Source: an uncultured Candidatus Binatia bacterium (GTDB lineage: Bacteria > Desulfobacterota > Binatia > UBA9968 > JAJDTQ01). From it: DNA of 64,000 nt. The position numbers were made by a program, and so were the translations under genes. The notes beneath the pieces are model-generated. The model made no database searches and had not been told where the DNA came from. It saw nothing but the letters and a program-made list of their open reading frames with translations. The stretch is taken from positions 549,560 to 613,559 of the forward strand of contig OZ253480.1 in the NCBI GenBank assembly GCA_965261895.1, written 5' to 3'. Shown here one piece after another: positions 1 to 64,000 of the stretch; the stretch's first letter is position 1; each line of letters starts with the position of its first letter.

Positions 1-60
1 GCGTCCGGCCCGCCACACCGTCCCGCACATCTTCGTGAACGTATTCGAGGGAGACCGGCG

Positions 61-1410
61 TCAGAGTCCCAGCGCATCCAGATCGATGCGGTCCGTGACC
101 TCCTGGGGAATGCGGTTGCGGGGCGTGTACTCGGCCAGGGAAGGTTTGGCCGTGGCGTCGACGCCCCACTTGGCGGTGTAGCCGTCGGAGTCCGTGGAGG
201 GGTCGAGGTCCGAGCCTCGGGTGTTGGAGATCACCATGATGTCGCGGTCGGCCTGGCACCGCGTGCCCAGGGCCCAGGCCACCTCCCGGTCATCGAAGAT
301 GTTGACGTCGTGGTCCACCACCACCACGCGCTTGATGTACATGTCGGCGCCCAGCACCGCCAGAATCGCGTTCTTGGCCTGTCCCGACACCCGCTGCTCA
401 ATGGCCACATAGCAGCTATAGGGCGCCGGCACCCGCACCGCCTTCACCGAGGGGACGATGGCGCGCACGGCTCGGTAGAGGTTCGCTTCCATGGGAATCG
501 TGGACAGCAGCAGGTGGTCCACCTGGGCCACGGCGATATCGTGGAACAGCGCGCCTTGCCGCATGGTCACGGCGTTGTACCGCACCACCTCGCGTTGGCG
601 CTGGCCGAGGCTGTACCCGGTGAACTCGCTGAACGGCCCCTCCGGGGTCCTTTCGCCGGGCAGGATCTCGCCCTCCAGGATCATCTCGGCGTGGGCCGGC
701 ACCAGCAGGTCCGAAGTCTCGCAACGCACCAGCTCCAGCGGCTCCCCCAGGATCCCGCCCATGATGGCGCGCTCGTCCTCGTCGATGGAGCCGATGGCCA
801 GTGCCCCCAGCCCGATGGCGGGATGGACCCCCACCGCAAACGCCACCGGCAGCGCCTCCCCCCGGGCCTCCGCCTTCTGGTAGAACTCCCACAGGTGCTT
901 CGACGCGGTGATGTGGATGGAAGTCCGATCCCTCCCCATGATCATCAGACGGTTGTAGGCGCAGTTCCAGGTGCCGTCCTCCGGATCCCGGGCGAACGAG
1001 ATGGCCGCGGTGATGTAAGGACCGGCGTCCGCCGCATGGTGAACGATCTGCGGCAACGCCAGCAGATCGACGTCCCTGCCCGTTTGCACGACTTCCTTCA
1101 CCGGTCCGGTGTCCACCACCACCGGCGCCACCGGACGCTCCATCGCCTTGAGAAATGCCCGCTGGAGATCACGAGGCTCGGCGTTCATGGCCAGCGCCAT
1201 GCGCCGCCGGCCGGCATGGAGGTTGGTCACCACCGGAAACGCGCTGCCCTTAACGTTCTCCAGCAGGAGAACCGGCCGGCGGCGCCGTTCCCGCGCCAGC
1301 TTGGCCACCAGTGCAGACACCTCGTGGAGCGGATCCACGGGATCGGAGATCCTGACCAGATCATCCTTCGATTCGACCAGCTCGAGATAGCTTCTGAGGT
1401 CCTGCGACAT
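61..1410 (-). CDS. UbiD-family (3-octaprenyl-4-hydroxybenzoate carboxy-lyase-like) decarboxylase
   Basis: 449-aa ORF. Its length, overall sequence character and conserved blocks (for example GYSLGQR and MILEGEI..PGERTPEGPFSEFTGY) are typical of the UbiD/PAD decarboxylase family. No ubiX is adjacent. Confidence 0.75.
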   Translation of the reverse strand: MSQDLRSYLELVESKDDLVRISDPVDPLHEVSALVAKLARERRRRPVLLLENVKGSAFPVVTNLHAGRRRMALAMNAEPRDLQRAFLKAMERPVAPVVVDTGPVKEVVQTGRDVDLLALPQIVHHAADAGPYITAAISFARDPEDGTWNCAYNRLMIMGRDRTSIHITASKHLWEFYQKAEARGEALPVAFAVGVHPAIGLGALAIGSIDEDERAIMGGILGEPLELVRCETSDLLVPAHAEMILEGEILPGERTPEGPFSEFTGYSLGQRQREVVRYNAVTMRQGALFHDIAVAQVDHLLLSTIPMEANLYRAVRAIVPSVKAVRVPAPYSCYVAIEQRVSGQAKNAILAVLGADMYIKRVVVVDHDVNIFDDREVAWALGTRCQADRDIMVISNTRGSDLDPSTDSDGYTAKWGVDATAKPSLAEYTPRNRIPQEVTDRIDLDALGL

Positions 1411-1569
1411 GAATCACCCGTTCACGAAAGAGTGCTGTGGTACGCGCATCAAACGATTTCTCGCGCCAAAGCCACAAGTTAATCAAAAACCCCGGCGATT
1501 TTAAGGCGACTTTGACTATTTCCGTCGTCCGGCTTGGGATCGTTGACGATTCAGCGCGACAACGGGGAC

Positions 1570-1590
1570 GGGCGGGTTTGAAACCCGCCC
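1570..1590. repeat. Family-A hairpin repeat GGGCGGGTTTGAAACCCGCCC
   Basis: Perfect 21-bp palindrome with ctaca flank. One of 10 copies (also 11648, 11750, 11853, 38665, 43533, 52994, 53138, 53321, 55024). Confidence 0.9.
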
Positions 1591-1775
1591 CTACAACTGC
1601 CACGCCCGAACGCAGCAAATGATCACAACGTCCTCAAGATTCGATTCGCGTCGATCCGGCTTGACAGGCGATCCCTTTCCGGCCAAGAAACAGTGGCCTG
1701 CAAGCTTCGGCCGCGGCGCGTCCCGCGCGCGATCCAGCGCCAACGAGCGTTGCCGCACGTGGACACGGAGGACAT

Positions 1776-2345
1776 ATGGCTATTATGGACGAAACCGACG
1801 ACCCGGGCTGCTGCTCCATCGACTACACTCACCACAAGGAGGTCTTCGAACGCCGCCAGAAAGCCTACCGGGAGGACCCCTCCAAGGCGGTGACGGTGCA
1901 CGAGGCTCAAATCCGGCTGGTCAACGACCACCTGAAGGAGGCCAGGACCTCCGAAGGCTACACCATCCTCTGCGACGAGCCGCCGTCACGCGGCGGCACC
2001 GGCAAGGGAGCAGCCCCGCTCCAGTACTTCGTCGCATCCATCGGCTTCTGAATGCTCAGCCAGGTGACGCAGTTGGCGTCATTCATGGATATCCGCATCG
2101 AGCGGGCCGAGATGTCGGTGCGGGGAGAGTTCGACCAGAAGGGCAAGTTCGGGTTGTCCGACGTGCCCTCCGCCTGCACCCGTCTGGTCTACCGGCTGGA
2201 CCTGCAAAGCCCGGACAGCCGGGACCGCATCGTCGAGTTCACCGAGGCCCTGGAACGGTCCTGCTACACCACCAACACCCTGCGGAACCCGGTGGAGGTG
2301 GTGCCGGAACTCACCCTCAACGGCGTCGACGTACCGCTGGGTTAG
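1776..2345 (+). CDS. OsmC/Ohr-family peroxiredoxin, candidate selenoprotein (in-frame TGA at 2049..2051 read as Sec)
   Basis: ORFs 1776..2051 and 2052..2345 lie in the same frame and are separated only by TGA. The joined product reads GTGKGAAPLQYFVASIGF-U-MLSQVTQLA, which aligns with the OsmC motif G.NPEEL..AAL.GC.S.AL; the TGA sits exactly at the peroxidatic Cys. A second Cys (SACTR) lies in the C-terminal half, as in OsmC. ATG at 1776. Confidence 0.6.
2060..2088 (+). ncRNA. SECIS-like stem-loop 9-37 nt downstream of the in-frame UGA
   Basis: ccagg-TGACGC-agttg-GCGTCA-ttcatgg. It has a perfect 6-bp upper stem with a 5-nt G/U-containing apical loop and a flanking partial lower stem. Position relative to UGA matches bacterial SECIS geometry. 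Confidence 0.4.
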
Positions 2346-2356
2346 TGGCTCCGAGA

Positions 2357-2504
2357 CATGGCGTCCTTCGACTTTGCTCGCCCTTCGACAAGCTCAGGAC
2401 TCGCTACGCTCAGGACGAACGGTTCTGGAAGTCATTTCCGTTCGTCCTGAGCCCTTCGACAAGGCTCAGGACAGGCGTAGCGAAGCGAAGTCGAAGGACG
2501 CCAT
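2357..2504. repeat. Family-B compound palindromic repeat (REP/MITE-like), copy B1
   Basis: catggcgtccttcgac...gctcaggacgaacgg / ccgttcgtcctgagc...gtcgaaggacgccatt. Arms and sub-motifs are shared with 17491-17594, 45129-45320, 51852-51995 and 57951-58194. It sits between convergent gene ends. Confidence 0.8.
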
Positions 2505-2524
2505 TCCAATTGATCACGAGTCCC

Positions 2525-3346
2525 TTACCCCTGCTCCAGCACCCACCGCGCCACTTCGTCGTGTCGCGCGAACCACACCCTGGAGAACCCCTTCATGTAC
2601 CGGAGAATCTCCGTCAGCGCGGACGCCATCATCGGCCGTCCGCCGAAATGGGCGTGGACGGTCAGATTGATCATCTCCGGCACGTCTGATCGGTAGAGGA
2701 AGTCGAAGGTGTCCTTATAGACGTTGAGGAAATCCCGCGGACTGCCCCGCATGACCCGGTTGTCCGCGAAATCGCTATGGGGGATGGCCACGATGTCTCC
2801 GGATTCGGTGGCCTTCGGGTAGGGAACGTCCGTGTCGTTGTAGTCGCCGTGCCAGACACAGCCCGCTTCCGCCAGAAACCCCGCGGTATGCTCCGTGGGC
2901 GTCGCCCTGGGGCTCAACCAGCCCACGGGCCTCGTTCCCACCGCGCCCTCGATGAGATCGAAGCAGCGCCCGATCACTTCCTTCTCTTCATCCGCGGAGA
3001 GGTCGGTGAGGAAAGTGTCCTGGGTGTACGAGTGGCCGGCCAGCTCGTGTCCGTTCTCGTGCAGGGCCTTGACCGCGTCCGGGAAAAGCTCCACCGAGCG
3101 GCCACTGACGCAGACCGTGGCGGGAATCTCGAACTCCCGGAAGATCTTCATGAACCGCCAGACCCCCGTGCGTCCGCCGTATTCCGACCACGACACCCCC
3201 AGCCGGTCCACCACGCCCGGCTTCAACGGTGAGGACATGGGCGAATAGGACGGCGCCTTTCCCGGAGACCAGGTCTCGAACATGGGGGTCACAAGGACCG
3301 CCACCTTGGCGTCATTGGGCCATTTCTCTATTGCTATTGCCGACAA
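2525..3346 (-). CDS. Polysaccharide deacetylase (NodB homology domain) family protein
   Basis: 273 aa with the HSYTQD (HxxH-like) motif and overall NodB/PuuE-like character. TTG start at 3346 with GGGGAG Shine-Dalgarno 4 nt upstream. Confidence 0.7.
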   Translation of the reverse strand: MSAIAIEKWPNDAKVAVLVTPMFETWSPGKAPSYSPMSSPLKPGVVDRLGVSWSEYGGRTGVWRFMKIFREFEIPATVCVSGRSVELFPDAVKALHENGHELAGHSYTQDTFLTDLSADEEKEVIGRCFDLIEGAVGTRPVGWLSPRATPTEHTAGFLAEAGCVWHGDYNDTDVPYPKATESGDIVAIPHSDFADNRVMRGSPRDFLNVYKDTFDFLYRSDVPEMINLTVHAHFGGRPMMASALTEILRYMKGFSRVWFARHDEVARWVLEQG

Positions 3347-3367
3347 TTTTCTCCCCTTCCCTTCGAT

Positions 3368-4096
3368 TCAGGCCTCCGGCGAACCGGCGCCTCCTGCTTC
3401 TTTCATGAGCTCGATGAACCGCGCCGCGAGCCTCGGCCCCGTGGCCTCGTCCTCGTGCTTGAAGAACACGTAACCATGGGTCCACTTCTGCTCGCGCACC
3501 CTCTCTGCCCACGCCCCGATGGCCTCGTCAGTATAGTCCACCGCCCGCAGCCGGAGATAGCCCCAACTGGCCGTAGACACGAACGGGACCTCGCCGTCGA
3601 GCTCACCATCGGCGACACACAGCGCCACGTCGTGCTCCCGGAACATGTCGAACACCGCCTCATCGAACCAGGAGATGTGACGAAACTCCATGGCGACCCG
3701 CTGTTCCTTCGGCAACGTGCCGAGAAAGTCCCGCAGCCGCGGCAGGTCCAGCCGCAGGTTGGGCGGCAACTGGAACAGTACCGGGCCAAGCCGGTCCTCC
3801 AGGGACTCCAGCCGCTGGAAGAGAAAAGCGACGGCATCCCCCGCCTGCTTCAGCCGGGCATGGTGGGTGATGGCGCGGGAGGCCTTGACGGAAAAGGAGA
3901 ACCCCTCCGACACCTGCTCGCGCCAGCGCAACAGCACCGAATCCGCGGGCATGCGGTAGAAGGTATGGTTTATCTCCACCGTGTCGAACCGGCCGGCATA
4001 GAACGGCAGCATTTCCTTGTCCGGCAGCCCGGCGGGATAGAACCGGCCCTTCCAGGGTTTGTAGGCGTAGCCGCTGGTGCCCACGAAGGTCTTCAA
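3368..4096 (-). CDS. DUF72 (YecE-like) family protein
   Basis: LKTFVGTSGYAYKPWKGRFYP is the hallmark DUF72 N-terminus. Likely TTG start at 4096 with GGAG SD, giving a TTGA overlap with the upstream thrC stop; the raw ORF extends to 4213. Confidence 0.65.
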   Translation of the reverse strand: MKTFVGTSGYAYKPWKGRFYPAGLPDKEMLPFYAGRFDTVEINHTFYRMPADSVLLRWREQVSEGFSFSVKASRAITHHARLKQAGDAVAFLFQRLESLEDRLGPVLFQLPPNLRLDLPRLRDFLGTLPKEQRVAMEFRHISWFDEAVFDMFREHDVALCVADGELDGEVPFVSTASWGYLRLRAVDYTDEAIGAWAERVREQKWTHGYVFFKHEDEATGPRLAARFIELMKEAGGAGSPEA

Positions 4097-5277
4097 GGAA
4101 GATCGCTCCAGAGATGAGGATATTTGAGCCCGGATCCGGTGATCATCAGAACCACGCGCTCCTCCCTGCCCACCTCGCCGCGCTCCAGCAGCCGCCGCAA
4201 CGCCACCAGGCACGCACCGGCCTCTGGCGCCACGAAGATCCCTTCGGCGGAACCGACTTCCCGCACGCTGTCCAGGATCTCGGCGTCGGACACGCTCACA
4301 GCGGTGCCGCCGCTCTGGCGCAGGATGCGCAGAATCATGAAATCGCCGATGACAACCGGCACACGCAGACCCGCGGCCACGGTGACCGGTTGCTTCACCG
4401 CCTCCGCCGTATCGGCCCCGGCCTCGAACGCGTTGACGATGGGCGCGCAGCCTTCGGCCTGGACCGAGACCATGCGCGGCCGCTTCGAATCGATCCAGCC
4501 CAGCTCTTCCATCTCATCGAAGGCCTTCCACATGCCGATCAAGCCCGTCCCGCCGCCGGTGGGATACACCAGCACGTCCGGCAGCGTCCAGTCCATCTGC
4601 TCGGCAAGCTCGTAGGCCATGGTCTTCTTGCCCTCGACCCGATAGGGCTCCTTCAGGGTCGATACGTCGAACCACCCCTCGCGTTCCTTCTTCTCCCCGA
4701 TGATGCGGCCGCAATCGTTGATGAAGCCGTCCACCAGCACCACCTGGGCGCCGTACTGCATGCATTCGACGACACTCACCCGGGAAACGTCCCGCGGCAT
4801 GTAAATGTGGGCTTCCAGGCCCGCTTTCGCCGCATAGGCGGCCAGCGCCCCGGAGGCATTTCCCGCCGAGGGAACCGCCAGGCGTTCCGCCCCCAGCTCC
4901 GCGGCCATGGATACCGCGGTGGTCATGCCGCGGGCCTTGAACGAACCGGTGGGATTGAGAGACTCGTCCTTGAGGTGGAGCCGGGACATACCCAGCCGCT
5001 CACCCAGTCGGCGCGCGTGGACCAGGGGCGTCCATCCCTCCCCCAGCGTGATGATCGAAGCGTCGTCAACCACCGGAAGCACTTCGCGGTAGCGCCACAA
5101 GCTCGCCACCCGCCCCCGCAGGCTGTCGCGGGTCAGCGTCTCGGCCGCCCGCGCCAAATCGTAGCGCACGAGCAGTGGCCGGCCGCATTCCCGGCACAGA
5201 TTGTGGAGGATCCCCCGTTCATGACGCGCGCCGCAACGCGAACATTCCAGATACGTGACGTACATATCGCACCCCAC
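4093..5277 (-). CDS. thrC: Threonine synthase (PLP fold-type II), with N-terminal CxxC...CxxC zinc ribbon
   Basis: HLKDESLNPTGSFKARG PLP-lysine motif and the GNASGALAAYAA and VYPTGGGTG motifs. Start is either GTG at 5277 or ATG at 5265. Confidence 0.85.
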   Translation of the reverse strand: MGCDMYVTYLECSRCGARHERGILHNLCRECGRPLLVRYDLARAAETLTRDSLRGRVASLWRYREVLPVVDDASIITLGEGWTPLVHARRLGERLGMSRLHLKDESLNPTGSFKARGMTTAVSMAAELGAERLAVPSAGNASGALAAYAAKAGLEAHIYMPRDVSRVSVVECMQYGAQVVLVDGFINDCGRIIGEKKEREGWFDVSTLKEPYRVEGKKTMAYELAEQMDWTLPDVLVYPTGGGTGLIGMWKAFDEMEELGWIDSKRPRMVSVQAEGCAPIVNAFEAGADTAEAVKQPVTVAAGLRVPVVIGDFMILRILRQSGGTAVSVSDAEILDSVREVGSAEGIFVAPEAGACLVALRRLLERGEVGREERVVLMITGSGLKYPHLWSDLP

Positions 5278-5289
5278 AGCTCTTCAGTC

Positions 5290-5430
5290 GCCTCGTTCCG
5301 TCCCAAATCCAGCCCCTCTCCCTCTGGGAGAGGGTGGCCTCGTTCCGTCCCAAATCCAACCCCTCTCCCTTTGGGAGAGGGTGGCCTCGTTCCGCCCCAA
5401 ATCCAGCCCCTCTCCCTCTGGGAGAGGGTG
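5290..5430. repeat. 3 x 47-bp tandem array of family-C hairpin repeat (gcctcgttccgtcccaaatccagcccctctccctctgggagagggtg)
   Basis: Three near-identical head-to-tail units at 5290-5336, 5337-5383 and 5384-5430. Each contains the palindrome CCCTCTCCCTCTGGGAGAGGG. They are followed by GGGTGAGGG x2 and an inverted partial copy at 5525-5556. Confidence 0.85.
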
Positions 5431-5599
5431 GCCGAAGGCTGGGTGAGGGCCGGGTGAGGGCGCCCCCAACAACCCTGCCTGCGTCATTCCGTGCCGTACC
5501 CGGCTGGGCAGCTCATTTGAGCGCCCTCACCCCAACCCTCTCCCAGAGGGAGAGGGAGTCGGAAGGTGTGTGTCTCACAAACAGTTGCCGGGATGCTGC

Positions 5600-6697
5600 T
5601 CACATCCGCGGGCTCCACACCCTGCCCGGCACGTAGATCCGGCCCTCAAACAGCTTCCGGGCGGTGCGGACCACGCCGGCCTTCTCTAGCGCGAAGTCAT
5701 CTCCGACCCCGCTCAGCTCGAACGCCACGATGATGGAACCGCTGGGGTGCTCGATCTCCACCAGCTCGGAGAACCCCCCTTTGGTTTCCGCAATACCGTC
5801 GGCCACGGTCCCGGGCACCAGGGCGCAGCTCCCGACGCAGATGGCGCCGGACACCGCGTGGGTGGAATGACAGTCGGTGGGCACGAAGTAGCGGGAGGTC
5901 AGCGCGCCGCCCCGGCGGGGCCGGGAAAGAATCCCGAACTTGGGAATGACCTTGCCGCGGACGTCGCCCAGCCCCATCTTCTCGCCGGCGACCACCCGGA
6001 CCGCTTCCAGCTTCTCCAGCAGCTCCCGGTTGGCATCCAGCTCGGCCTTGCTCTCGTCACCCCGGACGCCCATGCTCTCGGCCGTCGTCAGCACCATCGG
6101 CATGGCCACGTCCACGCAGCTCACCTCGACGCCCTCGATGACTTCCTTGCGTTTTCCCGTCGGGAACAACGCCCCGGTCTTGGAGCCGATGACCTCCATG
6201 AAGTTCAGCAGAATCGGCGCCGCCTTGCCGGGGACCCCGTCAATGACAGTGTCGCCGTCGTATTCGACGTAGCCGTCCGGGGTCTCCACCACTGCCTCGA
6301 TGAGGGAATCGGTATTGACGTTCCGAATATGAATCACGGTCCTGGGATCGTCCGAGGGCACCAGCCCGCGATCGATGGCGAAGGGGCCCACGCCCGCCAG
6401 CATGTTGCCGCAGGTGGGGCTGTAGTCCACGAACGCCCGGTCCACCGAGACCTGGGCGAAGAGGTAGTCCACGTCCGCCCAGGGGTGGTCCGACGGCGAA
6501 ACGATGGCGACCTTGCTGGTGAGGGTGGTGGCGCCGCCGACGCCGTCGATCTGGCGGTCATCGGGGGACCCCATGGCCGCCAAGAGGACCCGGTCGCGCG
6601 TCGCGTCGTCGGCCGGCAGCTCGCCGGCCAGGAAGTACGGCCCCCGCGAGGTGCCGCCGCGCATCATGGTACACGAGATCGCGGTCTGGTTTGCCAT
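5600..6697 (-). CDS. PrpF/AcnD-accessory (2-methylaconitate isomerase / 4-oxalomesaconate tautomerase) family protein
   Basis: MRGGTSRGPYF N-terminal hallmark and the later CHSTHAVSGAIC motif of the PrpF fold. Confidence 0.8.
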   Translation of the reverse strand: MANQTAISCTMMRGGTSRGPYFLAGELPADDATRDRVLLAAMGSPDDRQIDGVGGATTLTSKVAIVSPSDHPWADVDYLFAQVSVDRAFVDYSPTCGNMLAGVGPFAIDRGLVPSDDPRTVIHIRNVNTDSLIEAVVETPDGYVEYDGDTVIDGVPGKAAPILLNFMEVIGSKTGALFPTGKRKEVIEGVEVSCVDVAMPMVLTTAESMGVRGDESKAELDANRELLEKLEAVRVVAGEKMGLGDVRGKVIPKFGILSRPRRGGALTSRYFVPTDCHSTHAVSGAICVGSCALVPGTVADGIAETKGGFSELVEIEHPSGSIIVAFELSGVGDDFALEKAGVVRTARKLFEGRIYVPGRVWSPRM

Positions 6698-6698
6698 G

Positions 6699-7070
6699 TC
6701 AGGATATCCTTTCCCAAATGAGTGACGCCCGGCTGCCCGGTCCGCCCAGCACCGGCGGCGCCGCCGTCAGCACCAGCCGCTCCCCCTCGAAGGAGACCTC
6801 CCGCCGGGTGGTGGTGCCGTCCAGCCGGGGATCGGCGGCGAATTCGATGTGGTGGAGCACCACGTCACCCTGGAGCTCGAACTCGCCGAAGTAACTGAAG
6901 TAGTGGCCGTCGGGCCGGCGGGTGGCGGTGGCCATGTGGCCGTCCGCCGTATATTCCATCCGCCCCACCGTCGGGGCGTCTTCACTCGACCCGGGGTTGC
7001 CGTCGGCGTCGGTGAAACGAAATTCGTTCAGGCGCCATGTTCCGATCATACGGTCTTTATGCATTTTCAC
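6699..7070 (-). CDS. Hypothetical protein, lipocalin-like domain
   Basis: 123 aa. MIGTWRLNEF start is typical of the bacterial lipocalin-like domain. One-nt gap to prpF start, so probably co-transcribed. Confidence 0.45.
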   Translation of the reverse strand: MKMHKDRMIGTWRLNEFRFTDADGNPGSSEDAPTVGRMEYTADGHMATATRRPDGHYFSYFGEFELQGDVVLHHIEFAADPRLDGTTTRREVSFEGERLVLTAAPPVLGGPGSRASLIWERIS

Positions 7071-7129
7071 CCCACTATTGTCAGGATAACGCTTAGCACG
7101 CGGACTTCAACTCCACGAAACCACTGGTC

Positions 7130-10100
7130 TCATGGCTCCTGCTCGACGTTCACGTTTTCCGTAAGCCCGAAATCGTCCAGGATCGCGTAGAGGGCCGGCA
7201 CCAGGAACAATACCTGAAAGGTCGCCGCGGCCAGGCCGAAGGCGAGGCTGGTCACCAGGGGCACCAGCACCTGGGCCTGGAGACTGGTCTCCGTGAGCAG
7301 CGGCAGCACCCCCGCCACCGTTGTCAAGGAAGTCAGCAGGATCGCGCGAAAGCGCTGCCGGGCGGCCCGGCACGCGGCCACGGCCGCCGGCTCGCCGCCG
7401 CGGCGATGGATCTTGATGAACGCCACCAGCACGATAGCGTTGTTGACCACGACCCCGGCCAGGGAGACGAATCCCACCATGCTGGGCATGGACAGCTCGA
7501 GACCCATCGCAACGTGTCCGATGACGACCCCCACGAGGCCCACGGGAATGGCGGCCATGACCACCAGCGGCTCGATGTAGCTGCGGAACTGAAAGCTCAG
7601 CAAGAGGAAGATGGCGCCCAGGCCGATGAGGAAATTGCGCTGCAGGGAGGCCCCGCTGGCCGCCAGCTCCCGGGTCTGGCCTTCGAGCTCCACGCTCAGG
7701 CCCGGGTACCGGGCCAACAGCTCGGGCAGGAACCGGGCCCGGGTATCGGCGATGATCTCCCCGGCGTTGGCCAGTTCCGAATCCAGATCGCCCTGAATGG
7801 TCACGGCGCGGCGTCCGTCGATGCGGTGGATGCGGCTGTAGCCCCGGTCCGAGTCCAGCGTCGCCACCGTGTACAGCGGCACCTGCTCCCCGGTGGGCAG
7901 GGTGACGGCGAACCGGGCCAGGTCCGCGAGGCTGTCCCGGTCCCGGCCGGACAGGCGGATGTCGATCTCGTAGTCCTCCGCGCCGACCTGGAACTCGCCG
8001 GCGTTGCGGCCGTGAAACGCCGCCCGCAGTTGCCGCGCCACCCGGGATGCGGTGAGGCCCAGGACGAGGGCGCCCTCGCGCAGGCGCACGCGCATCTCCG
8101 GCTTGCCGAGACGCAGATCGTCGGACAGATCGAACACCCCGCGATACCCGCGGAGCCACTCCAGCAGATCGGTGGAGGCCGCCTTCAACGCGCCCACGTC
8201 TTCCCCCATCAGACGGATGTCGATAGGCTTCCCGCCCGGCCCGATCTGTGGCTCGCCAAAGGTGAGCGAGATGACGTCCGGCAGCGCCCCCACTTCGGCC
8301 CGCCACCGGCCCATGACGTCGTCCAGCGATACCTCGCGGGACTCGGAATCCACCAGGTCGACGATGACGGTGGCAAGATGTTCCCCGGACTCGTGGGCGT
8401 CCTGATTGCGGTTGAACTGAATCCCGACGTTCCGCACCAGATTTCCGCGCGCGAGCTCCTGGTCCACGGCGCGGATGGCCGCCACCACCTGAGCCACCAC
8501 CGCCTCGGTGCGGGCCAGCGGCGTCCCCTGCGACAGCAGCAATCGCGCCTCGATCACGTTGCCCTCGATATCCGGGAAGGCCCTGAACTTGAGCACGCCG
8601 CCGGCCATCACGGCCACGGAACCGAGCAGCAGGCTCGCGATCAGACCTACCGTCAGATAGCGCCAGGACACGGCCGCGTCCACCAGGCGCCCGACCCACG
8701 TCTCCGTGAAGCGCTCCAGGCCGTTGTCGAATCGCGTCCGAAGTCCTGGGCGCGCCGGACCGCCCGCGGTGCGCAGCGCTCCCATCAGGTGGTGCGGAAG
8801 GATCAAGAACGCCTCCACCAGGCTGAACGACAGCGTGAGGATCAGAATCACCGGCAAAACCTTCATCACCGCGCCGATCTCACCCCGGAGAAACGCCAGG
8901 GCGCCGAACACCGCGACGGTGGTGAGGAACGACGCCAGCACGCCCGGCGCCACCTCTTTCGTTCCCTCCACCGCCGCCTCCAGGGCGGTGTGTCCGGCGC
9001 GGCGCTGGCGCGCGATGTTCTCCGCGATGACGATGGCGTCGTCCATGATGAGGCCGACGGCGATGAGCAGCGCCACCATGGTGATCATGTCGAAGGAGTA
9101 GCCGATGGCCGCCATGCCGGCGATGGTCCCCATGAAGGCCACCGGCAAACCCGCCGCCACCCAGAACGAGTAGCGCAAACCGAAGAACATCCACATGACC
9201 AGGAACACCAGCCCGAGGCCCTGGATGCCGTTGCGCAACAGCATGGTCAGCCGGTCCCGCACGATGGAGGCCACGTCGCGGGTGATCTCGAACACCATGT
9301 CCGGCGGCGCCCGGCCGCGTTCCACGGCGAGATAGGCCCTGAGCGCATCGATGACATCGAGGGTGTCGTCCTGCCGGCCCTTTTCCACCGCCAGATAGGC
9401 GGCCCTTTGACCGTTGAAGAAGCTCTTGTCCTCATCGCGCTCGAAGCGGTCGGTAATGGTAGCGATGTCGCCGAGCCGAATGACCGCGCCGCTTTCCGAG
9501 GCCACCACCACCAGTCCTTCCAACGCGCGGGGCGTCCGCCGCTCATCATCGAATCGAATCAGCACCGTCGTGTCACGGGTCTCCACCGAGCCGGCGGGCA
9601 GCGCCAGACTCTGGGCCGCCACCGCGTCGGCCAGGTCGCCGACGCTGAGACCGAACTGGCGCATGGTGGGAGCCGGGACCTCGATGCGGATCTGGTGCTG
9701 GGAAAAGCCCTGGACGTGGACCTGAGCGACCCCGGGGATCGCCAGCAGATCGTCCTTCATGCGTTCCGCATAGGCCTTCAAACCCTCGGGCCGCAGGGGT
9801 CCCGCCACGGCGATGGAGGCGACGAAGTCCCTGCGCCCCAGTTGGCGCACCACCGGCGCCTCGGCCGCCGCCGGAAAGTCCTGGATGCCGTCGATCTCGG
9901 TCTTGACGTCGTTGAGGAAGCGGTCGATATCGCCTCCTTCCCGCATCACCAGCGTGGCCACGGCCAGCCCTTCCCGGGCCTCGCACCGGGTCTCCTCCCG
10001 ATTGTCGATGGCGTCCGCGACATCCTGTATCCGCAGACAGATGGCCTCTTCCACGTCCAGAGCCGCGGCCCCGGGAAACGGCACTCGAACCTCCACCGAA

Positions 10101-10222
10101 TCGGCGGGGATGTCGGGAAAGGTCTCCCGCTTGACGGTGCCGGTAAAGGCCAGCCCGACCATAAGAAACGCCAGCATCAGGAGGTTTGCGGCCGTGGGGT
10201 GGCCGGCGAAGAAACCGATCAT
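7130..10222 (-). CDS. RND efflux transporter permease (AcrB/CzcA superfamily)
   Basis: 1030 aa with 12-TM/large-loop architecture and conserved RND blocks (for example GVAQVHVQG and LIMDDAIVIAEN). Confidence 0.9.
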   Translation of the reverse strand: MIGFFAGHPTAANLLMLAFLMVGLAFTGTVKRETFPDIPADSVEVRVPFPGAAALDVEEAICLRIQDVADAIDNREETRCEAREGLAVATLVMREGGDIDRFLNDVKTEIDGIQDFPAAAEAPVVRQLGRRDFVASIAVAGPLRPEGLKAYAERMKDDLLAIPGVAQVHVQGFSQHQIRIEVPAPTMRQFGLSVGDLADAVAAQSLALPAGSVETRDTTVLIRFDDERRTPRALEGLVVVASESGAVIRLGDIATITDRFERDEDKSFFNGQRAAYLAVEKGRQDDTLDVIDALRAYLAVERGRAPPDMVFEITRDVASIVRDRLTMLLRNGIQGLGLVFLVMWMFFGLRYSFWVAAGLPVAFMGTIAGMAAIGYSFDMITMVALLIAVGLIMDDAIVIAENIARQRRAGHTALEAAVEGTKEVAPGVLASFLTTVAVFGALAFLRGEIGAVMKVLPVILILTLSFSLVEAFLILPHHLMGALRTAGGPARPGLRTRFDNGLERFTETWVGRLVDAAVSWRYLTVGLIASLLLGSVAVMAGGVLKFRAFPDIEGNVIEARLLLSQGTPLARTEAVVAQVVAAIRAVDQELARGNLVRNVGIQFNRNQDAHESGEHLATVIVDLVDSESREVSLDDVMGRWRAEVGALPDVISLTFGEPQIGPGGKPIDIRLMGEDVGALKAASTDLLEWLRGYRGVFDLSDDLRLGKPEMRVRLREGALVLGLTASRVARQLRAAFHGRNAGEFQVGAEDYEIDIRLSGRDRDSLADLARFAVTLPTGEQVPLYTVATLDSDRGYSRIHRIDGRRAVTIQGDLDSELANAGEIIADTRARFLPELLARYPGLSVELEGQTRELAASGASLQRNFLIGLGAIFLLLSFQFRSYIEPLVVMAAIPVGLVGVVIGHVAMGLELSMPSMVGFVSLAGVVVNNAIVLVAFIKIHRRGGEPAAVAACRAARQRFRAILLTSLTTVAGVLPLLTETSLQAQVLVPLVTSLAFGLAAATFQVLFLVPALYAILDDFGLTENVNVEQEP

Positions 10223-11589
10223 GGGACTTTCACTGCGGGCGTCGCCCCGCCGGCCTCGACCACCAGGTTCGCCTCCGCCGCCCGGTCCGCCACCGCTGCC
10301 AGACGCATGCCCTCGACGGCGAACGGCAAGTCCGAGATCACCACGCGCTCACCCGGCGCCAGCCCGGACCGCAGGACCACGAAGTTGGTCTGCACGAAGT
10401 CCACCTGGACTTCGCGAAAGTGCAGCCGTTCGTCAGAACCGGCCACGTAGACCTGGCTGCCCCGGAGGGCGGCTCGGGGAATCACCACCGCTCCGAGCCG
10501 GGGCGGTCCCCGAAGCTCGACCTCGACATACATGTTCTTGACCAGGGGAGGCCGCTGGCCTGCCGCCACCCGCCGATACGGCTGGTCCACGGCAACGATC
10601 ACGCCCGCGGTGCGGGTCCGTGGGTCCACGGTATCGCTCATCCGCGAGAAGCGGGCCGGCCATTCGATGCTGACGTCGCCGGTGCGCAGGCGCACGATGG
10701 CCTGGATGTCGACGATCTCGCTCAGACGCGGCATGACCGCACCAGGGTCCTGGGGCAGCTCGAAACCCGGCGGCAACAGCGTGAGCGCCCTGCCGATGGG
10801 AACCTGGGCGATGACCTCGGCAACGTCCAGGCTGTCCGCCTCCACCAGGATCTGACCCTTGGCGGCAAACTGGGCCAGCTCCACGTTCACCGCGGCAATG
10901 CGGCAGGTGAACGGCGCGGCGATGGTGGTACGGCTCAGGTTCCTCCGTGCCGTCTCCAACTGGGCGCGAAGCTGATCTCGCGCGGCCTCCTGCACCGCGC
11001 GCTCGGCGGGTAGCAGCGTGGCGGCGTTCCGCAGGTTCTGCACCACCTGCTCGCCGGCCAGCACCGAGCGCTCTTCCCGGTCCGCGTCGGACTGGGAGAC
11101 GGCACCGCGCTGCAGCAGCTCCCGGGTACGTTCAAGCTGCGTGCGGCCAAGGGCGACACTGCGTTCCTCGATGGCCAGCGATCGTCGGGTATTGACCGCG
11201 CGCGCCTCCAGCACCGCGATCTGGGCTTCCACCGCGCGAATGTTGGCTTCGATCTGGGCCACCGCGAGACGGTAGTCGGCCGGGTCGATACGCAACAGCT
11301 CCGTCCCCGCCGGGAGGATGGCGCCCCGCTGCAGCTCGGGGTGCCGGAAGATCACCGTACCGCTCACCTCCGCCACCGCCTCCCAGACCTTCCCCGGCTT
11401 GACGTTGCCGTAGCCCAGGGCCCGGGGCACGGCATCCACCGCCGCCGCCGGCACCGTGCGCACGGACGTCGTCCGTTCCTCGGGCGGGATGCGCTGGGGA
11501 CCCTGCCGAGCGTTCACCGCCCACAGCACCGCCGCCACGCCGAGGGCGATGGGCACCCAGATAAGAAGCTTCTTGCCGCGACCGGCCAT
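10219..11589 (-). CDS. RND efflux periplasmic adaptor (membrane fusion protein, HlyD family)
   Basis: 456 aa with N-terminal TM, coiled-coil hairpin region and beta-barrel signature. Overlaps the pump start by 4 nt. Confidence 0.85.
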   Translation of the reverse strand: MAGRGKKLLIWVPIALGVAAVLWAVNARQGPQRIPPEERTTSVRTVPAAAVDAVPRALGYGNVKPGKVWEAVAEVSGTVIFRHPELQRGAILPAGTELLRIDPADYRLAVAQIEANIRAVEAQIAVLEARAVNTRRSLAIEERSVALGRTQLERTRELLQRGAVSQSDADREERSVLAGEQVVQNLRNAATLLPAERAVQEAARDQLRAQLETARRNLSRTTIAAPFTCRIAAVNVELAQFAAKGQILVEADSLDVAEVIAQVPIGRALTLLPPGFELPQDPGAVMPRLSEIVDIQAIVRLRTGDVSIEWPARFSRMSDTVDPRTRTAGVIVAVDQPYRRVAAGQRPPLVKNMYVEVELRGPPRLGAVVIPRAALRGSQVYVAGSDERLHFREVQVDFVQTNFVVLRSGLAPGERVVISDLPFAVEGMRLAAVADRAAEANLVVEAGGATPAVKVP

Positions 11590-11640
11590 GCATCACCCCG
11601 CCTTGCGCTCTAACGGCCGGTATCGGCCAACAGCATGATC

Positions 11641-11880
11641 CGCACACGGGCGGGTTTGAAACCCGCCCCTACATCGGATGTCCGGTTCCCGCGACACAGA
11701 CTCCCAGGGACATTCTGATCAATTGCCGCGTCCGGGCGTGGTCGCACACGGGCGGGTTTGAAACCCGCCCCTACATCGGATGTCCGGTTCCCGCGGCACC
11801 GACTCCCAGGGACATTCTGATCAATTGCCGCGTCCGAGCGTGGCTGCTGTAGGGGCGGGTTTCAAACCCGCCCGTGCCCG
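11641..11880. repeat. Tandem 2 x 102-bp duplication carrying family-A hairpins, plus an inverted third hairpin
   Basis: Units at 11641-11742 and 11743-11844 are near identical. Each begins cgcacacGGGCGGGTTTGAAACCCGCCCctacatcggatgtccggttcccgcg. An inverted A copy follows at 11853-11873, then the hairpin gcatcgccgg/ccggcgatgc. Confidence 0.85.
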
Positions 11881-11954
11881 TTGTCGCGCCGCATCGCCGG
11901 CTGTAAACACCGGCGATGCGAAGCCGGACGGTGGCAAACAATCAGCGTGTCCCC

Positions 11955-12236
11955 CTAGATGGGCCCCAAGGGCCAAGGCAGATCGTCGATGGCATGTTGC
12001 AACAGACCCTCCGGAAGGTCCAACGTCATCTGCCAGGACAGGAACATCAGCATCAGGTCCGCCAGGACCGTCAGCAACGCCACCTGGGTCCAGCCCACCT
12101 TGGCTTCCCGCCGCAGGAACGCGATGAAGAACAGGTTGAGGGAGATGAAAAACCCGGTCAGGGCGGTTCTTACGCCACGGGAGGCGTGGTCTACATCAGC
12201 CCGAAGCTCGGGGCGCAGGTGGAGAAACCACAGCAC
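11955..12236 (-). CDS. Small hypothetical membrane protein (2 predicted TM helices)
   Basis: 93 aa, GTG start, strong G/C bias at third codon positions, two hydrophobic helices. No family recognised. Confidence 0.35.
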   Translation of the reverse strand: MLWFLHLRPELRADVDHASRGVRTALTGFFISLNLFFIAFLRREAKVGWTQVALLTVLADLMLMFLSWQMTLDLPEGLLQHAIDDLPWPLGPI

Positions 12237-12404
12237 CCGGTGCAGTTTGACCGATCACCGTGGCAATCACAACCGTTCGCCAGAATAGACCGGAGCGCGG
12301 CACGCTTTCTCCTGTCCGGACCCCGCTCCGCGCCGGTCAGGGTGGACACCGGCGATGAAAAGCTGCTAGCACGAGGGAATCTCGCAAGTGCCCGGAGGAC
12401 GTAG

Positions 12405-13466
12405 ATGCCGTTACTGATCGACAACCAAATCGCCGAACAGGCGCTCAACATGACCGACGCCATCAACGCCATGGAGAGCGCATTGATGCAACTCGCGGAG
12501 GGCGACGCCACGTACCAGCCCCGGACGGACCTCTGGTCTCCCACCGCCACCGTCGGCGACTATTTTCGTTGGGGCTCGCTGCTGGGCGCCATCAAGGACC
12601 CGCCGATCCTGGCGTTCCGCTTCAAGCTGGACATCATGACCTGGCAGGAATACAGCGGCGCGGTCACCGAGCACTGGTTCAACGTCGAGCCGGGCAAGTA
12701 CTGCGGCATCATCCTGCTGGTGGACACGCGCACCGGCGAGCTCTTGTGCATCATGAACGACGGCTATCTTCAGAGCTACCGCGTGGGCGCCACCGCCGGG
12801 GTCGGAGTGAAGCACCTCTCCCGCGCCGACTCCAAGGTCATGGGGGTTCTGGGTTCCGGAGCCATGGCCCGCACCTACGCCATGGCCGCGTGCGCCGTCC
12901 GCCCCATCGAGCACATCAAGATCTTCAGCCCCACGCCGGCCCATCGGGACGCCTACGCCAAGGAGATGGCCGAGACCCTCAAGGTGCGGGTCACCGCCGT
13001 GAACTCGGCCAGGGAAGCCATGAGCGGCGCCGACGTCGGCGCCACCTGCACGGACTCGCGTATCCCCCTGTTCCAGTCCGACTGGTTGCAGACGGGCATG
13101 CACGTGGTGGACGTGCGTCCGGAAGAGATGGAGGGCGAGACCTACGAGAAGGCGGACGTGGTCATCGGCACCTCCAACCTGGCGGTCCTGAACTATGCCC
13201 TGGGCACTCAGGAAGAACGCGACCGGCGTCCCTTCGATGACAACTACCGCCGGCGCTACACGAACCGGAACCACACCACCCTGTCCGAGGTGCTGGCCGG
13301 CGAGAAGCCCGGCCGGGAGAACGACGCGCAGACCACCTTGCACCACAACTTCTCCGCCGCCATCCAGTTCGCCGCGGTCGGCTACCTCGTCTACCGCTAC
13401 GCCAAGGACAACGGCCTGGGCCGCGACCTGCCGCTGGAGTGGTTCCAGCAGGACATCCGCAACTAG
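12405..13466 (+). CDS. Ornithine cyclodeaminase / mu-crystallin family protein
   Basis: 353 aa with Rossmann GVLGSGAMA motif. GGAGGA SD before ATG. Confidence 0.8.
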   Translation: MPLLIDNQIAEQALNMTDAINAMESALMQLAEGDATYQPRTDLWSPTATVGDYFRWGSLLGAIKDPPILAFRFKLDIMTWQEYSGAVTEHWFNVEPGKYCGIILLVDTRTGELLCIMNDGYLQSYRVGATAGVGVKHLSRADSKVMGVLGSGAMARTYAMAACAVRPIEHIKIFSPTPAHRDAYAKEMAETLKVRVTAVNSAREAMSGADVGATCTDSRIPLFQSDWLQTGMHVVDVRPEEMEGETYEKADVVIGTSNLAVLNYALGTQEERDRRPFDDNYRRRYTNRNHTTLSEVLAGEKPGRENDAQTTLHHNFSAAIQFAAVGYLVYRYAKDNGLGRDLPLEWFQQDIRN

Positions 13467-13525
13467 TGTCGCGTTTTCATACTGCGATGACTTATTGCGG
13501 AGGTCCGTTTTACCGCCCTCCGGCT

Positions 13526-13662
13526 CCCTCTCCCTCTGGGAGAGGGTTGGGGTGAGGGTGCCCCGGTCCAAGCAGCCCGTTGCCAACGGCAACAAAAAGA
13601 GGGGCAGGACTATTGTGGCGCCCTCACCCGGCCTTCGGCCACCCTCTCCCAGAGGGAGAGGG
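13526..13662. repeat. Family-C inverted-repeat element (MITE-like)
   Basis: Left CCCTCTCCCTCTGGGAGAGGGttggGGTGAGGGtg and right gCCCTCACCCggccttcggccaCCCTCTCCCAGAGGGAGAGGG flank a ~52-bp core. Confidence 0.75.
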
Positions 13663-13742
13663 TTTCTGCTCGGTTCGGAACGCAACGCTGGCGATTCCCA
13701 TGTTACGAGCCTCTCCAGGGCTGAGGGAGTGATCCTGCGCTC

Positions 13743-14624
13743 ATGACGCTGCTGCCCCAGGCCATCGGTCTGCTGACGGCGTGGACCTACGGCATCAGCA
13801 TCATCTCGGCGCGCCGGGGCCTGCAGTACTCCAACGCCAGTACCGTCACCCTGCTCTCCCTGATCTCGCAGACCGTGATCCTGTGGACCATGGTTGGCAT
13901 CTTCACGGGCATCCCGACCGTGGACAGGACCTTCCTGTGGGCGGCGATAGCGGTGGGATTCCTGATGCCCGTGCTGCGTTGGCTCACCTATACGGGCATC
14001 GCGAAGATCGGCGCGGCCCGGGGCACGGCGCTGCGCTCCACCCATCCGCTCTTCAGCGCGCTGCTGGCGCTTACGTTCCTGGGCGAGACCGCCACCGCCT
14101 CCGTACTGACGGGAATCTTCCTGGTCGTGACGGGCATCACCCTCATCTCCTGGCGCGAGGAGGAAAGACGCGCCTCCGCGCGCTGGTGGCACGGCGCTTA
14201 TTCGCTCTCCGGAGCCGTCACCGCGGCCGCGGTGCACAACATCGCCCGCTTCTCGCTGAAGTCGACCGGCCAGCCCATCCTGTTCGCAGCCATCGTCGGG
14301 GTGGTCTCGCTGGTAACCTTCGCGGGCTATCTGGCCTTGGCGGGCGCCCCCAACCGGCCCGTGTGGAACCGGCAGGCCATGGGGCCGTTCCTGACGGCCG
14401 CGGTGCTGGAGAACATGGGATTCCTCCTGTTCAACACGGCCCTCAGCGTGGGGCCGGTGGTGCTCGTGACCCCCATGGTCGCCACCCAGCCCATGTGGGT
14501 GCTGGTCTTCACGGTGGTATTCCTTCGCAGCATCGAGATGGTGACGCTACGGACCGTGAGCGGCAGTGTCGCGGTGGTGGCCGGGACGGTGGCCATCACC
14601 CTGGGGGGAGGGGCATGGAAGTGA
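13743..14624 (+). CDS. DMT-superfamily (EamA-like) membrane transporter
   Basis: 293 aa with two EamA-like 5-TM halves. Confidence 0.7.
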   Translation: MTLLPQAIGLLTAWTYGISIISARRGLQYSNASTVTLLSLISQTVILWTMVGIFTGIPTVDRTFLWAAIAVGFLMPVLRWLTYTGIAKIGAARGTALRSTHPLFSALLALTFLGETATASVLTGIFLVVTGITLISWREEERRASARWWHGAYSLSGAVTAAAVHNIARFSLKSTGQPILFAAIVGVVSLVTFAGYLALAGAPNRPVWNRQAMGPFLTAAVLENMGFLLFNTALSVGPVVLVTPMVATQPMWVLVFTVVFLRSIEMVTLRTVSGSVAVVAGTVAITLGGGAWK

Positions 14625-14676
14625 GCCCCGGCGCTTCTATCCGCCTTCCGGCCCATGGAAGGGCTCTCTGACCGTG

Positions 14677-15912
14677 ACCCCGACCGCCTGGCTCGGACCG
14701 CGCGTGCTGCGCAACTTTCTCCTGTTGTACGGGAGCTCCCTGTTCTCGGGACTCGCCTGGGGCATGGTGCTGCCCACCATCCCGGTATTGGCCGGATACT
14801 TCGATATCTCCATGGGCGCCGCGGCCCAGACGGTCACGGCCTGGGCCACTGGCCGCTTCTGCGGCACCCCGGTGAGCGGCATCATGCTCGACCGGGTCGG
14901 GCCGCGGGTGATGATGGTCGGAGGCGCCGCTGTCACCGGGGTGGCCGCCATCGCCGCATTCCTGAGCCCCGCCTTCTCCGGATTGCTGGCCGCGCTGTTC
15001 GTCATCGGCGCGGCCGACGCAGTGTGGGCCATGGGGCGGGAGGTAACCGGCATCGACCTGACCGCCCAGAACCAGCGCGGTCGGGTCATGAGCGGCTTTC
15101 ACGGCGTGCACCACAGCGGAGTTACCCTCGGGCCACTGGTGGGCGGCTTCCTCACCGTGGCCGCGGGCTTCCGCACCGTATTCCTCGCCGGCGCCCTCGT
15201 CTCCGTGCTCGCCACCCTGTGCGGTCTGGCGGTGGACAAGCCGGCGGGCAGCGGCGCGACGCCGCGGACTCCCGCGAGGGCTGCGTCCAGGGGCTTCGGG
15301 CCGCGCCACTGGGTCGGACGCATCGTCGCCCTCTACCGCGAGGTGGAGCCGTCGCTGCGCCCGACCTACGCGGTCCTGGTCGTCGCCACCGGCGCCAGCC
15401 TGATGTTCCGGCTCACGCTCCAGAGCATGCTGCCGCTCTACGCCGGCGCGTACCTGGGCTTCACTCCCGTACAGGTGGGCGCGCTCTTCTCCATCTCCGG
15501 CGTGGTGGTCTTCTTCATGATCGTGCCCGCGGGCTTCGTGCTCGACAAGGTGGGCAGGAAATGGGCGACGGTCCCCAGCACCGTGATCCCGGCCGTGATC
15601 TTCCTGACCATCCCGCTGGCCGACACCTTCCTGCAATTGGCAGTGCTGCTATCGGTCCTCGGGATCGCCAACGGCCTCTCCTTGGGCTGCCTTGCCACTT
15701 CCACCTACGACGTAGCGCCGCAACACGTCCGCGGCCGCCTTCAGGCCATGCGCCGAACCCTCGCCGACCTGGCGGGTCTGGGCGCACCCCTGGCCGGAGG
15801 CATGCTCGCCAACGCGTTCCACCCCGGAGTCCCGTTTATCGCCCTGACCCCGATACTGTGGCTGTCGGCGATCCTGCTGGCCTTCGTGGGCAAGGAGACG
15901 CTGGAGCGTTAG
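14677..15912 (+). CDS. MFS transporter
   Basis: 12-TM MFS pattern. Start proposed at GTG 14677 with GGAAGGG SD; the raw ORF begins at 14566 and would overlap eamA by 59 nt. Confidence 0.7.
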   Translation, partial: TPTAWLGPRVLRNFLLLYGSSLFSGLAWGMVLPTIPVLAGYFDISMGAAAQTVTAWATGRFCGTPVSGIMLDRVGPRVMMVGGAAVTGVAAIAAFLSPAFSGLLAALFVIGAADAVWAMGREVTGIDLTAQNQRGRVMSGFHGVHHSGVTLGPLVGGFLTVAAGFRTVFLAGALVSVLATLCGLAVDKPAGSGATPRTPARAASRGFGPRHWVGRIVALYREVEPSLRPTYAVLVVATGASLMFRLTLQSMLPLYAGAYLGFTPVQVGALFSISGVVVFFMIVPAGFVLDKVGRKWATVPSTVIPAVIFLTIPLADTFLQLAVLLSVLGIANGLSLGCLATSTYDVAPQHVRGRLQAMRRTLADLAGLGAPLAGGMLANAFHPGVPFIALTPILWLSAILLAFVGKETLER

Positions 15913-16015
15913 TCAGGCGCTCTCGGGCGTCCCGCGGCATTCAAGGGCCTCACGGGATCGGAAAAAATGGTTCAACTGAGGGCGAAGCCCCTGGACCGCC
16001 CGTATTCCGGTTCGG

Positions 16016-16321
16016 TCAACTCCCGCTTTCCTCAAGGAAGGCATCATCCATATCCTGCTGGCCCAAAATACGGATGATCACGATTTCATCGGGGTCCACC
16101 CGGTAGTAGATCGAGTGGGATTGATAGACGCTACGGCGCAAACCGTCCCGGACATGCCCCACAGCCGGATAACGCAATGGCCTGTCCGCGAGTTGGCCGA
16201 AGCGTTCGACTATGCCGCGCTGGTAGTCCTGCGCTTGCTGCAGGCCAAATTTGTCGATGCCGAAATCGAAGATGCTGTCGAAGTCTTTGTCTGCGGCCTT
16301 GGTGAGCCTATAACTCCCCAT
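16016..16321 (-). CDS. parE: Type II toxin ParE/RelE family
   Basis: 101 aa. ...YRLTKAADKDFDSIFDFGIDKFGLQQAQDY... has ParE character. Overlaps the upstream antitoxin gene by 14 nt. Confidence 0.75.
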   Translation of the reverse strand: MGSYRLTKAADKDFDSIFDFGIDKFGLQQAQDYQRGIVERFGQLADRPLRYPAVGHVRDGLRRSVYQSHSIYYRVDPDEIVIIRILGQQDMDDAFLEESGS

Positions 16322-16565
16322 TCCGACGTTTTCTTTCGATCACCGCCTGCATGATGTCCTCCGGCATACGATCGCTCATGCCGCTCTCCTCGCCCTCGAT
16401 CAACGCGGCACGAATGGCCTTGATGCGGGTCTGCCGCTCTTCATCGCGCCGGATTAAATCACGGACGTACTCGCTGGCGTTACCGAAGTCTCCGGACCTG
16501 ATGCGCTCTTTGATCCAGGCTTCGTTTTTATGGGTAAGGCTGATGGTCTTCGGGAAGGTCGCCAC
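16308..16565 (-). CDS. parD: Type II antitoxin ParD family (RHH)
   Basis: 85 aa. SEYVRDLIRRDEERQ is typical of ParD. GTG start with GGAGG SD. Confidence 0.75.
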   Translation of the reverse strand: MATFPKTISLTHKNEAWIKERIRSGDFGNASEYVRDLIRRDEERQTRIKAIRAALIEGEESGMSDRMPEDIMQAVIERKRRNGEL

Positions 16566-16582
16566 AAGAGCCTCCAGGGTTG

Positions 16583-16617
16583 TATGATAAAATCATATTA
16601 CTTATGATTTTATCATA
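16583..16617. promoter_or_regulatory. AT-rich inverted repeat (putative parDE operator/promoter)
   Basis: TATGATAAAATCATA-ttact-TATGATTTTATCATA lies immediately upstream of parD in otherwise GC-rich DNA. Confidence 0.45.
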
Positions 16618-16680
16618 GTCTTTTGGCCGTGCCACCCGCGGCCCGCCCGTAGCCCTGTAGCGGGCATACCCCCAAACGCT

Positions 16681-17451
16681 TTACGAGTTCTCCTCCAGGC
16701 CGGCAGCGTCATCCGGTTCCGGACCGGCCTCTTCCAGTTGGTCGCGGAACCGTTCGGTGGCGGCCCAGGCCTCCTCGAACTGGCGCCCGTCGATGCGGCC
16801 CCGCATCAGTTCCACCCGGAGCAGCAGGAAATAGGTCTGGATCACGTCCTGGCGGCAGTACTCGTGGATCTCCGCCAGCCGGCCCTCTTCCCAGAACCCC
16901 TGGACCATGGAGCCGTCGATATCGCCCTTGCCGCGCAGGCCGATGAGCTTGCACAGGAGATCGAAGCCGCCGCGAATGCGGTTGACGCCGTGGTTGCCGA
17001 CAAAATCGTAGAGGTCGTAGTGGCCCTCCTCCGAGTACCGGTATCGGTGCCCGAACCGCTGGTTGAAGTAGCGCGGCGCCTGGCAGCGGTACTTGAGGGC
17101 GTGCAGTTCCAGCACCGGGAGGTCGAAGTTGCGCCCGTTGAAAGACACCAGCGTGCCCTTGAACCGTTCCACCCGCTCCCAGAAATCACGGACGATGGCC
17201 TCCTCGCTGTAGTCGTTGGCGCCGAGCGTCTCGACGTTCACCAGGACCGCGTCGTTGTTCACAATGCCCACCGCAATGGAGATCGGGACGTGGAAAGAGA
17301 TGGGGAGAAAGTCGCTGCCGCTTTCCGCTACCCGCTCGGCGCGGAGCCGCTCATAGGCCTCCCGGTCGGAGATGTCCTCTTTCGGGGCGTAAACCGATTT
17401 GACCAGGCTCTTGTCTATGCGGGTCTCGATATCGAAGACGACATACATCAT
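16681..17451 (-). CDS. 3'-5' exonuclease, PolB-exonuclease-like (DnaQ fold) family
   Basis: MMYVVFDIETR is the ExoI motif, followed by FNGRNFDLPVLE and YCRQDV (ExoIII-like). Start proposed at ATG 17451. The raw ORF's N-terminal extension to 17757 is translation of repeat B2. Confidence 0.7.
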   Translation of the reverse strand: MMYVVFDIETRIDKSLVKSVYAPKEDISDREAYERLRAERVAESGSDFLPISFHVPISIAVGIVNNDAVLVNVETLGANDYSEEAIVRDFWERVERFKGTLVSFNGRNFDLPVLELHALKYRCQAPRYFNQRFGHRYRYSEEGHYDLYDFVGNHGVNRIRGGFDLLCKLIGLRGKGDIDGSMVQGFWEEGRLAEIHEYCRQDVIQTYFLLLRVELMRGRIDGRQFEEAWAATERFRDQLEEAGPEPDDAAGLEENS

Positions 17452-17490
17452 GGCGTGATCAAGGAAACCCTGACGATTGGCCGTCGTCCA

Positions 17491-17594
17491 CATGGCGTCC
17501 TTCGACTTCGCTCCGCTACGCTCAGGACGAACGGGAGAATGATCCCACAACCGTTCGTCCTGAGCGTAGCGGAGCGAAGTCGAAGGACGCCATG
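17491..17594. repeat. Family-B perfect palindrome (41-bp arms, 16-nt loop), copy B2
   Basis: catGGCGTCCTTCGACTTCGCTCCGCTACGCTCAGGACGAACGG gagaatgatcccacaa CCGTTCGTCCTGAGCGTAGCGGAGCGAAGTCGAAGGACGCCatg. Confidence 0.9.
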
Positions 17595-17638
17595 ACGATT
17601 GATCCGAGCCTCCTCTAAATGCGCGCGCACCCTCTGCC

Positions 17639-18685
17639 CTACTCGGGCCGCACCAGCAGCACCCGGTCCGCCGGCAGTTCCAGGGGCAGCCGCTCCCAGG
17701 ATTCACCTTCATCCTCGGAGACCAGTATGTCGCCCTTGCCTTTCTGGCTCGAATCACTGGAACGTCCGCGGGAGACCGCGCCCAGTCCGGCGTAGACGCG
17801 TTTGGGATCGTCGGGGCGTTGAGTCAGTGCCCACACCATCTGCTGCATGTCGTCGGGAAGCCCCCTGCCCACGCCCACCCGCTCCCAGCTCGCCGCCAGG
17901 TCACGGCTGCGGAAGACCGCCCCCTGGGCCCGCTCGGGCCGGTCCCAGAAACCCGGAGACTTGTCCGCGGTGGCCACCAGCACCACCGGCGGCTTCCCGG
18001 GCAGGAAGACGAAGTCGTGGAAGTAGTCCCGGGTCATGCCGCTTTCCGCCCGCTGCCAACCGGTGCCCGGGTCGTCGCTACGGAAGAAACCCCTGGCCGT
18101 GGCCACGAACATGGGGCCCGTTCCCCTGGGCGTGGTGCTGATGTGATGGATGTCGAGATAGTCGATGCCTTCGCTCACGTCCTCGAAGGAGGCGCCGCGG
18201 TCGAAGGTCCTGACGATGCCGCCGTGCTCCAGGCAGACGTAGATCATGCGGGAATCGTCGGGGGAGACGAAAATGTGCCGGACGTGTTCCCGGTGAGGTG
18301 GGCGCGGATAGGACCACTTGGCGCGCACCTCGGACGGCAGGTCCTGCAAGGCCGACAGCTCTTCCCAGCTCTCGCCGCCGTCCTCGCTCCGATGGAGATG
18401 AATCGGTTCCGTGCCGACGTAGACCACGTCCGGGTCGGCGGGGTCGATGGTCACGGCCCGGACGTTGCCGGAGAAAACGGTGCGCCAGCGCTGCCCGCCG
18501 TCGTCGCTGCGGCAGAGCCCTTCCCCGGCCACACTGGCGTAAATTGTCTCGGGCCTTTGCGCCGGTCCGTCGATGGCGTCCACCGTGGCGGAAGGGAGCT
18601 CCACGTCCAACTCCTCCCAGGCATGCCCCTTACCGCGCCACAATTGCAGGCCTTCCTGCGTTCCCGCCAGTATTCGTTCAGCCAT
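17639..18685 (-). CDS. BNR/Asp-box repeat (beta-propeller) protein
   Basis: Repeated SxDxGxxW motifs (SDDGGQRW, SEDGGESW, SEDEGESW). ATG at 18685 with GGGAGGAA SD. Confidence 0.6.
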   Translation of the reverse strand: MAERILAGTQEGLQLWRGKGHAWEELDVELPSATVDAIDGPAQRPETIYASVAGEGLCRSDDGGQRWRTVFSGNVRAVTIDPADPDVVYVGTEPIHLHRSEDGGESWEELSALQDLPSEVRAKWSYPRPPHREHVRHIFVSPDDSRMIYVCLEHGGIVRTFDRGASFEDVSEGIDYLDIHHISTTPRGTGPMFVATARGFFRSDDPGTGWQRAESGMTRDYFHDFVFLPGKPPVVLVATADKSPGFWDRPERAQGAVFRSRDLAASWERVGVGRGLPDDMQQMVWALTQRPDDPKRVYAGLGAVSRGRSSDSSQKGKGDILVSEDEGESWERLPLELPADRVLLVRPE

Positions 18686-18732
18686 GGCCGTTCCTCCCGG
18701 TCGCCGTATCGGACGGGCTGCTCGCACCGGGG

Positions 18733-18768
18733 GCACCCTCACCCCTACCCTCTCCCAGAGGGAGAGGG
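18733..18768. repeat. Family-C hairpin repeat
   Basis: gcaCCCTCACCCctaCCCTCTCCCAGAGGGAGAGGG. Confidence 0.75.
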
Positions 18769-18863
18769 GGTCGGAGGGGCTGCCCGCGTTGACTCTCGGC
18801 TTGAGTCATCGAAATATCGGAACGCAACGTCAGACCCTCGGTGACCGATCCCCCTTCGAGCCG

Positions 18864-19328
18864 TCAGGGCTTGGCGGTCAATTCCGCGATGGCCGCCATC
18901 ACCTCCACGTAAGTGCCGCAGCGGCAGATGTTGCCCGAAAGGTAGTCGCGCACCTCGGATTCGTCGGGCTTCGGGTTCTCGTTCAGGAGCCCCTTGACGG
19001 CCATGATCATGCCCGGCGTGCAGAAGCCGCACTGGAACGCCTGATGATCCAGGAACGCCTGCTGCACCGGATCGAGGCTGCCGTCCCGAGTCAGCCCCTC
19101 GATGGTCAACACGTCTTTGCCTTCGGCGTTGCTGGCCAGCATCAGACAGGAGCTTACCGGCTTGCCGTCCACCAGCACGGTGCAGGAACCGCATACACCC
19201 ACGCTGCAACCTTCGCGCGTGCCCTTGAGCCGGAGGTCGTCCCGCAGAACTTCCAGCAGGGTCTGGTTGGACTTGACCGAAAGCTCGCGTTGGCGGCCGT
19301 TCACGTTGGCGGTGATGAGGTGTCTCAT
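18864..19328 (-). CDS. coxS: Mo-hydroxylase (xanthine dehydrogenase family) small subunit, 2x[2Fe-2S]
   Basis: 154 aa with CSVGVCGSCTV and CGFCTPG...CRCGTY cluster motifs. ATGA overlap with the coxL stop. Confidence 0.85.
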   Translation of the reverse strand: MRHLITANVNGRQRELSVKSNQTLLEVLRDDLRLKGTREGCSVGVCGSCTVLVDGKPVSSCLMLASNAEGKDVLTIEGLTRDGSLDPVQQAFLDHQAFQCGFCTPGMIMAVKGLLNENPKPDESEVRDYLSGNICRCGTYVEVMAAIAELTAKP

Positions 19329-21661
19329 GGCTTCTTTTCCCCGGATAGGCCGGCCTCGCGCTCGGCCAGGGCCTCCACGATCCGCTCCGGGCGGAGCGGC
19401 AGCTCGGTGATGTTGATGCCGCCCAAGGCATTGGCGACGGCGTTGCCAATGGCGGGAGCCACCGCGGGGGTCACCGCCTCGCCCACCCCCTTGGCGCCGA
19501 ACGGGCCGTCCGGATGGGGGGTCTCCACCAGCAGCGACTGGAACTGCTCGGGCTGGTCCTCCATGGACGGCAGCATGTACTCCAGCAGGCTGCCGTTCAC
19601 GGGCTGGCCCTGCTCGAACACCATCTCCTCGAAGAACGCCGCTCCCAGGGCCCCCAGCATGGAGCCCTCGTTCTGAAGCCGGCATTGCAGCGGATTGATG
19701 GCCTTGCCCACGTCCGCCGACGTCGCCACATTGATGACCCGCACCTTGCCCGTGTCCACATCCACCTCCACCTCCACGCCGCAGGCCGAGAAGAACCAGA
19801 AGGCCGCGGCCTTGCCCTTGCCCGTCTTGGGATCGAGCCCGCCCTTGACCTGGAAATTGCAGCTCCCGAAGACGCTGCCCACGGAATCGCCGTACTTGAC
19901 CTTCAGCAACTGCGGCACCGTGAGGCCCCGGTCCGGAACGCCTCTGACACGCACCCCGTCGGCGCCGAGTTCGAGGTCCGCCTTGTCCACCTCCAATGCC
20001 TGGGCCCCCGCGTCCAGCAACTGCTCCCGAACTTCCTCCGCGGCCCGAAGCGCGGCGTTGCCCATGTGGAAGGTGGTGCGGCTGGAGCTGGTGGACTTGT
20101 CGTAGGGGGTCACGTCGGTGTCCGGCGCGGACACGGTCACCCGCTCCACCGGCATGCCGAGCCGTTCCGCCACGATCTGCGCCAGGCAGGTGCGCACGCC
20201 CTGACCGATCTCGGTGCTGCTGGTCATGAGCATCACCGAACCGTCGCTGTTGAGCCGCACGCTGGCGGCCGACGCCGTGGGCGTGGTGGTGCTCTTCATG
20301 ATGACCGCCAGGCCCTTGCCGCGCCTCAACGACCCTTCGCGGGTACCCTCTTCCTGTTCCTCTTGTCCGCGCCAGCCGATACCCGACGCCACCTGCCGGA
20401 GACAGTCCGAGATGCCCACCGACACGAGCGGCTCTCCGGTAACGAAGACATCGCCTTCCTGGACCAGATTCTTGAGCCGGAGCTCCATGGGATCCATGCG
20501 GAGATGCCGGGCGATCCGGTCCATCTCCGATTCGTAGGCCCACGCCACGTGGGGCACGCCCACGCCGCGGTAGGGACCGGCCGGGGGAAGGTTCGTATAG
20601 ACGGCGTAGGTGGTCAACCGGCAATTGGGCACCCGGTACGGCCCACTGGCGACGTAGGATCCCGACTTCGCATTGGAGGGTCCGGAGAGGGCGTAAGCGC
20701 CGACGTCGTAGAAGGCCTCCATCTCGCGCGCCACCAAACGGCCGTCGCGCTTGAACCCGGTCTTGATCCTGACGAACCCGCCGTAGCGGCGTCCCGTAAG
20801 GAACACTTCCTCGCGGGTGAGCACCCACTGAACCGGCCGGCCGGCCTTGCGCGCCAGCAACGCCACCACCGGCTCAAGCCGGGCGTGGGTCTTGCCGCCG
20901 TAACCGCCGCCCACGAACGGAACGATGACCCGAACGCCGCTCTCGGGCAGCTTGAAGATCCGCGCCAACTGCTCCTGGAGCCCCACCGCGTTCTGGCACG
21001 GCGTATGCACCACCAGCCGGTTGGGCGATTCCCAAACCGCCGTGGCCACGTGGGGCTCGATATGGCCGTGCTGCACCGGCGGCGTGCGGTAGGTGTTCTC
21101 GAAGATCTCGTCGGACTCGGCGAAGCCGGCGTCCACGTCTCCGTCCCCGGCTCGATACACGCTGCAGATGTTGCCGCCGGCGTTGCGGTCGAGCTGCTCC
21201 CGGAAGCTGGCGGCCTGGGTCTCGAAGCGGGCCTCGTGGATGATCGGAGCCCCGGACTGCGCCGCCTCCACCACGTCGAAGACCGCGGGCAGGGGCTCGT
21301 ATTCCGCCTCCATGAGCTCCACCGCCTCCTCCGCGATCTCGCGCTCTTCCGCGGCCACTGCGGCCACGATGTCGCCAACGCAGCGCACCCGGTCCATGGC
21401 CAGCACGGGCTGGTCCTCAATGGCGTGGCCGTAGTGCGGGTTCAGGCCTTCGAGGTCGTCCCGGGTGACGACGGCCATCACCCCGGGCAAAGCCGCGGCC
21501 CGGCTCACATCTATCTTGACAAGCTTGGCGTGCGGGTGAGGGCTGCGGAGCGCCTTGGCATGGAGCATGCCCGGCAACTCGATATCGGCGGTGTACTGCG
21601 CGTAGCCGGAGACCTTGGCGTTACCGTCCACCCGCGGGGTGTTGCTGCCGACCACGCTCAT
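19325..21661 (-). CDS. coxL: Mo-hydroxylase large (molybdopterin-binding) subunit, xanthine dehydrogenase/CoxL family
   Basis: About 778 aa starting MSVVGSNTPRVDGNAKVSGYAQYTADI. ATG at 21661 with GGAAGGAAG SD. The raw ORF extends further upstream in frame. Confidence 0.85.
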   Translation of the reverse strand: MSVVGSNTPRVDGNAKVSGYAQYTADIELPGMLHAKALRSPHPHAKLVKIDVSRAAALPGVMAVVTRDDLEGLNPHYGHAIEDQPVLAMDRVRCVGDIVAAVAAEEREIAEEAVELMEAEYEPLPAVFDVVEAAQSGAPIIHEARFETQAASFREQLDRNAGGNICSVYRAGDGDVDAGFAESDEIFENTYRTPPVQHGHIEPHVATAVWESPNRLVVHTPCQNAVGLQEQLARIFKLPESGVRVIVPFVGGGYGGKTHARLEPVVALLARKAGRPVQWVLTREEVFLTGRRYGGFVRIKTGFKRDGRLVAREMEAFYDVGAYALSGPSNAKSGSYVASGPYRVPNCRLTTYAVYTNLPPAGPYRGVGVPHVAWAYESEMDRIARHLRMDPMELRLKNLVQEGDVFVTGEPLVSVGISDCLRQVASGIGWRGQEEQEEGTREGSLRRGKGLAVIMKSTTTPTASAASVRLNSDGSVMLMTSSTEIGQGVRTCLAQIVAERLGMPVERVTVSAPDTDVTPYDKSTSSSRTTFHMGNAALRAAEEVREQLLDAGAQALEVDKADLELGADGVRVRGVPDRGLTVPQLLKVKYGDSVGSVFGSCNFQVKGGLDPKTGKGKAAAFWFFSACGVEVEVDVDTGKVRVINVATSADVGKAINPLQCRLQNEGSMLGALGAAFFEEMVFEQGQPVNGSLLEYMLPSMEDQPEQFQSLLVETPHPDGPFGAKGVGEAVTPAVAPAIGNAVANALGGINITELPLRPERIVEALAEREAGLSGEKKP

Positions 21662-22500
21662 GGGCAGGCTTCCTTCCACACCGCGGCAAGGGCGCGGCGG
21701 CCCAGAACTCTCACCAGATGGCGCTTGTAGTCCGCCGAGCCGCGCAGGTCCGGGATGGGATCGATCTCCTCGGCAGCCCGGTCGGCCATGTCCTCCAGCC
21801 CCGCCTCCGTGGGATCGTTCTGGCACAGCAGCAACGGCCGCGGCCCCACCGCCCCCACCGCAAGACGCGCCTCCACCGGACGGTCCCCCTCCAGCCGCAC
21901 CAGCGCGGTGATCCCCGCGCACGGCCGTTCCTCGGAGGAGCCGGTGGTGAACTTGAGGTAGCTTGCCACCCGCCGTCCCTGCGCCGGCGGCACCGTCACC
22001 GCCGTGACCAACTCACCCGGTTCCAGCGCCGTCTCGTAAAGGCCCATCAGAAAGTCCGCGAGCTTCAGGGTGCGCGTGCCCGTTGTGCCCGTCAACTCCA
22101 CTGCCGCATCGAGGGCCACCAGCACCCCCGGCGGATCCGACTGATGGTCCCCGTGGGCCAGATTGCCGCCGATGGTGGCCAGATGGCGGATACGGATGTT
22201 CGCCACCTCGTGACAGGCCTGGGCCAGCACCGGAAGATGCTCCCGCACCACCGGCGAGGTCTCCACCTCGTGGATGGTGGCCAAGGCCTCGATGCGCGTG
22301 GCCCCGGCAGCATCCCGGGTGATGGCGTTGGCTCCCTCCAGCTTCTTGAGGTTCACCAAGGTCCGGGGCCGCAGAAGCCCCTGCTTGACCAGAATGAGGA
22401 GCGCGGTCCCGCCACTGACCGGCCGCACCTCGTCGCCGGCGTCGAGCATCCGGCAGGCTTCGGTAATCGTCTTGGGTTCCAGGAGATCGAAGTTGCGCAT
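21658..22500 (-). CDS. coxM: Mo-hydroxylase FAD-binding medium subunit
   Basis: 280 aa with the FAD_binding_5 pattern (VSGGTALL, ATIGGNLAHGD). ATGA overlap with coxL. Confidence 0.85.
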   Translation of the reverse strand: MRNFDLLEPKTITEACRMLDAGDEVRPVSGGTALLILVKQGLLRPRTLVNLKKLEGANAITRDAAGATRIEALATIHEVETSPVVREHLPVLAQACHEVANIRIRHLATIGGNLAHGDHQSDPPGVLVALDAAVELTGTTGTRTLKLADFLMGLYETALEPGELVTAVTVPPAQGRRVASYLKFTTGSSEERPCAGITALVRLEGDRPVEARLAVGAVGPRPLLLCQNDPTEAGLEDMADRAAEEIDPIPDLRGSADYKRHLVRVLGRRALAAVWKEACP

Positions 22501-22707
22501 GGGATGTGGACGTAACAGCCGTTTGAGGCGTCAGGGTTGGGCGTCCCTACAGGCGCCGGTTAAACCATCGTGGTGAAGGTCACCTTTCACGGTAGCGTGC
22601 ATAACACCGCGCGGTGGCTATTGCAACGAAAGAGTCATTTGAGGCTTATCAACTCCGAGATTGCAAATCGGCGGAAAGTATGGCTTGGCTAAAGGGGAGG
22701 TACTGGC

Positions 22708-22935
22708 ATGGTCCGGAGCAAAACGGCGATTCACAGGGACCCCGATATTCTCGGCGGAACGACCGTGTTCGTTGGGACGAGAGTCCCTCTCCAGGCTCTC
22801 CTCGACTACTTGAAGGCGGATCGGCCACTTGCAGACTTCCTGGACGACTATCCTACCGTGACTCACGACCAGGCAATAGCTGTACTGGAGCAGGCGAAGG
22901 ACCTGCTGGTGTCTGATGCGCTTGCTACTCGATGA
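22708..22935 (+). CDS. DUF433-domain protein (putative antitoxin)
   Basis: DPDILGGTTVFVGTRVPLQALLDYL is the DUF433 signature. Confidence 0.7.
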   Translation: MVRSKTAIHRDPDILGGTTVFVGTRVPLQALLDYLKADRPLADFLDDYPTVTHDQAIAVLEQAKDLLVSDALATR

Positions 22936-23152
22936 GTGCCTCCCGCGGCGGCTGAGGCGCGAGCCTGTAGGCTACGACGTACAGACAGTACCCGAGATGG
23001 GATGGGCCGGCCTCAAAAACGGCCAGCTTCTGCACTTGGCTGCCTCTCACTTCGACGTTTTCCTTACCGTGGACGGGAGCATCGAACATCAACAATGTCT
23101 CGACGCTCGGGATCTGCGTAGTCACCCTCCGAGCCAAGAGCAACGATATTGA
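22916..23152 (+). CDS. DUF5615 (Mut7-C/PIN-like) protein, putative toxin partner of DUF433
   Basis: MRLLLDECLPRRL...GYDV is the DUF5615 N-terminal hallmark. 20-nt overlap with the DUF433 gene. Confidence 0.6.
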   Translation: MRLLLDECLPRRLRREPVGYDVQTVPEMGWAGLKNGQLLHLAASHFDVFLTVDGSIEHQQCLDARDLRSHPPSQEQRY

Positions 23153-23337
23153 AGCGCTCTTACCTCTGATGCCCGCAGCGTCTCCCGAACCAAACTCGTC
23201 TTGCCCATCCGACGTTGCGCGGTCAGCAGCGTATGGGTCCCCTCCCGGATTCGCTCCGTGAGAGCTCTGATCTCGGCGTCTCGATCAAAGAACCGATCCC
23301 CCTCGACCCAGTTGGATCCGGCTTTCCTGAGTGTCAT
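23122..23337 (-). pseudogene. N-terminal fragment of an AAA/Arch-type ATPase (truncated)
   Basis: FFDRDAEIRAL...LLTAQRRMGKTSL is Walker-A-containing N-terminus. The frame terminates after ~70 aa, whereas family members are 350-450 aa. Confidence 0.35.
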
Positions 23338-23506
23338 GACCCAATCTCCAACGAAATGGTTGCCAACGAAATGGTTGCCAACCATTTAGTGGAAAATAGG
23401 ACGAGTGTTCAAGGGATTACCAGCAGCTTTGTTGCCAACTGAAACGTTGGCAGTCTAGTGGTTCAGTCAACCATTAACCGCCGGAACGCGATGAATTCAT
23501 CCGGAG

Positions 23507-24277
23507 TCAGATCCACGTCTGAGGATGCTCTTCGAGAATGCGTTCACTCAGGGGAGCGAAGTAGCCCCGGCTCGTGGTGAAGAATCGAAGCAATCGGCCA
23601 TCCGCGTCCGGCGTCAAAACGGAGCGTATCCAAACATTCATTTGGTCCGGATCGTCAATGTCTCGCGACTGTTCGACGAGGGCATTCCGCCATTTCCTCC
23701 TCGCCAACCGGAGGCGTTCGACGTTCAGGTTAAGGAGTTTGAGGGTGCGGCTCATCCGCTCAGATGGAAACCCCGCAGATTCGCAGGCGCCCTCATCCGT
23801 TTCGATCAATCCGTCGTCACCCACCCTCGTGAGCGACGGCAAATCTGGTAGTGTCCGTGGGTCAACGAAAGCGGAATCGTTCCGATTCCCCTTTGCCTGG
23901 CCACAACTCATGTTGTCCGCTATGGGTTCCCGAAAATGACCCTCACCCTCGTCTTCCTCCTCGTCAAGGGCTCGCACCGTACCGCCCATACAACAGGCGA
24001 CCATGTTGGTAATGTCGAACGCCCTGTCGTCGGCGCTCCTCGGGATCACATGCTCAACCTGACGGCGCGATCTGTTCAGACGACCCGGTTCGTAGATGTC
24101 GATTTCGCAATAGGTGCAAAGTCCGTGTTGGTTTCGGGCCAGAGCATCCTGGAGTTCGCGGCGCTCAGCACGCCATTTGCGAGAGTGGAGTCTACTCCAG
24201 GTCGCATTGTCGCCCTCGGCACAGCGAAATTCGGCAAGGCCGGGTGTGACGTCCTTCAATTCCCTGATGCGCTTCAT
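23507..24277 (-). CDS. ptuB: Septu PtuB-like HNH endonuclease (TIGR02646-like)
   Basis: 256 aa. HNH core CTYCE...VEHVIPRS plus CCMGG. ATGA overlap with ptuA. Confidence 0.7.
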   Translation of the reverse strand: MKRIRELKDVTPGLAEFRCAEGDNATWSRLHSRKWRAERRELQDALARNQHGLCTYCEIDIYEPGRLNRSRRQVEHVIPRSADDRAFDITNMVACCMGGTVRALDEEEDEGEGHFREPIADNMSCGQAKGNRNDSAFVDPRTLPDLPSLTRVGDDGLIETDEGACESAGFPSERMSRTLKLLNLNVERLRLARRKWRNALVEQSRDIDDPDQMNVWIRSVLTPDADGRLLRFFTTSRGYFAPLSERILEEHPQTWI

Positions 24278-25551
24278 TTCGACTCCGCCATCCGCTTGAA
24301 CAACTTGCGTTGCTTGATTTCAAGGTCGGCACTGGCAAGGGCGGGGTCCTCGGGAGACAGATCATCGAGAGTCTGCCGTAAGGCCCGAGCTTCTTCGGAT
24401 TCACCCCGACCCTCGCTCACCACACGCCCGTACCGGTCCAATGCCTCGGTGAAGCGGTTGTCTGGCCGCTCCTTCACGCCCATCACCACCGATAGCACGT
24501 CACCCGCTTCGGCGCCGTAGGTCCACCCACTTGGAGCCCCGGCAACGATGCGGCCATCCTTCCGGGCGAGTTCCACAATGTGTTTCGGCTCCACGGTGGT
24601 CAGCACCTGTGGGCTGTGGGTAGAAACAATGAACTGTGCGTTCGGAAACGTCCGCATGAGGTCGTCGAGGATCCGCTGCTGCCACGACGGATGCAGGTGC
24701 AACTCGATCTCGTCGATCAGGACAACCGCTTCGGAGCGGAGCGGGTAGTCAAGGTGCGGGTTCCCCTGAGCCATTCGCCACGCCAGATCGGCCGTGAGAG
24801 CAAGCACCGCGCGATAACCGCCGCTCAACTGGTCGAGTGCCAGCTTCTCGCTGTTCTGTCCCGTATCGAGGTTCACCACGAACCGAAGGGGATTGACCTC
24901 GATATGAGGATCGGACACATCGTCAAGCATGGACGAGATTGCATCACGGACAGTGGACAGATCCCTCAGTCGATAATCGAAGTCACGCCGCCTGTTCTGT
25001 TCTCTCAACTCTTCGTTTTCCTTGAAGTAAAACCACTGAAAGAGCGTCCGGAAATTCGTTCGGGCGGAAAGTGCCCCCTCCAACGCAGCAAACCGCAGAA
25101 ACTCCTTCTTGAACCCGCGTCTTCGCTGCGGCAAATCAAACACGACTCGGTCTGTATCGTAGAAGGCGACAATAGGCAGGTCGATCGGCGGTCCTTCACG
25201 GTCGGCGTCAACCAGCTTGCCGGTCTGCTCCCTCAACCACTCCAATCCACGCACTCCCGCCAGCGCCCTTCCCTGCTTCGTTCGAATCCGTCTCCAGGCA
25301 TGTCCATCGATTGGTGTTAGCGCGACCCGTACCGATTGCGCACCCTCACGGAGATCCGTTTTGCGGAAGTTTATCCCCGAGACACCGGGGAGTCGGGTAG
25401 GAATAGCGCCGAGCCCCACCGCGACCGCGCTCAACACGCTGGTCTTGCCGTGCGCGTTGGCGCCGTGCAGTACAGTCAACTGTGGATCAAGCGATAGGGT
25501 GAGCTTCTCGATGGCGCGAAAATTCTCGATCTCGACGGCTTTCAGCTTCAT
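24274..25551 (-). CDS. ptuA: Septu PtuA-like ABC-type (AAA_15/AAA_21) ATPase
   Basis: Walker A GANAHGKTSVL, ABC signature LSGGYRAVLAL, Walker B VVLIDEIELHLHP, H-loop STHSP. GGAGGGA SD. Confidence 0.75.
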   Translation of the reverse strand: MKLKAVEIENFRAIEKLTLSLDPQLTVLHGANAHGKTSVLSAVAVGLGAIPTRLPGVSGINFRKTDLREGAQSVRVALTPIDGHAWRRIRTKQGRALAGVRGLEWLREQTGKLVDADREGPPIDLPIVAFYDTDRVVFDLPQRRRGFKKEFLRFAALEGALSARTNFRTLFQWFYFKENEELREQNRRRDFDYRLRDLSTVRDAISSMLDDVSDPHIEVNPLRFVVNLDTGQNSEKLALDQLSGGYRAVLALTADLAWRMAQGNPHLDYPLRSEAVVLIDEIELHLHPSWQQRILDDLMRTFPNAQFIVSTHSPQVLTTVEPKHIVELARKDGRIVAGAPSGWTYGAEAGDVLSVVMGVKERPDNRFTEALDRYGRVVSEGRGESEEARALRQTLDDLSPEDPALASADLEIKQRKLFKRMAESK

Positions 25552-25624
25552 GATCCCATCCCTCCAACTCGTTGGACAGGCAGGCGGCAGAGTCTAATGA
25601 GTATTCCGTTGGTAGGTCATGCCG

Positions 25625-25790
25625 CTAGTGTGGTGTCTCACAAATACGCTTATGAAGATGCGAGGGCATTTTGGTTGTCGGCAAGGCGCGATGACGAGCA
25701 GTGGCCGTTACCACGCGAGGAAGAGCAACGCAGCCGACGGCCAAAAGGACCCGCAGATTCATAAGCGTATTTGTGAGACACCACACTAGT
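25625..25790. mobile_element. MITE-like element (family D) with 32-bp perfect terminal inverted repeats
   Basis: ctagtgtggtgtctcacaaatacgcttatgaa ... ttcataagcgtatttgtgagacaccacactag flank a ~100-bp core. The core and left arm recur at 53245-53314; a partial arm recurs at 5565-5584. Confidence 0.6.
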
Positions 25791-25826
25791 ATCCTGTTTA
25801 TCACGTCCTGCTGGTTTGGTTGAGCC

Positions 25827-26153
25827 GTGGTACCCATTGTAACCCGTTACGTGACATGTAACACTGACTGTGCCGTGATCAAGGGCTTCAGGCACAAAGG
25901 GCTACAAACATTCTTCGAGACCGGCAGCAAGAAAGGCATCCAGCCCAAGCATGCCAACCACCTCCGGGATATCTTGGCCACATTGGATTCGGCCACCTCT
26001 CCCAAGGAGATACGAGCGCCGAACTTCCGTTTGCATCTCTCGGAGCCTCACCGCGCCAATGTCTGGTCCGTGTACGTCGCCAAGAACTGGAGTGTGGACT
26101 TTCGTTTCATCGGTGGGCATGCCGAAGCCGTCGACTATGTGGAGCACCACTAG
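25827..26153 (+). CDS. higB: Type II toxin HigB (RelE/ParE superfamily, killer protein)
   Basis: IKGFRHKGLQTFFETGSKKGIQPKHANHLRDILATLD is typical of HigB. Alternative GTG start at 25875. Confidence 0.75.
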   Translation: MVPIVTRYVTCNTDCAVIKGFRHKGLQTFFETGSKKGIQPKHANHLRDILATLDSATSPKEIRAPNFRLHLSEPHRANVWSVYVAKNWSVDFRFIGGHAEAVDYVEHH

Positions 26154-26202
26154 TCCCTGACCCGGCCTTTGGTCCCTGCTACGCCGCTTTCAGGAGACAG
26201 CC

Positions 26203-26490
26203 ATGAGAATGCACAACCCGCCTCATCCCGGCGGTGTACTGTTGAGACAGTGGATTTCACCTTTGGGTATCTCCATTACCCAGGCCGCCAAGCACCTCGG
26301 CATTTCCCGCAAGGCGCTTTCCGAGCTGGTTAACGAGCACACCGGGATCAGTCCCGAGATGGCAGTGAGGCTCTCCATAGCTCTGGGCACCAGTTCCGAG
26401 CTGTGGATGAACATGCAGTCCAGTTATGACTTGTGGCACGCCGAACGGCGCAGGAAGGAGCTGCGAGTCACGTCCATCGTCGCGGCGTAG
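26203..26490 (+). CDS. higA: Type II antitoxin HigA (XRE-family HTH)
   Basis: [40 protein letters not shown] is the HigA HTH. Confidence 0.8.
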
Positions 26491-26494
26491 GGTC

Positions 26495-26686
26495 TCACCG
26501 CTTCGGCTCCGTCAGCAGGAACCGCAGTGCCGTCAGCACCCGGCGCGGGTGCTTGCGGTGCATCGCCATGCCGAGCCAGTAAGCGGCCTCCCCACGTCCC
26601 ATGGCCTCGATGCCCTCGGCTACGGCACGCATGTTATCGCAGCTTTGTATGGGGGCGAGGGTGCGGAACTTAACAAAACGACTCAT
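26495..26686 (-). CDS. Hypothetical small protein
   Basis: 63 aa, G/C-rich third codon positions, divergent from the DUF1778 gene. No family recognised. Confidence 0.3.
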   Translation of the reverse strand: MSRFVKFRTLAPIQSCDNMRAVAEGIEAMGRGEAAYWLGMAMHRKHPRRVLTALRFLLTEPKR

Positions 26687-26744
26687 TTTAGTCCTTTATG
26701 TCATTTGGGCTAACTTCACGTAGTCCCATCGGAGGAACTCCGTC

Positions 26745-27011
26745 ATGAGTCGCTTATCCATAGAGTTGACCCCGGAGCAACACGAGCAACTCAGAACCAT
26801 CGCCGCACTGCATGGCCAGACCCTCAAGGACTACATCCTTGAGCGGACCCTGCCACACGTTCCGCAAAAGGAATCCCTTTCCGGAGACGGAACCCTGCTA
26901 CGGTTGGAAGCGTTTCTCAAGCCTCGGATAGCGCAAGCCACGCGCGGAGAAGTCGTCGAGGATTCCGTAAAGCAGATATTCGCCGCCGTCCGGAAAACTC
27001 CCAACGGATGA
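26745..27011 (+). CDS. RHH antitoxin, DUF1778/TacA-like (orphan, no GNAT toxin adjacent)
   Basis: MSRLSIELTPEQHEQLRTIAALHGQTLKDYILERTL is the DUF1778 hallmark. Confidence 0.55.
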   Translation: MSRLSIELTPEQHEQLRTIAALHGQTLKDYILERTLPHVPQKESLSGDGTLLRLEAFLKPRIAQATRGEVVEDSVKQIFAAVRKTPNG

Positions 27012-27021
27012 TGCCGGTTTG

Positions 27022-28065
27022 TCAGGGGACGGCGTTCAGAAAAGCCACGATTCTCTCGGCGATACGGTCGTGCAGCACAGCGCGCTCGGTCCGGCCCATC
27101 TCGCAAACCACCACATCGTCGGGCTCTTCAGCCTTCAGGATGGCTAGCCCCCGCTTGGTGCACTCTCCCAGGAAGTCGTAGTGACCTGCTTCAGGCAAGG
27201 GCACATACACCGATGTGGCCGGCAGAAGCTTCGCGGCGACCTCGGCCTCGCGAGCTGGATCCAGGAGCTCGGGAGTGCGGCCTGCGCCGAACACGAGAAC
27301 CGGAATCGCGATCCCGGCAAGGCTTTCCGGGGCTAGCGCCTGCACGCCGCCCGGGTCCATGGCGACGACTCCCGCCAGGCGCGGATCCCGGACATCCTGG
27401 GCCAGTTCGGCGTCCGTGACCTCCGGATCGAAAAGACCAAGGGTCTGCATGGCGCCGCAGGCAACGGCCTCGGGCGTGGTCTTGCAATAGGCCACCGGCC
27501 GCGGCCGGTCGAACCGCGCGCCGGCAGCAGCGAGAACCGTGTATCCCCCGAGGGAATGGCCCGCCGCGTAGATGCGGCTCGGATCGATGAGCCGAGCGGT
27601 CGCGGAGTCAGCCATCAGCGCATCGATCACGCGTCCGATGTCCAGCGGGCGTTCCCACAGCCGGCGCGACAACGTTCTGTCGCGGTTGAACGTCGTGGTG
27701 CCGGGGTGATCCACGGCGGCTGCGACAAATCCTGCTTGCGCAAGTCTGCGCGCAAGCCATAGCTGATTGAACCGGTGTCCGTACATGCCGTGCGAGAGAA
27801 TCACTAGCGGCATGGCCCCTGCCGATGCCGCCGCACCGGGACGGACCTGCTCGGCACGGAACACGGCATTGCCGCCAAGGGGTATGGCAGCAGGTCCGCC
27901 CGGCCTCGCCGGATAGATCACATACCCTTCGAGCGGTCGAGCCCCGGGGATGGAGAGAGGAACCATTCCGGGCGGTTCTGCGGCCGCAAACGCTGCGGGA
28001 ACCGTCAGAACCACCGCAAGGGCGCAAATCAGCAAGGCTGTCCATGTCGCGGCCAGCGTGCGCAC
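27022..28065 (-). CDS. Secreted alpha/beta hydrolase (dienelactone hydrolase / PAF-acetylhydrolase-like)
   Basis: GHSLGG nucleophile elbow and an N-terminal signal peptide (MRTLAATWTALLICALAVVLTVPAAFAA) if GTG 28065 is used. The raw ORF is fused in frame with upstream sequence. Confidence 0.65.
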   Translation of the reverse strand: MRTLAATWTALLICALAVVLTVPAAFAAAEPPGMVPLSIPGARPLEGYVIYPARPGGPAAIPLGGNAVFRAEQVRPGAAASAGAMPLVILSHGMYGHRFNQLWLARRLAQAGFVAAAVDHPGTTTFNRDRTLSRRLWERPLDIGRVIDALMADSATARLIDPSRIYAAGHSLGGYTVLAAAGARFDRPRPVAYCKTTPEAVACGAMQTLGLFDPEVTDAELAQDVRDPRLAGVVAMDPGGVQALAPESLAGIAIPVLVFGAGRTPELLDPAREAEVAAKLLPATSVYVPLPEAGHYDFLGECTKRGLAILKAEEPDDVVVCEMGRTERAVLHDRIAERIVAFLNAVP

Positions 28066-28070
28066 TGTTT

Positions 28071-29252
28071 TTACACCGCCTCCCGCTGCCTCCGGAACAA
28101 ACCCGCCACGCCACCGCCGATGACGAACGAGATCAGCCCCAGGGCGACGAATCCCCAGTGGAAGCCCAGGTCGGCAACCAGGAAGCCGGCGACGAGGGGG
28201 CCGAACATGCGGCCGATGGAGGTGCCGCCGCGGATGAGTCCCAGGGCGACTCCCTTGCTGGAGTCGTCGGCAAGTTGCAGGGCCAGGGTGGTGGAGCCCA
28301 CGTTGGACAGGCCGAACCCGGCGGTCATGAGGCACAGGGGCAGCAGCAGCGCGATGTAGCCCTGGCCGAAGACCTGGAGGACGAAGGCGGGGACCGTCAC
28401 GAAGACTCCCAGGAGAATCACCGTGCGGGTGCCGACGCGGTCGCAGAGCCAGCCGCCGCCCAGCCTTCCCGCAGTGTCGGCCAGGCGAGAGATGCTGACC
28501 ATCGTGCCGATGATGTCGAGGGTCATGCCCCGCCGCACCGCCAGGAACGGGAAGGCGATCCGGGTGACCCCGATGAGGCAGAGGAACGATTGAAAGATAG
28601 CCAGACAGGCGCCCAGGAAGGACGTCTGGGCCAGGAGCCCTTTGCCCACCCGCCACAGCGGCAGCGAGCCGCGCTCCACCGCCTTCTCCGTCCGATGCCC
28701 CCGGGCCAGCAGAATGAAGAACAATCCGGCAGTCTGGGGAACCGCCACCAGGAGAAACAGCTTGTCGAGGCCCCACCACTCGCCGACGAACCCGCCCAGG
28801 GCCGGGCCCAGGGCGAAGCCGAGCCCCAGGGCCGCGGCCACCTGCCCCTGGGCCTTTCCCTGCTGGTCCGGCGTGGATTGCACGAACACGATGCGGCGGA
28901 TGGCGAGACTGAACATGGCCTCGGTGAGGCCGAGGATGGTGAAGGCCACGAGAAACACCGTCAGGCTGTGCTGAAAGGCAAATCCCAGCAGGCTCGTCAC
29001 CAGCGCGATGAGCACCGACGCCAGCAGCAGAAAGCTCGAGCGAAAATAGGACGCCAGCGTGCCGGACACCACATCGGAACAGAGGGCGCCGACGCCGTTG
29101 ACCACCAGGGGTATGCCCACCACGGACACGGAAAATCCTCTGGCATTCATGTAGAACGGCGCCAGCATGGAGGCGCCGATGGCCCCCGAGGCCATGCAAA
29201 TGGCGGCCAGCGAATAGAGCAGATTGGATGAGATTCTGATCCGCAAACGCAT
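28071..29252 (-). CDS. MFS transporter
   Basis: 393 aa, 12 TM. Confidence 0.8.
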   Translation of the reverse strand: MRLRIRISSNLLYSLAAICMASGAIGASMLAPFYMNARGFSVSVVGIPLVVNGVGALCSDVVSGTLASYFRSSFLLLASVLIALVTSLLGFAFQHSLTVFLVAFTILGLTEAMFSLAIRRIVFVQSTPDQQGKAQGQVAAALGLGFALGPALGGFVGEWWGLDKLFLLVAVPQTAGLFFILLARGHRTEKAVERGSLPLWRVGKGLLAQTSFLGACLAIFQSFLCLIGVTRIAFPFLAVRRGMTLDIIGTMVSISRLADTAGRLGGGWLCDRVGTRTVILLGVFVTVPAFVLQVFGQGYIALLLPLCLMTAGFGLSNVGSTTLALQLADDSSKGVALGLIRGGTSIGRMFGPLVAGFLVADLGFHWGFVALGLISFVIGGGVAGLFRRQREAV

Positions 29253-29295
29253 CGTTGCTTACCCGTGATTCCACGCACGGGCCCGGCCCGCACGA

Positions 29296-30711
29296 CTAGC
29301 ATCCATATCCGGACCCCGCCGCCGCCTTCCTTCCGACTCGCAGCCGCTCCATGATGACAAGGCCCACCGCAAGGAAGGGCAGCGGCAACAAAGACAGCAT
29401 GGCGAGCCGTTGCGCCGCCACGTACCCGGCCGGCCCCGCCGCGGCCGCGCCTTCCATGAGAGCCACGGCCAGACCGATGCCCAACGCCCCCGCGCCCGGC
29501 CCACAGGCCGAGAGCATCCCTCCCGCGACGCCGTAGTTCTCCCGGGGAGCCAGGGCGAACACCGTCCTCTGGTTGGCAGGCAAGGCCACACCCACGCCGA
29601 CTCCCACCAGCGCCAGCGCAAGCAACACCCTTACCGGGCTCGAGTCGGCTTGCAAGCCGGCGTAGACAAGAATCCCGGCGGCCCCCGCCACGTACCCGGC
29701 CGCCACCAGGAGCCAGGGCTCCGAACGGTCGGCCAGACGGCCGCTGATGGGCGAGCAAACCGCGGCGGCCACGGGCAGCGTCGTGAGAATGAGCCCGAGA
29801 TGAAGCGGCGTCACGTGCAACACATTGCGCATGTACAGAGGCGACAGCATGAAGATCGGGAAATAGGCCGCGGAGAACAACATCAGGGTCAGAAACGAGA
29901 TGATCAGAGGAACATTCGTCATGAGCGGCAGCGGTATCAACGGCCGCGACGCCCGGAGTTGGCGCAGCACGAAGGCCGCCACGCCGGTTGCGCCGAGCAG
30001 AAACCACCAGGCAATGAACGGTGAGCGCCAGCCGCTGTTGGTGCCGAGGCTGAGACCCACCAGAATTGACGGATAGCCCAGGATCAGGGCCGCGGCACCC
30101 GGGTAGTCGAAAGACTCGCCGCTCCGGCGCTCACCGCCGCCCAGCATGAGCCACACGGCGATGCCCACTGCCAGGCCGATCACCGCGTTGGCGAGGAACA
30201 CCGCGCGCCAACCCGCCAGGTGGATGAAGAAGCCGCCGAGGGCCGGTCCGGTGGCCCGCCCCACGCCCGCGGCCGACAACAGGATACCCAGGCTCCGGCC
30301 GGTCCGTTCCGGCTGCGAGACCGCCGCCGTGATGGCCGACGACATGGGCATGGCCATGGCGAGGCCCACGGTCATGACCACTCGGCAGATGACCAGTTGC
30401 GGGAAGGTATGTGAAGCCGCGGCCAGCGCCGAACCTGCGCCATAGAGCGTGACCCCCACCTTGTAAAGCCGGTTGCGGCCCAGGATGTCGCCGGCCCGCC
30501 CCAGGCAAAGGGCCAGGCTGGAGGACAGCACGAGTCCCATGGTGGCGATCCACTGGACCGCCGAGAGGCTGCTGTCGAACTCGGCCTGGATGCTGGGGAT
30601 GGCGACGTTGATGCTGCCGTAGCTGTTGAAGAACAGGAAGGTGCCAGCGCACAGGACGCCTAGCACCCGAACTTCACGAGCCCAAGACTGCCGAATGAGG
30701 GGGATGCGCAC
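29296..30711 (-). CDS. MFS transporter (DHA2-like, 14 TM)
   Basis: 471 aa. Confidence 0.8.
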   Translation of the reverse strand: MRIPLIRQSWAREVRVLGVLCAGTFLFFNSYGSINVAIPSIQAEFDSSLSAVQWIATMGLVLSSSLALCLGRAGDILGRNRLYKVGVTLYGAGSALAAASHTFPQLVICRVVMTVGLAMAMPMSSAITAAVSQPERTGRSLGILLSAAGVGRATGPALGGFFIHLAGWRAVFLANAVIGLAVGIAVWLMLGGGERRSGESFDYPGAAALILGYPSILVGLSLGTNSGWRSPFIAWWFLLGATGVAAFVLRQLRASRPLIPLPLMTNVPLIISFLTLMLFSAAYFPIFMLSPLYMRNVLHVTPLHLGLILTTLPVAAAVCSPISGRLADRSEPWLLVAAGYVAGAAGILVYAGLQADSSPVRVLLALALVGVGVGVALPANQRTVFALAPRENYGVAGGMLSACGPGAGALGIGLAVALMEGAAAAGPAGYVAAQRLAMLSLLPLPFLAVGLVIMERLRVGRKAAAGSGYGC

Positions 30712-30756
30712 GAATGGTCCTCAACGGGAGTGAGCGACAGAACGCCGGCGCATCCA

Positions 30757-31653
30757 TCAGTCTTCCTGGGTAACCCCCTTGACCAGGTAGTCGCCGGACT
30801 TCTCGTCCGCCTCGAGGTCCAGCAGCTTCAGGGACTGGGCTTCCTCGAGCAGCTTGCCGAAGGAGCGAAAGCCGTGGTAGCGCTCGTTGAAACCGGGTTT
30901 GCGGCGCTTCAGGGCCTGCTTGACCATCGAACCCCAGATCTTGTCCTTCTCCCCGCGTTCGTCGAAGAGGTGGGTGACGGTCTCCACCACCAGGTCCAAG
31001 GCCTCCTGCGCCTCCTTCATCGCCTTTTCCTCGACCTGCGCCTTTTCCTCGACCTGCGCCTTATCCTCCGCCGGTGCCTTTCCCTCCGCCGGCGCGGCCG
31101 CCGTCTTGCGCGGCGTCCGGGCCGCGGCCCTGGCGCGCTTGGCACCGCCCCGGCGCTTGGAGTCGCGCGCCAGGTCGTCGTAGTAGATGAATTCGTCGCA
31201 GTTGGCGATGAGCAGGTCGGACGTGGAGTTCTTCACGCCCACGCCGATGACCACCTTGTTGTTCTCACGGAGCTTGCTGACCAGCGCGGAGAAATCGGAG
31301 TCGCCGCTGATGATCACGAAGGTGTCCACGTGGGACTTCGTGTAACAGAGGTCCAGCGCGTCCACGACCATGCGGATGTCCGCGGAGTTCTTGCCCGACT
31401 GGCGCACGTGGGGGATCTCGATCATCTCGAAGGAGGCCTCGTGCATGGCCGGCTTGAACTCGCGGTAGCGCTCCCAGTCGCAGTACGCCTTCTTCACCAC
31501 GATCTTGCCCTTGACCAGCAGCCGGTCCAGGACCTTCCGCATGTCGAAATCGGCGTACCGTGCATCGCGGACGCCGATGGCAATGTTTTCGAAGTCGCAA
31601 TAAAGCGCCAGGTTTTCGGTTGGTGTCATGTTCTCATTCAGTGTTGGTGTCAT
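30757..31653 (-). CDS. NYN-domain protein with C-terminal OST-HTH/LOTUS domain
   Basis: ALYCDFENI...KAYCDW is NYN. A low-complexity K/A/E linker (KAQVEEKAQVEEKA) precedes the C-terminal HTH-like region. Confidence 0.7.
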   Translation of the reverse strand: MTPTLNENMTPTENLALYCDFENIAIGVRDARYADFDMRKVLDRLLVKGKIVVKKAYCDWERYREFKPAMHEASFEMIEIPHVRQSGKNSADIRMVVDALDLCYTKSHVDTFVIISGDSDFSALVSKLRENNKVVIGVGVKNSTSDLLIANCDEFIYYDDLARDSKRRGGAKRARAAARTPRKTAAAPAEGKAPAEDKAQVEEKAQVEEKAMKEAQEALDLVVETVTHLFDERGEKDKIWGSMVKQALKRRKPGFNERYHGFRSFGKLLEEAQSLKLLDLEADEKSGDYLVKGVTQED

Positions 31654-31687
31654 GTTCTCATTCTGTGTTTGTGGTTGTGGTTAGTGC

Positions 31688-32647
31688 CTACCCCTTGACG
31701 ACGTTCACCGGAGAGCCATCGAGATAGCCCCGTATGGCGGCGAGATAGCCATCGAAGTAGGCGCCGTAGTTGGCCGCCTCCACGTAGCCAAGATGCGGCG
31801 TGATGACGGTGTTGTCACAGCGCCGAAGCGGGTGATCGGGGGGCAACGGCTCGGTATCGAAGACGTCGAGGCCCGCCCCGGCCATGGCGCCGCGCTCCAG
31901 AGCGTCCACCAATGCCGTCTCGTCCACGATGGGCCCCCTCGACGTGTTGATGAGCACCGCCGTGGGTTTCATCATCGCAAGGTCGGCGGCTCCGAAGAGT
32001 CCGCGGGAGCGGTCGCTCAGCACGAGGTGAATCGTAAGAACGTCCGACCGCGACAACAGTTCTTCCTTGGTGACCCTGGACACCCCGATCTCCCGACAAC
32101 GCTCCTCCGTCAGGTTCTGGCTCCACGCGATCACGTCCATCTCGAAAGCCAGCCCCACCCGGGCCACCCGTGCGCCCAGCTTGCCCAGGCCCGCCACCCC
32201 CAGGGTCTTGCCCAGCAGCCCGCCCCCCACGGTCTCCTGCCAGCCGCCTGCACGCGTGGCCCGGTCCTCTTGCGGGATATGCCGGAGCAGCCCGATGATC
32301 AGGCCCCAGGCCAGCTCGGCCGTGGGCCCGCCGACGCTGGGAGTGCCGCACACCGTGACGCCGCGTTCCCGGGCCGCGGTCATGTCGATGGACGCATTCC
32401 TCATGCCGCTCGTCACCAGCAACCTCAGGTTGGGCAGGCGCTCCAGCAGACCGCGCCGGAACGGCGTGCGTTCCCGCATGACGCAGACAACCTCGAACCC
32501 CTGCAACCGCTCGGCCAGAGCATCCTCGTCATCCAGGTGATCGTGAAAAACCGTAAGAGCGAGGTTCTCCGGAACCTCCCTCGCGCCGGCCAAGGACTCG
32601 GCGACGTGCTGATAATCATCCAGGATTGCGGCTTGTACGTTACTCAT
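31688..32647 (-). CDS. D-isomer-specific 2-hydroxyacid dehydrogenase (glycerate/phosphoglycerate dehydrogenase-like)
   Basis: GxGxxG (GVAGLGKLG) NAD-binding site and the catalytic R/E/H pattern. Confidence 0.85.
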   Translation of the reverse strand: MSNVQAAILDDYQHVAESLAGAREVPENLALTVFHDHLDDEDALAERLQGFEVVCVMRERTPFRRGLLERLPNLRLLVTSGMRNASIDMTAARERGVTVCGTPSVGGPTAELAWGLIIGLLRHIPQEDRATRAGGWQETVGGGLLGKTLGVAGLGKLGARVARVGLAFEMDVIAWSQNLTEERCREIGVSRVTKEELLSRSDVLTIHLVLSDRSRGLFGAADLAMMKPTAVLINTSRGPIVDETALVDALERGAMAGAGLDVFDTEPLPPDHPLRRCDNTVITPHLGYVEAANYGAYFDGYLAAIRGYLDGSPVNVVKG

Positions 32648-32838
32648 CTAGTGTCCTGTCCCATGAATGTGCATGTGAAGCATGTGAATATGCGGGCCTC
32701 CTGCAGTCGGCTGCGTTGCCATCACGGTGTGATTGACGGCGGCACGCCGGCCCGCGCACGGTCGCGTGTCCATGGGATCAGTCGTTCGCCGCGAGGCCGA
32801 ACATCGTTCCAGGACACTCGGTTGAGTCCCACGGGGTC

Positions 32839-33462
32839 TCAAGGCTCGAGGTCGCGGAGAATGGCGCGGCACGGAGCGCCGTCCGCGCCGGCGATGCATA
32901 CGGGGAAACAAATCAACTCATAGGGTCCGGGCTGGATCTCCGTGAGATCGACACCCTCCAGCAGCGCCAGCCCATGATCGAGGAAGGCCCGGTGCACCGG
33001 CACCTGCTCGTCCGCGTGAGCCACCGAGAGATAGTCCAGTCCCACGAGCTTGTAACCCTTGGCCACGAGGCCTTCAGCCGCCTCCACCGAGAACGCCACG
33101 AAATCCGGATCATACTCGGCACGCCGGAGGAGTTGGGAGTTGCGCGTCTTGAACAGGATCCGTTCTCCGGGCGGGATCGCCGACACGTGCTCGGCGGTGA
33201 TGTAGCGATGGGCATCCACCTCATGCACCAGCACCGGACCGATGAAGCGCTCGAGCGGCAGTTGGTCGATGGCCGCCCCATCGGGCACGAAATGGAACGG
33301 AGCATCCATGTGGGTGCCGCTATGGACGCTCATGTTGACGCTGGACGAGTTGTTGTGATCACCCCGCTGCATCCGCCTCCGATCCACGAGTTCGAACGGC
33401 GCGGCCGTGACCCAGCGCGCGGTGGCGGGGCTCAGCTTGAGTGAAATATCATAATACCGCAT
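32839..33462 (-). CDS. Cyclase family protein (kynurenine formamidase-like)
   Basis: HSGTHMDAPFH motif. Confidence 0.8.
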   Translation of the reverse strand: MRYYDISLKLSPATARWVTAAPFELVDRRRMQRGDHNNSSSVNMSVHSGTHMDAPFHFVPDGAAIDQLPLERFIGPVLVHEVDAHRYITAEHVSAIPPGERILFKTRNSQLLRRAEYDPDFVAFSVEAAEGLVAKGYKLVGLDYLSVAHADEQVPVHRAFLDHGLALLEGVDLTEIQPGPYELICFPVCIAGADGAPCRAILRDLEP

Positions 33463-33477
33463 GTGGGTTCCGAGCCG

Positions 33478-34362
33478 CTAAGGATCCTGGCAGAGAGCGG
33501 ATTGTGGGACCTCGGCGCAAAACTCCAGCAGCCGGTCCGCTTGCGTATCCTGCTCATTCGGGTCCGTCTGTCCCTCCGGCTTGGGCTGTGCCGCACTCGC
33601 CGGCTTCTGCACACCGCCCCGCTGTTCGTCCAGACGGGCCGCCAACTCGGCATAGCGTTGCTGCGTGGCCTCCATGTTTTCCCGCAATGCCAGGAGCAAG
33701 TCCTCCCAGCGCTTGTCGTCACGCCGGTTTTGCCGGTTCAAGGCCTGCTGGCCCTTCTTCGTTTCTTCCAGAACCGTCCCCAGGCGCTTCTCCAGATTCG
33801 TCAGGGTCGCGCCTTGCTCCTCGATGGCGCCGGAGGGGCTGGAGCCCAACGCCGTCAACTGGGTCGTCAGGCTCCGCTGATTCTGCTCCACGAGCGCCTT
33901 CAACTCCCGCCAGCGCTGATCCCGTTCGCCGGCCTCGGCGGCGTTGCCGCTCAACTTCTGCTCAAGACCCTTGCGCAATGCGGCCCAGCCCTTCTCCCGC
34001 TGGTCCCGGAGCTGCCGGGTCCACTTGCCCAGTTCCTGCTGGAGGACTTCCCGCTGTGCCGCCGTCAAGGTGGCGGTTATCGTTCCCTCCAGTGTTGCGG
34101 CGCCGGAACCCTGCGCCGTGCCGGATCCGGTTCCGTCAAGCAACTCCACGGTTTCCCGTATTCGCGCGAGTTGCCCCTCCGTGTGGGCGAGGGCCAGCAT
34201 CATCTCGTTGATCCTGGTCTCGTTACCCGCCGTCATCCGCTCAAGAGAGGCCCTGAGGTTCCGGGTCTCCCACGCGGTGTATCCCACTGCCACTGCGGCC
34301 ACCGCCACGACCAACATTGTGAATGCTTTGCCGAACACTGAACTCGCTAACCTGCGCGCCAA
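33478..34362 (-). CDS. Hypothetical membrane-anchored coiled-coil protein
   Basis: N-terminal TM (FTMLVVAVAAVAVGY) followed by a long E/Q/R/L-rich heptad-like region. Confidence 0.45.
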   Translation of the reverse strand: MARRLASSVFGKAFTMLVVAVAAVAVGYTAWETRNLRASLERMTAGNETRINEMMLALAHTEGQLARIRETVELLDGTGSGTAQGSGAATLEGTITATLTAAQREVLQQELGKWTRQLRDQREKGWAALRKGLEQKLSGNAAEAGERDQRWRELKALVEQNQRSLTTQLTALGSSPSGAIEEQGATLTNLEKRLGTVLEETKKGQQALNRQNRRDDKRWEDLLLALRENMEATQQRYAELAARLDEQRGGVQKPASAAQPKPEGQTDPNEQDTQADRLLEFCAEVPQSALCQDP

Positions 34363-34385
34363 CTTGACTCGAACCGCGGACCGGT

Positions 34386-35132
34386 CTAGTCGGAGGCAGC
34401 TTCAAGCTGGCCGGCGGTTTCCGGACTGAGCTGAGGGCGAACGAAAGCCTGATAGATGGACTCGTTCTGCAGCCACATGATGTCCACGCGAGTCCGCACC
34501 GCCGCCCGCATATCCTCCTGGAGCCCACCGTCCATGATATGTTCCTTGATCACGTCCACGATGAAGTTTCCGTGTCCCTCGTCATGATACTCGTGGGCGC
34601 GAAAGAAGGCCAGGGATTCCGAGGGGATCCAGGGATAGCCTGTCTCCAGAGCCTGCCGCTCCTCTCCCATGCGCTTGGGGCCCTCGCCCTCGAAAACGAG
34701 GCCGGTGCCGATGGCCACGGTCCAGTGGCTCTGCTGAACCAGTTGCACGTACATTTCCAGGGCTGCCTTGACGCCCGGCAGGGGCTCGTAGCCATGCAAC
34801 TCGTCGCGCGGGATTCCCAACCCCTCGCTGAATTGTGTCCACAACTCCGCATGGCTGGGATACTTTCCGCCGAACAGGTCCTCGCCCTCCTCCTCCACCA
34901 TGTTTTCCAGCAGCATCCGCCGCAATGCCTGGACGGGGCATTTCTGGTACCGGATGCCGAAGAATCGATGGATGTTGCGGAACTCGTGAAACTGATTCTT
35001 GGCCCAACCCTGCAACTGCTCCCGGGTGAGATCTCCACCCAGGAGCAGTTTCCGCAACGGATGCACCGGATACCGGCCCCGCAGAACATGGCGGAGGTCG
35101 TCGATCAGCGCTTCCGGTTCCAGGATCTCCAT
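34386..35132 (-). CDS. TenA/THI-4/PqqC (haem-oxygenase-like) family protein
   Basis: Overall helical family character. ATG 35132 with GAGGTAGGG SD; the raw ORF starts at 35186. Confidence 0.55.
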   Translation of the reverse strand: MEILEPEALIDDLRHVLRGRYPVHPLRKLLLGGDLTREQLQGWAKNQFHEFRNIHRFFGIRYQKCPVQALRRMLLENMVEEEGEDLFGGKYPSHAELWTQFSEGLGIPRDELHGYEPLPGVKAALEMYVQLVQQSHWTVAIGTGLVFEGEGPKRMGEERQALETGYPWIPSESLAFFRAHEYHDEGHGNFIVDVIKEHIMDGGLQEDMRAAVRTRVDIMWLQNESIYQAFVRPQLSPETAGQLEAASD

Positions 35133-35169
35133 CCCTACCTCTTGTCCCCCGGCTCCAGGATCCTCGGCA

Positions 35170-36843
35170 TTACTGCCCCTGGACAAAGAGCTCCTGCCGC
35201 CTCACCTGACCGGGAAAGACGTCCTTGCACTCACCGTTCTCCAACACGATCTTGCCGTTGACCACCACCGCGCCGATGCCCGGCGGATGGCGGAAGATTT
35301 CATTCTCGTCGAGCTTGGCCGGCAGGCGCTTGCTCGCCAGATCGTCGATCTTGTCGGCATCGAACACCGTGATGTCGGCCGGCAGGCCGGTCTTGAGGAG
35401 TCCCCGGTTCATCCTCAGCTTGGCCGCGGGATGTCCGGTGACCTTGTGAACCGCCTCCTCGAGGTTGAAAAGCTTCTTGTCCCGACGCCAGTAGCCCAGC
35501 ACCCGGGTGGGGGCGCCGTGCCAGAAGAACCGGTCCAGGTGCGCGCCCGCGTCGGTGCCGATGAGCCCCTCGGTGCTCTTGATCATCTCGGCCAGAAGGT
35601 CCATGTGCCCGTTGGCGAAACCCTGGTAGTAGAGCTTCGACGCCAGCCCGTCCTCGAGCCAGGTATCGAAGAACGCATCCACCTCGGACTTGCCGCCGGC
35701 CGCGGCGATCTCGGAGACGTTCTGTCCTTCACGGGACTTGAGGTCCTCGCGCTGCATGATGTCGAAGTACGCGCCGCCCCAACCCAGCCACTCGATGTAC
35801 GCGGGCTCGCCGGCGTTCGCGCGCCGCTGTTCATCCAGCTTCCGGCGCACCTCCGGATCCCTGAGCGTGCGCGCCAACTCGTCGCGGTTTCCCTTGATCT
35901 CTTCCCAGAGGGGCAGGCCTTCCATGATGAAGCAGTCGTCGATGTCGAAGCGCCGGATGTGCGAGTAGGGAATGACCACGCCGTAGATGTCCTTGCCCCG
36001 TTCCCCGGCCTCCTTCATGAGCTCGATGGCCCGCTCTCCGTCCGCCCTCTCGCCGGGCCTCACCCGGAACTCGTTGCCGATCATCGGCACGTTGATCTTT
36101 TCCACCAGCTCGGGGAAGCCGCTCTCCGGCTTCAACAGGTTGCCGAAGCCGTTGAACTGGAAGCAGCCGCCGTACTCGCCGGCGATGTTGGCCAACGACA
36201 CCATCTCTTCCTGGCTGGCCAGAGTGCTGGGGGTGCCGGCATGGATCGCCGGGCCGCCACGAGGACTCGACGAGAAGCCGATGCCGCCGGCCGCCATGCC
36301 TTCCCGGACCATCTGCTTCATGCTCTCCAACTCCTCGGTGGTGGCCTCCCGCTTGTAGGCCGCTTCGCCCATGACCGTCAGCCGCACCGGAGAGTGCGGC
36401 ACCAGGGCCGCCACGTTCACTCCGACCTTGCCTTCGAGATAGTCCAGGTATTCGGGGAAGGTCGTCCATTGCCAGTCGTCGTCATTGACGTAGTCATCGA
36501 GCACCCGGCGCAGGTAAGTAATCAGCACGTCCCGCGGCTCGCCCTTGGCCGGCACCGGCGCGATGGACGCGCCGCAGTCACCGATGACGATGGAGGTGAC
36601 GCCGTAGTTCACCACGGGATTGCCGTGGGGATACTGCACGATGAAAAGGTCCATGTGGGTATGGGAATCGATGAAGCCCGGCGCCACCACCTGCCCGCGG
36701 GCGTCGAATTCGGTCTGACCCTGCCCCACGTCCTTCCCGATCGCCGCAATGGTTCCACCGTCCACCGCCACGTCCGCCTCGAAGCCGGGGCTGCCGGTTC
36801 CGTCAACAACGAGCCCGTTCTTCACAACCAGATCATGCGCCAT
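35170..36843 (-). CDS. N-acyl-D-amino-acid deacylase (D-aminoacylase), amidohydrolase superfamily
   Basis: 557 aa with the GFIDSHTH metal-binding motif and overall D-aminoacylase family character. AAGGGGGAG SD. Confidence 0.8.
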   Translation of the reverse strand: MAHDLVVKNGLVVDGTGSPGFEADVAVDGGTIAAIGKDVGQGQTEFDARGQVVAPGFIDSHTHMDLFIVQYPHGNPVVNYGVTSIVIGDCGASIAPVPAKGEPRDVLITYLRRVLDDYVNDDDWQWTTFPEYLDYLEGKVGVNVAALVPHSPVRLTVMGEAAYKREATTEELESMKQMVREGMAAGGIGFSSSPRGGPAIHAGTPSTLASQEEMVSLANIAGEYGGCFQFNGFGNLLKPESGFPELVEKINVPMIGNEFRVRPGERADGERAIELMKEAGERGKDIYGVVIPYSHIRRFDIDDCFIMEGLPLWEEIKGNRDELARTLRDPEVRRKLDEQRRANAGEPAYIEWLGWGGAYFDIMQREDLKSREGQNVSEIAAAGGKSEVDAFFDTWLEDGLASKLYYQGFANGHMDLLAEMIKSTEGLIGTDAGAHLDRFFWHGAPTRVLGYWRRDKKLFNLEEAVHKVTGHPAAKLRMNRGLLKTGLPADITVFDADKIDDLASKRLPAKLDENEIFRHPPGIGAVVVNGKIVLENGECKDVFPGQVRRQELFVQGQ

Positions 36844-37001
36844 GGTTCTCCCCCTTTGAAGTTTCTGGAATTTACGAGTGCTTTCCGATCCCCTTAGTTA
36901 GACCGAAAGTCTCTGCTGCGTCAAGGAAAGCGCAGGCGGTGGCAGCGGCCCCGTTCGGCCCCATGCTGGACGGTATTCGCTCTTTGGACTAGACTTTCGG
37001 C

Positions 37002-38708
37002 GTGACTCATTTGTTCGCAGATGTTCTGGTGGTGGGAGCCGGCGGCGCGGGCATGTACGCGGCCATTGCCGCGGCCAGGGAAGAGGCGTCCGTGTTGTTG
37101 CTGGACAAGTCCCTGGTGGGCCGCGGCGGCGCCACCATCATGGCGCAGATGACCGTTGCCGCCGCCATCGGCCACGAAGAGCCCGACCACTGGACCGATC
37201 ACCTTCAGGACACGCTGGCCGCGGGCCGCGAGCTGTGCGACGAGAGGCTGGCCCGGCTCCTGTGCGAGAACGGCCCTGCGAGAATCTTCGAGATGGACGG
37301 CTGGGGGGCCCACTGGGCGCGCGGAGGGAACGATCGTATTCGCCAGGTCAAGGCGCCGGGACATGGGCGGGCGCGCTGCTGTTACGTGGACTTCCTGAAC
37401 ACGGGTCCGGGAGTGGCGGGCACGTTAAGGCGCCAGGTGAGCACGCTGGGCTCGGTGCGCCGCGTAAGCAACGTCGCGGTGACCGAGATCGTGGTGCACG
37501 ACGGCCATGCCGTGGGGGCGGTGGGAATGGACGTGGTATCCGGCGATGTGGTCACCTTCGCCGCCAAGGCGGTCATCCTGGCCGCGGGCGGCCTGACCAA
37601 GATCTACCGCCGGAACAGCGCATCCACCAACATGGGCGGGGAAGCCTACGCCCTGGCGCTGTGGGCCGGGGCCGAGCTCATCGACATGGAGTTCGTCCAG
37701 TTCTTTCCCATCGCCCATCTGGCCCCGCGCCTGGTGGGCATGGACCCGATCATGTGGGACCCGTTCCGGTACAAGCTGGGGGGCCGTCTGCTGAACGGAA
37801 ACTTCGACGAGTTCATGCACCGGTACGGCGGCCAGGACAGCGGCACCTACAGCACCGTGCGCGACCAGGCCTCCTACGCCATCCTGAAGGAGGTCGAAGC
37901 CGGCCGCGGGTCTCCTCAAGGGGGCGTCTACCTGGATTTCCGGCACGTGCCCGACGAGACCCTCAGGGCCGCCTTCGGGCCGGTCATCGACCGCTTGGCG
38001 CACAACGGCATCGACCTCACCCAAACGCCGGTGGAAGTGGCGCCCACGGCGCACTATCACATGGGCGGCATCCGGGTGAACGACCGCATGGCGACCCGTG
38101 TCCCCGGGCTCTACGCCGCCGGCGAGGCCGTAGGGGGCGCCAACGGCGCCAACCGCCTGTCCGGCAACGCCATCACCGAGGCGCTGGTGTTCGGCGAACG
38201 CGCCGGCCGGGAAGCCGTCACCGCTGCGGCCAATACTGCCGGCGGGTGGAGCGACGCGGCGGCCGGCGACGCGGTGGATCGTCTCCGGAGCGCCGTGGAC
38301 AACGCCAACGATGGCGGCCTCCCGGCCAATACGTTGCAACGGAAGCTGCAGGATATCATGTGGGAGCACGCCGGGGCGTTCCGCACCGGAGACCAGCTCC
38401 GGCTGGCCCTCGACGGCATCCACGAGATCCGGGAATCGCCGGTGGCTGTTCGCCCGACTGAAGGCTTCAACCTCGACCTCCAGGACCGGCTGGAACTCAG
38501 GGCCATGCTGACCACCGCCGAGGCCGTGGTGCGGGCCGCCCTGGGCCGCACCGAAAGCCGCGGCGCGCACCAGCGTCTGGACTTCCCGGACAGCGATCCT
38601 GGACTTGTCCGGAACCAAGTGATCGAAATGAAGGACGAGGAACTTACGGTCCGCTGGCCTGTAGGGGCGGGTTTCAAACCCGCCCGTGCCGGCACCGCGC
38701 GTAGGTGA
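37002..38708 (+). CDS. FAD-dependent oxidoreductase, succinate dehydrogenase/fumarate reductase flavoprotein (FrdA/SdhA/NadB) family
   Basis: DVLVVGAGGAGMYAA FAD site and the HYHMGGI and ESRGAHQR active-site motifs. The last ~14 codons are encoded by the family-A hairpin at 38665-38685. Confidence 0.8.
   Translation: MTHLFADVLVVGAGGAGMYAAIAAAREEASVLLLDKSLVGRGGATIMAQMTVAAAIGHEEPDHWTDHLQDTLAAGRELCDERLARLLCENGPARIFEMDGWGAHWARGGNDRIRQVKAPGHGRARCCYVDFLNTGPGVAGTLRRQVSTLGSVRRVSNVAVTEIVVHDGHAVGAVGMDVVSGDVVTFAAKAVILAAGGLTKIYRRNSASTNMGGEAYALALWAGAELIDMEFVQFFPIAHLAPRLVGMDPIMWDPFRYKLGGRLLNGNFDEFMHRYGGQDSGTYSTVRDQASYAILKEVEAGRGSPQGGVYLDFRHVPDETLRAAFGPVIDRLAHNGIDLTQTPVEVAPTAHYHMGGIRVNDRMATRVPGLYAAGEAVGGANGANRLSGNAITEALVFGERAGREAVTAAANTAGGWSDAAAGDAVDRLRSAVDNANDGGLPANTLQRKLQDIMWEHAGAFRTGDQLRLALDGIHEIRESPVAVRPTEGFNLDLQDRLELRAMLTTAEAVVRAALGRTESRGAHQRLDFPDSDPGLVRNQVIEMKDEELTVRWPVGAGFKPARAGTARR
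38665..38685. repeat. Family-A hairpin repeat embedded in the 3' end of the flavoprotein CDS
   Basis: ctGTAGGGGCGGGTTTCAAACCCGCCCgtgcc, translated as VGAGFKPAR. Confidence 0.9.
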
Positions 38709-38720
38709 CAAGGCGCGTAG

Positions 38721-39110
38721 GTGAACAAGGATACCAACATGGATGATGCGACAACCCGTGCCGGTGAAAAGATGACGGAGCTTCGCGTGCAGCGCGGCAG
38801 CGCCCCGGACCAGGGCCGCTACGACGTGTATCGGATCCCTTACGAAGAGGGTATGTCCGTGCTCGACGCACTGGTATGGATCCGCGCTCACGTGGACTCC
38901 AGCCTCGCCTTCCGCTACGGCTGCGTAAACGCCAATGCCTGCAAGACCTGCATGGCCCTGGTGGACGGCCAGGTAGCCTACATGTGCACGGCCCGCCTGA
39001 CGCTCGCCGGGGGCAAGGTTGAGCCATTACCCAAACGGCCGCTGATCCGGGACCTGGTGACCGACACGGTGCCCGACGACGAAAAGCTGCGGCCGCCGCA
39101 GCAGGACTGA
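38721..39110 (+). CDS. 2Fe-2S ferredoxin-like small subunit (SdhB/FrdB N-terminal-domain-like)
   Basis: CKTCMALVDG...C pattern. Alternative ATG start at 38739. Confidence 0.55.
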   Translation: MNKDTNMDDATTRAGEKMTELRVQRGSAPDQGRYDVYRIPYEEGMSVLDALVWIRAHVDSSLAFRYGCVNANACKTCMALVDGQVAYMCTARLTLAGGKVEPLPKRPLIRDLVTDTVPDDEKLRPPQQD

Positions 39111-39114
39111 ACGC

Positions 39115-40509
39115 ATGGACGAGAAAGCCTACGACCTGGTCGTCATCGGCAGCGGACCTGCCGGTCAAAAGGGCGCCATCGCCGCCGCCAAGATGGGCAA
39201 GCGGGTCGCCCTCGTCGACAGGAACGACATGATCGGCGGCGTGTGCCTGCACTCCGGGACCATCCCCAGCAAGACCCTGCGTCTGGCGGTACTCTACCTC
39301 ACGGGCTTTGAGCAGAAGTCGTTCTATGGCCAGGCCTATTCCGCAAAGGATCACGTGACGGTCGAGGACCTGATGTTTCGGGTCCGCACCGTGGTCGAGC
39401 GGGAGCAGGCGCAGGTGACGGATCAGCTCAAGCGTAACGGGGTGACACTGGTGAGCGGCTGGGCGCGGTTCGTGGACACCCACACGCTCCAGACCGACAG
39501 CGGCGAAAAAGTCCGGGGCGAGCACATCCTCATCGCCTGCGGCACGCGCTCGGCGCGGGATCCGGAAATCCCGTACGACGGACGCAAGATCATGGTGGCG
39601 GAAGATCTCGGACGCGGCGACCGCGAGCAGATCCCCAAGAGCATGATCGTGGTGGGGGCCGGAGTCATCGGCCTCGAGTATGCCTCCATGCTCTCCGCCC
39701 TGGGCGTGCGGGTCACGATCATTGAACGGCGGGCCACCATGCTGGACTTCGTGGACCGGGAGATCATCGAGGCGCTCAGGTACCACATGCGCCGGCGCGA
39801 CGCGATCTTCCGCCTGGGGGAACACGTGACCGGGGTGCGGGTGCAGGAAAACGGCCTGGTCCGGGCCGAGATGGAGAGCGGCAAGCGGGTCACCGGTGAC
39901 GCCCTGCTCTACACCGTCGGCAGGCAATCCAACGCCGACCAGCTACAACTCGACCGGATCGGCATCGACACCGACCCACGCGGCCGTATCCCGGTCAACG
40001 AGAACTTCCAGACCACGCAGCCGCACGTCTACGCGGCGGGAGACTGCATCGGGTTCCCGGCGCTCGCGTCCACATCCATGGAGCAGGGGCGGCTGGCCAG
40101 CACGCACATGTTCGACGGCCCGTCGCTCAAGTCGGCCCCCTTCTTCCCCTACGGCATCTACACGGTCCCGGAAATTTCAATGGTCGGAAAGACGGAGCAG
40201 GAACTCACCGCGGAGCGGGTGCCCTACGAAGTGGGCAAGGCCCTTTACGAAAACGTCACCAAGGCCCAGATGGTCGGCGACCGCGCCGGTATGCTGAAGC
40301 TGATCTTCGACCCCGACACTCTGAAGCTGCTCAGCGTACATGCCATCGGCGACGAAGCCACCGAGATCATCCACATCGGCCACGCCGTCATCGCCCTCGG
40401 CGGCACCATCGAGTACTTCCGCGACAACGTCTTCAACTACCCCACCTTCGCGGAGGCGTACAAAGTCGCGGCCTACGACGCCTTCAACAAGATCGCGGAG
40501 GTGCGGTAG
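39115..40509 (+). CDS. sthA: Soluble pyridine nucleotide transhydrogenase-like flavoprotein (SthA/UdhA family)
   Basis: GGVCLHSGTIPSK carries a single Cys as in SthA. Two Rossmann GxGxxG sites and a C-terminal dimerisation domain. Confidence 0.65.
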   Translation: MDEKAYDLVVIGSGPAGQKGAIAAAKMGKRVALVDRNDMIGGVCLHSGTIPSKTLRLAVLYLTGFEQKSFYGQAYSAKDHVTVEDLMFRVRTVVEREQAQVTDQLKRNGVTLVSGWARFVDTHTLQTDSGEKVRGEHILIACGTRSARDPEIPYDGRKIMVAEDLGRGDREQIPKSMIVVGAGVIGLEYASMLSALGVRVTIIERRATMLDFVDREIIEALRYHMRRRDAIFRLGEHVTGVRVQENGLVRAEMESGKRVTGDALLYTVGRQSNADQLQLDRIGIDTDPRGRIPVNENFQTTQPHVYAAGDCIGFPALASTSMEQGRLASTHMFDGPSLKSAPFFPYGIYTVPEISMVGKTEQELTAERVPYEVGKALYENVTKAQMVGDRAGMLKLIFDPDTLKLLSVHAIGDEATEIIHIGHAVIALGGTIEYFRDNVFNYPTFAEAYKVAAYDAFNKIAEVR

Positions 40510-40600
40510 GGCGCAGTCCGCGGGCGGATTTCACACCTTCTTGTTGCTTTCCGCAGCATTATCTCGGCCCGAGACATGAGCCGCAAGGAACGCTCCCGAT

Positions 40601-40867
40601 ATGAGCAAGAGACGTAAACCCGTTCCCTCCTTTGAGAGTGAGGCGGAGGAACGGGCGTTCTGGGAAAGCCACGACTCCGCCGACTACGTGGATTGGAGCC
40701 TGGCCAAACGCGTCCGTTTCCCCAATCTCAAGCCCTCCAGCAAGGCCATTTCGTTGAGGTTGCCGGTAGACCTGCTGGAACGGATCAAGACCGCTGCCAA
40801 CAAGCGGGACGTTCCCTATCAGTCGCTGATCAAGATCTGGCTGTCGGAGAAGGTGGACGCTGGATAG
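40601..40867 (+). CDS. BrnA/CopG-like antitoxin (orphan, no brnT seen)
   Basis: FESEAEERAFWESHDSADYVDWS...FPNLKPS...ISLRLP...RDVPYQSLIKIWL is the BrnA signature. Confidence 0.65.
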   Translation: MSKRRKPVPSFESEAEERAFWESHDSADYVDWSLAKRVRFPNLKPSSKAISLRLPVDLLERIKTAANKRDVPYQSLIKIWLSEKVDAG

Positions 40868-40910
40868 CGAAACCCTATCTGCTTCTCTTCCTCTAGAGGA
40901 AGGCCACTCG

Positions 40911-41774
40911 ATGCGCCAACTCGACCTTTTCCATGACAATCCCAAGACGGTCGCCCGGAACGAACTGAGGGAGGGGTTGTCGGCGCGTGACGCCGGCAGG
41001 AGCCGGATCGCTCTCGAACGGCTAACCGTCCTGGATCCGCTCCACGGCCTGACGACCGAGGTACGGACGCTGATTGCGGTCATGGAGGCGCCGACTCCGG
41101 ATGGTCAGGAGCAGGGATTCGAACGAATCCACTCCCTGGAGCAGGAATGGCTCCCGGCCGCCGAGGCTCTGCTTGGCGCTGACGGCAGCCGGGATTTTCT
41201 AGCTCCCGTGTGGCGTTGCATCGGCCAAGCCATCGAATCGGCGCCTTTTGATCCGGCTTTTCCAAAGCGTCATGCAAGCTGGGCCTACCGGCAAGGCCGC
41301 GACTGGACCAACGTGCAGTGTTCTGTGCTGACCGTGCAGGGATATGAGACCATTCCCGTTCTCCTCGCGAGGCTGGCAGAGGCTGAGTGGCAACTGGGCA
41401 ACCGCACGCAGGCCATCGATCATTGGATCACGCTTTGCTGGCGGTCCGCGCCGGCTTTCGAACAACTGGTCGGGGAACCGGACTTTCCCGACCAGGGGGT
41501 GGCCGCTGCCTGGCGTCGCGCACAGGATGCCGACCTGGAGCCGGAGCTGTCATCCGCGTGGTTCCCCGCATGGATGCTGCTCGAAGATCCGGTGCTCGCC
41601 CGCCAATGCGCGGCTCGGGAGGGACAAGACACGGCGAGCCGCGCTTTCCAGGTCGTACGTAAGTTGCTGACCACTGGCCCTGAGGATCCGTCGAACCTGT
41701 CGCTGCGGCGCGACCTCAGGGCACTTCATCCAGGCTTGCTGGTCAGTTTTCTGAAGAAATTCGCGCGACCCTAA
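40911..41774 (+). CDS. Hypothetical protein (Trp-rich, no recognised domain)
   Basis: 287 aa. Somewhat lower GC than neighbours. Follows the brnA-like gene by 43 nt. Confidence 0.45.
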   Translation: MRQLDLFHDNPKTVARNELREGLSARDAGRSRIALERLTVLDPLHGLTTEVRTLIAVMEAPTPDGQEQGFERIHSLEQEWLPAAEALLGADGSRDFLAPVWRCIGQAIESAPFDPAFPKRHASWAYRQGRDWTNVQCSVLTVQGYETIPVLLARLAEAEWQLGNRTQAIDHWITLCWRSAPAFEQLVGEPDFPDQGVAAAWRRAQDADLEPELSSAWFPAWMLLEDPVLARQCAAREGQDTASRAFQVVRKLLTTGPEDPSNLSLRRDLRALHPGLLVSFLKKFARP

Positions 41775-41877
41775 GTATGAACGTGACGTAAACCGCCACC
41801 GGGCTCCGATCCAGAGCCGCTAGCTGTTAGAGGGCAAATCCACGCCGTACCCTCGAAAGAAGGATGGACTGGATACC

Positions 41878-42228
41878 CTAAACAGAACACCACGCTAGGA
41901 CTCCAACCCCCCGGCCCAAGACCTTCCTGCCTTTACGCCGTCGGCTGTTGTGGGTGTGGTCCGACCTTGATCCGGCCCTCCCCTTTTCGCGCTTGGCCAG
42001 ATTATAGGTGGTCTGTCGGCGCAACCAGAACTCGGCACTGGACCATCCAACCTTCTCCAGCCGAATGGCCATCTCCGGTGAAACGGCCGCGTGGCCGTTC
42101 AGTACACGCGAGAGTGTGTGACGAGCCACGCCCAGCATCTTCGCTGCTTCAGTAACGTTCAGGCCGAGTGGATCCAGACAGTTCTCCTTGATGCTACGGC
42201 CGGGATGGGGCGGATTTTTCATAGCCAT
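41878..42228 (-). CDS. higA: Type II antitoxin HigA (HTH)
   Basis: [41 protein letters not shown]. Confidence 0.75.
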
Positions 42229-42243
42229 GGCCTCTCCCTCTTC

Positions 42244-42552
42244 CTAATGATAATCAACCAAACCGACGTCATAGACGTCACCCTGGTCAAAGCGAAAGAT
42301 GATCCGCCAGTTGGCGGAAATCGAGATGCTCCAAAAACCCCTCCGACTTCCCTTCAAGGGGTGAAGCCGGTACCCCGGCAAATCGAGGTCCGAGGGCTTC
42401 CGGGCGTCGTCCAGGTCAGCTAAAGCGAGTAACATCCGCTCAGCCAAGTCCGCACGGACCTTGCTGGCGTCTCCGCGCTCATACAAACGCTTGAGGCCCC
42501 GATGTATACCGGTACGCATTTCAACGAGGCAACTTGACCCATTGAACGACAT
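42244..42552 (-). CDS. higB: Type II toxin HigB (RelE/ParE superfamily)
   Basis: PSDLDLPGYRLHPLKGSRRGFWSISISANWRIIFRFDQGDVYDVGLVDYH is a typical HigB C-terminus. The raw ORF is fused in frame with upstream sequence. Confidence 0.7.
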   Translation of the reverse strand: MSFNGSSCLVEMRTGIHRGLKRLYERGDASKVRADLAERMLLALADLDDARKPSDLDLPGYRLHPLKGSRRGFWSISISANWRIIFRFDQGDVYDVGLVDYH

Positions 42553-42572
42553 TCGCAAACTGCGCGCACGGG

Positions 42573-43493
42573 TCACATAAACCGCGGAATGACCTCCGTG
42601 CCGAGGCGCTTGAGCTGCTCCTGGATGGCCTCGGGCGGGCAGGCGGGGCGGGCGACGAACTTGGAGGCGCCGGCGGCGATGAAGCGTTGGATGGCGGCGG
42701 CGATGTCCTCGGCTGTTCCCAGGGCGGAGGTTTCGACGAAGTCCACGTCGTGGCGGTTTCGGAGGGCGTAGGGGCGGGCCAGCCCGGCCGCTTCCGGGGC
42801 GTCCTCGGCGAAGCAGAAGTTGAACAGCACCCCGAAATGGTCGTCGTCGATGCGGCGGCCGTAGTCGTCGGCGTATTTTCTGATGCGGGCGATGGCGGTC
42901 CCCACTTCCTCGGGGGTCATCTGGGAGCCCATCCAACCATCGGCCAGGCGGGCGGTGCGGCGAAAGGCGGGACCGCTTCTTCCCCCGACCCAGATGGGAG
43001 GGGCGGCCTGGGCCGGCTTGGGAGCGATGGAGACGTCCTGGAGCTGGTAATACTTTCCTTGAGAGCTGACTCCGTTCCCGGACCACAACGCCCGTAACAG
43101 GTGGACCATTTCCTCGGTGCGGCCGGCCCGCTCGGAGCGGTGGATGCCGCAGGCCTGGAGCTCGGTGTCGTCGTCGCGGCCGAGACCCACGGCCAGCAGC
43201 AGGCGTCCGCCGGACAGGAAGTCCAGGGTGGCAAGCTCCTTGGCCAAAACCGTGGGGTTCCTGAGCGGGAGCGCCAGCACGCTGGTGCCGAACTTCATCT
43301 TGCGGGTGCGCGCGGCCACCCACGAAAGGGCCACCACGGGCTCCAGGCTCAAAGCCTCGGACACCACCCGGTCGCTCAGCCACAACGAGTCGATGGCCAA
43401 GGATTCCGCCAGGTCCACGGCGCTCCAGAATGCTTCGGGGTTCGTGTCGCCGAAAGGCCAGCCGCTGAAGCCGATGCCGATGCCGATACTCAT
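42573..43493 (-). CDS. LLM-class (luciferase-like) flavin/F420-dependent oxidoreductase
   Basis: 306 aa with TIM-barrel LLM family character. Confidence 0.75.
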   Translation of the reverse strand: MSIGIGIGFSGWPFGDTNPEAFWSAVDLAESLAIDSLWLSDRVVSEALSLEPVVALSWVAARTRKMKFGTSVLALPLRNPTVLAKELATLDFLSGGRLLLAVGLGRDDDTELQACGIHRSERAGRTEEMVHLLRALWSGNGVSSQGKYYQLQDVSIAPKPAQAAPPIWVGGRSGPAFRRTARLADGWMGSQMTPEEVGTAIARIRKYADDYGRRIDDDHFGVLFNFCFAEDAPEAAGLARPYALRNRHDVDFVETSALGTAEDIAAAIQRFIAAGASKFVARPACPPEAIQEQLKRLGTEVIPRFM

Positions 43494-43532
43494 GGTGTCC
43501 TTCTCCTTTACACGGTGGCGCGGTGCGAGCGC

Positions 43533-43553
43533 GGGCGGGTTTGAAACCCGCCC
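43533..43553. repeat. Family-A hairpin repeat
   Basis: gcGGGCGGGTTTGAAACCCGCCCctacg, just upstream of the LLM oxidoreductase start. Confidence 0.9.
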
Positions 43554-43794
43554 CTACGTGCGTTACGTGCGCGAAACCCGCCCGACACGGGCGGCGACAA
43601 AGGACACTACCAGATGCGGCCGCGGGTATTCCACCATACCGCATACGCGGTGCAAGTCGCCGCCGCCCTTCCACGCTCTTCCGGGCGGTTTTCGGCCCAC
43701 GGTATTGACGGATGGGAACAAGCGCACTATTGAAATGATCCTTTGGGCTCGTACACCGGTAACACACTCCACAATCGGAAAGATTGCGCTGCCT

Positions 43795-45126
43795 ATGGAA
43801 CCCATCGCGTGGCTGACACTGATCATTTTCTCACTGGCGATCATCGCGGTCCTGACCAACGTCATCGAGCCCGCCGTGGCGGCGCTGCTCGGGGTGGGGG
43901 TCATGGTGTGGGCCGGGATCATGACCGAGACGGACGCGTTCCTGTTCGTGGACTGGAACGTGATGGCGATCCTCGTGAGCGTGTGGATCATCGCCGGCTA
44001 CTTCGGCAAGTCCGGAGTTCCGGAGCTCCTGTCGTTCAAGGCCATGCAGTGGTCCAAGGGGCACTACGGGTTGCTGGTGATCATCCTCTCGCTCTTGGCC
44101 GGGACCCTGTCCATCGTGGTGGACAACGTGGTGGTGATCCTGATGCTGGCGCCGGTGGCGATACCGATCGTACGCCAGCTCGGCTTCCCTCTGACCCCGG
44201 TGGTGCTCATGATCGGCTTCAGCGCCAACTTCATGGGAACCGCGCTGCTCCTGGGCGACCTGCCGCCCCAGATGCTGCACAGCGTGTCGGGCGCGGAGTT
44301 TCTCGATTTCATCTGGCAGCACGGCCGACCCTCGTCATTTCCCATCCTGATGGTGACCTTCGCCCTGACGCTGGGCTTCATGTACCTCTACGGGTTCCGC
44401 GCACAGCCGGCTGAATCGGGCGCTGGGAACGGCGCCGGCTCAGCGGCCGCGGGCACGCCCATGGCGGACGCAAAGCTGTCGGATCCGTTGCTCGCATGGC
44501 TGGTCATCGGAGGCTTCAGCGCCACCATCGTGGCCATGGCCTTCCGTGAGGTCCTCGACGTGAAGCTCGGGTTCATCGCCATGACCGGCGCGCTGCTGCT
44601 GATCGCGGTGGTGGAGATACTGGGCGAGCGGCTGAAGAAGAAACCCGACTTCGAGGAAATCCTCCAGGAACTGGACTGGCGCGCGGTGTTCTTCTACATC
44701 GCGCTGTTCGCGCTGGTGGGCGGCCTTGAGAAGGTCGGCATCCTGCACGACCTCGCCGAGCTGCTTAAGCCGATCTTCGCTTCCAGCGTCACGCTGGGAA
44801 CCACCCTGCTCTACTGGGTCACCATCCCCATCGTGGGCGTGGTGGAGCATGACGCCTACATCCTCACCTTCCTCTACACCATCCGCGACCTCGCCGAGCA
44901 GGGCATCGACCCCTGGCCCCTGTGGTGGATGCTGGTCTGGTCCGGCACCCTCGGGAGCAACTTCACCGTGGCCGGCGCGCCGGCGCTCTACGTGGCCCTC
45001 AACATCTGCGAGCGGGAAGAGCAGCGGAAGATTTCGCTGCGGGAGTTCCTGGGCTGGAGCGTGCCGTTCACCCTCGTGGCGAGCGTGATCTGCTACGTGT
45101 TCGGGATGCTGATCTGGGTGCTGTAG
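43795..45126 (+). CDS. ArsB/NhaD-superfamily anion permease (CitMHS-like)
   Basis: Begins MEPIAWLTLIIFSL. Multi-TM with an internal repeat. GGAAAG SD. Confidence 0.7.
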   Translation: MEPIAWLTLIIFSLAIIAVLTNVIEPAVAALLGVGVMVWAGIMTETDAFLFVDWNVMAILVSVWIIAGYFGKSGVPELLSFKAMQWSKGHYGLLVIILSLLAGTLSIVVDNVVVILMLAPVAIPIVRQLGFPLTPVVLMIGFSANFMGTALLLGDLPPQMLHSVSGAEFLDFIWQHGRPSSFPILMVTFALTLGFMYLYGFRAQPAESGAGNGAGSAAAGTPMADAKLSDPLLAWLVIGGFSATIVAMAFREVLDVKLGFIAMTGALLLIAVVEILGERLKKKPDFEEILQELDWRAVFFYIALFALVGGLEKVGILHDLAELLKPIFASSVTLGTTLLYWVTIPIVGVVEHDAYILTFLYTIRDLAEQGIDPWPLWWMLVWSGTLGSNFTVAGAPALYVALNICEREEQRKISLREFLGWSVPFTLVASVICYVFGMLIWVL

Positions 45127-45128
45127 GA

Positions 45129-45320
45129 TTGGCGCCCTTCGATTGGCGCCCTTCGACTTCGCTCCGCTGGCGCTCCGCTACGCTCAGGACGAACGGGTGG
45201 TTGTTCCGTTCGTAACGCGTGGTTGTTCCGTTCGTCCTTGAGAAGCGAGAGGCCAGGGGGTGACAGACCGTTCGTCCTGAGCGTAGCGGAGCGCCAGCGG
45301 AGCGAAGTCGAAGGGCGGCT
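45129..45320. repeat. Family-B compound palindromic repeat, copy B3
   Basis: ttggcgcccttcgat x2 ... gctcaggacgaacgg ... ccgttcgtcctgagcgtagcggagcg...gaagtcgaagggcg. Sits between convergent ends of the permease and mrpG. Confidence 0.8.
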
Positions 45321-45328
45321 TGCGGCAC

Positions 45329-45676
45329 TCACGAGTCAATGGACGAGCCGCGGTACTTGCCCTTCAACTCGTCCATGACCGTGCCCTTCCAGAACTTGAC
45401 GCCCACCTGATACCCGGCGCGGCCGATCATGTGCGCCGATACCGGCGTGGTGAGAAAGACGAACAGCGTGATGGCCAGGACCCGGACCGTGACGCCGATG
45501 TCGGGGAAGTAGAACGCCACCGAGAGCATCAGGAAGAACACCCCCAGGGTCGGCGGCTTGGTGGCGGTCTGCATCCGGGTGAGCAGGTCGGGCATCCGCA
45601 GAATGCCCACGCACCCCAGGAACATGAAGGCCGTCCCGATGATCATGAACGCGCCGCAAATGATGTCAGTCACCAT
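45329..45676 (-). CDS. mrpG: Na+/H+ antiporter subunit G
   Basis: 115 aa, 3 TM. Confidence 0.8.
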   Translation of the reverse strand: MVTDIICGAFMIIGTAFMFLGCVGILRMPDLLTRMQTATKPPTLGVFFLMLSVAFYFPDIGVTVRVLAITLFVFLTTPVSAHMIGRAGYQVGVKFWKGTVMDELKGKYRGSSIDS

Positions 45677-45935
45677 GATGTGCCCACTTCTCGATGTACC
45701 GGGAGAACGCGACCGTTCCCAGGAAGGCCACCAAGGCCAGGACGATGGCCACGTCCAGATAGACCGGCTGGTCGAAGGCCACCGCGTAGAGGGCGGCGAT
45801 GCCGACGCCGACCGTGGTCAAGACGTCCAGCGCCATCAGCCGGTCCGGGATGTTGGGACCCCGGAGGAGGCGGATAAAAGCCAGCACGATGCCGATGCTC
45901 AGGACACCGAGCAGAACCATGGCCAGATTCGTCAT
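45666..45935 (-). CDS. mrpF: Na+/H+ antiporter subunit F
   Basis: 89 aa. Confidence 0.8.
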   Translation of the reverse strand: MTNLAMVLLGVLSIGIVLAFIRLLRGPNIPDRLMALDVLTTVGVGIAALYAVAFDQPVYLDVAIVLALVAFLGTVAFSRYIEKWAHHGD

Positions 45936-46405
45936 CGCAGCAACTCCATGACACGCTTCTCGAACCCGTCCTTGATGGACCGGCGCAGCTCCTCGACGTC
46001 GTCCACGTACATGGCGTGAATGTACAGGACCCGCCGGTCATCCGACACGTCGAGGCTGAGCGTGCCGGGGGTCAAGGTGATGAGGTTCGCCAGCAGGGTG
46101 ATCTCGGCGTCCGTCTCCGCGTCCAGGGGAATCGCCACCACTCCGGGCCTCATGTTGTGCGACGGAGTCACCACCTCATAGGCGATGCGCAGGTTCGCCA
46201 GCAGCAGCTCCCAGGCAAACAGCCCGGCGAGCCTGACACACTGCCACAGCTTCTCGAAGTACCGGGACGGCCGCAACAGCCGCCGCACCGAATAAAGGAT
46301 CACGAAGCCCAGGACAAAGCCGACGGCGAGACTCGACGCCGTCACCTCTCCCATCAACGCGGCCCAGCTCAGCGCCAGCATGATGTTCCACAGGAGAACG
46401 GTCAT
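45932..46405 (-). CDS. mrpE: Na+/H+ antiporter subunit E
   Basis: 157 aa from [14 protein letters not shown] overlaps on both sides. Confidence 0.75.
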
Positions 46406-47901
46406 GATCCTCCCCTCACCCGGAGCACCTCCCGGATGTACGGCTCCGGGTTCATCAACTGCTCGCCTGCCTGCTGCGCCAAGTCGAAGAACGGTCCGGC
46501 GGCCACACCCATCACCACCGCGAGAACCGCGAGGGTCACGATGGGACCCAGCATGAGAGCCATGCCGCCGCCCGGCGGGTTCACCGCGGTGTCCTCCGGC
46601 AAGGGCTTCCAGAACGCCTCTGCCCAGATCTTCGTCATGGAGAACAGGGTCAGCAGGCTCACGCCCAATGCCGCGGCCACCAGCACGAACTGCCCGATGC
46701 CGAGGCCGGCCTTGATCAAAACGAGCTTCCCGAAGAAGCCGGAAAGAGGCGGCACCCCGGCCAGTGAGAACGCCGACAGCAGGAACAGCATCGCGACCCA
46801 CGGGTGGGACCGGTACAGGCCGCCCAGCTTCTTCAGGTCGTAGGTGCCGTGCAGCCGGTGCGCAACTCCGCTCACCAGGAACAGGTTGGTCTTGACGAAG
46901 ATGTTGTGGACGATGAAGAACACCGTGCCGGCCAGGGCCAGGGGGGTGAAGAACCCGAGCCCCATGATCATGTAGCCGATCTGGCTCACGATGTGGAAGG
47001 ACAGCAGCCGTCGGAACTCGTACTGGGCCACGGCGCCCAGCACACCCGTGACCATGGTGATGCCCCCGGCCCAGAGGATGATCGTGTGGGTGTAGTCCAC
47101 GTTGTTGAGGAACAGCAGCGTGAAGACCCGGATCAGGGCGTACACGCCCACCTTGGTCAGGAGCCCGCCGAAGATGGCCGAGACCGCCACCGGCGGCGTG
47201 TGGTACGAAGCCGGCAGCCAGAAGAACAGAGGGAAGATGGCTCCCTTGATGCCGAAGGCCACCAGGAACAGGACGGCAAGGGTGGTCACCATGCCCGGAT
47301 GACCCGCGCTCGCGAGCCTCAGCGACAGGTCCGCCATGTTGAGAGAGCCTGCCATGGCGTAGAGAATGCCTACCGCGGCCAGGAAGAACGCCGACGCCAC
47401 CAGGTTGAGGGTGACGTACTTGATGGCGCCCTCGAGCTGCGCGCGCTCGCCTCCCAACGCGAGAAGCACGAAGGACGAGATCAGCAGCACCTCGAACCAG
47501 ACGAACAGATTGAAGATGTCGCCGGTCAGGAAGGCGCCGGACACGCCCATGATCAGGATGTTGAACAGCGGATAGTAGCCGTAGGCTTCCCGCCCCCGGT
47601 CCATGGTCCCCAGGGAGTAGATGACAATGACCAGCGTCACTACGCCGGTTGCGGCCACCATGATGGCGCTGAACAGGTCGGCCACCAGGGTGATGCCGAA
47701 AGGCGCGATCCAGTCCCCCTGCTGCACCGCCTGGATGCCCCCCGTGGCAATCCGCTCCAGGAGCACGATGGAGACCGTGAAGTAGACGATGCTCCCGGCC
47801 AGCGTGAGGATGCGCTGAGCGGCCACGTAGCGCCAGACCAACAGGCAGCTTGCGCCCACGAACAGCGGGATCAGGATGGGCAGGACGATGAGGGAGGTCA
47901 C
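46402..47901 (-). CDS. mrpD: Na+/H+ antiporter subunit D (NuoN/ND2-like)
   Basis: 499 aa. Confidence 0.85.
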
Positions 47902-48245
47902 GTGTCCGTCGCCTTCATGTCGTCAAGGTCGTCCGTACCCACGGTCTGATACGCACGATAGGCCAGCACCATGGCGAACGCCTGGACGCCGAAGCTGATG
48001 ACGATGGCCGTGAGGATCAACGCCTGCGGCAACGGGTCCGCCACCACCCCGGTGATAGCCTTGGCTCCCTCGGGTATCACGGGTGGAATGGCGCGGGTGA
48101 GGCCCGCGGCGGTGAATACCAGGAGGCTCGCGCCATGGGCCAGGAGCCCCAGCCCGATAATCAGCTTCACGATGCTCCGGCGCATGAGCATGTAGATGCC
48201 GCATGCGTAAAGTCCGCCGATCACGATGGCGAGCAGGGCTTCCAC
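47898..48245 (-). CDS. mrpC: Na+/H+ antiporter subunit C (NuoK-like)
   Basis: GTG start at 48245 ([13 protein letters not shown]...). Confidence 0.75.
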
Positions 48246-48666
48246 TAGTCGACCTCCTCCACTTCCTCCGCGAGACTCATGATGACGATGAGCACCACGC
48301 CCACCACCACCAGATAGACGCCGATGTCGAAGAGCAGCGGCGTGCCCAGGTGGAGGTCGAGTCCGAGAATATGGAAATGGCCCCATTGGCCGGTCATGAA
48401 GGGTTGTCCCTTGAACAGCGAGAAGACGCCGCTCAGGGCCGCGGCCAGAAGGCCCCAGGCGATGATGGCCTGGGCTCGGCAAGGCAGGACGCGGCGCATG
48501 GAGCGCACGTCGTAGGCAATGGCGTAGAGGGTCAGGGCCGCCGCCAGCACCAGACCGCCCACAAAGCCTCCTCCCGGGTCGTTGTGTCCCCGGAGGAGCA
48601 GAAAGATGGAGAACTGGAACAGCAGGATCAGCAGGAACCGGCTGGCCGTCCTGAGAATCAGCGAGT

Positions 48667-48670
<4 letters not shown>
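48245..48670 (-). CDS. mrpB: Na+/H+ antiporter subunit B
   Basis: 141 aa. Confidence 0.75.
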
Positions 48671-50961
<2,291 letters not shown>

Positions 50962-51018
50962 CGGAGCAGTTCCAGGTGCATGGTCAACGGGTCATGACGT
51001 GGACGGGTCATGACGTGG

Positions 51019-51774
51019 TCATGACGTCCAGACGCCGGCCGGATCGTACTTTCTTACGGCCAGGAGCTCGTCCCGGGACGGCTCCGGAGTCTGGGTGACG
51101 CCGGGCGCCGCCTTGAGCGGCCAATCCGTCTGGTCCTTGATCTCCTGCACCGTCACCCCGGGATGATACGACTCGATCTGCATCTCACGGGTCACGGGGT
51201 CGAACGAGAAGATGCCGAGACTGCTGATGGTGCGGCTCGGCCCGCCGCCGGGCAGGCCGCGTTCTTCGCGCCAGCCCGCGCCGTCGCCGTAGCCCGGGGA
51301 GGTGATGTACTGGACCCGCGGCACGAAACGCCGCCGTTCATGGTTCATGATGATGACGCACCGTCCGGCCAGGGTGGCGATGTCCGCGGCCCCGCCGCTG
51401 CCCGGCAGCCGCAGCCGTCTCCCCTCATCCCCGACCCAATGCGTATTGAGGTTGCCGTGGCAGTCCACCTCGGCGCCGCCGATGAAGCCCATTTCCACGC
51501 GGCCGCTCTGCAGCAGGCTCATGACCGCGATGAGACCACAGCAAAAGAGTGCGCCGGCCACGTTGGGCGGATCGCTCATGGTGAAGATCGGCTCCAGCGC
51601 GGGCCAGTCCCGGATCACGCCGCTCTCGAAGATGCCGATGGCCTTGGGAGCGTGCATTTCCTTGGCCACCGCGAATCCCAGCAGCGGAAGCCGCATTCCC
51701 ACGAAGACGCGTTCACCGTCGCGAATCTCGCGGGCCGCTGCAATGACCATGAGCTCTCGCCGTGTATAGTCCAT
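51019..51774 (-). CDS. CoA-transferase subunit B (3-oxoacid/glutaconate CoA-transferase family I)
   Basis: Begins MDYTRRELMVIAAAREI. ENG-like SESG context (FESGVI). The raw ORF extends to 51834. Confidence 0.75.
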   Translation of the reverse strand: MDYTRRELMVIAAAREIRDGERVFVGMRLPLLGFAVAKEMHAPKAIGIFESGVIRDWPALEPIFTMSDPPNVAGALFCCGLIAVMSLLQSGRVEMGFIGGAEVDCHGNLNTHWVGDEGRRLRLPGSGGAADIATLAGRCVIIMNHERRRFVPRVQYITSPGYGDGAGWREERGLPGGGPSRTISSLGIFSFDPVTREMQIESYHPGVTVQEIKDQTDWPLKAAPGVTQTPEPSRDELLAVRKYDPAGVWTS

Positions 51775-51851
51775 GGGGTCCGTAACGGGCGGGCCGTCAT
51801 TCCTCCACCGCCACCATTTCACTCCCGGTAGCATCCCCGGCGACGCGATTC

Positions 51852-51995
51852 AATGGCCCTTCGACTTCGCTCCGCTGACGCTCCGCTACGCTCAGGACGA
51901 ACGGTGTCCTTGGAAACCCCTTCCGTTCGTCCTGAGCGTAGCGGAGCGAAGTCGAAGGATGCCATTTCCCGAAGTCGAAGGATGCCATTTCCAAT
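51852..51995. repeat. Family-B palindromic repeat, copy B4
   Basis: aatggcccttcgacttcgctccgctgacgctccgctacgctcaggacgaacgg ... ccgttcgtcctgagcgtagcggagcgaagtcgaaggatgccattt plus a partial duplicate. Confidence 0.85.
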
Positions 51996-52026
51996 GGCAG
52001 AATCAGAGGTTCCTTGGAATGCCGCA

Positions 52027-52938
52027 CTAGTACCCATAGCTGACCGGCGCCGCCATGTGGCCGCCGTCGGGCTTGAGGCGCGCCACCCGCTCGGTCCCGA
52101 GCCGCTCCATGTAGCCGTCGGGCCCGTCCACCCCCAGCACCCACTGATTCAGCCAGTCGTCGGATCCGGCCCGGTCCCGGGACTGGGCATGATAGGCGAA
52201 ATAGAAATCGTCGTCGCGGCGGCTATAGCCCTGTGTGGGCGCCGGGTGGGAACCGAACGGGACGCAGGCCACCGCCGCCACCAGGAATCCGGGCACCAGC
52301 GTCCGGTTGGGATCGCTCAGGATCACCTCGTGCGGGACGATCTCCTCGCAGGTGAGCACCACCTTGCCGGCCGCCATGGCGGCATCCTGGGTGACGCCCA
52401 GATTGCCCCAGACGTGGGCGTTGCCCTCTTCGTCCGCCCGCTGGACGTGCAGGATGGCCACGTCCGGCTTCACCGCCCGCACCGCCAGCAGTTTCTCGTC
52501 AGTGAACGGACAGACCACGCCGGCGAACGAATCCTCTTCCCGGAAATCGCTGCCCATGAGCGTTCGCGTGGGCAAGAAAGGCACACCCATGGCCGCGGCC
52601 TTGAGGCCCAGGGCGATGGAGAAGTTGGAATGGTTGTCCACCGCCAGCGGCCCCGGCTCCTGCCGCTCCACCGCGCGGCGGAAGTTGTGCCCCAGCCCGG
52701 CGGCCACGTTGCCGACCCACGCGCCGCACACCCGCCTGGCGCAGCCCGCGCCGATGAGTTGGTCGAACTGCATGTCGGAAATGGTGGTCATCAGCGTGAG
52801 GTCGCGCTTTCGCTGACGGATGAGCTCGTAACCGGCGGCAAAAGGGATCAGCGACTCAAGGGCCGCCCCCATGAAGACGGACATGCCGTCCTCGACCTCC
52901 TCGGCAATGGCGTCTCGAAGGCTGCGGAGTTTCGGCAT
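52027..52938 (-). CDS. CoA-transferase subunit A
   Basis: 303 aa with family I alpha-subunit character. Confidence 0.75.
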   Translation of the reverse strand: MPKLRSLRDAIAEEVEDGMSVFMGAALESLIPFAAGYELIRQRKRDLTLMTTISDMQFDQLIGAGCARRVCGAWVGNVAAGLGHNFRRAVERQEPGPLAVDNHSNFSIALGLKAAAMGVPFLPTRTLMGSDFREEDSFAGVVCPFTDEKLLAVRAVKPDVAILHVQRADEEGNAHVWGNLGVTQDAAMAAGKVVLTCEEIVPHEVILSDPNRTLVPGFLVAAVACVPFGSHPAPTQGYSRRDDDFYFAYHAQSRDRAGSDDWLNQWVLGVDGPDGYMERLGTERVARLKPDGGHMAAPVSYGY

Positions 52939-52993
52939 GGCAGAACTATCTAACCGTTTGCCCCTGGTGAAGCAAGTTGCCGTTTACGGGCGC

Positions 52994-53341
52994 GGGCGGG
53001 TTTCAAACCCGCCCCTACAACGGGCGCATCCGGCCGGCCGCGGAAAATCCCGTTCCCGACGAGAGCGCGACACCCGAGTGTCGGATTATGAGGCACAGGC
53101 CTCTCGTCGTCTGCAAGGCGCGATGAAGTGCCGGCACGGGCGGGTTTAAAACCCGCCCCTACGACGGACGCAGGCGGTCAGGGGCCAGGATAAACGCCGG
53201 GGCTCGGTCATGGGGTCGATTTCGTTGGTGTCGGTCGGATGCGGTAGTGTGGTGTCTCACAAATACGGTTACGAAGATGCGAGGGCATTTTGGTCGTCGG
53301 CAAGGCGCGATGACTTGTAGGGGCGGGTTTCAAACCCGCCC
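52994..53341. repeat. Cluster of three family-A hairpins (52994-53014, 53138-53158, 53321-53341) plus a partial family-D copy (53245-53314)
   Basis: Lies in the 500-bp divergent intergenic region between the CoA-transferase and ferredoxin-NrfD genes. Confidence 0.85.
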
Positions 53342-53437
53342 GTCCCCGTTTTGCCGGCGCGGCCGCAGTGATCCGGTTGGCCGGCGCAGTTTGACTGCCT
53401 GAAGCGGAGGTGGATATATAGCCGCTTGGAGGACTTC

Positions 53438-54973
53438 ATGCGTTACGGATTTGTCATCGACCAAAACCGCTGCATCGGCTGTCACGCCTGTACCGTGGCC
53501 TGCAAGGACGAGCACGACGTGCCCCTGGGGGTCAACCGGACCTGGGTCAAGTACATCGAGAAGGGTGCGTTCCCCGCCACCAGCCGCCATTTTGCGGTGC
53601 TCCGGTGCAACCATTGCGACGACGCGCCGTGCATCGAGATCTGTCCCACGGTGGCGCTCTACCGGAGCCCCAACGGCATCGTCGACTTCGACAACGAACG
53701 ATGCATCGGGTGCAAGTCGTGCATGCAGGCGTGCCCCTACGACGCCCTGTACATCGACCCCGACAACAATACCGCCGCCAAGTGCAACTTCTGCGCGCAC
53801 CGGGTGGAGCTCGGGCTGCAGCCGGCCTGCGAGGTGGTGTGTCCCACCCAGGCCATTATGTCCGGCGACCTCGACGACCCGGACAGCCGCATCAGCCGCA
53901 CCGTGGCCACCCAAAAGGTCTCCGTCAGAAAGCCCCACAAGGGCACCAACCCCAAGCTTTTCTACGTCGGCGTCGAGGAAGACGTGCTGCAGCCAACCAT
54001 GACCGAAACCTCCGACACCCACTTGTGGGCTGACAAGTACCCCGGCGAGGATCTCTACGCCCTCTCCGCTTCCAGACACGGGGGCCCGGTTCCGGGCGGC
54101 GCGCGCGAGGTCTACGACGTGCCGCACCCGAGGCCCTGGGGGCCGAAGATCGCCGCCTATCTCTGGACCAAGTCCATCGGCTCCGGGGTGCTGCTGGTGG
54201 CGGCCTTGCTCATGATGCTCGGGGCGAGCCGGGGCGGGCCGTTGCTGAACATCGTGAGCCCGATTCTGGCGCTGGTCTTTACCGGGCTCACCACCGGCAT
54301 CCTGATCTACGATCTCAAGCGGCCCGACCGCTTCTACTACCTGCTGACCAAGCCCAACCTGCGCTCATGGCTCGTGCTGGGCGGTTACATCCTGATGGCC
54401 TACTCCCTCGCCAGCGTCGTCTGGCTTGCCTACGGGACCGGGACCGGCAGCGTGCCTGTGTGGGTTATCGCCGCCTGCGGCATCCTCGGCATCGGCTCCG
54501 CGGGCTATTCCGCGTTTCTGTTCGCCCAGGCCAAGGGCCGCGACCTGTGGCAGAGCCCGCTCTTTCTCTGGCATCTGCTGGCCCAGGCCGTCGCCGCCGG
54601 GGCCGCCACCCTGATCCTGTTCGGCCTCGTGACGGGCCTCGATGGCCAGGTCATGGCGACCATCGGCACCATCCTCATGGTTTCACTGATCGTCACCGCG
54701 GGTCTGGTGCTGGGAGAGGTGGCGCTGACACCCATCAGCGAGGACGTGCGGCGCGCCACCGAGCTGCTCACCTGCGGTGCGCTCCGGGAGAAGTTCTGGG
54801 GCCTGTTCATGGCCGTGGGCATCCTTCTGCCGGTGATCTTTCTGGTGTGGGCCGGGGCACAGGAACAGGCCTCCTGGTTGCTGCACCCCCTGTCCGCGTT
54901 GCTGGCCCTCATCGGACTCTGGGCGTTCGAGTCCTTGTGGGTCGAGGCCGGGCAAGCCGTGCCGCTGAGCTAG
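53438..54973 (+). CDS. Fusion protein: 4x[4Fe-4S] ferredoxin (DmsB/PsrB-like) + NrfD/PsrC-like integral membrane domain
   Basis: MRYGFVIDQNRCIGCHACTVAC plus three further CxxCxxCxxxCP motifs, then ~8 predicted TM helices. GGAGGA SD. No twin-arginine motif. Confidence 0.8.
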   Translation: MRYGFVIDQNRCIGCHACTVACKDEHDVPLGVNRTWVKYIEKGAFPATSRHFAVLRCNHCDDAPCIEICPTVALYRSPNGIVDFDNERCIGCKSCMQACPYDALYIDPDNNTAAKCNFCAHRVELGLQPACEVVCPTQAIMSGDLDDPDSRISRTVATQKVSVRKPHKGTNPKLFYVGVEEDVLQPTMTETSDTHLWADKYPGEDLYALSASRHGGPVPGGAREVYDVPHPRPWGPKIAAYLWTKSIGSGVLLVAALLMMLGASRGGPLLNIVSPILALVFTGLTTGILIYDLKRPDRFYYLLTKPNLRSWLVLGGYILMAYSLASVVWLAYGTGTGSVPVWVIAACGILGIGSAGYSAFLFAQAKGRDLWQSPLFLWHLLAQAVAAGAATLILFGLVTGLDGQVMATIGTILMVSLIVTAGLVLGEVALTPISEDVRRATELLTCGALREKFWGLFMAVGILLPVIFLVWAGAQEQASWLLHPLSALLALIGLWAFESLWVEAGQAVPLS

Positions 54974-55023
54974 TGTCGCGTCGCCGGCGCTCACGGCCGG
55001 CCATTTGGCGCCATGACGGACGC

Positions 55024-55044
55024 GGGCGGGTTTGAAACCCGCCC
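55024..55044. repeat. Family-A hairpin repeat
   Basis: Lies between the ferredoxin-NrfD gene and the molybdopterin gene. Confidence 0.9.
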
Positions 55045-55087
55045 CTACGACAGCCACGCCCGATGCAGCAAGAAGGGACCCGTCGCA

Positions 55088-57913
<2,826 letters not shown>

Positions 57914-57950
57914 GGTGCCGGGAACCGTGATGATCGGCCGGCGTTCCAAG

Positions 57951-58194
57951 CAGCGTCCTTCGACTTCGCTCGTCCTGAGCGTAGCGAGGCAGCCGAGCGA
58001 AGTCGAAGGGCTCAGGACGAACGGATAAGACATCTCATCCCCGTTCGTCCTGAGCCCTTCGACAGAGCTCAGGACAGGCGTAGAGAGTCCTGAGCCTGTC
58101 GAAGGACTCAGGACGAACGGTTGGGAAAACCCCTATCCCCGTTCGTCCTGAGCGTAGCGAGGCAGCCGAGCGAAGTCGAAGGACGCTGCTTTGA
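57951..58194. repeat. Family-B compound palindromic repeat, copy B5
   Basis: Nested gctcaggacgaacgg / ccgttcgtcctgagc stems and cgaagtcgaagg arms, about 245 bp. Confidence 0.8.
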
Positions 58195-58352
58195 TCGTTG
58201 AGAGTTTCCTCAAAGATATCAGGCCGTTCGCCTTGACAGGTGCCTCGCTTAACCGTTAAGAACGTCGGCTAATATCGGCTTTTGGGAGATAGGCCGATTC
58301 CTTCCCATGACACACTCGAGATCCACCTCAAACCACGAACCAGGAGCACCAT

Positions 58353-59837
58353 GTGTTTGAAGCAATGGCCGATGGGCTGACCGCGCTGTTGAGCGTGGAA
58401 CGGTTCTCTTTCATCACTTTCGGCGTCCTGGTGGGAATGGCGCTGGGGGCCATTCCCGGACTGGGGGGAGTCGTCGGCCTCGCCCTGCTGCTGCCGTTCA
58501 CCTTTGACATGGATCCCACCGCGGCCATCGCGATGCTGGTAGCCTTGGCTGCCGTCCCGACGACCACCGACACCATACCTTCCGTGCTCTTTGCGGTGCC
58601 GGGAACCGTCGGTTCGCAGGCGACGATCCTGGACGGCCACCCCATGGCCCGGAAGGGCGAGGCGGGACGCGCCTTCGGCGCCGCCTATATGTCCTCCCTG
58701 CTGGGCGGCGTCATCGGCGCCATCATTCTCGGCCTGCTCATTCCCGTCCTGAAACCGCTGGTGCTGCTGTTCGCGGCACCAGAGCTCTTCTCCCTGGGCA
58801 TCATGGGCATCTCCATGGTGGCCATCCTCAGCGGCCGGGTCCCCCTCAAGGGCATCGTTGCCGGGGGCATGGGACTGCTGATTTCCATGATCGGCATCGA
58901 CAAGCAGGAAGGGCTGCTGCGGTGGACCTTCGATACGCTCTACCTGTTCGACGGTCTCAACATCATCGTGGTGAGCCTGGGAATCTTCGCGCTGCCCGAG
59001 CTCGCCGACATGGTGATCGAGGGCAAGCAGATCAGCAGCGTGCCCAAGCAGGCCATGAAAGGGGTGGGACACGGCATCCGGGACGTGTTCACCAACTGGT
59101 GGCTGATGCTCCGCTGCGCCTTTCTGGGAACCTGGGTCGGCATCATTCCGGGCCTGGGCTCGGCGGTGGTGGACTGGCTCGCCTACGGACACGCCAAATC
59201 CACCTGCAAGGACGCCGCCTTCACCTTCGGAACCGGCGACGTGCGCGGCGTCATCGCTCCCGAGAGCGCCAACAACGCCAAGCAGGGCGGCGCGCTGGTG
59301 CCCACGCTGGCCTTCGGCATTCCCGGCAGCGCGTCCATGGCGCTCCTGATCGGCGCCTTCATGATCCACGGCCTGCAACCGGGCCCGGACATGCTGAACA
59401 AGCACCTGGCTCTCACATACTCCATCGTGTGGAGCACGGCCATCGCCAACATCATGGCCACGGTCATCGCGCTGTGCTTCACCAACCAGCTTGCCAAGAT
59501 CTCGTCGGTGCGGATCAACATCCTGGCGCCGCTGGTGACGGTGGTGGTGTTCCTGGCCGCCTATCAGGCCACCGCCAACATCTTCGATCTGGTCACCGTG
59601 CTGCTGTTCGGGCTGCTGGGATGGATCATGAAGCGGTGCGGCTGGCCGCGGCCGCCGCTGCTGCTGGGGTTCCTGCTGGGCGGGCTCATCGAGCGGTACC
59701 TCTTTATTTCCGTTCGCGCCTACGGCGCCGCGTTCCTCATCCGGCCGCTGGTGCTGGTGGTCCTGGCGGTCACCATCGTGACCATCTACTACAGCGTCAA
59801 GCAGGAACGGAAAGTCCGACAGCTCACGGGAGAATAG
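58353..59837 (+). CDS. tctA: Tripartite tricarboxylate transporter permease TctA
   Basis: 494 aa with TctA family character. GTG start with AGGAG SD. Confidence 0.85.
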   Translation: MFEAMADGLTALLSVERFSFITFGVLVGMALGAIPGLGGVVGLALLLPFTFDMDPTAAIAMLVALAAVPTTTDTIPSVLFAVPGTVGSQATILDGHPMARKGEAGRAFGAAYMSSLLGGVIGAIILGLLIPVLKPLVLLFAAPELFSLGIMGISMVAILSGRVPLKGIVAGGMGLLISMIGIDKQEGLLRWTFDTLYLFDGLNIIVVSLGIFALPELADMVIEGKQISSVPKQAMKGVGHGIRDVFTNWWLMLRCAFLGTWVGIIPGLGSAVVDWLAYGHAKSTCKDAAFTFGTGDVRGVIAPESANNAKQGGALVPTLAFGIPGSASMALLIGAFMIHGLQPGPDMLNKHLALTYSIVWSTAIANIMATVIALCFTNQLAKISSVRINILAPLVTVVVFLAAYQATANIFDLVTVLLFGLLGWIMKRCGWPRPPLLLGFLLGGLIERYLFISVRAYGAAFLIRPLVLVVLAVTIVTIYYSVKQERKVRQLTGE

Positions 59838-59839
59838 CC

Positions 59840-60355
59840 ATGCGCGTCACACCCTCGCTCGTGTTCACGCTGTGCATCGCCGTAATCGCCGCCGGCATGG
59901 TCTACACCTCCAGGGACTGGCCGCTGGGGACCGGTTTGTTTCCCCGCTCCGTCGGCGTCCCGGTCCTGGTGATGTCGTTGATACAACTGATCATCGACGC
60001 CTACCGCAGCCTCAAGACATCCGGCGGCCAGGAGCGGGAAACCGGCGACCTCCAGGTCGACTGGACCATGTCCACGGCCGAGGTGGCGACCCGGGGCCTG
60101 ACCTTTGCCGGATGGCTCCTGGGCATGTTCTTCGGCATCCTGCTGGTCGGCTTCTTCATCACGGTGCCGTTGTTCACCCTGCTGTATCTGAAGTACCAGG
60201 CCAAGGAAGGATGGGCGGTGACCCTAGGGTTCACCGCCGGCATGCTGGTGTTCTTCGTCGGCGTATTCGACCAGATCCTGCACATTCACTGGCTCGAGCC
60301 TGTCATTTCCGCACCCGAGTCGTTCCTCAAGGCGCTGATGCCCTGGCTGGGGTGA
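59840..60355 (+). CDS. tctB: Tripartite tricarboxylate transporter TctB family small membrane subunit
   Basis: 171 aa, 4 TM. ATG 2 nt after the tctA stop. Confidence 0.75.
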   Translation: MRVTPSLVFTLCIAVIAAGMVYTSRDWPLGTGLFPRSVGVPVLVMSLIQLIIDAYRSLKTSGGQERETGDLQVDWTMSTAEVATRGLTFAGWLLGMFFGILLVGFFITVPLFTLLYLKYQAKEGWAVTLGFTAGMLVFFVGVFDQILHIHWLEPVISAPESFLKALMPWLG

Positions 60356-60420
60356 CGCCTGCCTTCGACCGCCGATGCCCACCCGTCATTCCGGCGAAAG
60401 CCGGAATCCGGAAGGGAGGG

Positions 60421-60460
60421 GAAACAAAAGGGCGCCGGGGAAATCATTTTCCCCGGCGCC
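60421..60460 (-). terminator. Rho-independent terminator for tctC-1
   Basis: GGCGCCGGGGA-aatcattt-TCCCCGGCGCC stem followed on the minus strand by CTTTTGTTTC. Confidence 0.6.
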
Positions 60461-60495
60461 CCTTCGTTACAGCACCCCGGCAGTCCGGGCAGGTG

Positions 60496-61536
60496 CTACT
60501 TCTTCCCCTTGGGGTTGAAGATCTGCGCCACGATGGCCTTGTCTTCCGGTGAGGCGGCCAGCGAGTCCTTCCACATCTTCTGGAGGTCCGGGCCGTTCGT
60601 GGGGTTGACGGGCCGCTTGAGCTTCTTGGCCTCGGCCAGGAACTTCGCATCCTTCATGGTCGCATCGAAGGCCTTGCGCACGAGTGCCACACGCTCCGCC
60701 GGAACGCCCGGCGGCAGGGTGTAGGGACGTCCGTAGCGCGAGAGCAGGAAGGTGGCCCGCACCAGATTCTTCTGCTTCTCGGTTTTGGCCATGTCCTCGA
60801 GCAACGGCGCGTTGGGGAACTCGGGAGCCTTCTTCCCTTCCACCGTGCCGGTCTGGGCGAGCATGACGAGCTCCCCGGCCTTCCACATGTCGCCGAGCTG
60901 ATCCAGGAACGACGAGGTCACGTTGCCGGAGGTATCCACCTCACCCTGCCGCAACGCCAGGCTGTACTGGCGCGCGCCGGGATAACCGAAGACGTAATCG
61001 AACAGCTTTTTGCCGCGCAGCTTCTCAAGGATGTTGCCCATGACGAACCCGCCGGACTGATTGCCGCTGATGCCAACCCTGGCAAGTTTGCCCGATTTCT
61101 CGATCTCGTCCAGCGACTTGAACCGATCCTTCCGGCTGTAGAAGAGGCCGTTCTCGATGACGATGACGCCGACGGCGTTCATCTTGTTGAAGTCGAACTG
61201 GCCGCCGCGGTGCTTGTCACCCACCACCTGCCAGTTCCACACCCCCCAGTTGAGCTGCTCCATGACGGTGCCGTCGCGCCTCGCCTTGTTGTAGAGATAG
61301 CTCGCCGCCCGGACACCGCCCGCTCCCGGCATGTTCTGCACGATGACCGTCGGGTTGCCGGGAATGTGCCGCCCGATATGGCGCGCCAGCATCCGCGAGT
61401 ACGTGTCGTTGCCGCCGCCGGGCGAAGACGAGACGATCAGCCGGATTTTCTTGTCCTCGTAAAAGTCCGCCGCCCCTGCCGAGCCTGCTCCGAACAGGAG
61501 CAGCACGAGCACCACAAGACCCAATACAGCCTGCAT
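60496..61536 (-). CDS. tctC: Tripartite tricarboxylate transporter substrate-binding protein (TctC/Bug family), paralog 1
   Basis: Signal peptide MQAVLGLVVLVLLLFGAGSAGA, then the Bug-family fold. Confidence 0.85.
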   Translation of the reverse strand: MQAVLGLVVLVLLLFGAGSAGAADFYEDKKIRLIVSSSPGGGNDTYSRMLARHIGRHIPGNPTVIVQNMPGAGGVRAASYLYNKARRDGTVMEQLNWGVWNWQVVGDKHRGGQFDFNKMNAVGVIVIENGLFYSRKDRFKSLDEIEKSGKLARVGISGNQSGGFVMGNILEKLRGKKLFDYVFGYPGARQYSLALRQGEVDTSGNVTSSFLDQLGDMWKAGELVMLAQTGTVEGKKAPEFPNAPLLEDMAKTEKQKNLVRATFLLSRYGRPYTLPPGVPAERVALVRKAFDATMKDAKFLAEAKKLKRPVNPTNGPDLQKMWKDSLAASPEDKAIVAQIFNPKGKK

Positions 61537-61634
61537 TGTTACCTCCCAGCTTGAGAAATCTTCGAACCGTTTGCCACGCAGGAATCCTGCATCAAGCACC
61601 TGGAAAAGGCAAGATGGTACGACGGCAAGACGAA

Positions 61635-61672
61635 TTCAAAAGGGCGCCGGGGATTGGATATCCCCGGCGCCC
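61635..61672 (-). terminator. Rho-independent terminator for tctC-2
   Basis: GGGCGCCGGGGA-ttggata-TCCCCGGCGCCC plus CTTTTGAA. This is a duplicated version of the 60421 terminator. Confidence 0.55.
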
Positions 61673-61708
61673 TTCGTTACAGCACCCCGGCTGTCCTGGC
61701 AGGTGCTA

Positions 61709-62746
61709 CTACTTCCCCGCGGGGTTGAAGATCTGCTTCACGATGGCCTTGTCTTCCGGTGAGGCGGCAAGCGAATCCTTCCACATCTCCTGAAGGGCTG
61801 GGCCGCTCGTCGGTCTGACGGGCCGCTTGAGCTTCTTGGCCTCCGACCGGAACTTCGGATCGTTCATGGTGTCGTCGAAGGCCTTGCGCATAAGCGCCAC
61901 GCGGTCCGCGGGGACTCCCGGCGGCAGGGCGTAGGGACGTCCGTAACGCGAGAGCAGGAAGGTGGCGCGCACCAGATTCTTCTGCTTCTCGGTCTTGGCC
62001 AGGGATTCGAGCAAAGGAGCGTTGGGAAACTCGGGGCTCTTCTTGCCTTCCACCGTGCCGGTCTGCGCGAGCATGACGAGTTCCCCGCCCTTCCACATGT
62101 CGCCGAGCTGATCGAGGAACGAAGAGGTCACGTTGCCGGAGACGTCCACCTCACCCTGGCGAAGGGCGAGACTGTACTGGCGGGCGCCGGGATAGCCGAA
62201 CACGTACTCGAACAGCTTCTCGCCGCGCAACTTCTCCAGGATGTTCCCCAGTACGAACCCGCTGGACTGATTGCCGCTGATGCCGACCCTGGCCAGCTTG
62301 CCCGACTTCTTGATCTCATCCAGTGATGTGAAGCGGTCCTTGCGGCTGTAGATCAGGCCGTTCTCGATGACGATCACGCCGATGGCGTGCATCTTGTTGA
62401 AGTCGAATTGGCCGCGGGGATCGCCCACTACCTGCCAGTTCCAGACCCCCCAGTTGAGTTGCTCCATGACGGTGCCGTCCCGCCTGGCCTTCCTGGCAAG
62501 ATAACTCGCCGCCCGAATGCCGCCGGCACCCGGCATGTTCTGCACGATAATCGTCGGGTTCCCGGGTATGTGTCTCCCGATATGGCGGGCGAGCAGCCGC
62601 GAGTATGTGTCGTTACCGCCGCCGGGCGAAGACGACACGATCAGACGGATTTTCTTGCCGTCGTAGAAGTCGGCCGCCCCTGCCGAACCTGCTCCGAACA
62701 GGAACAGCACGAGCAGCACAGAACCCAATATAGCCTGCATTATCAC
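61709..62746 (-). CDS. tctC: TctC/Bug-family substrate-binding protein, paralog 2 (very close to paralog 1)
   Basis: 345 aa. Near-identical to paralog 1 over most of its length. Confidence 0.85.
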   Translation of the reverse strand: MIMQAILGSVLLVLFLFGAGSAGAADFYDGKKIRLIVSSSPGGGNDTYSRLLARHIGRHIPGNPTIIVQNMPGAGGIRAASYLARKARRDGTVMEQLNWGVWNWQVVGDPRGQFDFNKMHAIGVIVIENGLIYSRKDRFTSLDEIKKSGKLARVGISGNQSSGFVLGNILEKLRGEKLFEYVFGYPGARQYSLALRQGEVDVSGNVTSSFLDQLGDMWKGGELVMLAQTGTVEGKKSPEFPNAPLLESLAKTEKQKNLVRATFLLSRYGRPYALPPGVPADRVALMRKAFDDTMNDPKFRSEAKKLKRPVRPTSGPALQEMWKDSLAASPEDKAIVKQIFNPAGK

Positions 62747-62893
62747 CTCCCAAGTGTTTTACCGATATCCGGAGATCCTCCGACGAGGCCCCGCCCGCTA
62801 CGATGTGCAAAACGCTGCATCATCCAGGCTCACCGCCATGAACCGCGCATTATAAGGAGCCGCCGGTCTCCGTGTCAAACAACGGCGCCCGCT

Positions 62894-62932
62894 CAAACAA
62901 AAGGCGCCGGAAGCTTCCCGCTCCCGGCGCCT
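62894..62932 (-). terminator. Rho-independent terminator for tctC-3
   Basis: AGGCGCCGG-aagcttcccgctc-CCGGCGCCT plus TTTTGTTTG on the minus strand. Confidence 0.5.
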
Positions 62933-62957
62933 TTGCTCGCTGCGTTCCGGTCCAGCC

Positions 62958-63986
62958 CTACGATTCGCCGAATATATCCTTGAAGATGGCCAGGTTCTCG
63001 GGGGACGCGGAGAGGACATTCTTCCAGAGTTGCTGGAGTTCTGCGCCGGTGGACGGAACGACAATCCGCCTGATCCTCTTGGCCTCCGACAGGAACTTCG
63101 GGTCCTTCATGGTCGCGTCAAAGGCATCGCGCATGATCTTGACACGGTCCTTGGGCACACCAGGGGGAAGCGCATACGGACGGCCGTAGTGGGTGAGATC
63201 GAAGGTGACCTTTATCAACTCACGGTGAGCGTCGGTCTTGGCGTATTCCAACAACGTGGGCGTATCGGGGAAGTCTTTGGTCCTGCCCCCTTCGGGCGTC
63301 GGTGCCTGCGCCAGCATGGCGACCTTGCCGTCGTCCCACATGTCGCCGAGCTGATCGGCGAACGAGCCCGGGGTGTTTCCGGACGACTGGACCTCGCCCT
63401 GGCGAAACGCGAGACTGTACTGTCGCGCGCCGGGGTAACCGAAGACATAGTCGAAGACCTTCTTTCCCGCTAACTTTTCCATCACCTTGCCCATGGTATA
63501 GCCCAGGGATTGACGTCCGCTGTTTCCGCTGGTGAGCAGCTTCTTGGAAGCCAGCACCGACTTCCAATCAGGAAACTCAGCCTTGCGGGTGAAGAGGATG
63601 GCGCTCTCGATGGCGGCGACGCCGACGGCGTTGATCTTGTTAAAGTCGAATCGCGCACGCTTGGCGCCGATGACCTGGTGGAACCACACGCCCCAATTGA
63701 TCTGCTCCAACACCGTGCCGTCCCGCTTGGCCTTCCGGTAAAGGTAGTCCGCGGCCATTATGCCGCCGGCACCGGGCATGTTCTGCACGACAAACGTGGG
63801 GTTCCCTGGAATATGCCTGGAGATATGTCGCGCAATGAGCCGCGAGTATGTGTCGTTACCCCCTCCGGGGCTTGAGGAAACGACCAAACGTACTCTCTTG
63901 CCCTTATAGAAATCATCGGCGGCATGGAGCGGCCCTGATATCATGACCGCCAGAAGCAAGGCGGTCATGGCCATGAATAGTCTCAT
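62958..63986 (-). CDS. tctC: TctC/Bug-family substrate-binding protein, paralog 3 (divergent)
   Basis: 342 aa with signal peptide MRLFMAMTALLLAVMISGPLHA. Confidence 0.85.
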   Translation of the reverse strand: MRLFMAMTALLLAVMISGPLHAADDFYKGKRVRLVVSSSPGGGNDTYSRLIARHISRHIPGNPTFVVQNMPGAGGIMAADYLYRKAKRDGTVLEQINWGVWFHQVIGAKRARFDFNKINAVGVAAIESAILFTRKAEFPDWKSVLASKKLLTSGNSGRQSLGYTMGKVMEKLAGKKVFDYVFGYPGARQYSLAFRQGEVQSSGNTPGSFADQLGDMWDDGKVAMLAQAPTPEGGRTKDFPDTPTLLEYAKTDAHRELIKVTFDLTHYGRPYALPPGVPKDRVKIMRDAFDATMKDPKFLSEAKRIRRIVVPSTGAELQQLWKNVLSASPENLAIFKDIFGES

Positions 63987-64000
63987 CTGTACCTCCTGAT

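Follow-up and report, generated by a model that had tools for sequence, protein, structure and literature searches.

A conserved in-frame UGA followed by a SECIS-type hairpin marks a probable OsmC-like selenoprotein gene in Candidatus Binatia

Two adjoining open reading frames (ORFs) lie near the start of a 64-kb stretch of Candidatus Binatia DNA, the whole of which is referred to here as the window. Both are on the plus strand and both read in one frame. The first extends from an ATG at 1776 to a TGA at 2049–2051 and contains 91 codons; the second extends from an ATG at 2052 to a TAG at 2343–2345 and contains 97 codons, and the TGA alone separates them. This arrangement had been described in a sequence-only reading of the window, and both the sequence and the ORF list agree with it. 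A Shine-Dalgarno motif, GGAGG, can be read off the sequence at 1767–1771 (+), 4 nt 5' of the ATG at 1776, and inspection of the sequence upstream of the ATG at 2052 revealed no comparable motif. Read without interruption, the two ORFs make up one coding sequence of 189 codons plus TAG (1776–2345, +) in which the TGA is codon 92. The prediction that gene callers would yield two fragments here is borne out by public gene predictions for relatives, which contain fragments only, of 91 and 97–110 amino acids.

The split gene is monocistronic on the plus strand. Its neighbours are a divergent UbiD-family gene (61–1410, −) and a convergent polysaccharide deacetylase gene (2525–3346, −). This order is kept in close relatives and is not found in more distant orthologues, so that no functional linkage can be inferred from it. 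Scans for consensus promoters and terminators around the gene found nothing. At one related locus, L001, a classical Cys-type OsmC gene (NPEDLLVAALSACH...AHDMCF; L001:9183–9653, −) is situated between UbiD and the split gene and is divergent from the latter. It is absent from the window, in which the intergenic region between UbiD and the split gene measures 365 nt. Several other close relatives may also carry a Cys-type OsmC gene, given their similar spacing between UbiD and the split gene.

Other features were noticed elsewhere in the window. A nested palindromic element of ~147 nt (2358–2504) lies directly 3' of the stop codon of the split gene, with arms at 2358–2378/2484–2504 and 2408–2422/2438–2452. 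It is absent at the corresponding site in L001 and in a second relative, L002, and another near-copy of its core, TTCGACAAGCTCAGGAC, lies at 58087–58103 (−). The element resembles repeats of REP or MITE type. In an intergenic section at 5250–5640, repeat units yield strings of the SPSPSGRGWP, LSLWERVA and TLSQRERG type when translated in several frames; this is apparently a short-repeat element, either dispersed or tandem. A low-GC islet at 22500–27000 (58–59% compared to ~65% elsewhere in the window) carries a Septu-type defence pair, with PtuA at 24274–25551 (−; E = 4e-120) and PtuB at 23507–24277 (−; E = 6e-52), together with a HigB-like toxin gene (25827–26153, +) and an HTH antitoxin gene (26203–26490, +).

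The joined 189-residue product, searched with the TGA-encoded residue (U) modelled as Cys, belongs to the OsmC family, as had been proposed from the sequence. It matches the NCBIfam model NF041052, “OsmC-related (seleno)protein”, at 135.7 bits (E = 1.1e-39; curated cutoff 95), with product residues 43–183 on model positions 5–144 of 144, and it matches Pfam OsmC (PF02566) at 52.1 bits compared to a gathering threshold of 27.5 (E = 9.5e-14; residues 74–175). All 31 aligned homologues match NF041052. The profile of these 31 homologues matches solved OsmC-like, OsmC and Ohr structures, most strongly two OsmC-like proteins that are uncharacterised (2opl, E = 8.5e-26; 3cje, E = 1.2e-24) and not OsmC or Ohr proper. 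With the C-terminal half as query, exhaustive HMMER searching returned 92 relatives. About half of them are ORFs of 95–110 residues that start exactly at query residue 1 (MLSQLTRYAS..., MLTQVTRAAS...), and these ORFs are the second halves of likewise split genes; the remaining relatives have 165–220 residues and span the TGA position. A word-indexed homologue search returned 3 close fragments only.

The column occupied by the TGA contains Cys in 29 of the 31 full-length homologues and Gly in the other two. The catalytic Cys position is the classic site of exchange between selenocysteine (Sec) and Cys. In a profile alignment, GKGAAPLQYFVASIGF[U]MLSQ matches EKGTNPEELIGAAHAAC59FSMA of E. coli OsmC, which places position 92 on the peroxidatic Cys59 and Cys163 on the resolving Cys125. 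The comparison is a remote one (hhalign probability 49%, E = 1.7e-4). Both results uphold the earlier proposal that the stop codon at 2049–2051 (+) falls on the peroxidatic cysteine of the OsmC active-site block. The proposal made for the second cysteine has to be changed. The sequence-only reading had chosen the cysteine of SACTR as the resolving residue, but the column of this cysteine, Cys134, is not conserved, with Cys in only a handful of the 31 homologues. The sole invariant cysteine is Cys163 (ERSCYTTNT; codon 2262–2264, +), which occurs in all 31 and is the conserved second cysteine of resolving type.

Conservation of the TGA was followed through 34 orthologous loci, 32 from species-representative Candidatus Binatia MAGs obtained in one genome scan and two from metagenome contigs. 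The MAGs are labelled Candidatus Binatia or have the older labels ‘Deltaproteobacteria’, ‘Syntrophobacterales’ and ‘Thermodesulfobacteriota’, and their loci are 58–99% identical in the amino acids of the C-terminal half. An in-frame TGA is present at the identical codon at every one of the 34 loci, and the frame upstream of it encodes a conserved N-terminal half. A pseudogene, that is, an OsmC-like gene killed by a nonsense mutation at its Cys codon, would need only one base change (TGC or TGT to TGA) and would appear to gene callers as two fragments, but it does not fit a TGA that persists in all orthologues down to 58% identity. Nor does it fit the purifying selection, which is equally strong on both halves (dN/dS against the window of 0.06–0.22 in each). 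Of the 88 sites that vary among three close sequences, 64 are third codon positions, and this bias, taken with the dN/dS values, indicates that both sides of the TGA are coding. None of the 34 orthologous copies contains a frameshift or an extra stop, and a sense codon combined with a frameshift, which the sequence-only reading had named as the sign of a true pseudogene, was found in none of the related genomes. Spread of a dead copy through one contaminating sequence is contradicted by the assemblies, which differ at many synonymous sites. The probability of a pseudogene is practically negligible.

More distant sequences follow the same pattern. In five of five distant split metagenomic homologues for which DNA was available (L035, L036, L037, L041, L042), the TGA is at the same codon and the N-terminal half is homologous. 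Two distant metagenome contigs have, by their ORF calls, abutting ORFs of ~81–83 and ~98–100 residues with the same split. An adjoining second ORF pair is present on the same two contigs (80–85 and 111–116 residues, 3–12 nt apart), one larger ORF of which has a weak OsmC match. The adjoining pairs may be tandem copies that arose by local duplication of the split gene.

A further alternative is that the halves are two small proteins, produced by termination and reinitiation at UGA-AUG and assembled as two chains into a split OsmC domain. The TGAATG junction of the window and of its close relatives is typical of translational coupling. However, at 12 of the 34 loci, each from a different orthologous species (L021–L030, L032, L034), the codon that follows the TGA is a Leu codon (CTN, as CTG, CTC or other) and no start codon, so that the second half cannot be an independent ORF there. 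The ATG at 2052 also lacks a preceding Shine-Dalgarno sequence, and a split at this point, inside the active-site helix, would remove the one residue for which 29 of 31 homologues have Cys. Reinitiation, moreover, leaves unexplained the invariant synonymous sites of the hairpin that is described next. Two separate chains are therefore extremely unlikely, and a single chain that is continuous across the UGA is the preferred reading.

Shortly after the UGA, and still within the coding sequence, lies a hairpin of bacterial SECIS type (2060–2088, +). Its core stem pairs 2065–2070 with 2076–2081 (TGACGC-AGTTG-GCGTCA, 2065–2081) around an apical loop AGUUG at 2071–2075, and a lower closure is formed by CCA at 2060–2062 with UGG at 2086–2088. 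The first base of the core stem is 14 nt after the UGA, and 19 nt lie between the UGA and the loop. A SECIS-like stem-loop about 14 nt after the UGA was part of the sequence-only reading, and its position was confirmed; folding further places it within the published constraints for bacterial SECIS elements. The 29-nt hairpin has a minimum free energy (MFE) of −11.7 kcal/mol (z = −3.5), and 1 of 200 shuffled sequences was equally stable; a longer segment of 71 nt folds less strikingly (z = −1.98). The bSECIS criteria in a 2026 catalogue of prokaryotic selenoproteins (PMC13188914, Fig. 2 legend) ask for an upper stem of 4–16 bp that carries an apical loop of 3–9 nt, for G as the first or second base of the loop (the next base being G or U in most cases), for 16–37 nt between UGA and loop, and for an MFE of at most −7.5 kcal/mol. 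The present hairpin conforms to all four: its loop of 5 nt has G at position 2 and then U, its stem has 2 G-U pairs beside 6 Watson-Crick pairs, and its spacing and MFE lie within the limits. Like the E. coli fdhF-type SECIS, it lies inside the reading frame shortly 3' of the UGA, has a small apical loop with G-U and keeps a UGA distance within the 16–37 nt consensus. Its stem sequence is unrelated to that of fdhF, however, no bulged U was identified in the upper stem, and SelB binding is predicted here. A scan of the whole window against Rfam found no family at gathering thresholds, and a permissive scan of 1700–2500 gave only chance-level matches (E of at least 1). To our knowledge, Rfam has no general model for bacterial SECIS elements.

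Selection on the hairpin can be separated from selection on the protein. The core GACGC/GCGUC is invariant across all Binatia orthologues. Across the 34 distinct orthologous sequences, 46 codon columns are conserved four-fold sites, with a mean third-base entropy of 1.18 bits, and the third base is invariant in only two of them. Both belong to codons of the stem, ACG (Thr) at +6 and GCG (Ala) at +9, and this confinement of invariant four-fold sites to the stem shows selection that acts on the RNA and not on the protein. In a comparison of three close sequences, the longest stretch free of substitutions is 44 nt long (2046–2089) and extends from one codon 5' of the UGA through the 3' end of the hairpin. 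Covariation support for the hairpin is modest. Within the Binatia set covariation is uninformative, as four of seven tested pairs never vary. When distant members are added, compensatory changes appear in two stem pairs (A-U to G-C and C-G to A-U), 93.6% of cells are paired, and the observed score is reached by 1 of 500 shuffles; in this set, three of the six core pairs show no variation and 5 of 13 sequences lack the outermost pair. One distant split homologue (L042) keeps a hairpin with a loop GGUU that is one base out of register. A hairpin at this place is not exclusive to Sec forms, since the Cys-type homologue P0026 (L039:1720–2274) has one, GCGCG-CUU-CGCGC, in the same register after its UGC codon. 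Of three Cys-type homologues, this is the one with a hairpin at that register; it could be the relic of a SECIS from before a Sec-to-Cys conversion, or a product of chance.

Continuous translation across the UGA does not by itself imply selenium, because near-cognate suppression or a lineage-specific reassignment could insert a standard amino acid (Trp, Cys or Gly) at this codon. Leaky UGA readthrough occurs in bacteria, and the Sec machinery is not seen in the window: Pfam scans of ~40 long ORFs found no SelA, SelB or SelD, and ARAGORN found no tRNA genes, tRNA-Sec included, in the window or in the 34 related loci (~20 kb each). Reassignment conflicts with the Pfam-confirmed genes in the window, most of which end in TGA, and from this it follows that the genetic code is standard here and UGA is not reassigned. 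Other in-frame TGAs of the window with coding-like GC3 on both sides proved to be only antisense shadows of real genes, and no further recoded gene was found there. Insertion of any standard amino acid is at odds with a UGA that occupies the catalytic Cys column, with a conserved SECIS-type hairpin at the canonical distance that has constrained synonymous sites, and with curation of the family as a (seleno)protein (NF041052; PMC1088965). We regard readthrough with a standard amino acid as very unlikely. In another part of the window, a gene (53426–54973, +) whose product is a fusion of Fe-S and NrfD-like membrane protein is followed by a molybdopterin oxidoreductase gene (55013–57913, +) that encodes 966 residues in an ORF without in-frame TGA. 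This class of oxidoreductase often contains Sec in other organisms.

Taken as a whole, these results make us highly confident that 1776–2345 is one gene for a 189-residue OsmC-like redox protein, dependent on thiol and selenol groups, in which UGA codon 92 is decoded as Sec by means of the SECIS hairpin. The candidate selenoprotein of the sequence-only reading is strongly supported by protein family, the Sec/Cys column, conservation of the TGA and the hairpin. The gene is an ordinary member of the OsmC-like selenoprotein family that has been known since 2005, when it was described from the Sargasso Sea selenoproteome (COG1765, motif UxxT; Zhang, Fomenko & Gladyshev 2005; PMC1088965, Table 3), and that is included in the 2026 catalogue (PMC13188914). 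It shares with this family and with NF041052 the domain, Sec at the position of the first Cys and a score above the cutoff, as well as a SECIS that closely follows the UGA and has G in its small apical loop. Sec and Cys forms coexist within the family, as they do here. The differences are few. The window has the motif U-M-L-S (UxxS) compared to the published UxxT, and U-M-L-T is found in many other split members; the host is a member of the soil and sediment lineage Candidatus Binatia and not marine plankton; and the Binatia clade has an N-terminal extension, relative to NF041052, that includes a conserved vicinal Cys-Cys.

OsmC and Ohr have an established two-Cys peroxidase chemistry based on a peroxidatic and a resolving Cys. 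The present protein has the fold family (PF02566) and the two redox positions in common with E. coli OsmC and bacterial Ohr, and because these positions align with Cys59 and Cys125 of OsmC, a peroxidatic-plus-resolving mechanism is expected. It differs from them in that the peroxidatic residue would be Sec and not Cys, and the similarity is remote. By analogy with these hydroperoxide reductases the protein is most likely a hydroperoxide reductase itself, an activity that is predicted for the present subfamily from likeness. The hairpin at 2060–2088 is expected to act as a bacterial SECIS during translation: SelB, loaded with Sec-tRNA(Sec), would bind the hairpin at its apical part (the AGUUG loop starts 19 nt past the UGA), and Sec would be supplied at the A-site UGA in place of termination. 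In the finished enzyme, attack on a hydroperoxide would leave Sec92 as a selenenic acid, with which Cys163 would then form a selenenylsulfide; reduction of this Sec92-Cys163 bond by a cellular thiol reductant would regenerate the enzyme.

The reductant invites speculation about the N-terminus. Two adjacent cysteines, Cys12 and Cys13 (codons 1809–1814, +), form a motif [G/S]CC[S/T]I[D/N]Y that is conserved in the orthologues: it is present in the window and in every orthologue with a recovered N-terminus (L023 is cut short; L032 has CCSINY). The pair lies outside the NF041052 model, which matches residues 43–183, and is shared with two distant homologues of Cys type, P0056 (GCCNIDW) and P0077 (TCCVIDY). 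It is conceivable, if rather improbable, that the Binatia clade represents a distinct subtype in which Cys12-Cys13 serves as a built-in redox relay or metal site that recycles the Sec92-Cys163 selenenylsulfide. OsmC and Ohr use lipoyl or thioredoxin reductants, and an enzyme of such a subtype would be independent of them.

Family, Sec position and SECIS type have all been described before, and knowledge of selenoproteins is unchanged by this gene. The practical consequence is for annotation: the locus should be entered as a single 189-codon coding sequence with a Sec translation exception at 2049–2051. The wider consequence is for the host. Candidatus Binatia is a widespread uncultured lineage of soils and sediments, and literature searches that combined Binatia with selenium or selenocysteine returned nothing relevant. 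If the proposed decoding is true, Binatia would be a Sec-using lineage, of which the literature searched contains no report. Retention of the recoded gene in 32 species-representative genomes is indirect evidence for selenocysteine use by Candidatus Binatia.

Follow-up and report, generated by a model that had tools for sequence, protein, structure and literature searches.

A probable stand-alone type I Septu locus, remnant of Hma-embedded cargo, in an uncultured Candidatus Binatia bacterium

Introduction

Septu anti-phage systems pair an ABC-type ATPase, PtuA, with an HNH nuclease, PtuB. The E. coli system is described as an assembly of six PtuA and two PtuB subunits (PMC12640716, PMC12819146, PMC13096335). 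Mutants of catalytic residues equivalent to those described below lose defence (PMC13096335, PMC12819146), and these include the equivalent His and Asn mutants of PtuB (PMC13096335). Septu has already been published as cargo embedded in Hma (10.1101/2024.01.29.577857; PMC8565338), a helicase/methylase/ATPase system, also termed DUF499-centred and BREX-related, that is Type-2-like and has an HKD-helicase. PtuA and PtuB effectors homologous to the pair described here are also found in the retrons Retron-Eco7/Ec78 and Retron-Eco4/Ec83.

Here we analyse a ptuAB locus in a 64,000-nucleotide stretch of contig OZ253480.1 from an uncultured Candidatus Binatia bacterium, which is referred to as the window. 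Sequence comparison with related loci, which are numbered (L001 and so on), makes it very probable that this is a stand-alone type I Septu anti-phage system, the remnant of cargo embedded in an Hma array, and it is predicted to be still autonomous.

Results and Discussion

The ptuA and ptuB genes

The features of the locus are listed in Table 1. An earlier note on this DNA, made from the letters alone, had described two ORFs of 425 and 256 amino acids joined by an ATGA overlap and had called them a Septu pair; the coordinates are exact, and all of the ATPase and HNH motifs that it quoted were located in PtuA and PtuB. The four nucleotides shared by the ptuA stop and the ptuB start lie at 24274-24277, with ptuA directly upstream on the same strand, and the adjacency of the two genes is kept in nearly all of 80 genome loci. 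A GGAGG Shine-Dalgarno sequence precedes the ptuA ATG, and the leader between this gene and the neighbouring MITE is colinear with L001, L123 and L124 as far as the MITE insertion point.

Table 1. Coordinates of the features of the ptuAB locus, as positions in the window.
Feature	Position	Strand	Description
Variable region	22503-28075		Between a FAD-binding dehydrogenase subunit gene and MFS transporter genes
DUF433	22708-22935	plus	Pfam 9.6e-15; left edge of the island
DUF5615/PIN-like	22916-23152	plus	C-terminally truncated; Pfam 2.2e-5, profile 1-55 of 110
Scar 2, ATPase_2/STAND-type 5' fragment	23122-23385	minus	First ~70 codons; the gene follows ptuB in intact relatives
ptuB	23507-24277	minus	256 aa, intact; Septu HNH nuclease
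ptuA	24274-25551	minus	425 aa, intact; Septu ABC-type ATPase
Native ptuA leader	25552-25625	minus	74 bp with ribosome-binding site; conserved in relatives
Palindromic MITE	25628-25786		159 bp; TA duplication 25626-27 and 25787-88; 76 bp upstream of ptuA start
HigB	25827-26153	plus	Pfam HigB-like_toxin 4.6e-16
HigA	26203-26490	plus	Pfam HTH_3 1.7e-9
Scar 1, DUF7680 3' fragment	26495-26686	minus	63-aa chimeric ORF
Orphan parD	26745-27011	plus	Pfam ParD PF09386 4.7e-27
Alpha/beta-hydrolase	27022-27813	minus	Pfam Hydrolase_4, Peptidase_S9, DLH; GC 0.664, host-like

The best PADLOC models for the two proteins are those of Septu, and both matches run the full length. PtuA matches PtuA1 (PDLC00311) at 4.2e-120, with residues 1-417 on profile positions 1-452 of 455, and PtuB matches PtuB1 (PDLC00349) at 6.1e-52, with residues 1-253 on positions 1-258 of 260; matches of this kind exclude a Septu assignment by chance. 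PtuA also scores above the cutoffs of Pfam AAA_15, AAA_21, AAA_23 and SMC_N, and PtuB reaches 62 bits against TIGR02646, the cutoff of which is 52.15, so that the profile matches anticipated in the earlier note were recovered. PtuA has a Walker A motif GANAHGKTS at residue 30, the ABC signature LSGGYRAV at 242, Walker B VVLIDE at 276, LHLHP at 284 and the H-loop STHSP at 310. When 23 PtuA sequences of the clade were aligned, G30, N32, G35, K36, T37, S38, S243, G245, D280, E281, H285, H287 and H312 were invariant.

PtuB, an HNH nuclease of the beta-beta-alpha-metal type, has CTYC at residue 54 and EHV at 75, and in a set of 64 homologs (26-59% identity) conservation reaches 95% or more at C54, C57, E75, H76, N91, C96 and C125. 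The earlier note had let its call depend on the catalytic His and the metal ligands; the His, Asn and Cys residues of the HNH motif are present and invariant on the clade alignment. A search of the PDB with PtuA finds PtuA chain 8ee4_A at 2.8e-40, with PtuA residues 108-421 aligned to 129-463 of the chain, and a PtuB clade profile finds PtuB chain 8ee7_C at 5.2e-16 (residues 21-251 to 21-240). D280 and E281 of PtuA align with the DE that is replaced by AA in 9o4a_A, and H76 of PtuB aligns with the His that is replaced by Ala in 9o4a_C. Predicted structure models are of low confidence and too poor for active-site geometry. On the alignments, PtuA and PtuB carry all catalytic residues, and their ORFs are intact and predicted to be translationally coupled.

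No PtuA more than 65% identical was found in reference genomes, and the sequences closest to the locus are ENA metagenome contigs. Most members of the PtuA clade belong to uncultured Latescibacterota, Gammaproteobacteria, Binatia, Dehalococcoidia and Acidobacteriota.

A variable site

The pair lies in an island with a GC content of 0.594, the lowest among 234 sliding windows, compared with 0.656-0.669 in the flanks. The earlier note had recognised a lower-GC island, rich in toxin-antitoxin genes and with no integrase, and these observations hold; the island had been ended at 27011, and synteny carries the variable region on to 28075 to include an alpha/beta-hydrolase gene. In L087 the site is empty, with the equivalents of window positions 22501 and 28076 just 56 bp apart. 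Some 260 bp are present at the same site in L088, parDE alone in L086, and STAND-HmaB-HmaA-DUF5615-DUF433 in L084 and L085. In L001 gene calling recovers the hydrolase, with 263 aa; it is absent from the empty or near-empty sites of L086-L088. In L001, a sibling strain whose flanks are 97-98% identical, ptuB is cut off at about codon 78 and parD is frameshifted; the truncation of ptuB shows that the system is dispensable in this lineage. The variants of the site are an empty site, parDE only, a full array of Hma with Septu, and two independent deletion states.

Both members of the DUF433/DUF5615 pair noted earlier are present at the left edge, and the truncation of DUF5615, which had been missed, leaves 78 aa compared with 110 aa in L001 and L085. 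Homology to the left-edge loci of these two relatives ends at 23176.

The MITE-like element upstream of ptuA is real. It is a palindrome with inverted arms of 47 nt and an RNA fold z-score of -10, and a third, partial (half) copy lies at 53240-53313 (about 53247). The corresponding empty site in L124 reads GGATAC-TA-GCGGCATG, and L123 has a related empty site. The palindrome was also considered as a retron-like ncRNA, a candidate rejected on the TA duplication, the empty sites of L123 and L124 and the dispersed half copy.

The higBA genes noted beside ptuAB are confirmed and run divergently from it; L121-L123 retain higA alone at this position and L001 is without both. The orphan antitoxin that had been assigned to DUF1778 is ParD, with DUF1778/TacA as a weak secondary match (0.0016). 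It appears to have lost its ParE partner, as in L086 a homologous ParD is followed by a 103-aa ParE-like ORF. Further out, ParE and ParD were found as expected at 16016-16565 and a second HigA/HigB pair at 41878-42552. The gene at 40601, described as BrnA-like, is indeed an antitoxin (40601-40867), and its Pfam family is CopG_antitoxin (PF12441).

Origin from an Hma array

Relatives with a 96% identical PtuA carry ParD-HmaC-DUF7680-HigA-PtuA-PtuB-ATPase_2-STAND-HmaB-HmaA at the same site. Intact arrays, with Hma genes named by PADLOC, are present in L121-L123, and the order hmaC-DUF7680-(ptuA-ptuB ...)-hmaB-hmaA is shared by L121-L123, L002, L003 and 34 clade loci. Hma genes were also detected in L084 and L085. 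Scanned with profiles over its full length, the window gives fragments of DUF7680 and ATPase_2 only, and no hmaA, hmaB or hmaC.

These two fragments lie at deletion junctions, which were resolved to base level by comparison with relatives. Scar 1 joins sequence upstream of hmaC to about codon 102 of DUF7680. It matches Pfam DUF7680 at 2.5e-21 over profile positions 87-141 of 141 only, and its nucleotides are 88-92% identical to those at the 3' end of the L002 and L123 DUF7680 genes. The earlier note had missed this fragment. Scar 2, which had been listed there as an AAA-ATPase fragment, shows GCG microhomology at its junction, close to 23176. Its Pfam matches to ATPase_2, AAA_16 and nSTAND1 are weak; a profile match at 4.3e-37 covers positions 6-77 of 450, and nucleotide identity to the L002 ATPase_2 5' end is 76%.

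Comparison of these loci shows that the window is a derivative of an Hma array through two deletions. The pair arrived horizontally as Hma-embedded cargo at a hotspot between the dehydrogenase operon and the MFS transporter genes. One clean deletion then took hmaC and most of DUF7680, and another, equally clean, ATPase_2-STAND-hmaB-hmaA. The TA-duplicating MITE inserted upstream of ptuA. As judged from its genes, ptuAB is the sole intact defence unit left from a larger cluster. The site offers a worked natural example of an Hma with embedded cargo eroding at a hotspot, with Septu as the intact survivor.

Alternative explanations

The pair could serve as effectors in a retron of type I-A (Septu type II), under the control of msDNA and a reverse transcriptase (RT) encoded close by. 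The NCBIfam models for Ec78 PtuA and PtuB and the PADLOC models ATPase_I-A and HNH_I-A do give significant matches, the best single-sequence PDB matches of the pair are the ATPase (2e-45) and HNH protein of the Ec83 retron, and ptuA has a strongly structured palindrome a short way upstream. Yet there is no RT ORF in 22503-28075, where every ORF has another assignment, no tRNA was found, and Rfam gives no retron msr match at gathering or relaxed (E<=5) thresholds. The sole Rfam match at E<=5 is a below-threshold, chance match to mir-650 inside ptuA. The retron models fall short as well: NF041760 scores 273 bits (cutoff 500) and covers only PtuA residues 179-416, and the second model of the NF041760/NF041761 pair scores 72 bits (cutoff 150), while in PADLOC PtuA1 reaches 400 bits and ATPase_I-A 285. 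PtuA is 425 aa long, compared with 540-550 aa in retron PtuA, which has about 120 extra residues, and the palindrome is the MITE with its TA duplication; L123 and L124 lack this element, and it recurs at another place in the window. Without an RT or retron RNA, and with a PtuA that has no retron-type extensions, the locus is to be read as stand-alone Septu, and we regard a retron effector as extremely improbable. The earlier note had named both a retron and an OLD-family pair as competitors. The possibility that the ATPase belongs to another ABC-ATPase defence family (Gabija/OLD, PARIS AriA, an AbiEii-like type IV toxin-antitoxin system or the Hma-embedded HEC-01 to HEC-04) is only slightly less remote. 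Pfam describes AAA_21 as a putative AbiEii toxin, there are weak PDB matches to AriA, OLD and GajA, and HEC ABC-ATPase systems are common in Hma, the ancestral context of the pair. However, the matches to AriA, OLD and GajA cover about 50 residues round Walker B at 1e-4 to 5e-7, compared with 1e-40 for PtuA; the partner is a TIGR02646 HNH protein and not a TOPRIM, NERD or PIN protein, and among the 25 PADLOC models listed for this ATPase, 24 are PtuA models and the other is the retron ATPase_I-A.

A different question is whether a correctly identified Septu is still at work. The pair may be structurally intact and functionally silent, a relic deprived of its Hma host, promoter and translational coupling that is heading to pseudogenisation. 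Such a state would fit the two flanking deletions with a MITE close to the ptuA start, the fragmentation of the neighbouring DUF5615, DUF7680 and ATPase_2, and the sibling L001 with its damaged ptuB and parD. No sigma-70-like promoter was detected in 23300-26000 by a scan that is crude, uses sigma-70 consensus sites only and is uninformative for a high-GC host. Against L124, the closest relative that shares both deletions, the dN/dS of ptuB is 0.75, a value which comes from just 14 changes and makes relaxed constraint on ptuB possible. The dN/dS of ptuA in the same comparison is 0.14 (36 synonymous and 16 nonsynonymous changes), in changes accrued between two deletion-bearing strains, and it lies at 0.14-0.23 across the comparisons made. 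Neither ORF is shortened, every catalytic residue is kept, the native leader with its GGAGG is retained, and of the 72 clade loci for which 5 kb or more of upstream sequence is available, 30 (about 40%) are stand-alone without Hma genes. A silent relic is therefore unlikely, although it deserves far more weight than either of the other two alternatives. From the clade loci without nearby Hma, and from the purifying selection on ptuA between strains that share the deletions, we infer that ptuAB probably still works autonomously.

DUF7680

A fusion call of DUF7680 with PtuA (DUF7680::PtuA, P0036) and the ATGA coupling in L002, where ptuA overlaps the DUF7680 stop, prompted the idea that DUF7680 is a third Septu gene. 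This was rejected. In 82 clade loci, 37 of 43 DUF7680 matches adjoin DUF499, even when the match is kilobases from ptuA; 30 loci have ptuAB without DUF7680, and the order hmaC-DUF7680 is also seen where the cargo is different or missing.

Homologs of DUF7680 number 2,873, the best of them 75-97% identical. Its place is always immediately behind hmaC, irrespective of cargo. PADLOC has no model for it, and no mention was found in the literature searched. It occupies the place of DUF3780, a small gene after hmaC, in the published description of Type-2 BR. The two families have no sequence similarity, even at Pfam E<=10; a low-confidence model of DUF7680 predicts four strands and five helices, the count published for DUF3780. 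We tentatively suggest, as a possibility that is somewhat doubtful at present, that embedded Septu outlives its Hma host and stays under purifying selection once helicase, methylase and ATPase are gone, and that DUF7680 is an unrecognised and unusually conserved fourth core gene in a large subtype of Hma/BR. If so, what selection durably maintains at hotspots of this kind would be the embedded cassettes and not the systems that host them. DUF7680 is conserved, linked to Hma and ignored by current defence-finder models, and could improve the annotation of Hma/BR.

Comparison with known systems

By analogy with characterised Septu, PtuA would oligomerise and grip PtuB via the PtuA C-terminal extension and the PtuB C-terminal domain, and bound ATP would hold the PtuB nuclease off. 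Phage infection may free the nuclease to nick DNA and/or cleave tRNA-Tyr in the variable loop, and phage replication would halt with host growth as the price (abortive infection). Substrate (DNA or tRNA) and trigger vary among characterised Septu homologs and are not inferable for the window pair.

Hma in the relatives comprises HmaC (a DUF499 ATPase), HmaB (a DUF1156 N6-methyltransferase) and HmaA (an HKD-fused SNF2 helicase), and the embedded architecture is common to their arrays. The window retains only a 57-codon fragment of DUF7680 from this system, the core genes being gone. Gabija, OLD and PARIS are distinguished by an ATPase fused to or paired with a TOPRIM nuclease and by full-length similarity to GajA, OLD or AriA, which the window pair does not have.

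The closest counterparts are the type I Septu systems of E. coli (8EE4/8EE7/8EEA; Septu Ec-B88). Sequence identity to the E. coli proteins is low, and PtuA is 425 aa long compared with 465 aa in 8EE4. The window pair has in common with them two co-oriented, overlapping genes without an RT, an ABC ATPase with Walker A, signature, Walker B and H-loop, and a TIGR02646 HNH nuclease with the catalytic His and Asn. The aligned regions take in the parts that form the interface, namely the PtuA C-terminal extension and the PtuB C-terminal domain. The locus is a textbook Septu type I, and no new biology is required to account for it.

Identification of the Septu pair

The ABC-ATPase PtuA and the HNH nuclease PtuB are encoded by two ORFs found exactly where the earlier note had placed them; the ptuA stop and ptuB start overlap by 4 nt (ATGA), as it had described, and GGAGG lies ahead of the ptuA ATG as a ribosome-binding site. 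The best PADLOC matches of both proteins are to Septu type I models over the full length, PtuA1 for PtuA (4.2e-120, 1-417 on 1-452/455) and PtuB1 for PtuB (6.1e-52, 1-253 on 1-258/260). PtuA scores above the cutoffs of the Pfam families AAA_15, AAA_21, AAA_23 and SMC_N, and PtuB passes the NCBIfam model TIGR02646 (62 bits, cutoff 52.15); AAA_21 and TIGR02646 are the models by which the note had proposed to check the pair. Among PDB sequences PtuA matches the stand-alone Septu PtuA 8EE4 (2.8e-40) and also the retron Ec83 and Ec78 ATPases. A profile of the PtuB clade matches Ec83 PtuB (1.6e-22) and, over nearly the whole length, Septu PtuB (8EE7_C, 5.2e-16, 21-251 on 21-240).

Every motif that had been quoted for the two proteins is present in their sequences. 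The Walker A residues G30, N32, G35, K36, T37 and S38, the signature residues S243 and G245, the Walker B residues D280 and E281 and the H-loop H312 are invariant in 23 PtuA sequences of the same clade (64-85% identity to the window protein). In PtuB, conservation is 95% or higher at C54, C57, E75, H76, N91, C96 and C125 among 64 homologs of only 26-59% identity. Engineered mutant chains in the PDB carry Ala at the position aligned with PtuB H76 (9o4a_C) and Ala-Ala at that of PtuA D280-E281 (9o4a_A). Mutagenesis has shown that defence depends on the equivalent residues: in Septu Ec-B88 these are K43 and D316 of PtuA with H75 and N91 of PtuB (PMC13096335), and in Ec78 those altered in the PtuA E396Q and PtuB H57A mutants (PMC12819146). 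Because of this conservation, the mutant alignments and the published mutagenesis, the HNH motif is taken to have its catalytic His and metal ligands, whose lack had been named as evidence against Septu. By these comparisons the pair is classified as Septu type I, a well-characterised kind, and the earlier observation and interpretation hold with minor corrections. Its mechanism would be that of its homologs; E. coli Septu is described, in citations of Li et al. 2024 (PMC12640716, PMC12819146), as a 6:2 PtuA:PtuB complex with a DNA-nicking nuclease inhibited by ATP.

Locations of features in the window and in compared loci
Feature	Location	Strand	Remarks
ptuA	24274-25551	minus	425 aa ORF
ptuB	23507-24277	minus	256 aa ORF
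ParE	16016-16321		
ParD	16308-16565		
CopG-type antitoxin	40601-40867		PF12441, 1e-35
MITE	25626-25788		159 bp (25628-25786), perfect palindrome; TA target-site duplication at CTAG site
Deletion 1 scar	26495-26686		chimeric 63-aa ORF with DUF7680 fragment
DUF7680	fragment 26495-26686; full L123 4225-4701, L002 979-1479, L126-L134 9001-9480		PF24728, ~159 aa
ATPase_2-STAND/TPR pair	fragment 23122-23385; L002 3702-8431; L121 6770-11173; L127-L130 1-3804		
Lone HigA-like HTH gene	L121 4028-4315; L122 2302-2589; L123 4707-4994		
L123/L121 array, 5' part			alpha/beta hydrolase - ParD(-) - HmaC/DUF499 (1011 aa) - DUF7680 (158 aa) - HigA(-)
L123/L121 array, rest			PtuA - PtuB - ATPase_2 (424 aa) - STAND/TPR (1037 aa) - HmaB/DUF1156 (987 aa) - SNF2 helicase

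A relic of an Hma-embedded array

Intact arrays in the relatives L123 and L121 encode PtuA 96% identical to that of the window within island DNA ~92% identical. In these arrays Septu is embedded in an Hma system (helicase HmaA, methyltransferase HmaB, ATPase HmaC). HmaC and HmaB are named by PADLOC; HmaA is matched on the helicases of L003 and L085 but is outscored there by the BrxH and DrmD models. A later reinterpretation treats Hma as DUF499-centred BREX-related systems (PMC12839542).

Base-level comparison with these relatives identifies the window as a two-deletion derivative of an L123-type Hma+Septu array. Deletion 1 (L123 1085-4526) removed hmaC together with DUF7680 up to codon ~101. 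Deletion 2 begins at codon ~55 of ATPase_2, takes in STAND, hmaB and hmaA, and stops within the 3' end of DUF5615, its junction at 23176 showing GCG microhomology; it leaves a DUF5615 of 78 aa (110 aa undeleted) and the "AAA-ATPase fragment", which is present as reported, its origin being a remnant of ATPase_2. Both deletions are common to the window, L124 and L125, the last encoding an identical PtuA. Scanned with profiles over its full 64 kb, the window shows no further Hma remnant.

In the intact arrays DUF7680 and ptuA are separated by a HigA-like HTH gene on the opposite strand, which has no higB beside it; the full higBA pair (25827-26490) is found in the window, L124 and L125, and L121-L123 lack 272 bp of higB compared with the window. 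Two otherwise intact arrays have a gene split into two ORFs, hmaB in L122 (9425-12387) and hmaC in L121 (506-3546); at their long-read coverage of 3-8x, assembly frameshift and real decay are indistinguishable. At 23344-23452, between ptuB and the ATPase_2 fragment, lie two tandem copies of a short direct repeat, GTTGCCAACGAAATG, and a third, diverged one; a 27-nt inverted repeat overlaps them. The direct repeat gives the fragment ORF its odd N-terminus, VGNHFVGNHF, and the region may have had a regulatory or terminator role in the ancestral operon.

A variable hotspot

The site is intergenic, with a FAD-binding dehydrogenase subunit gene on one side and MFS transporter genes on the other. Probing metagenomes with the dehydrogenase subunit gave five close relatives, and occupancy was compared across L084-L088, L001 and L121-L125. 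At least six states occur among close relatives: empty (L087, where window positions 22501 and 28076 lie only 56 bp apart), ~260 bp (L088), parDE only (L086), full Hma+Septu, and two deletion derivatives. L084 and L085 hold STAND-HmaB-HmaA-DUF5615-DUF433, colinear with L002. The complete parDE pair of L086 explains the orphan state of the window's ParD. L001, with flanks 97-98% identical to the window, shares deletion 1 and differs in its other lesions: ptuB is cut at codon ~78, directly past EHVIP, parD is frameshifted, a STAND fragment and intact DUF5615 are kept, and higBA, the MITE and the final codons of the DUF7680 fragment are missing.

The comparison of occupancy therefore sets the variable region at 22503-28075, supplying by synteny the borders of the lower-GC island that the earlier note had proposed. 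GC is indeed lower: the 5.6-kb variable segment has 0.594, the minimum over 234 sliding windows, and its flanks have 0.656-0.669. GC3 is 0.65-0.70 in ptuAB against 0.85-0.89 in adjacent dehydrogenase genes. The region adjoins metabolic genes on both sides and, as noted before, contains no integrase, nor is an att site recognisable at 22503-28075. Pfam supports the other neighbours listed (DUF433/DUF5615 pair, ATPase fragment, higB/higA, orphan antitoxin). Further out, parDE and the second higBA stand, and the gene at 40601, earlier called BrnA-like, is a CopG-type antitoxin. The ORF after it (40911-41774, 287 aa) has no Pfam match and may encode an unrecognised toxin partner. The parDE pair lies on an ~816-bp insertion (15911-16726) absent from L085 and L086, where its flanking sequences are ~40 bp apart.

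The palindrome upstream of ptuA, correctly described as MITE-like, has 47-nt arms and a fold z-score of -10. L124 and L123 have empty sites; that of L124 reads GGATAC-TA-GCGGCATG, and the filled site GGATAC-TA-[159 bp, 25628-25786]-TA-GCGGCATG. An ncRNA gene is ruled out, the palindrome being a MITE with an empty site in L124. A TA duplicated at a CTAG site is a usual mark of IS630/Tc1-mariner-type elements. A partial second copy (about half, ~70 bp) lies at 53240-53313, upstream of a gene at 53438.

Autonomy and selection

The PtuA clade was represented by 80 reference-genome loci from many phyla (best identity 65%); these, L002 and L003 were screened with profiles made from the L002 and L003 proteins. 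Full Hma genes are found in 34 loci and fragments only in 8; 30 show none across an upstream flank of 5 kb or more, and in 10 the flanks are too short for a verdict. Hma is thus absent in ~40% of loci with adequate flanks, which counts for autonomy of ptuAB. The dN/dS of ptuA is 0.14 against L124 (36 synonymous, 16 nonsynonymous changes), 0.17 against L123 and 0.18 against L002, values that point to ongoing constraint; for ptuB it is 0.24-0.29 against L123 and L002, and 0.75 against L124, from 14 changes only. Evidence against autonomy and ongoing constraint is that the upstream context has been lost, that the MITE sits 76 bp ahead of ptuA and that the sibling strain L001 has a truncated ptuB.

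Comparison with known systems

Retron type I-A corresponds to Septu type II in PADLOC nomenclature (PMC8565338), and a retron effector context with a nearby RT had been named as one alternative for the pair. Retron type I-A has its ncRNA and RT directly upstream of ptuA, whereas neither is found here: each ORF of 22503-28075 has an assignment other than RT, and no retron msr comes up in Rfam at a threshold as loose as E<=5. The retron-specific model NF041760 reaches 273 bits on PtuA (cutoff 500), aligning with the C-terminal half only, and NF041761 reaches 72 bits (cutoff 150). The window PtuA has 425 aa and retron PtuA 540-550 aa, consistent with the extra elements binding RT and msDNA that retron-associated PtuA is reported to have gained (PMC12819146). 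The absent RT and msr, the sub-cutoff scores and the short PtuA rule out a retron effector, and Septu type I is retained.

An ATPase_2 (~425 aa) and STAND/TPR (~1000-1150 aa) gene pair repeatedly accompanies the ptuAB clade. Within Hma it sits downstream of ptuB (L002, L121-L123, L071), and outside Hma it sits upstream of ptuA (L127-L130, L020). Its PADLOC matches are weak (mad8, 5e-6), and it may be an uncharacterised defence pair.

DUF7680 was considered as a Septu component and rejected. It abuts the DUF499 end in 37 of 43 matches, some several kilobases from ptuA, and homologs picked irrespective of Septu also directly follow hmaC, with no cargo (L126) or a GmrSD/ABC-ATPase cassette (L127-L134); its start often overlaps the hmaC stop whatever the cargo. 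Because of this adjacency with or without Septu, DUF7680 is assigned, from gene context, as an Hma-linked gene. Its conservation is high, with the top matches among 2,873 homologs 75-97% identical; it has no PADLOC model and no mention in the literature searched. What is added here (the remains of an array embedded in Hma, a hotspot whose occupancy takes several states, a MITE with TA duplication and the unannotated, Hma-linked gene DUF7680) is descriptive and unsurprising. No sequence link between DUF7680 and DUF3780 is detectable, and a shared fold is beyond the reach of a DUF7680 structure model of poor quality. Type-2 BREX-related systems as published have an HKD-helicase and, at the position where the Hma loci here have DUF7680, a standalone DUF3780 gene (PMC12839542).
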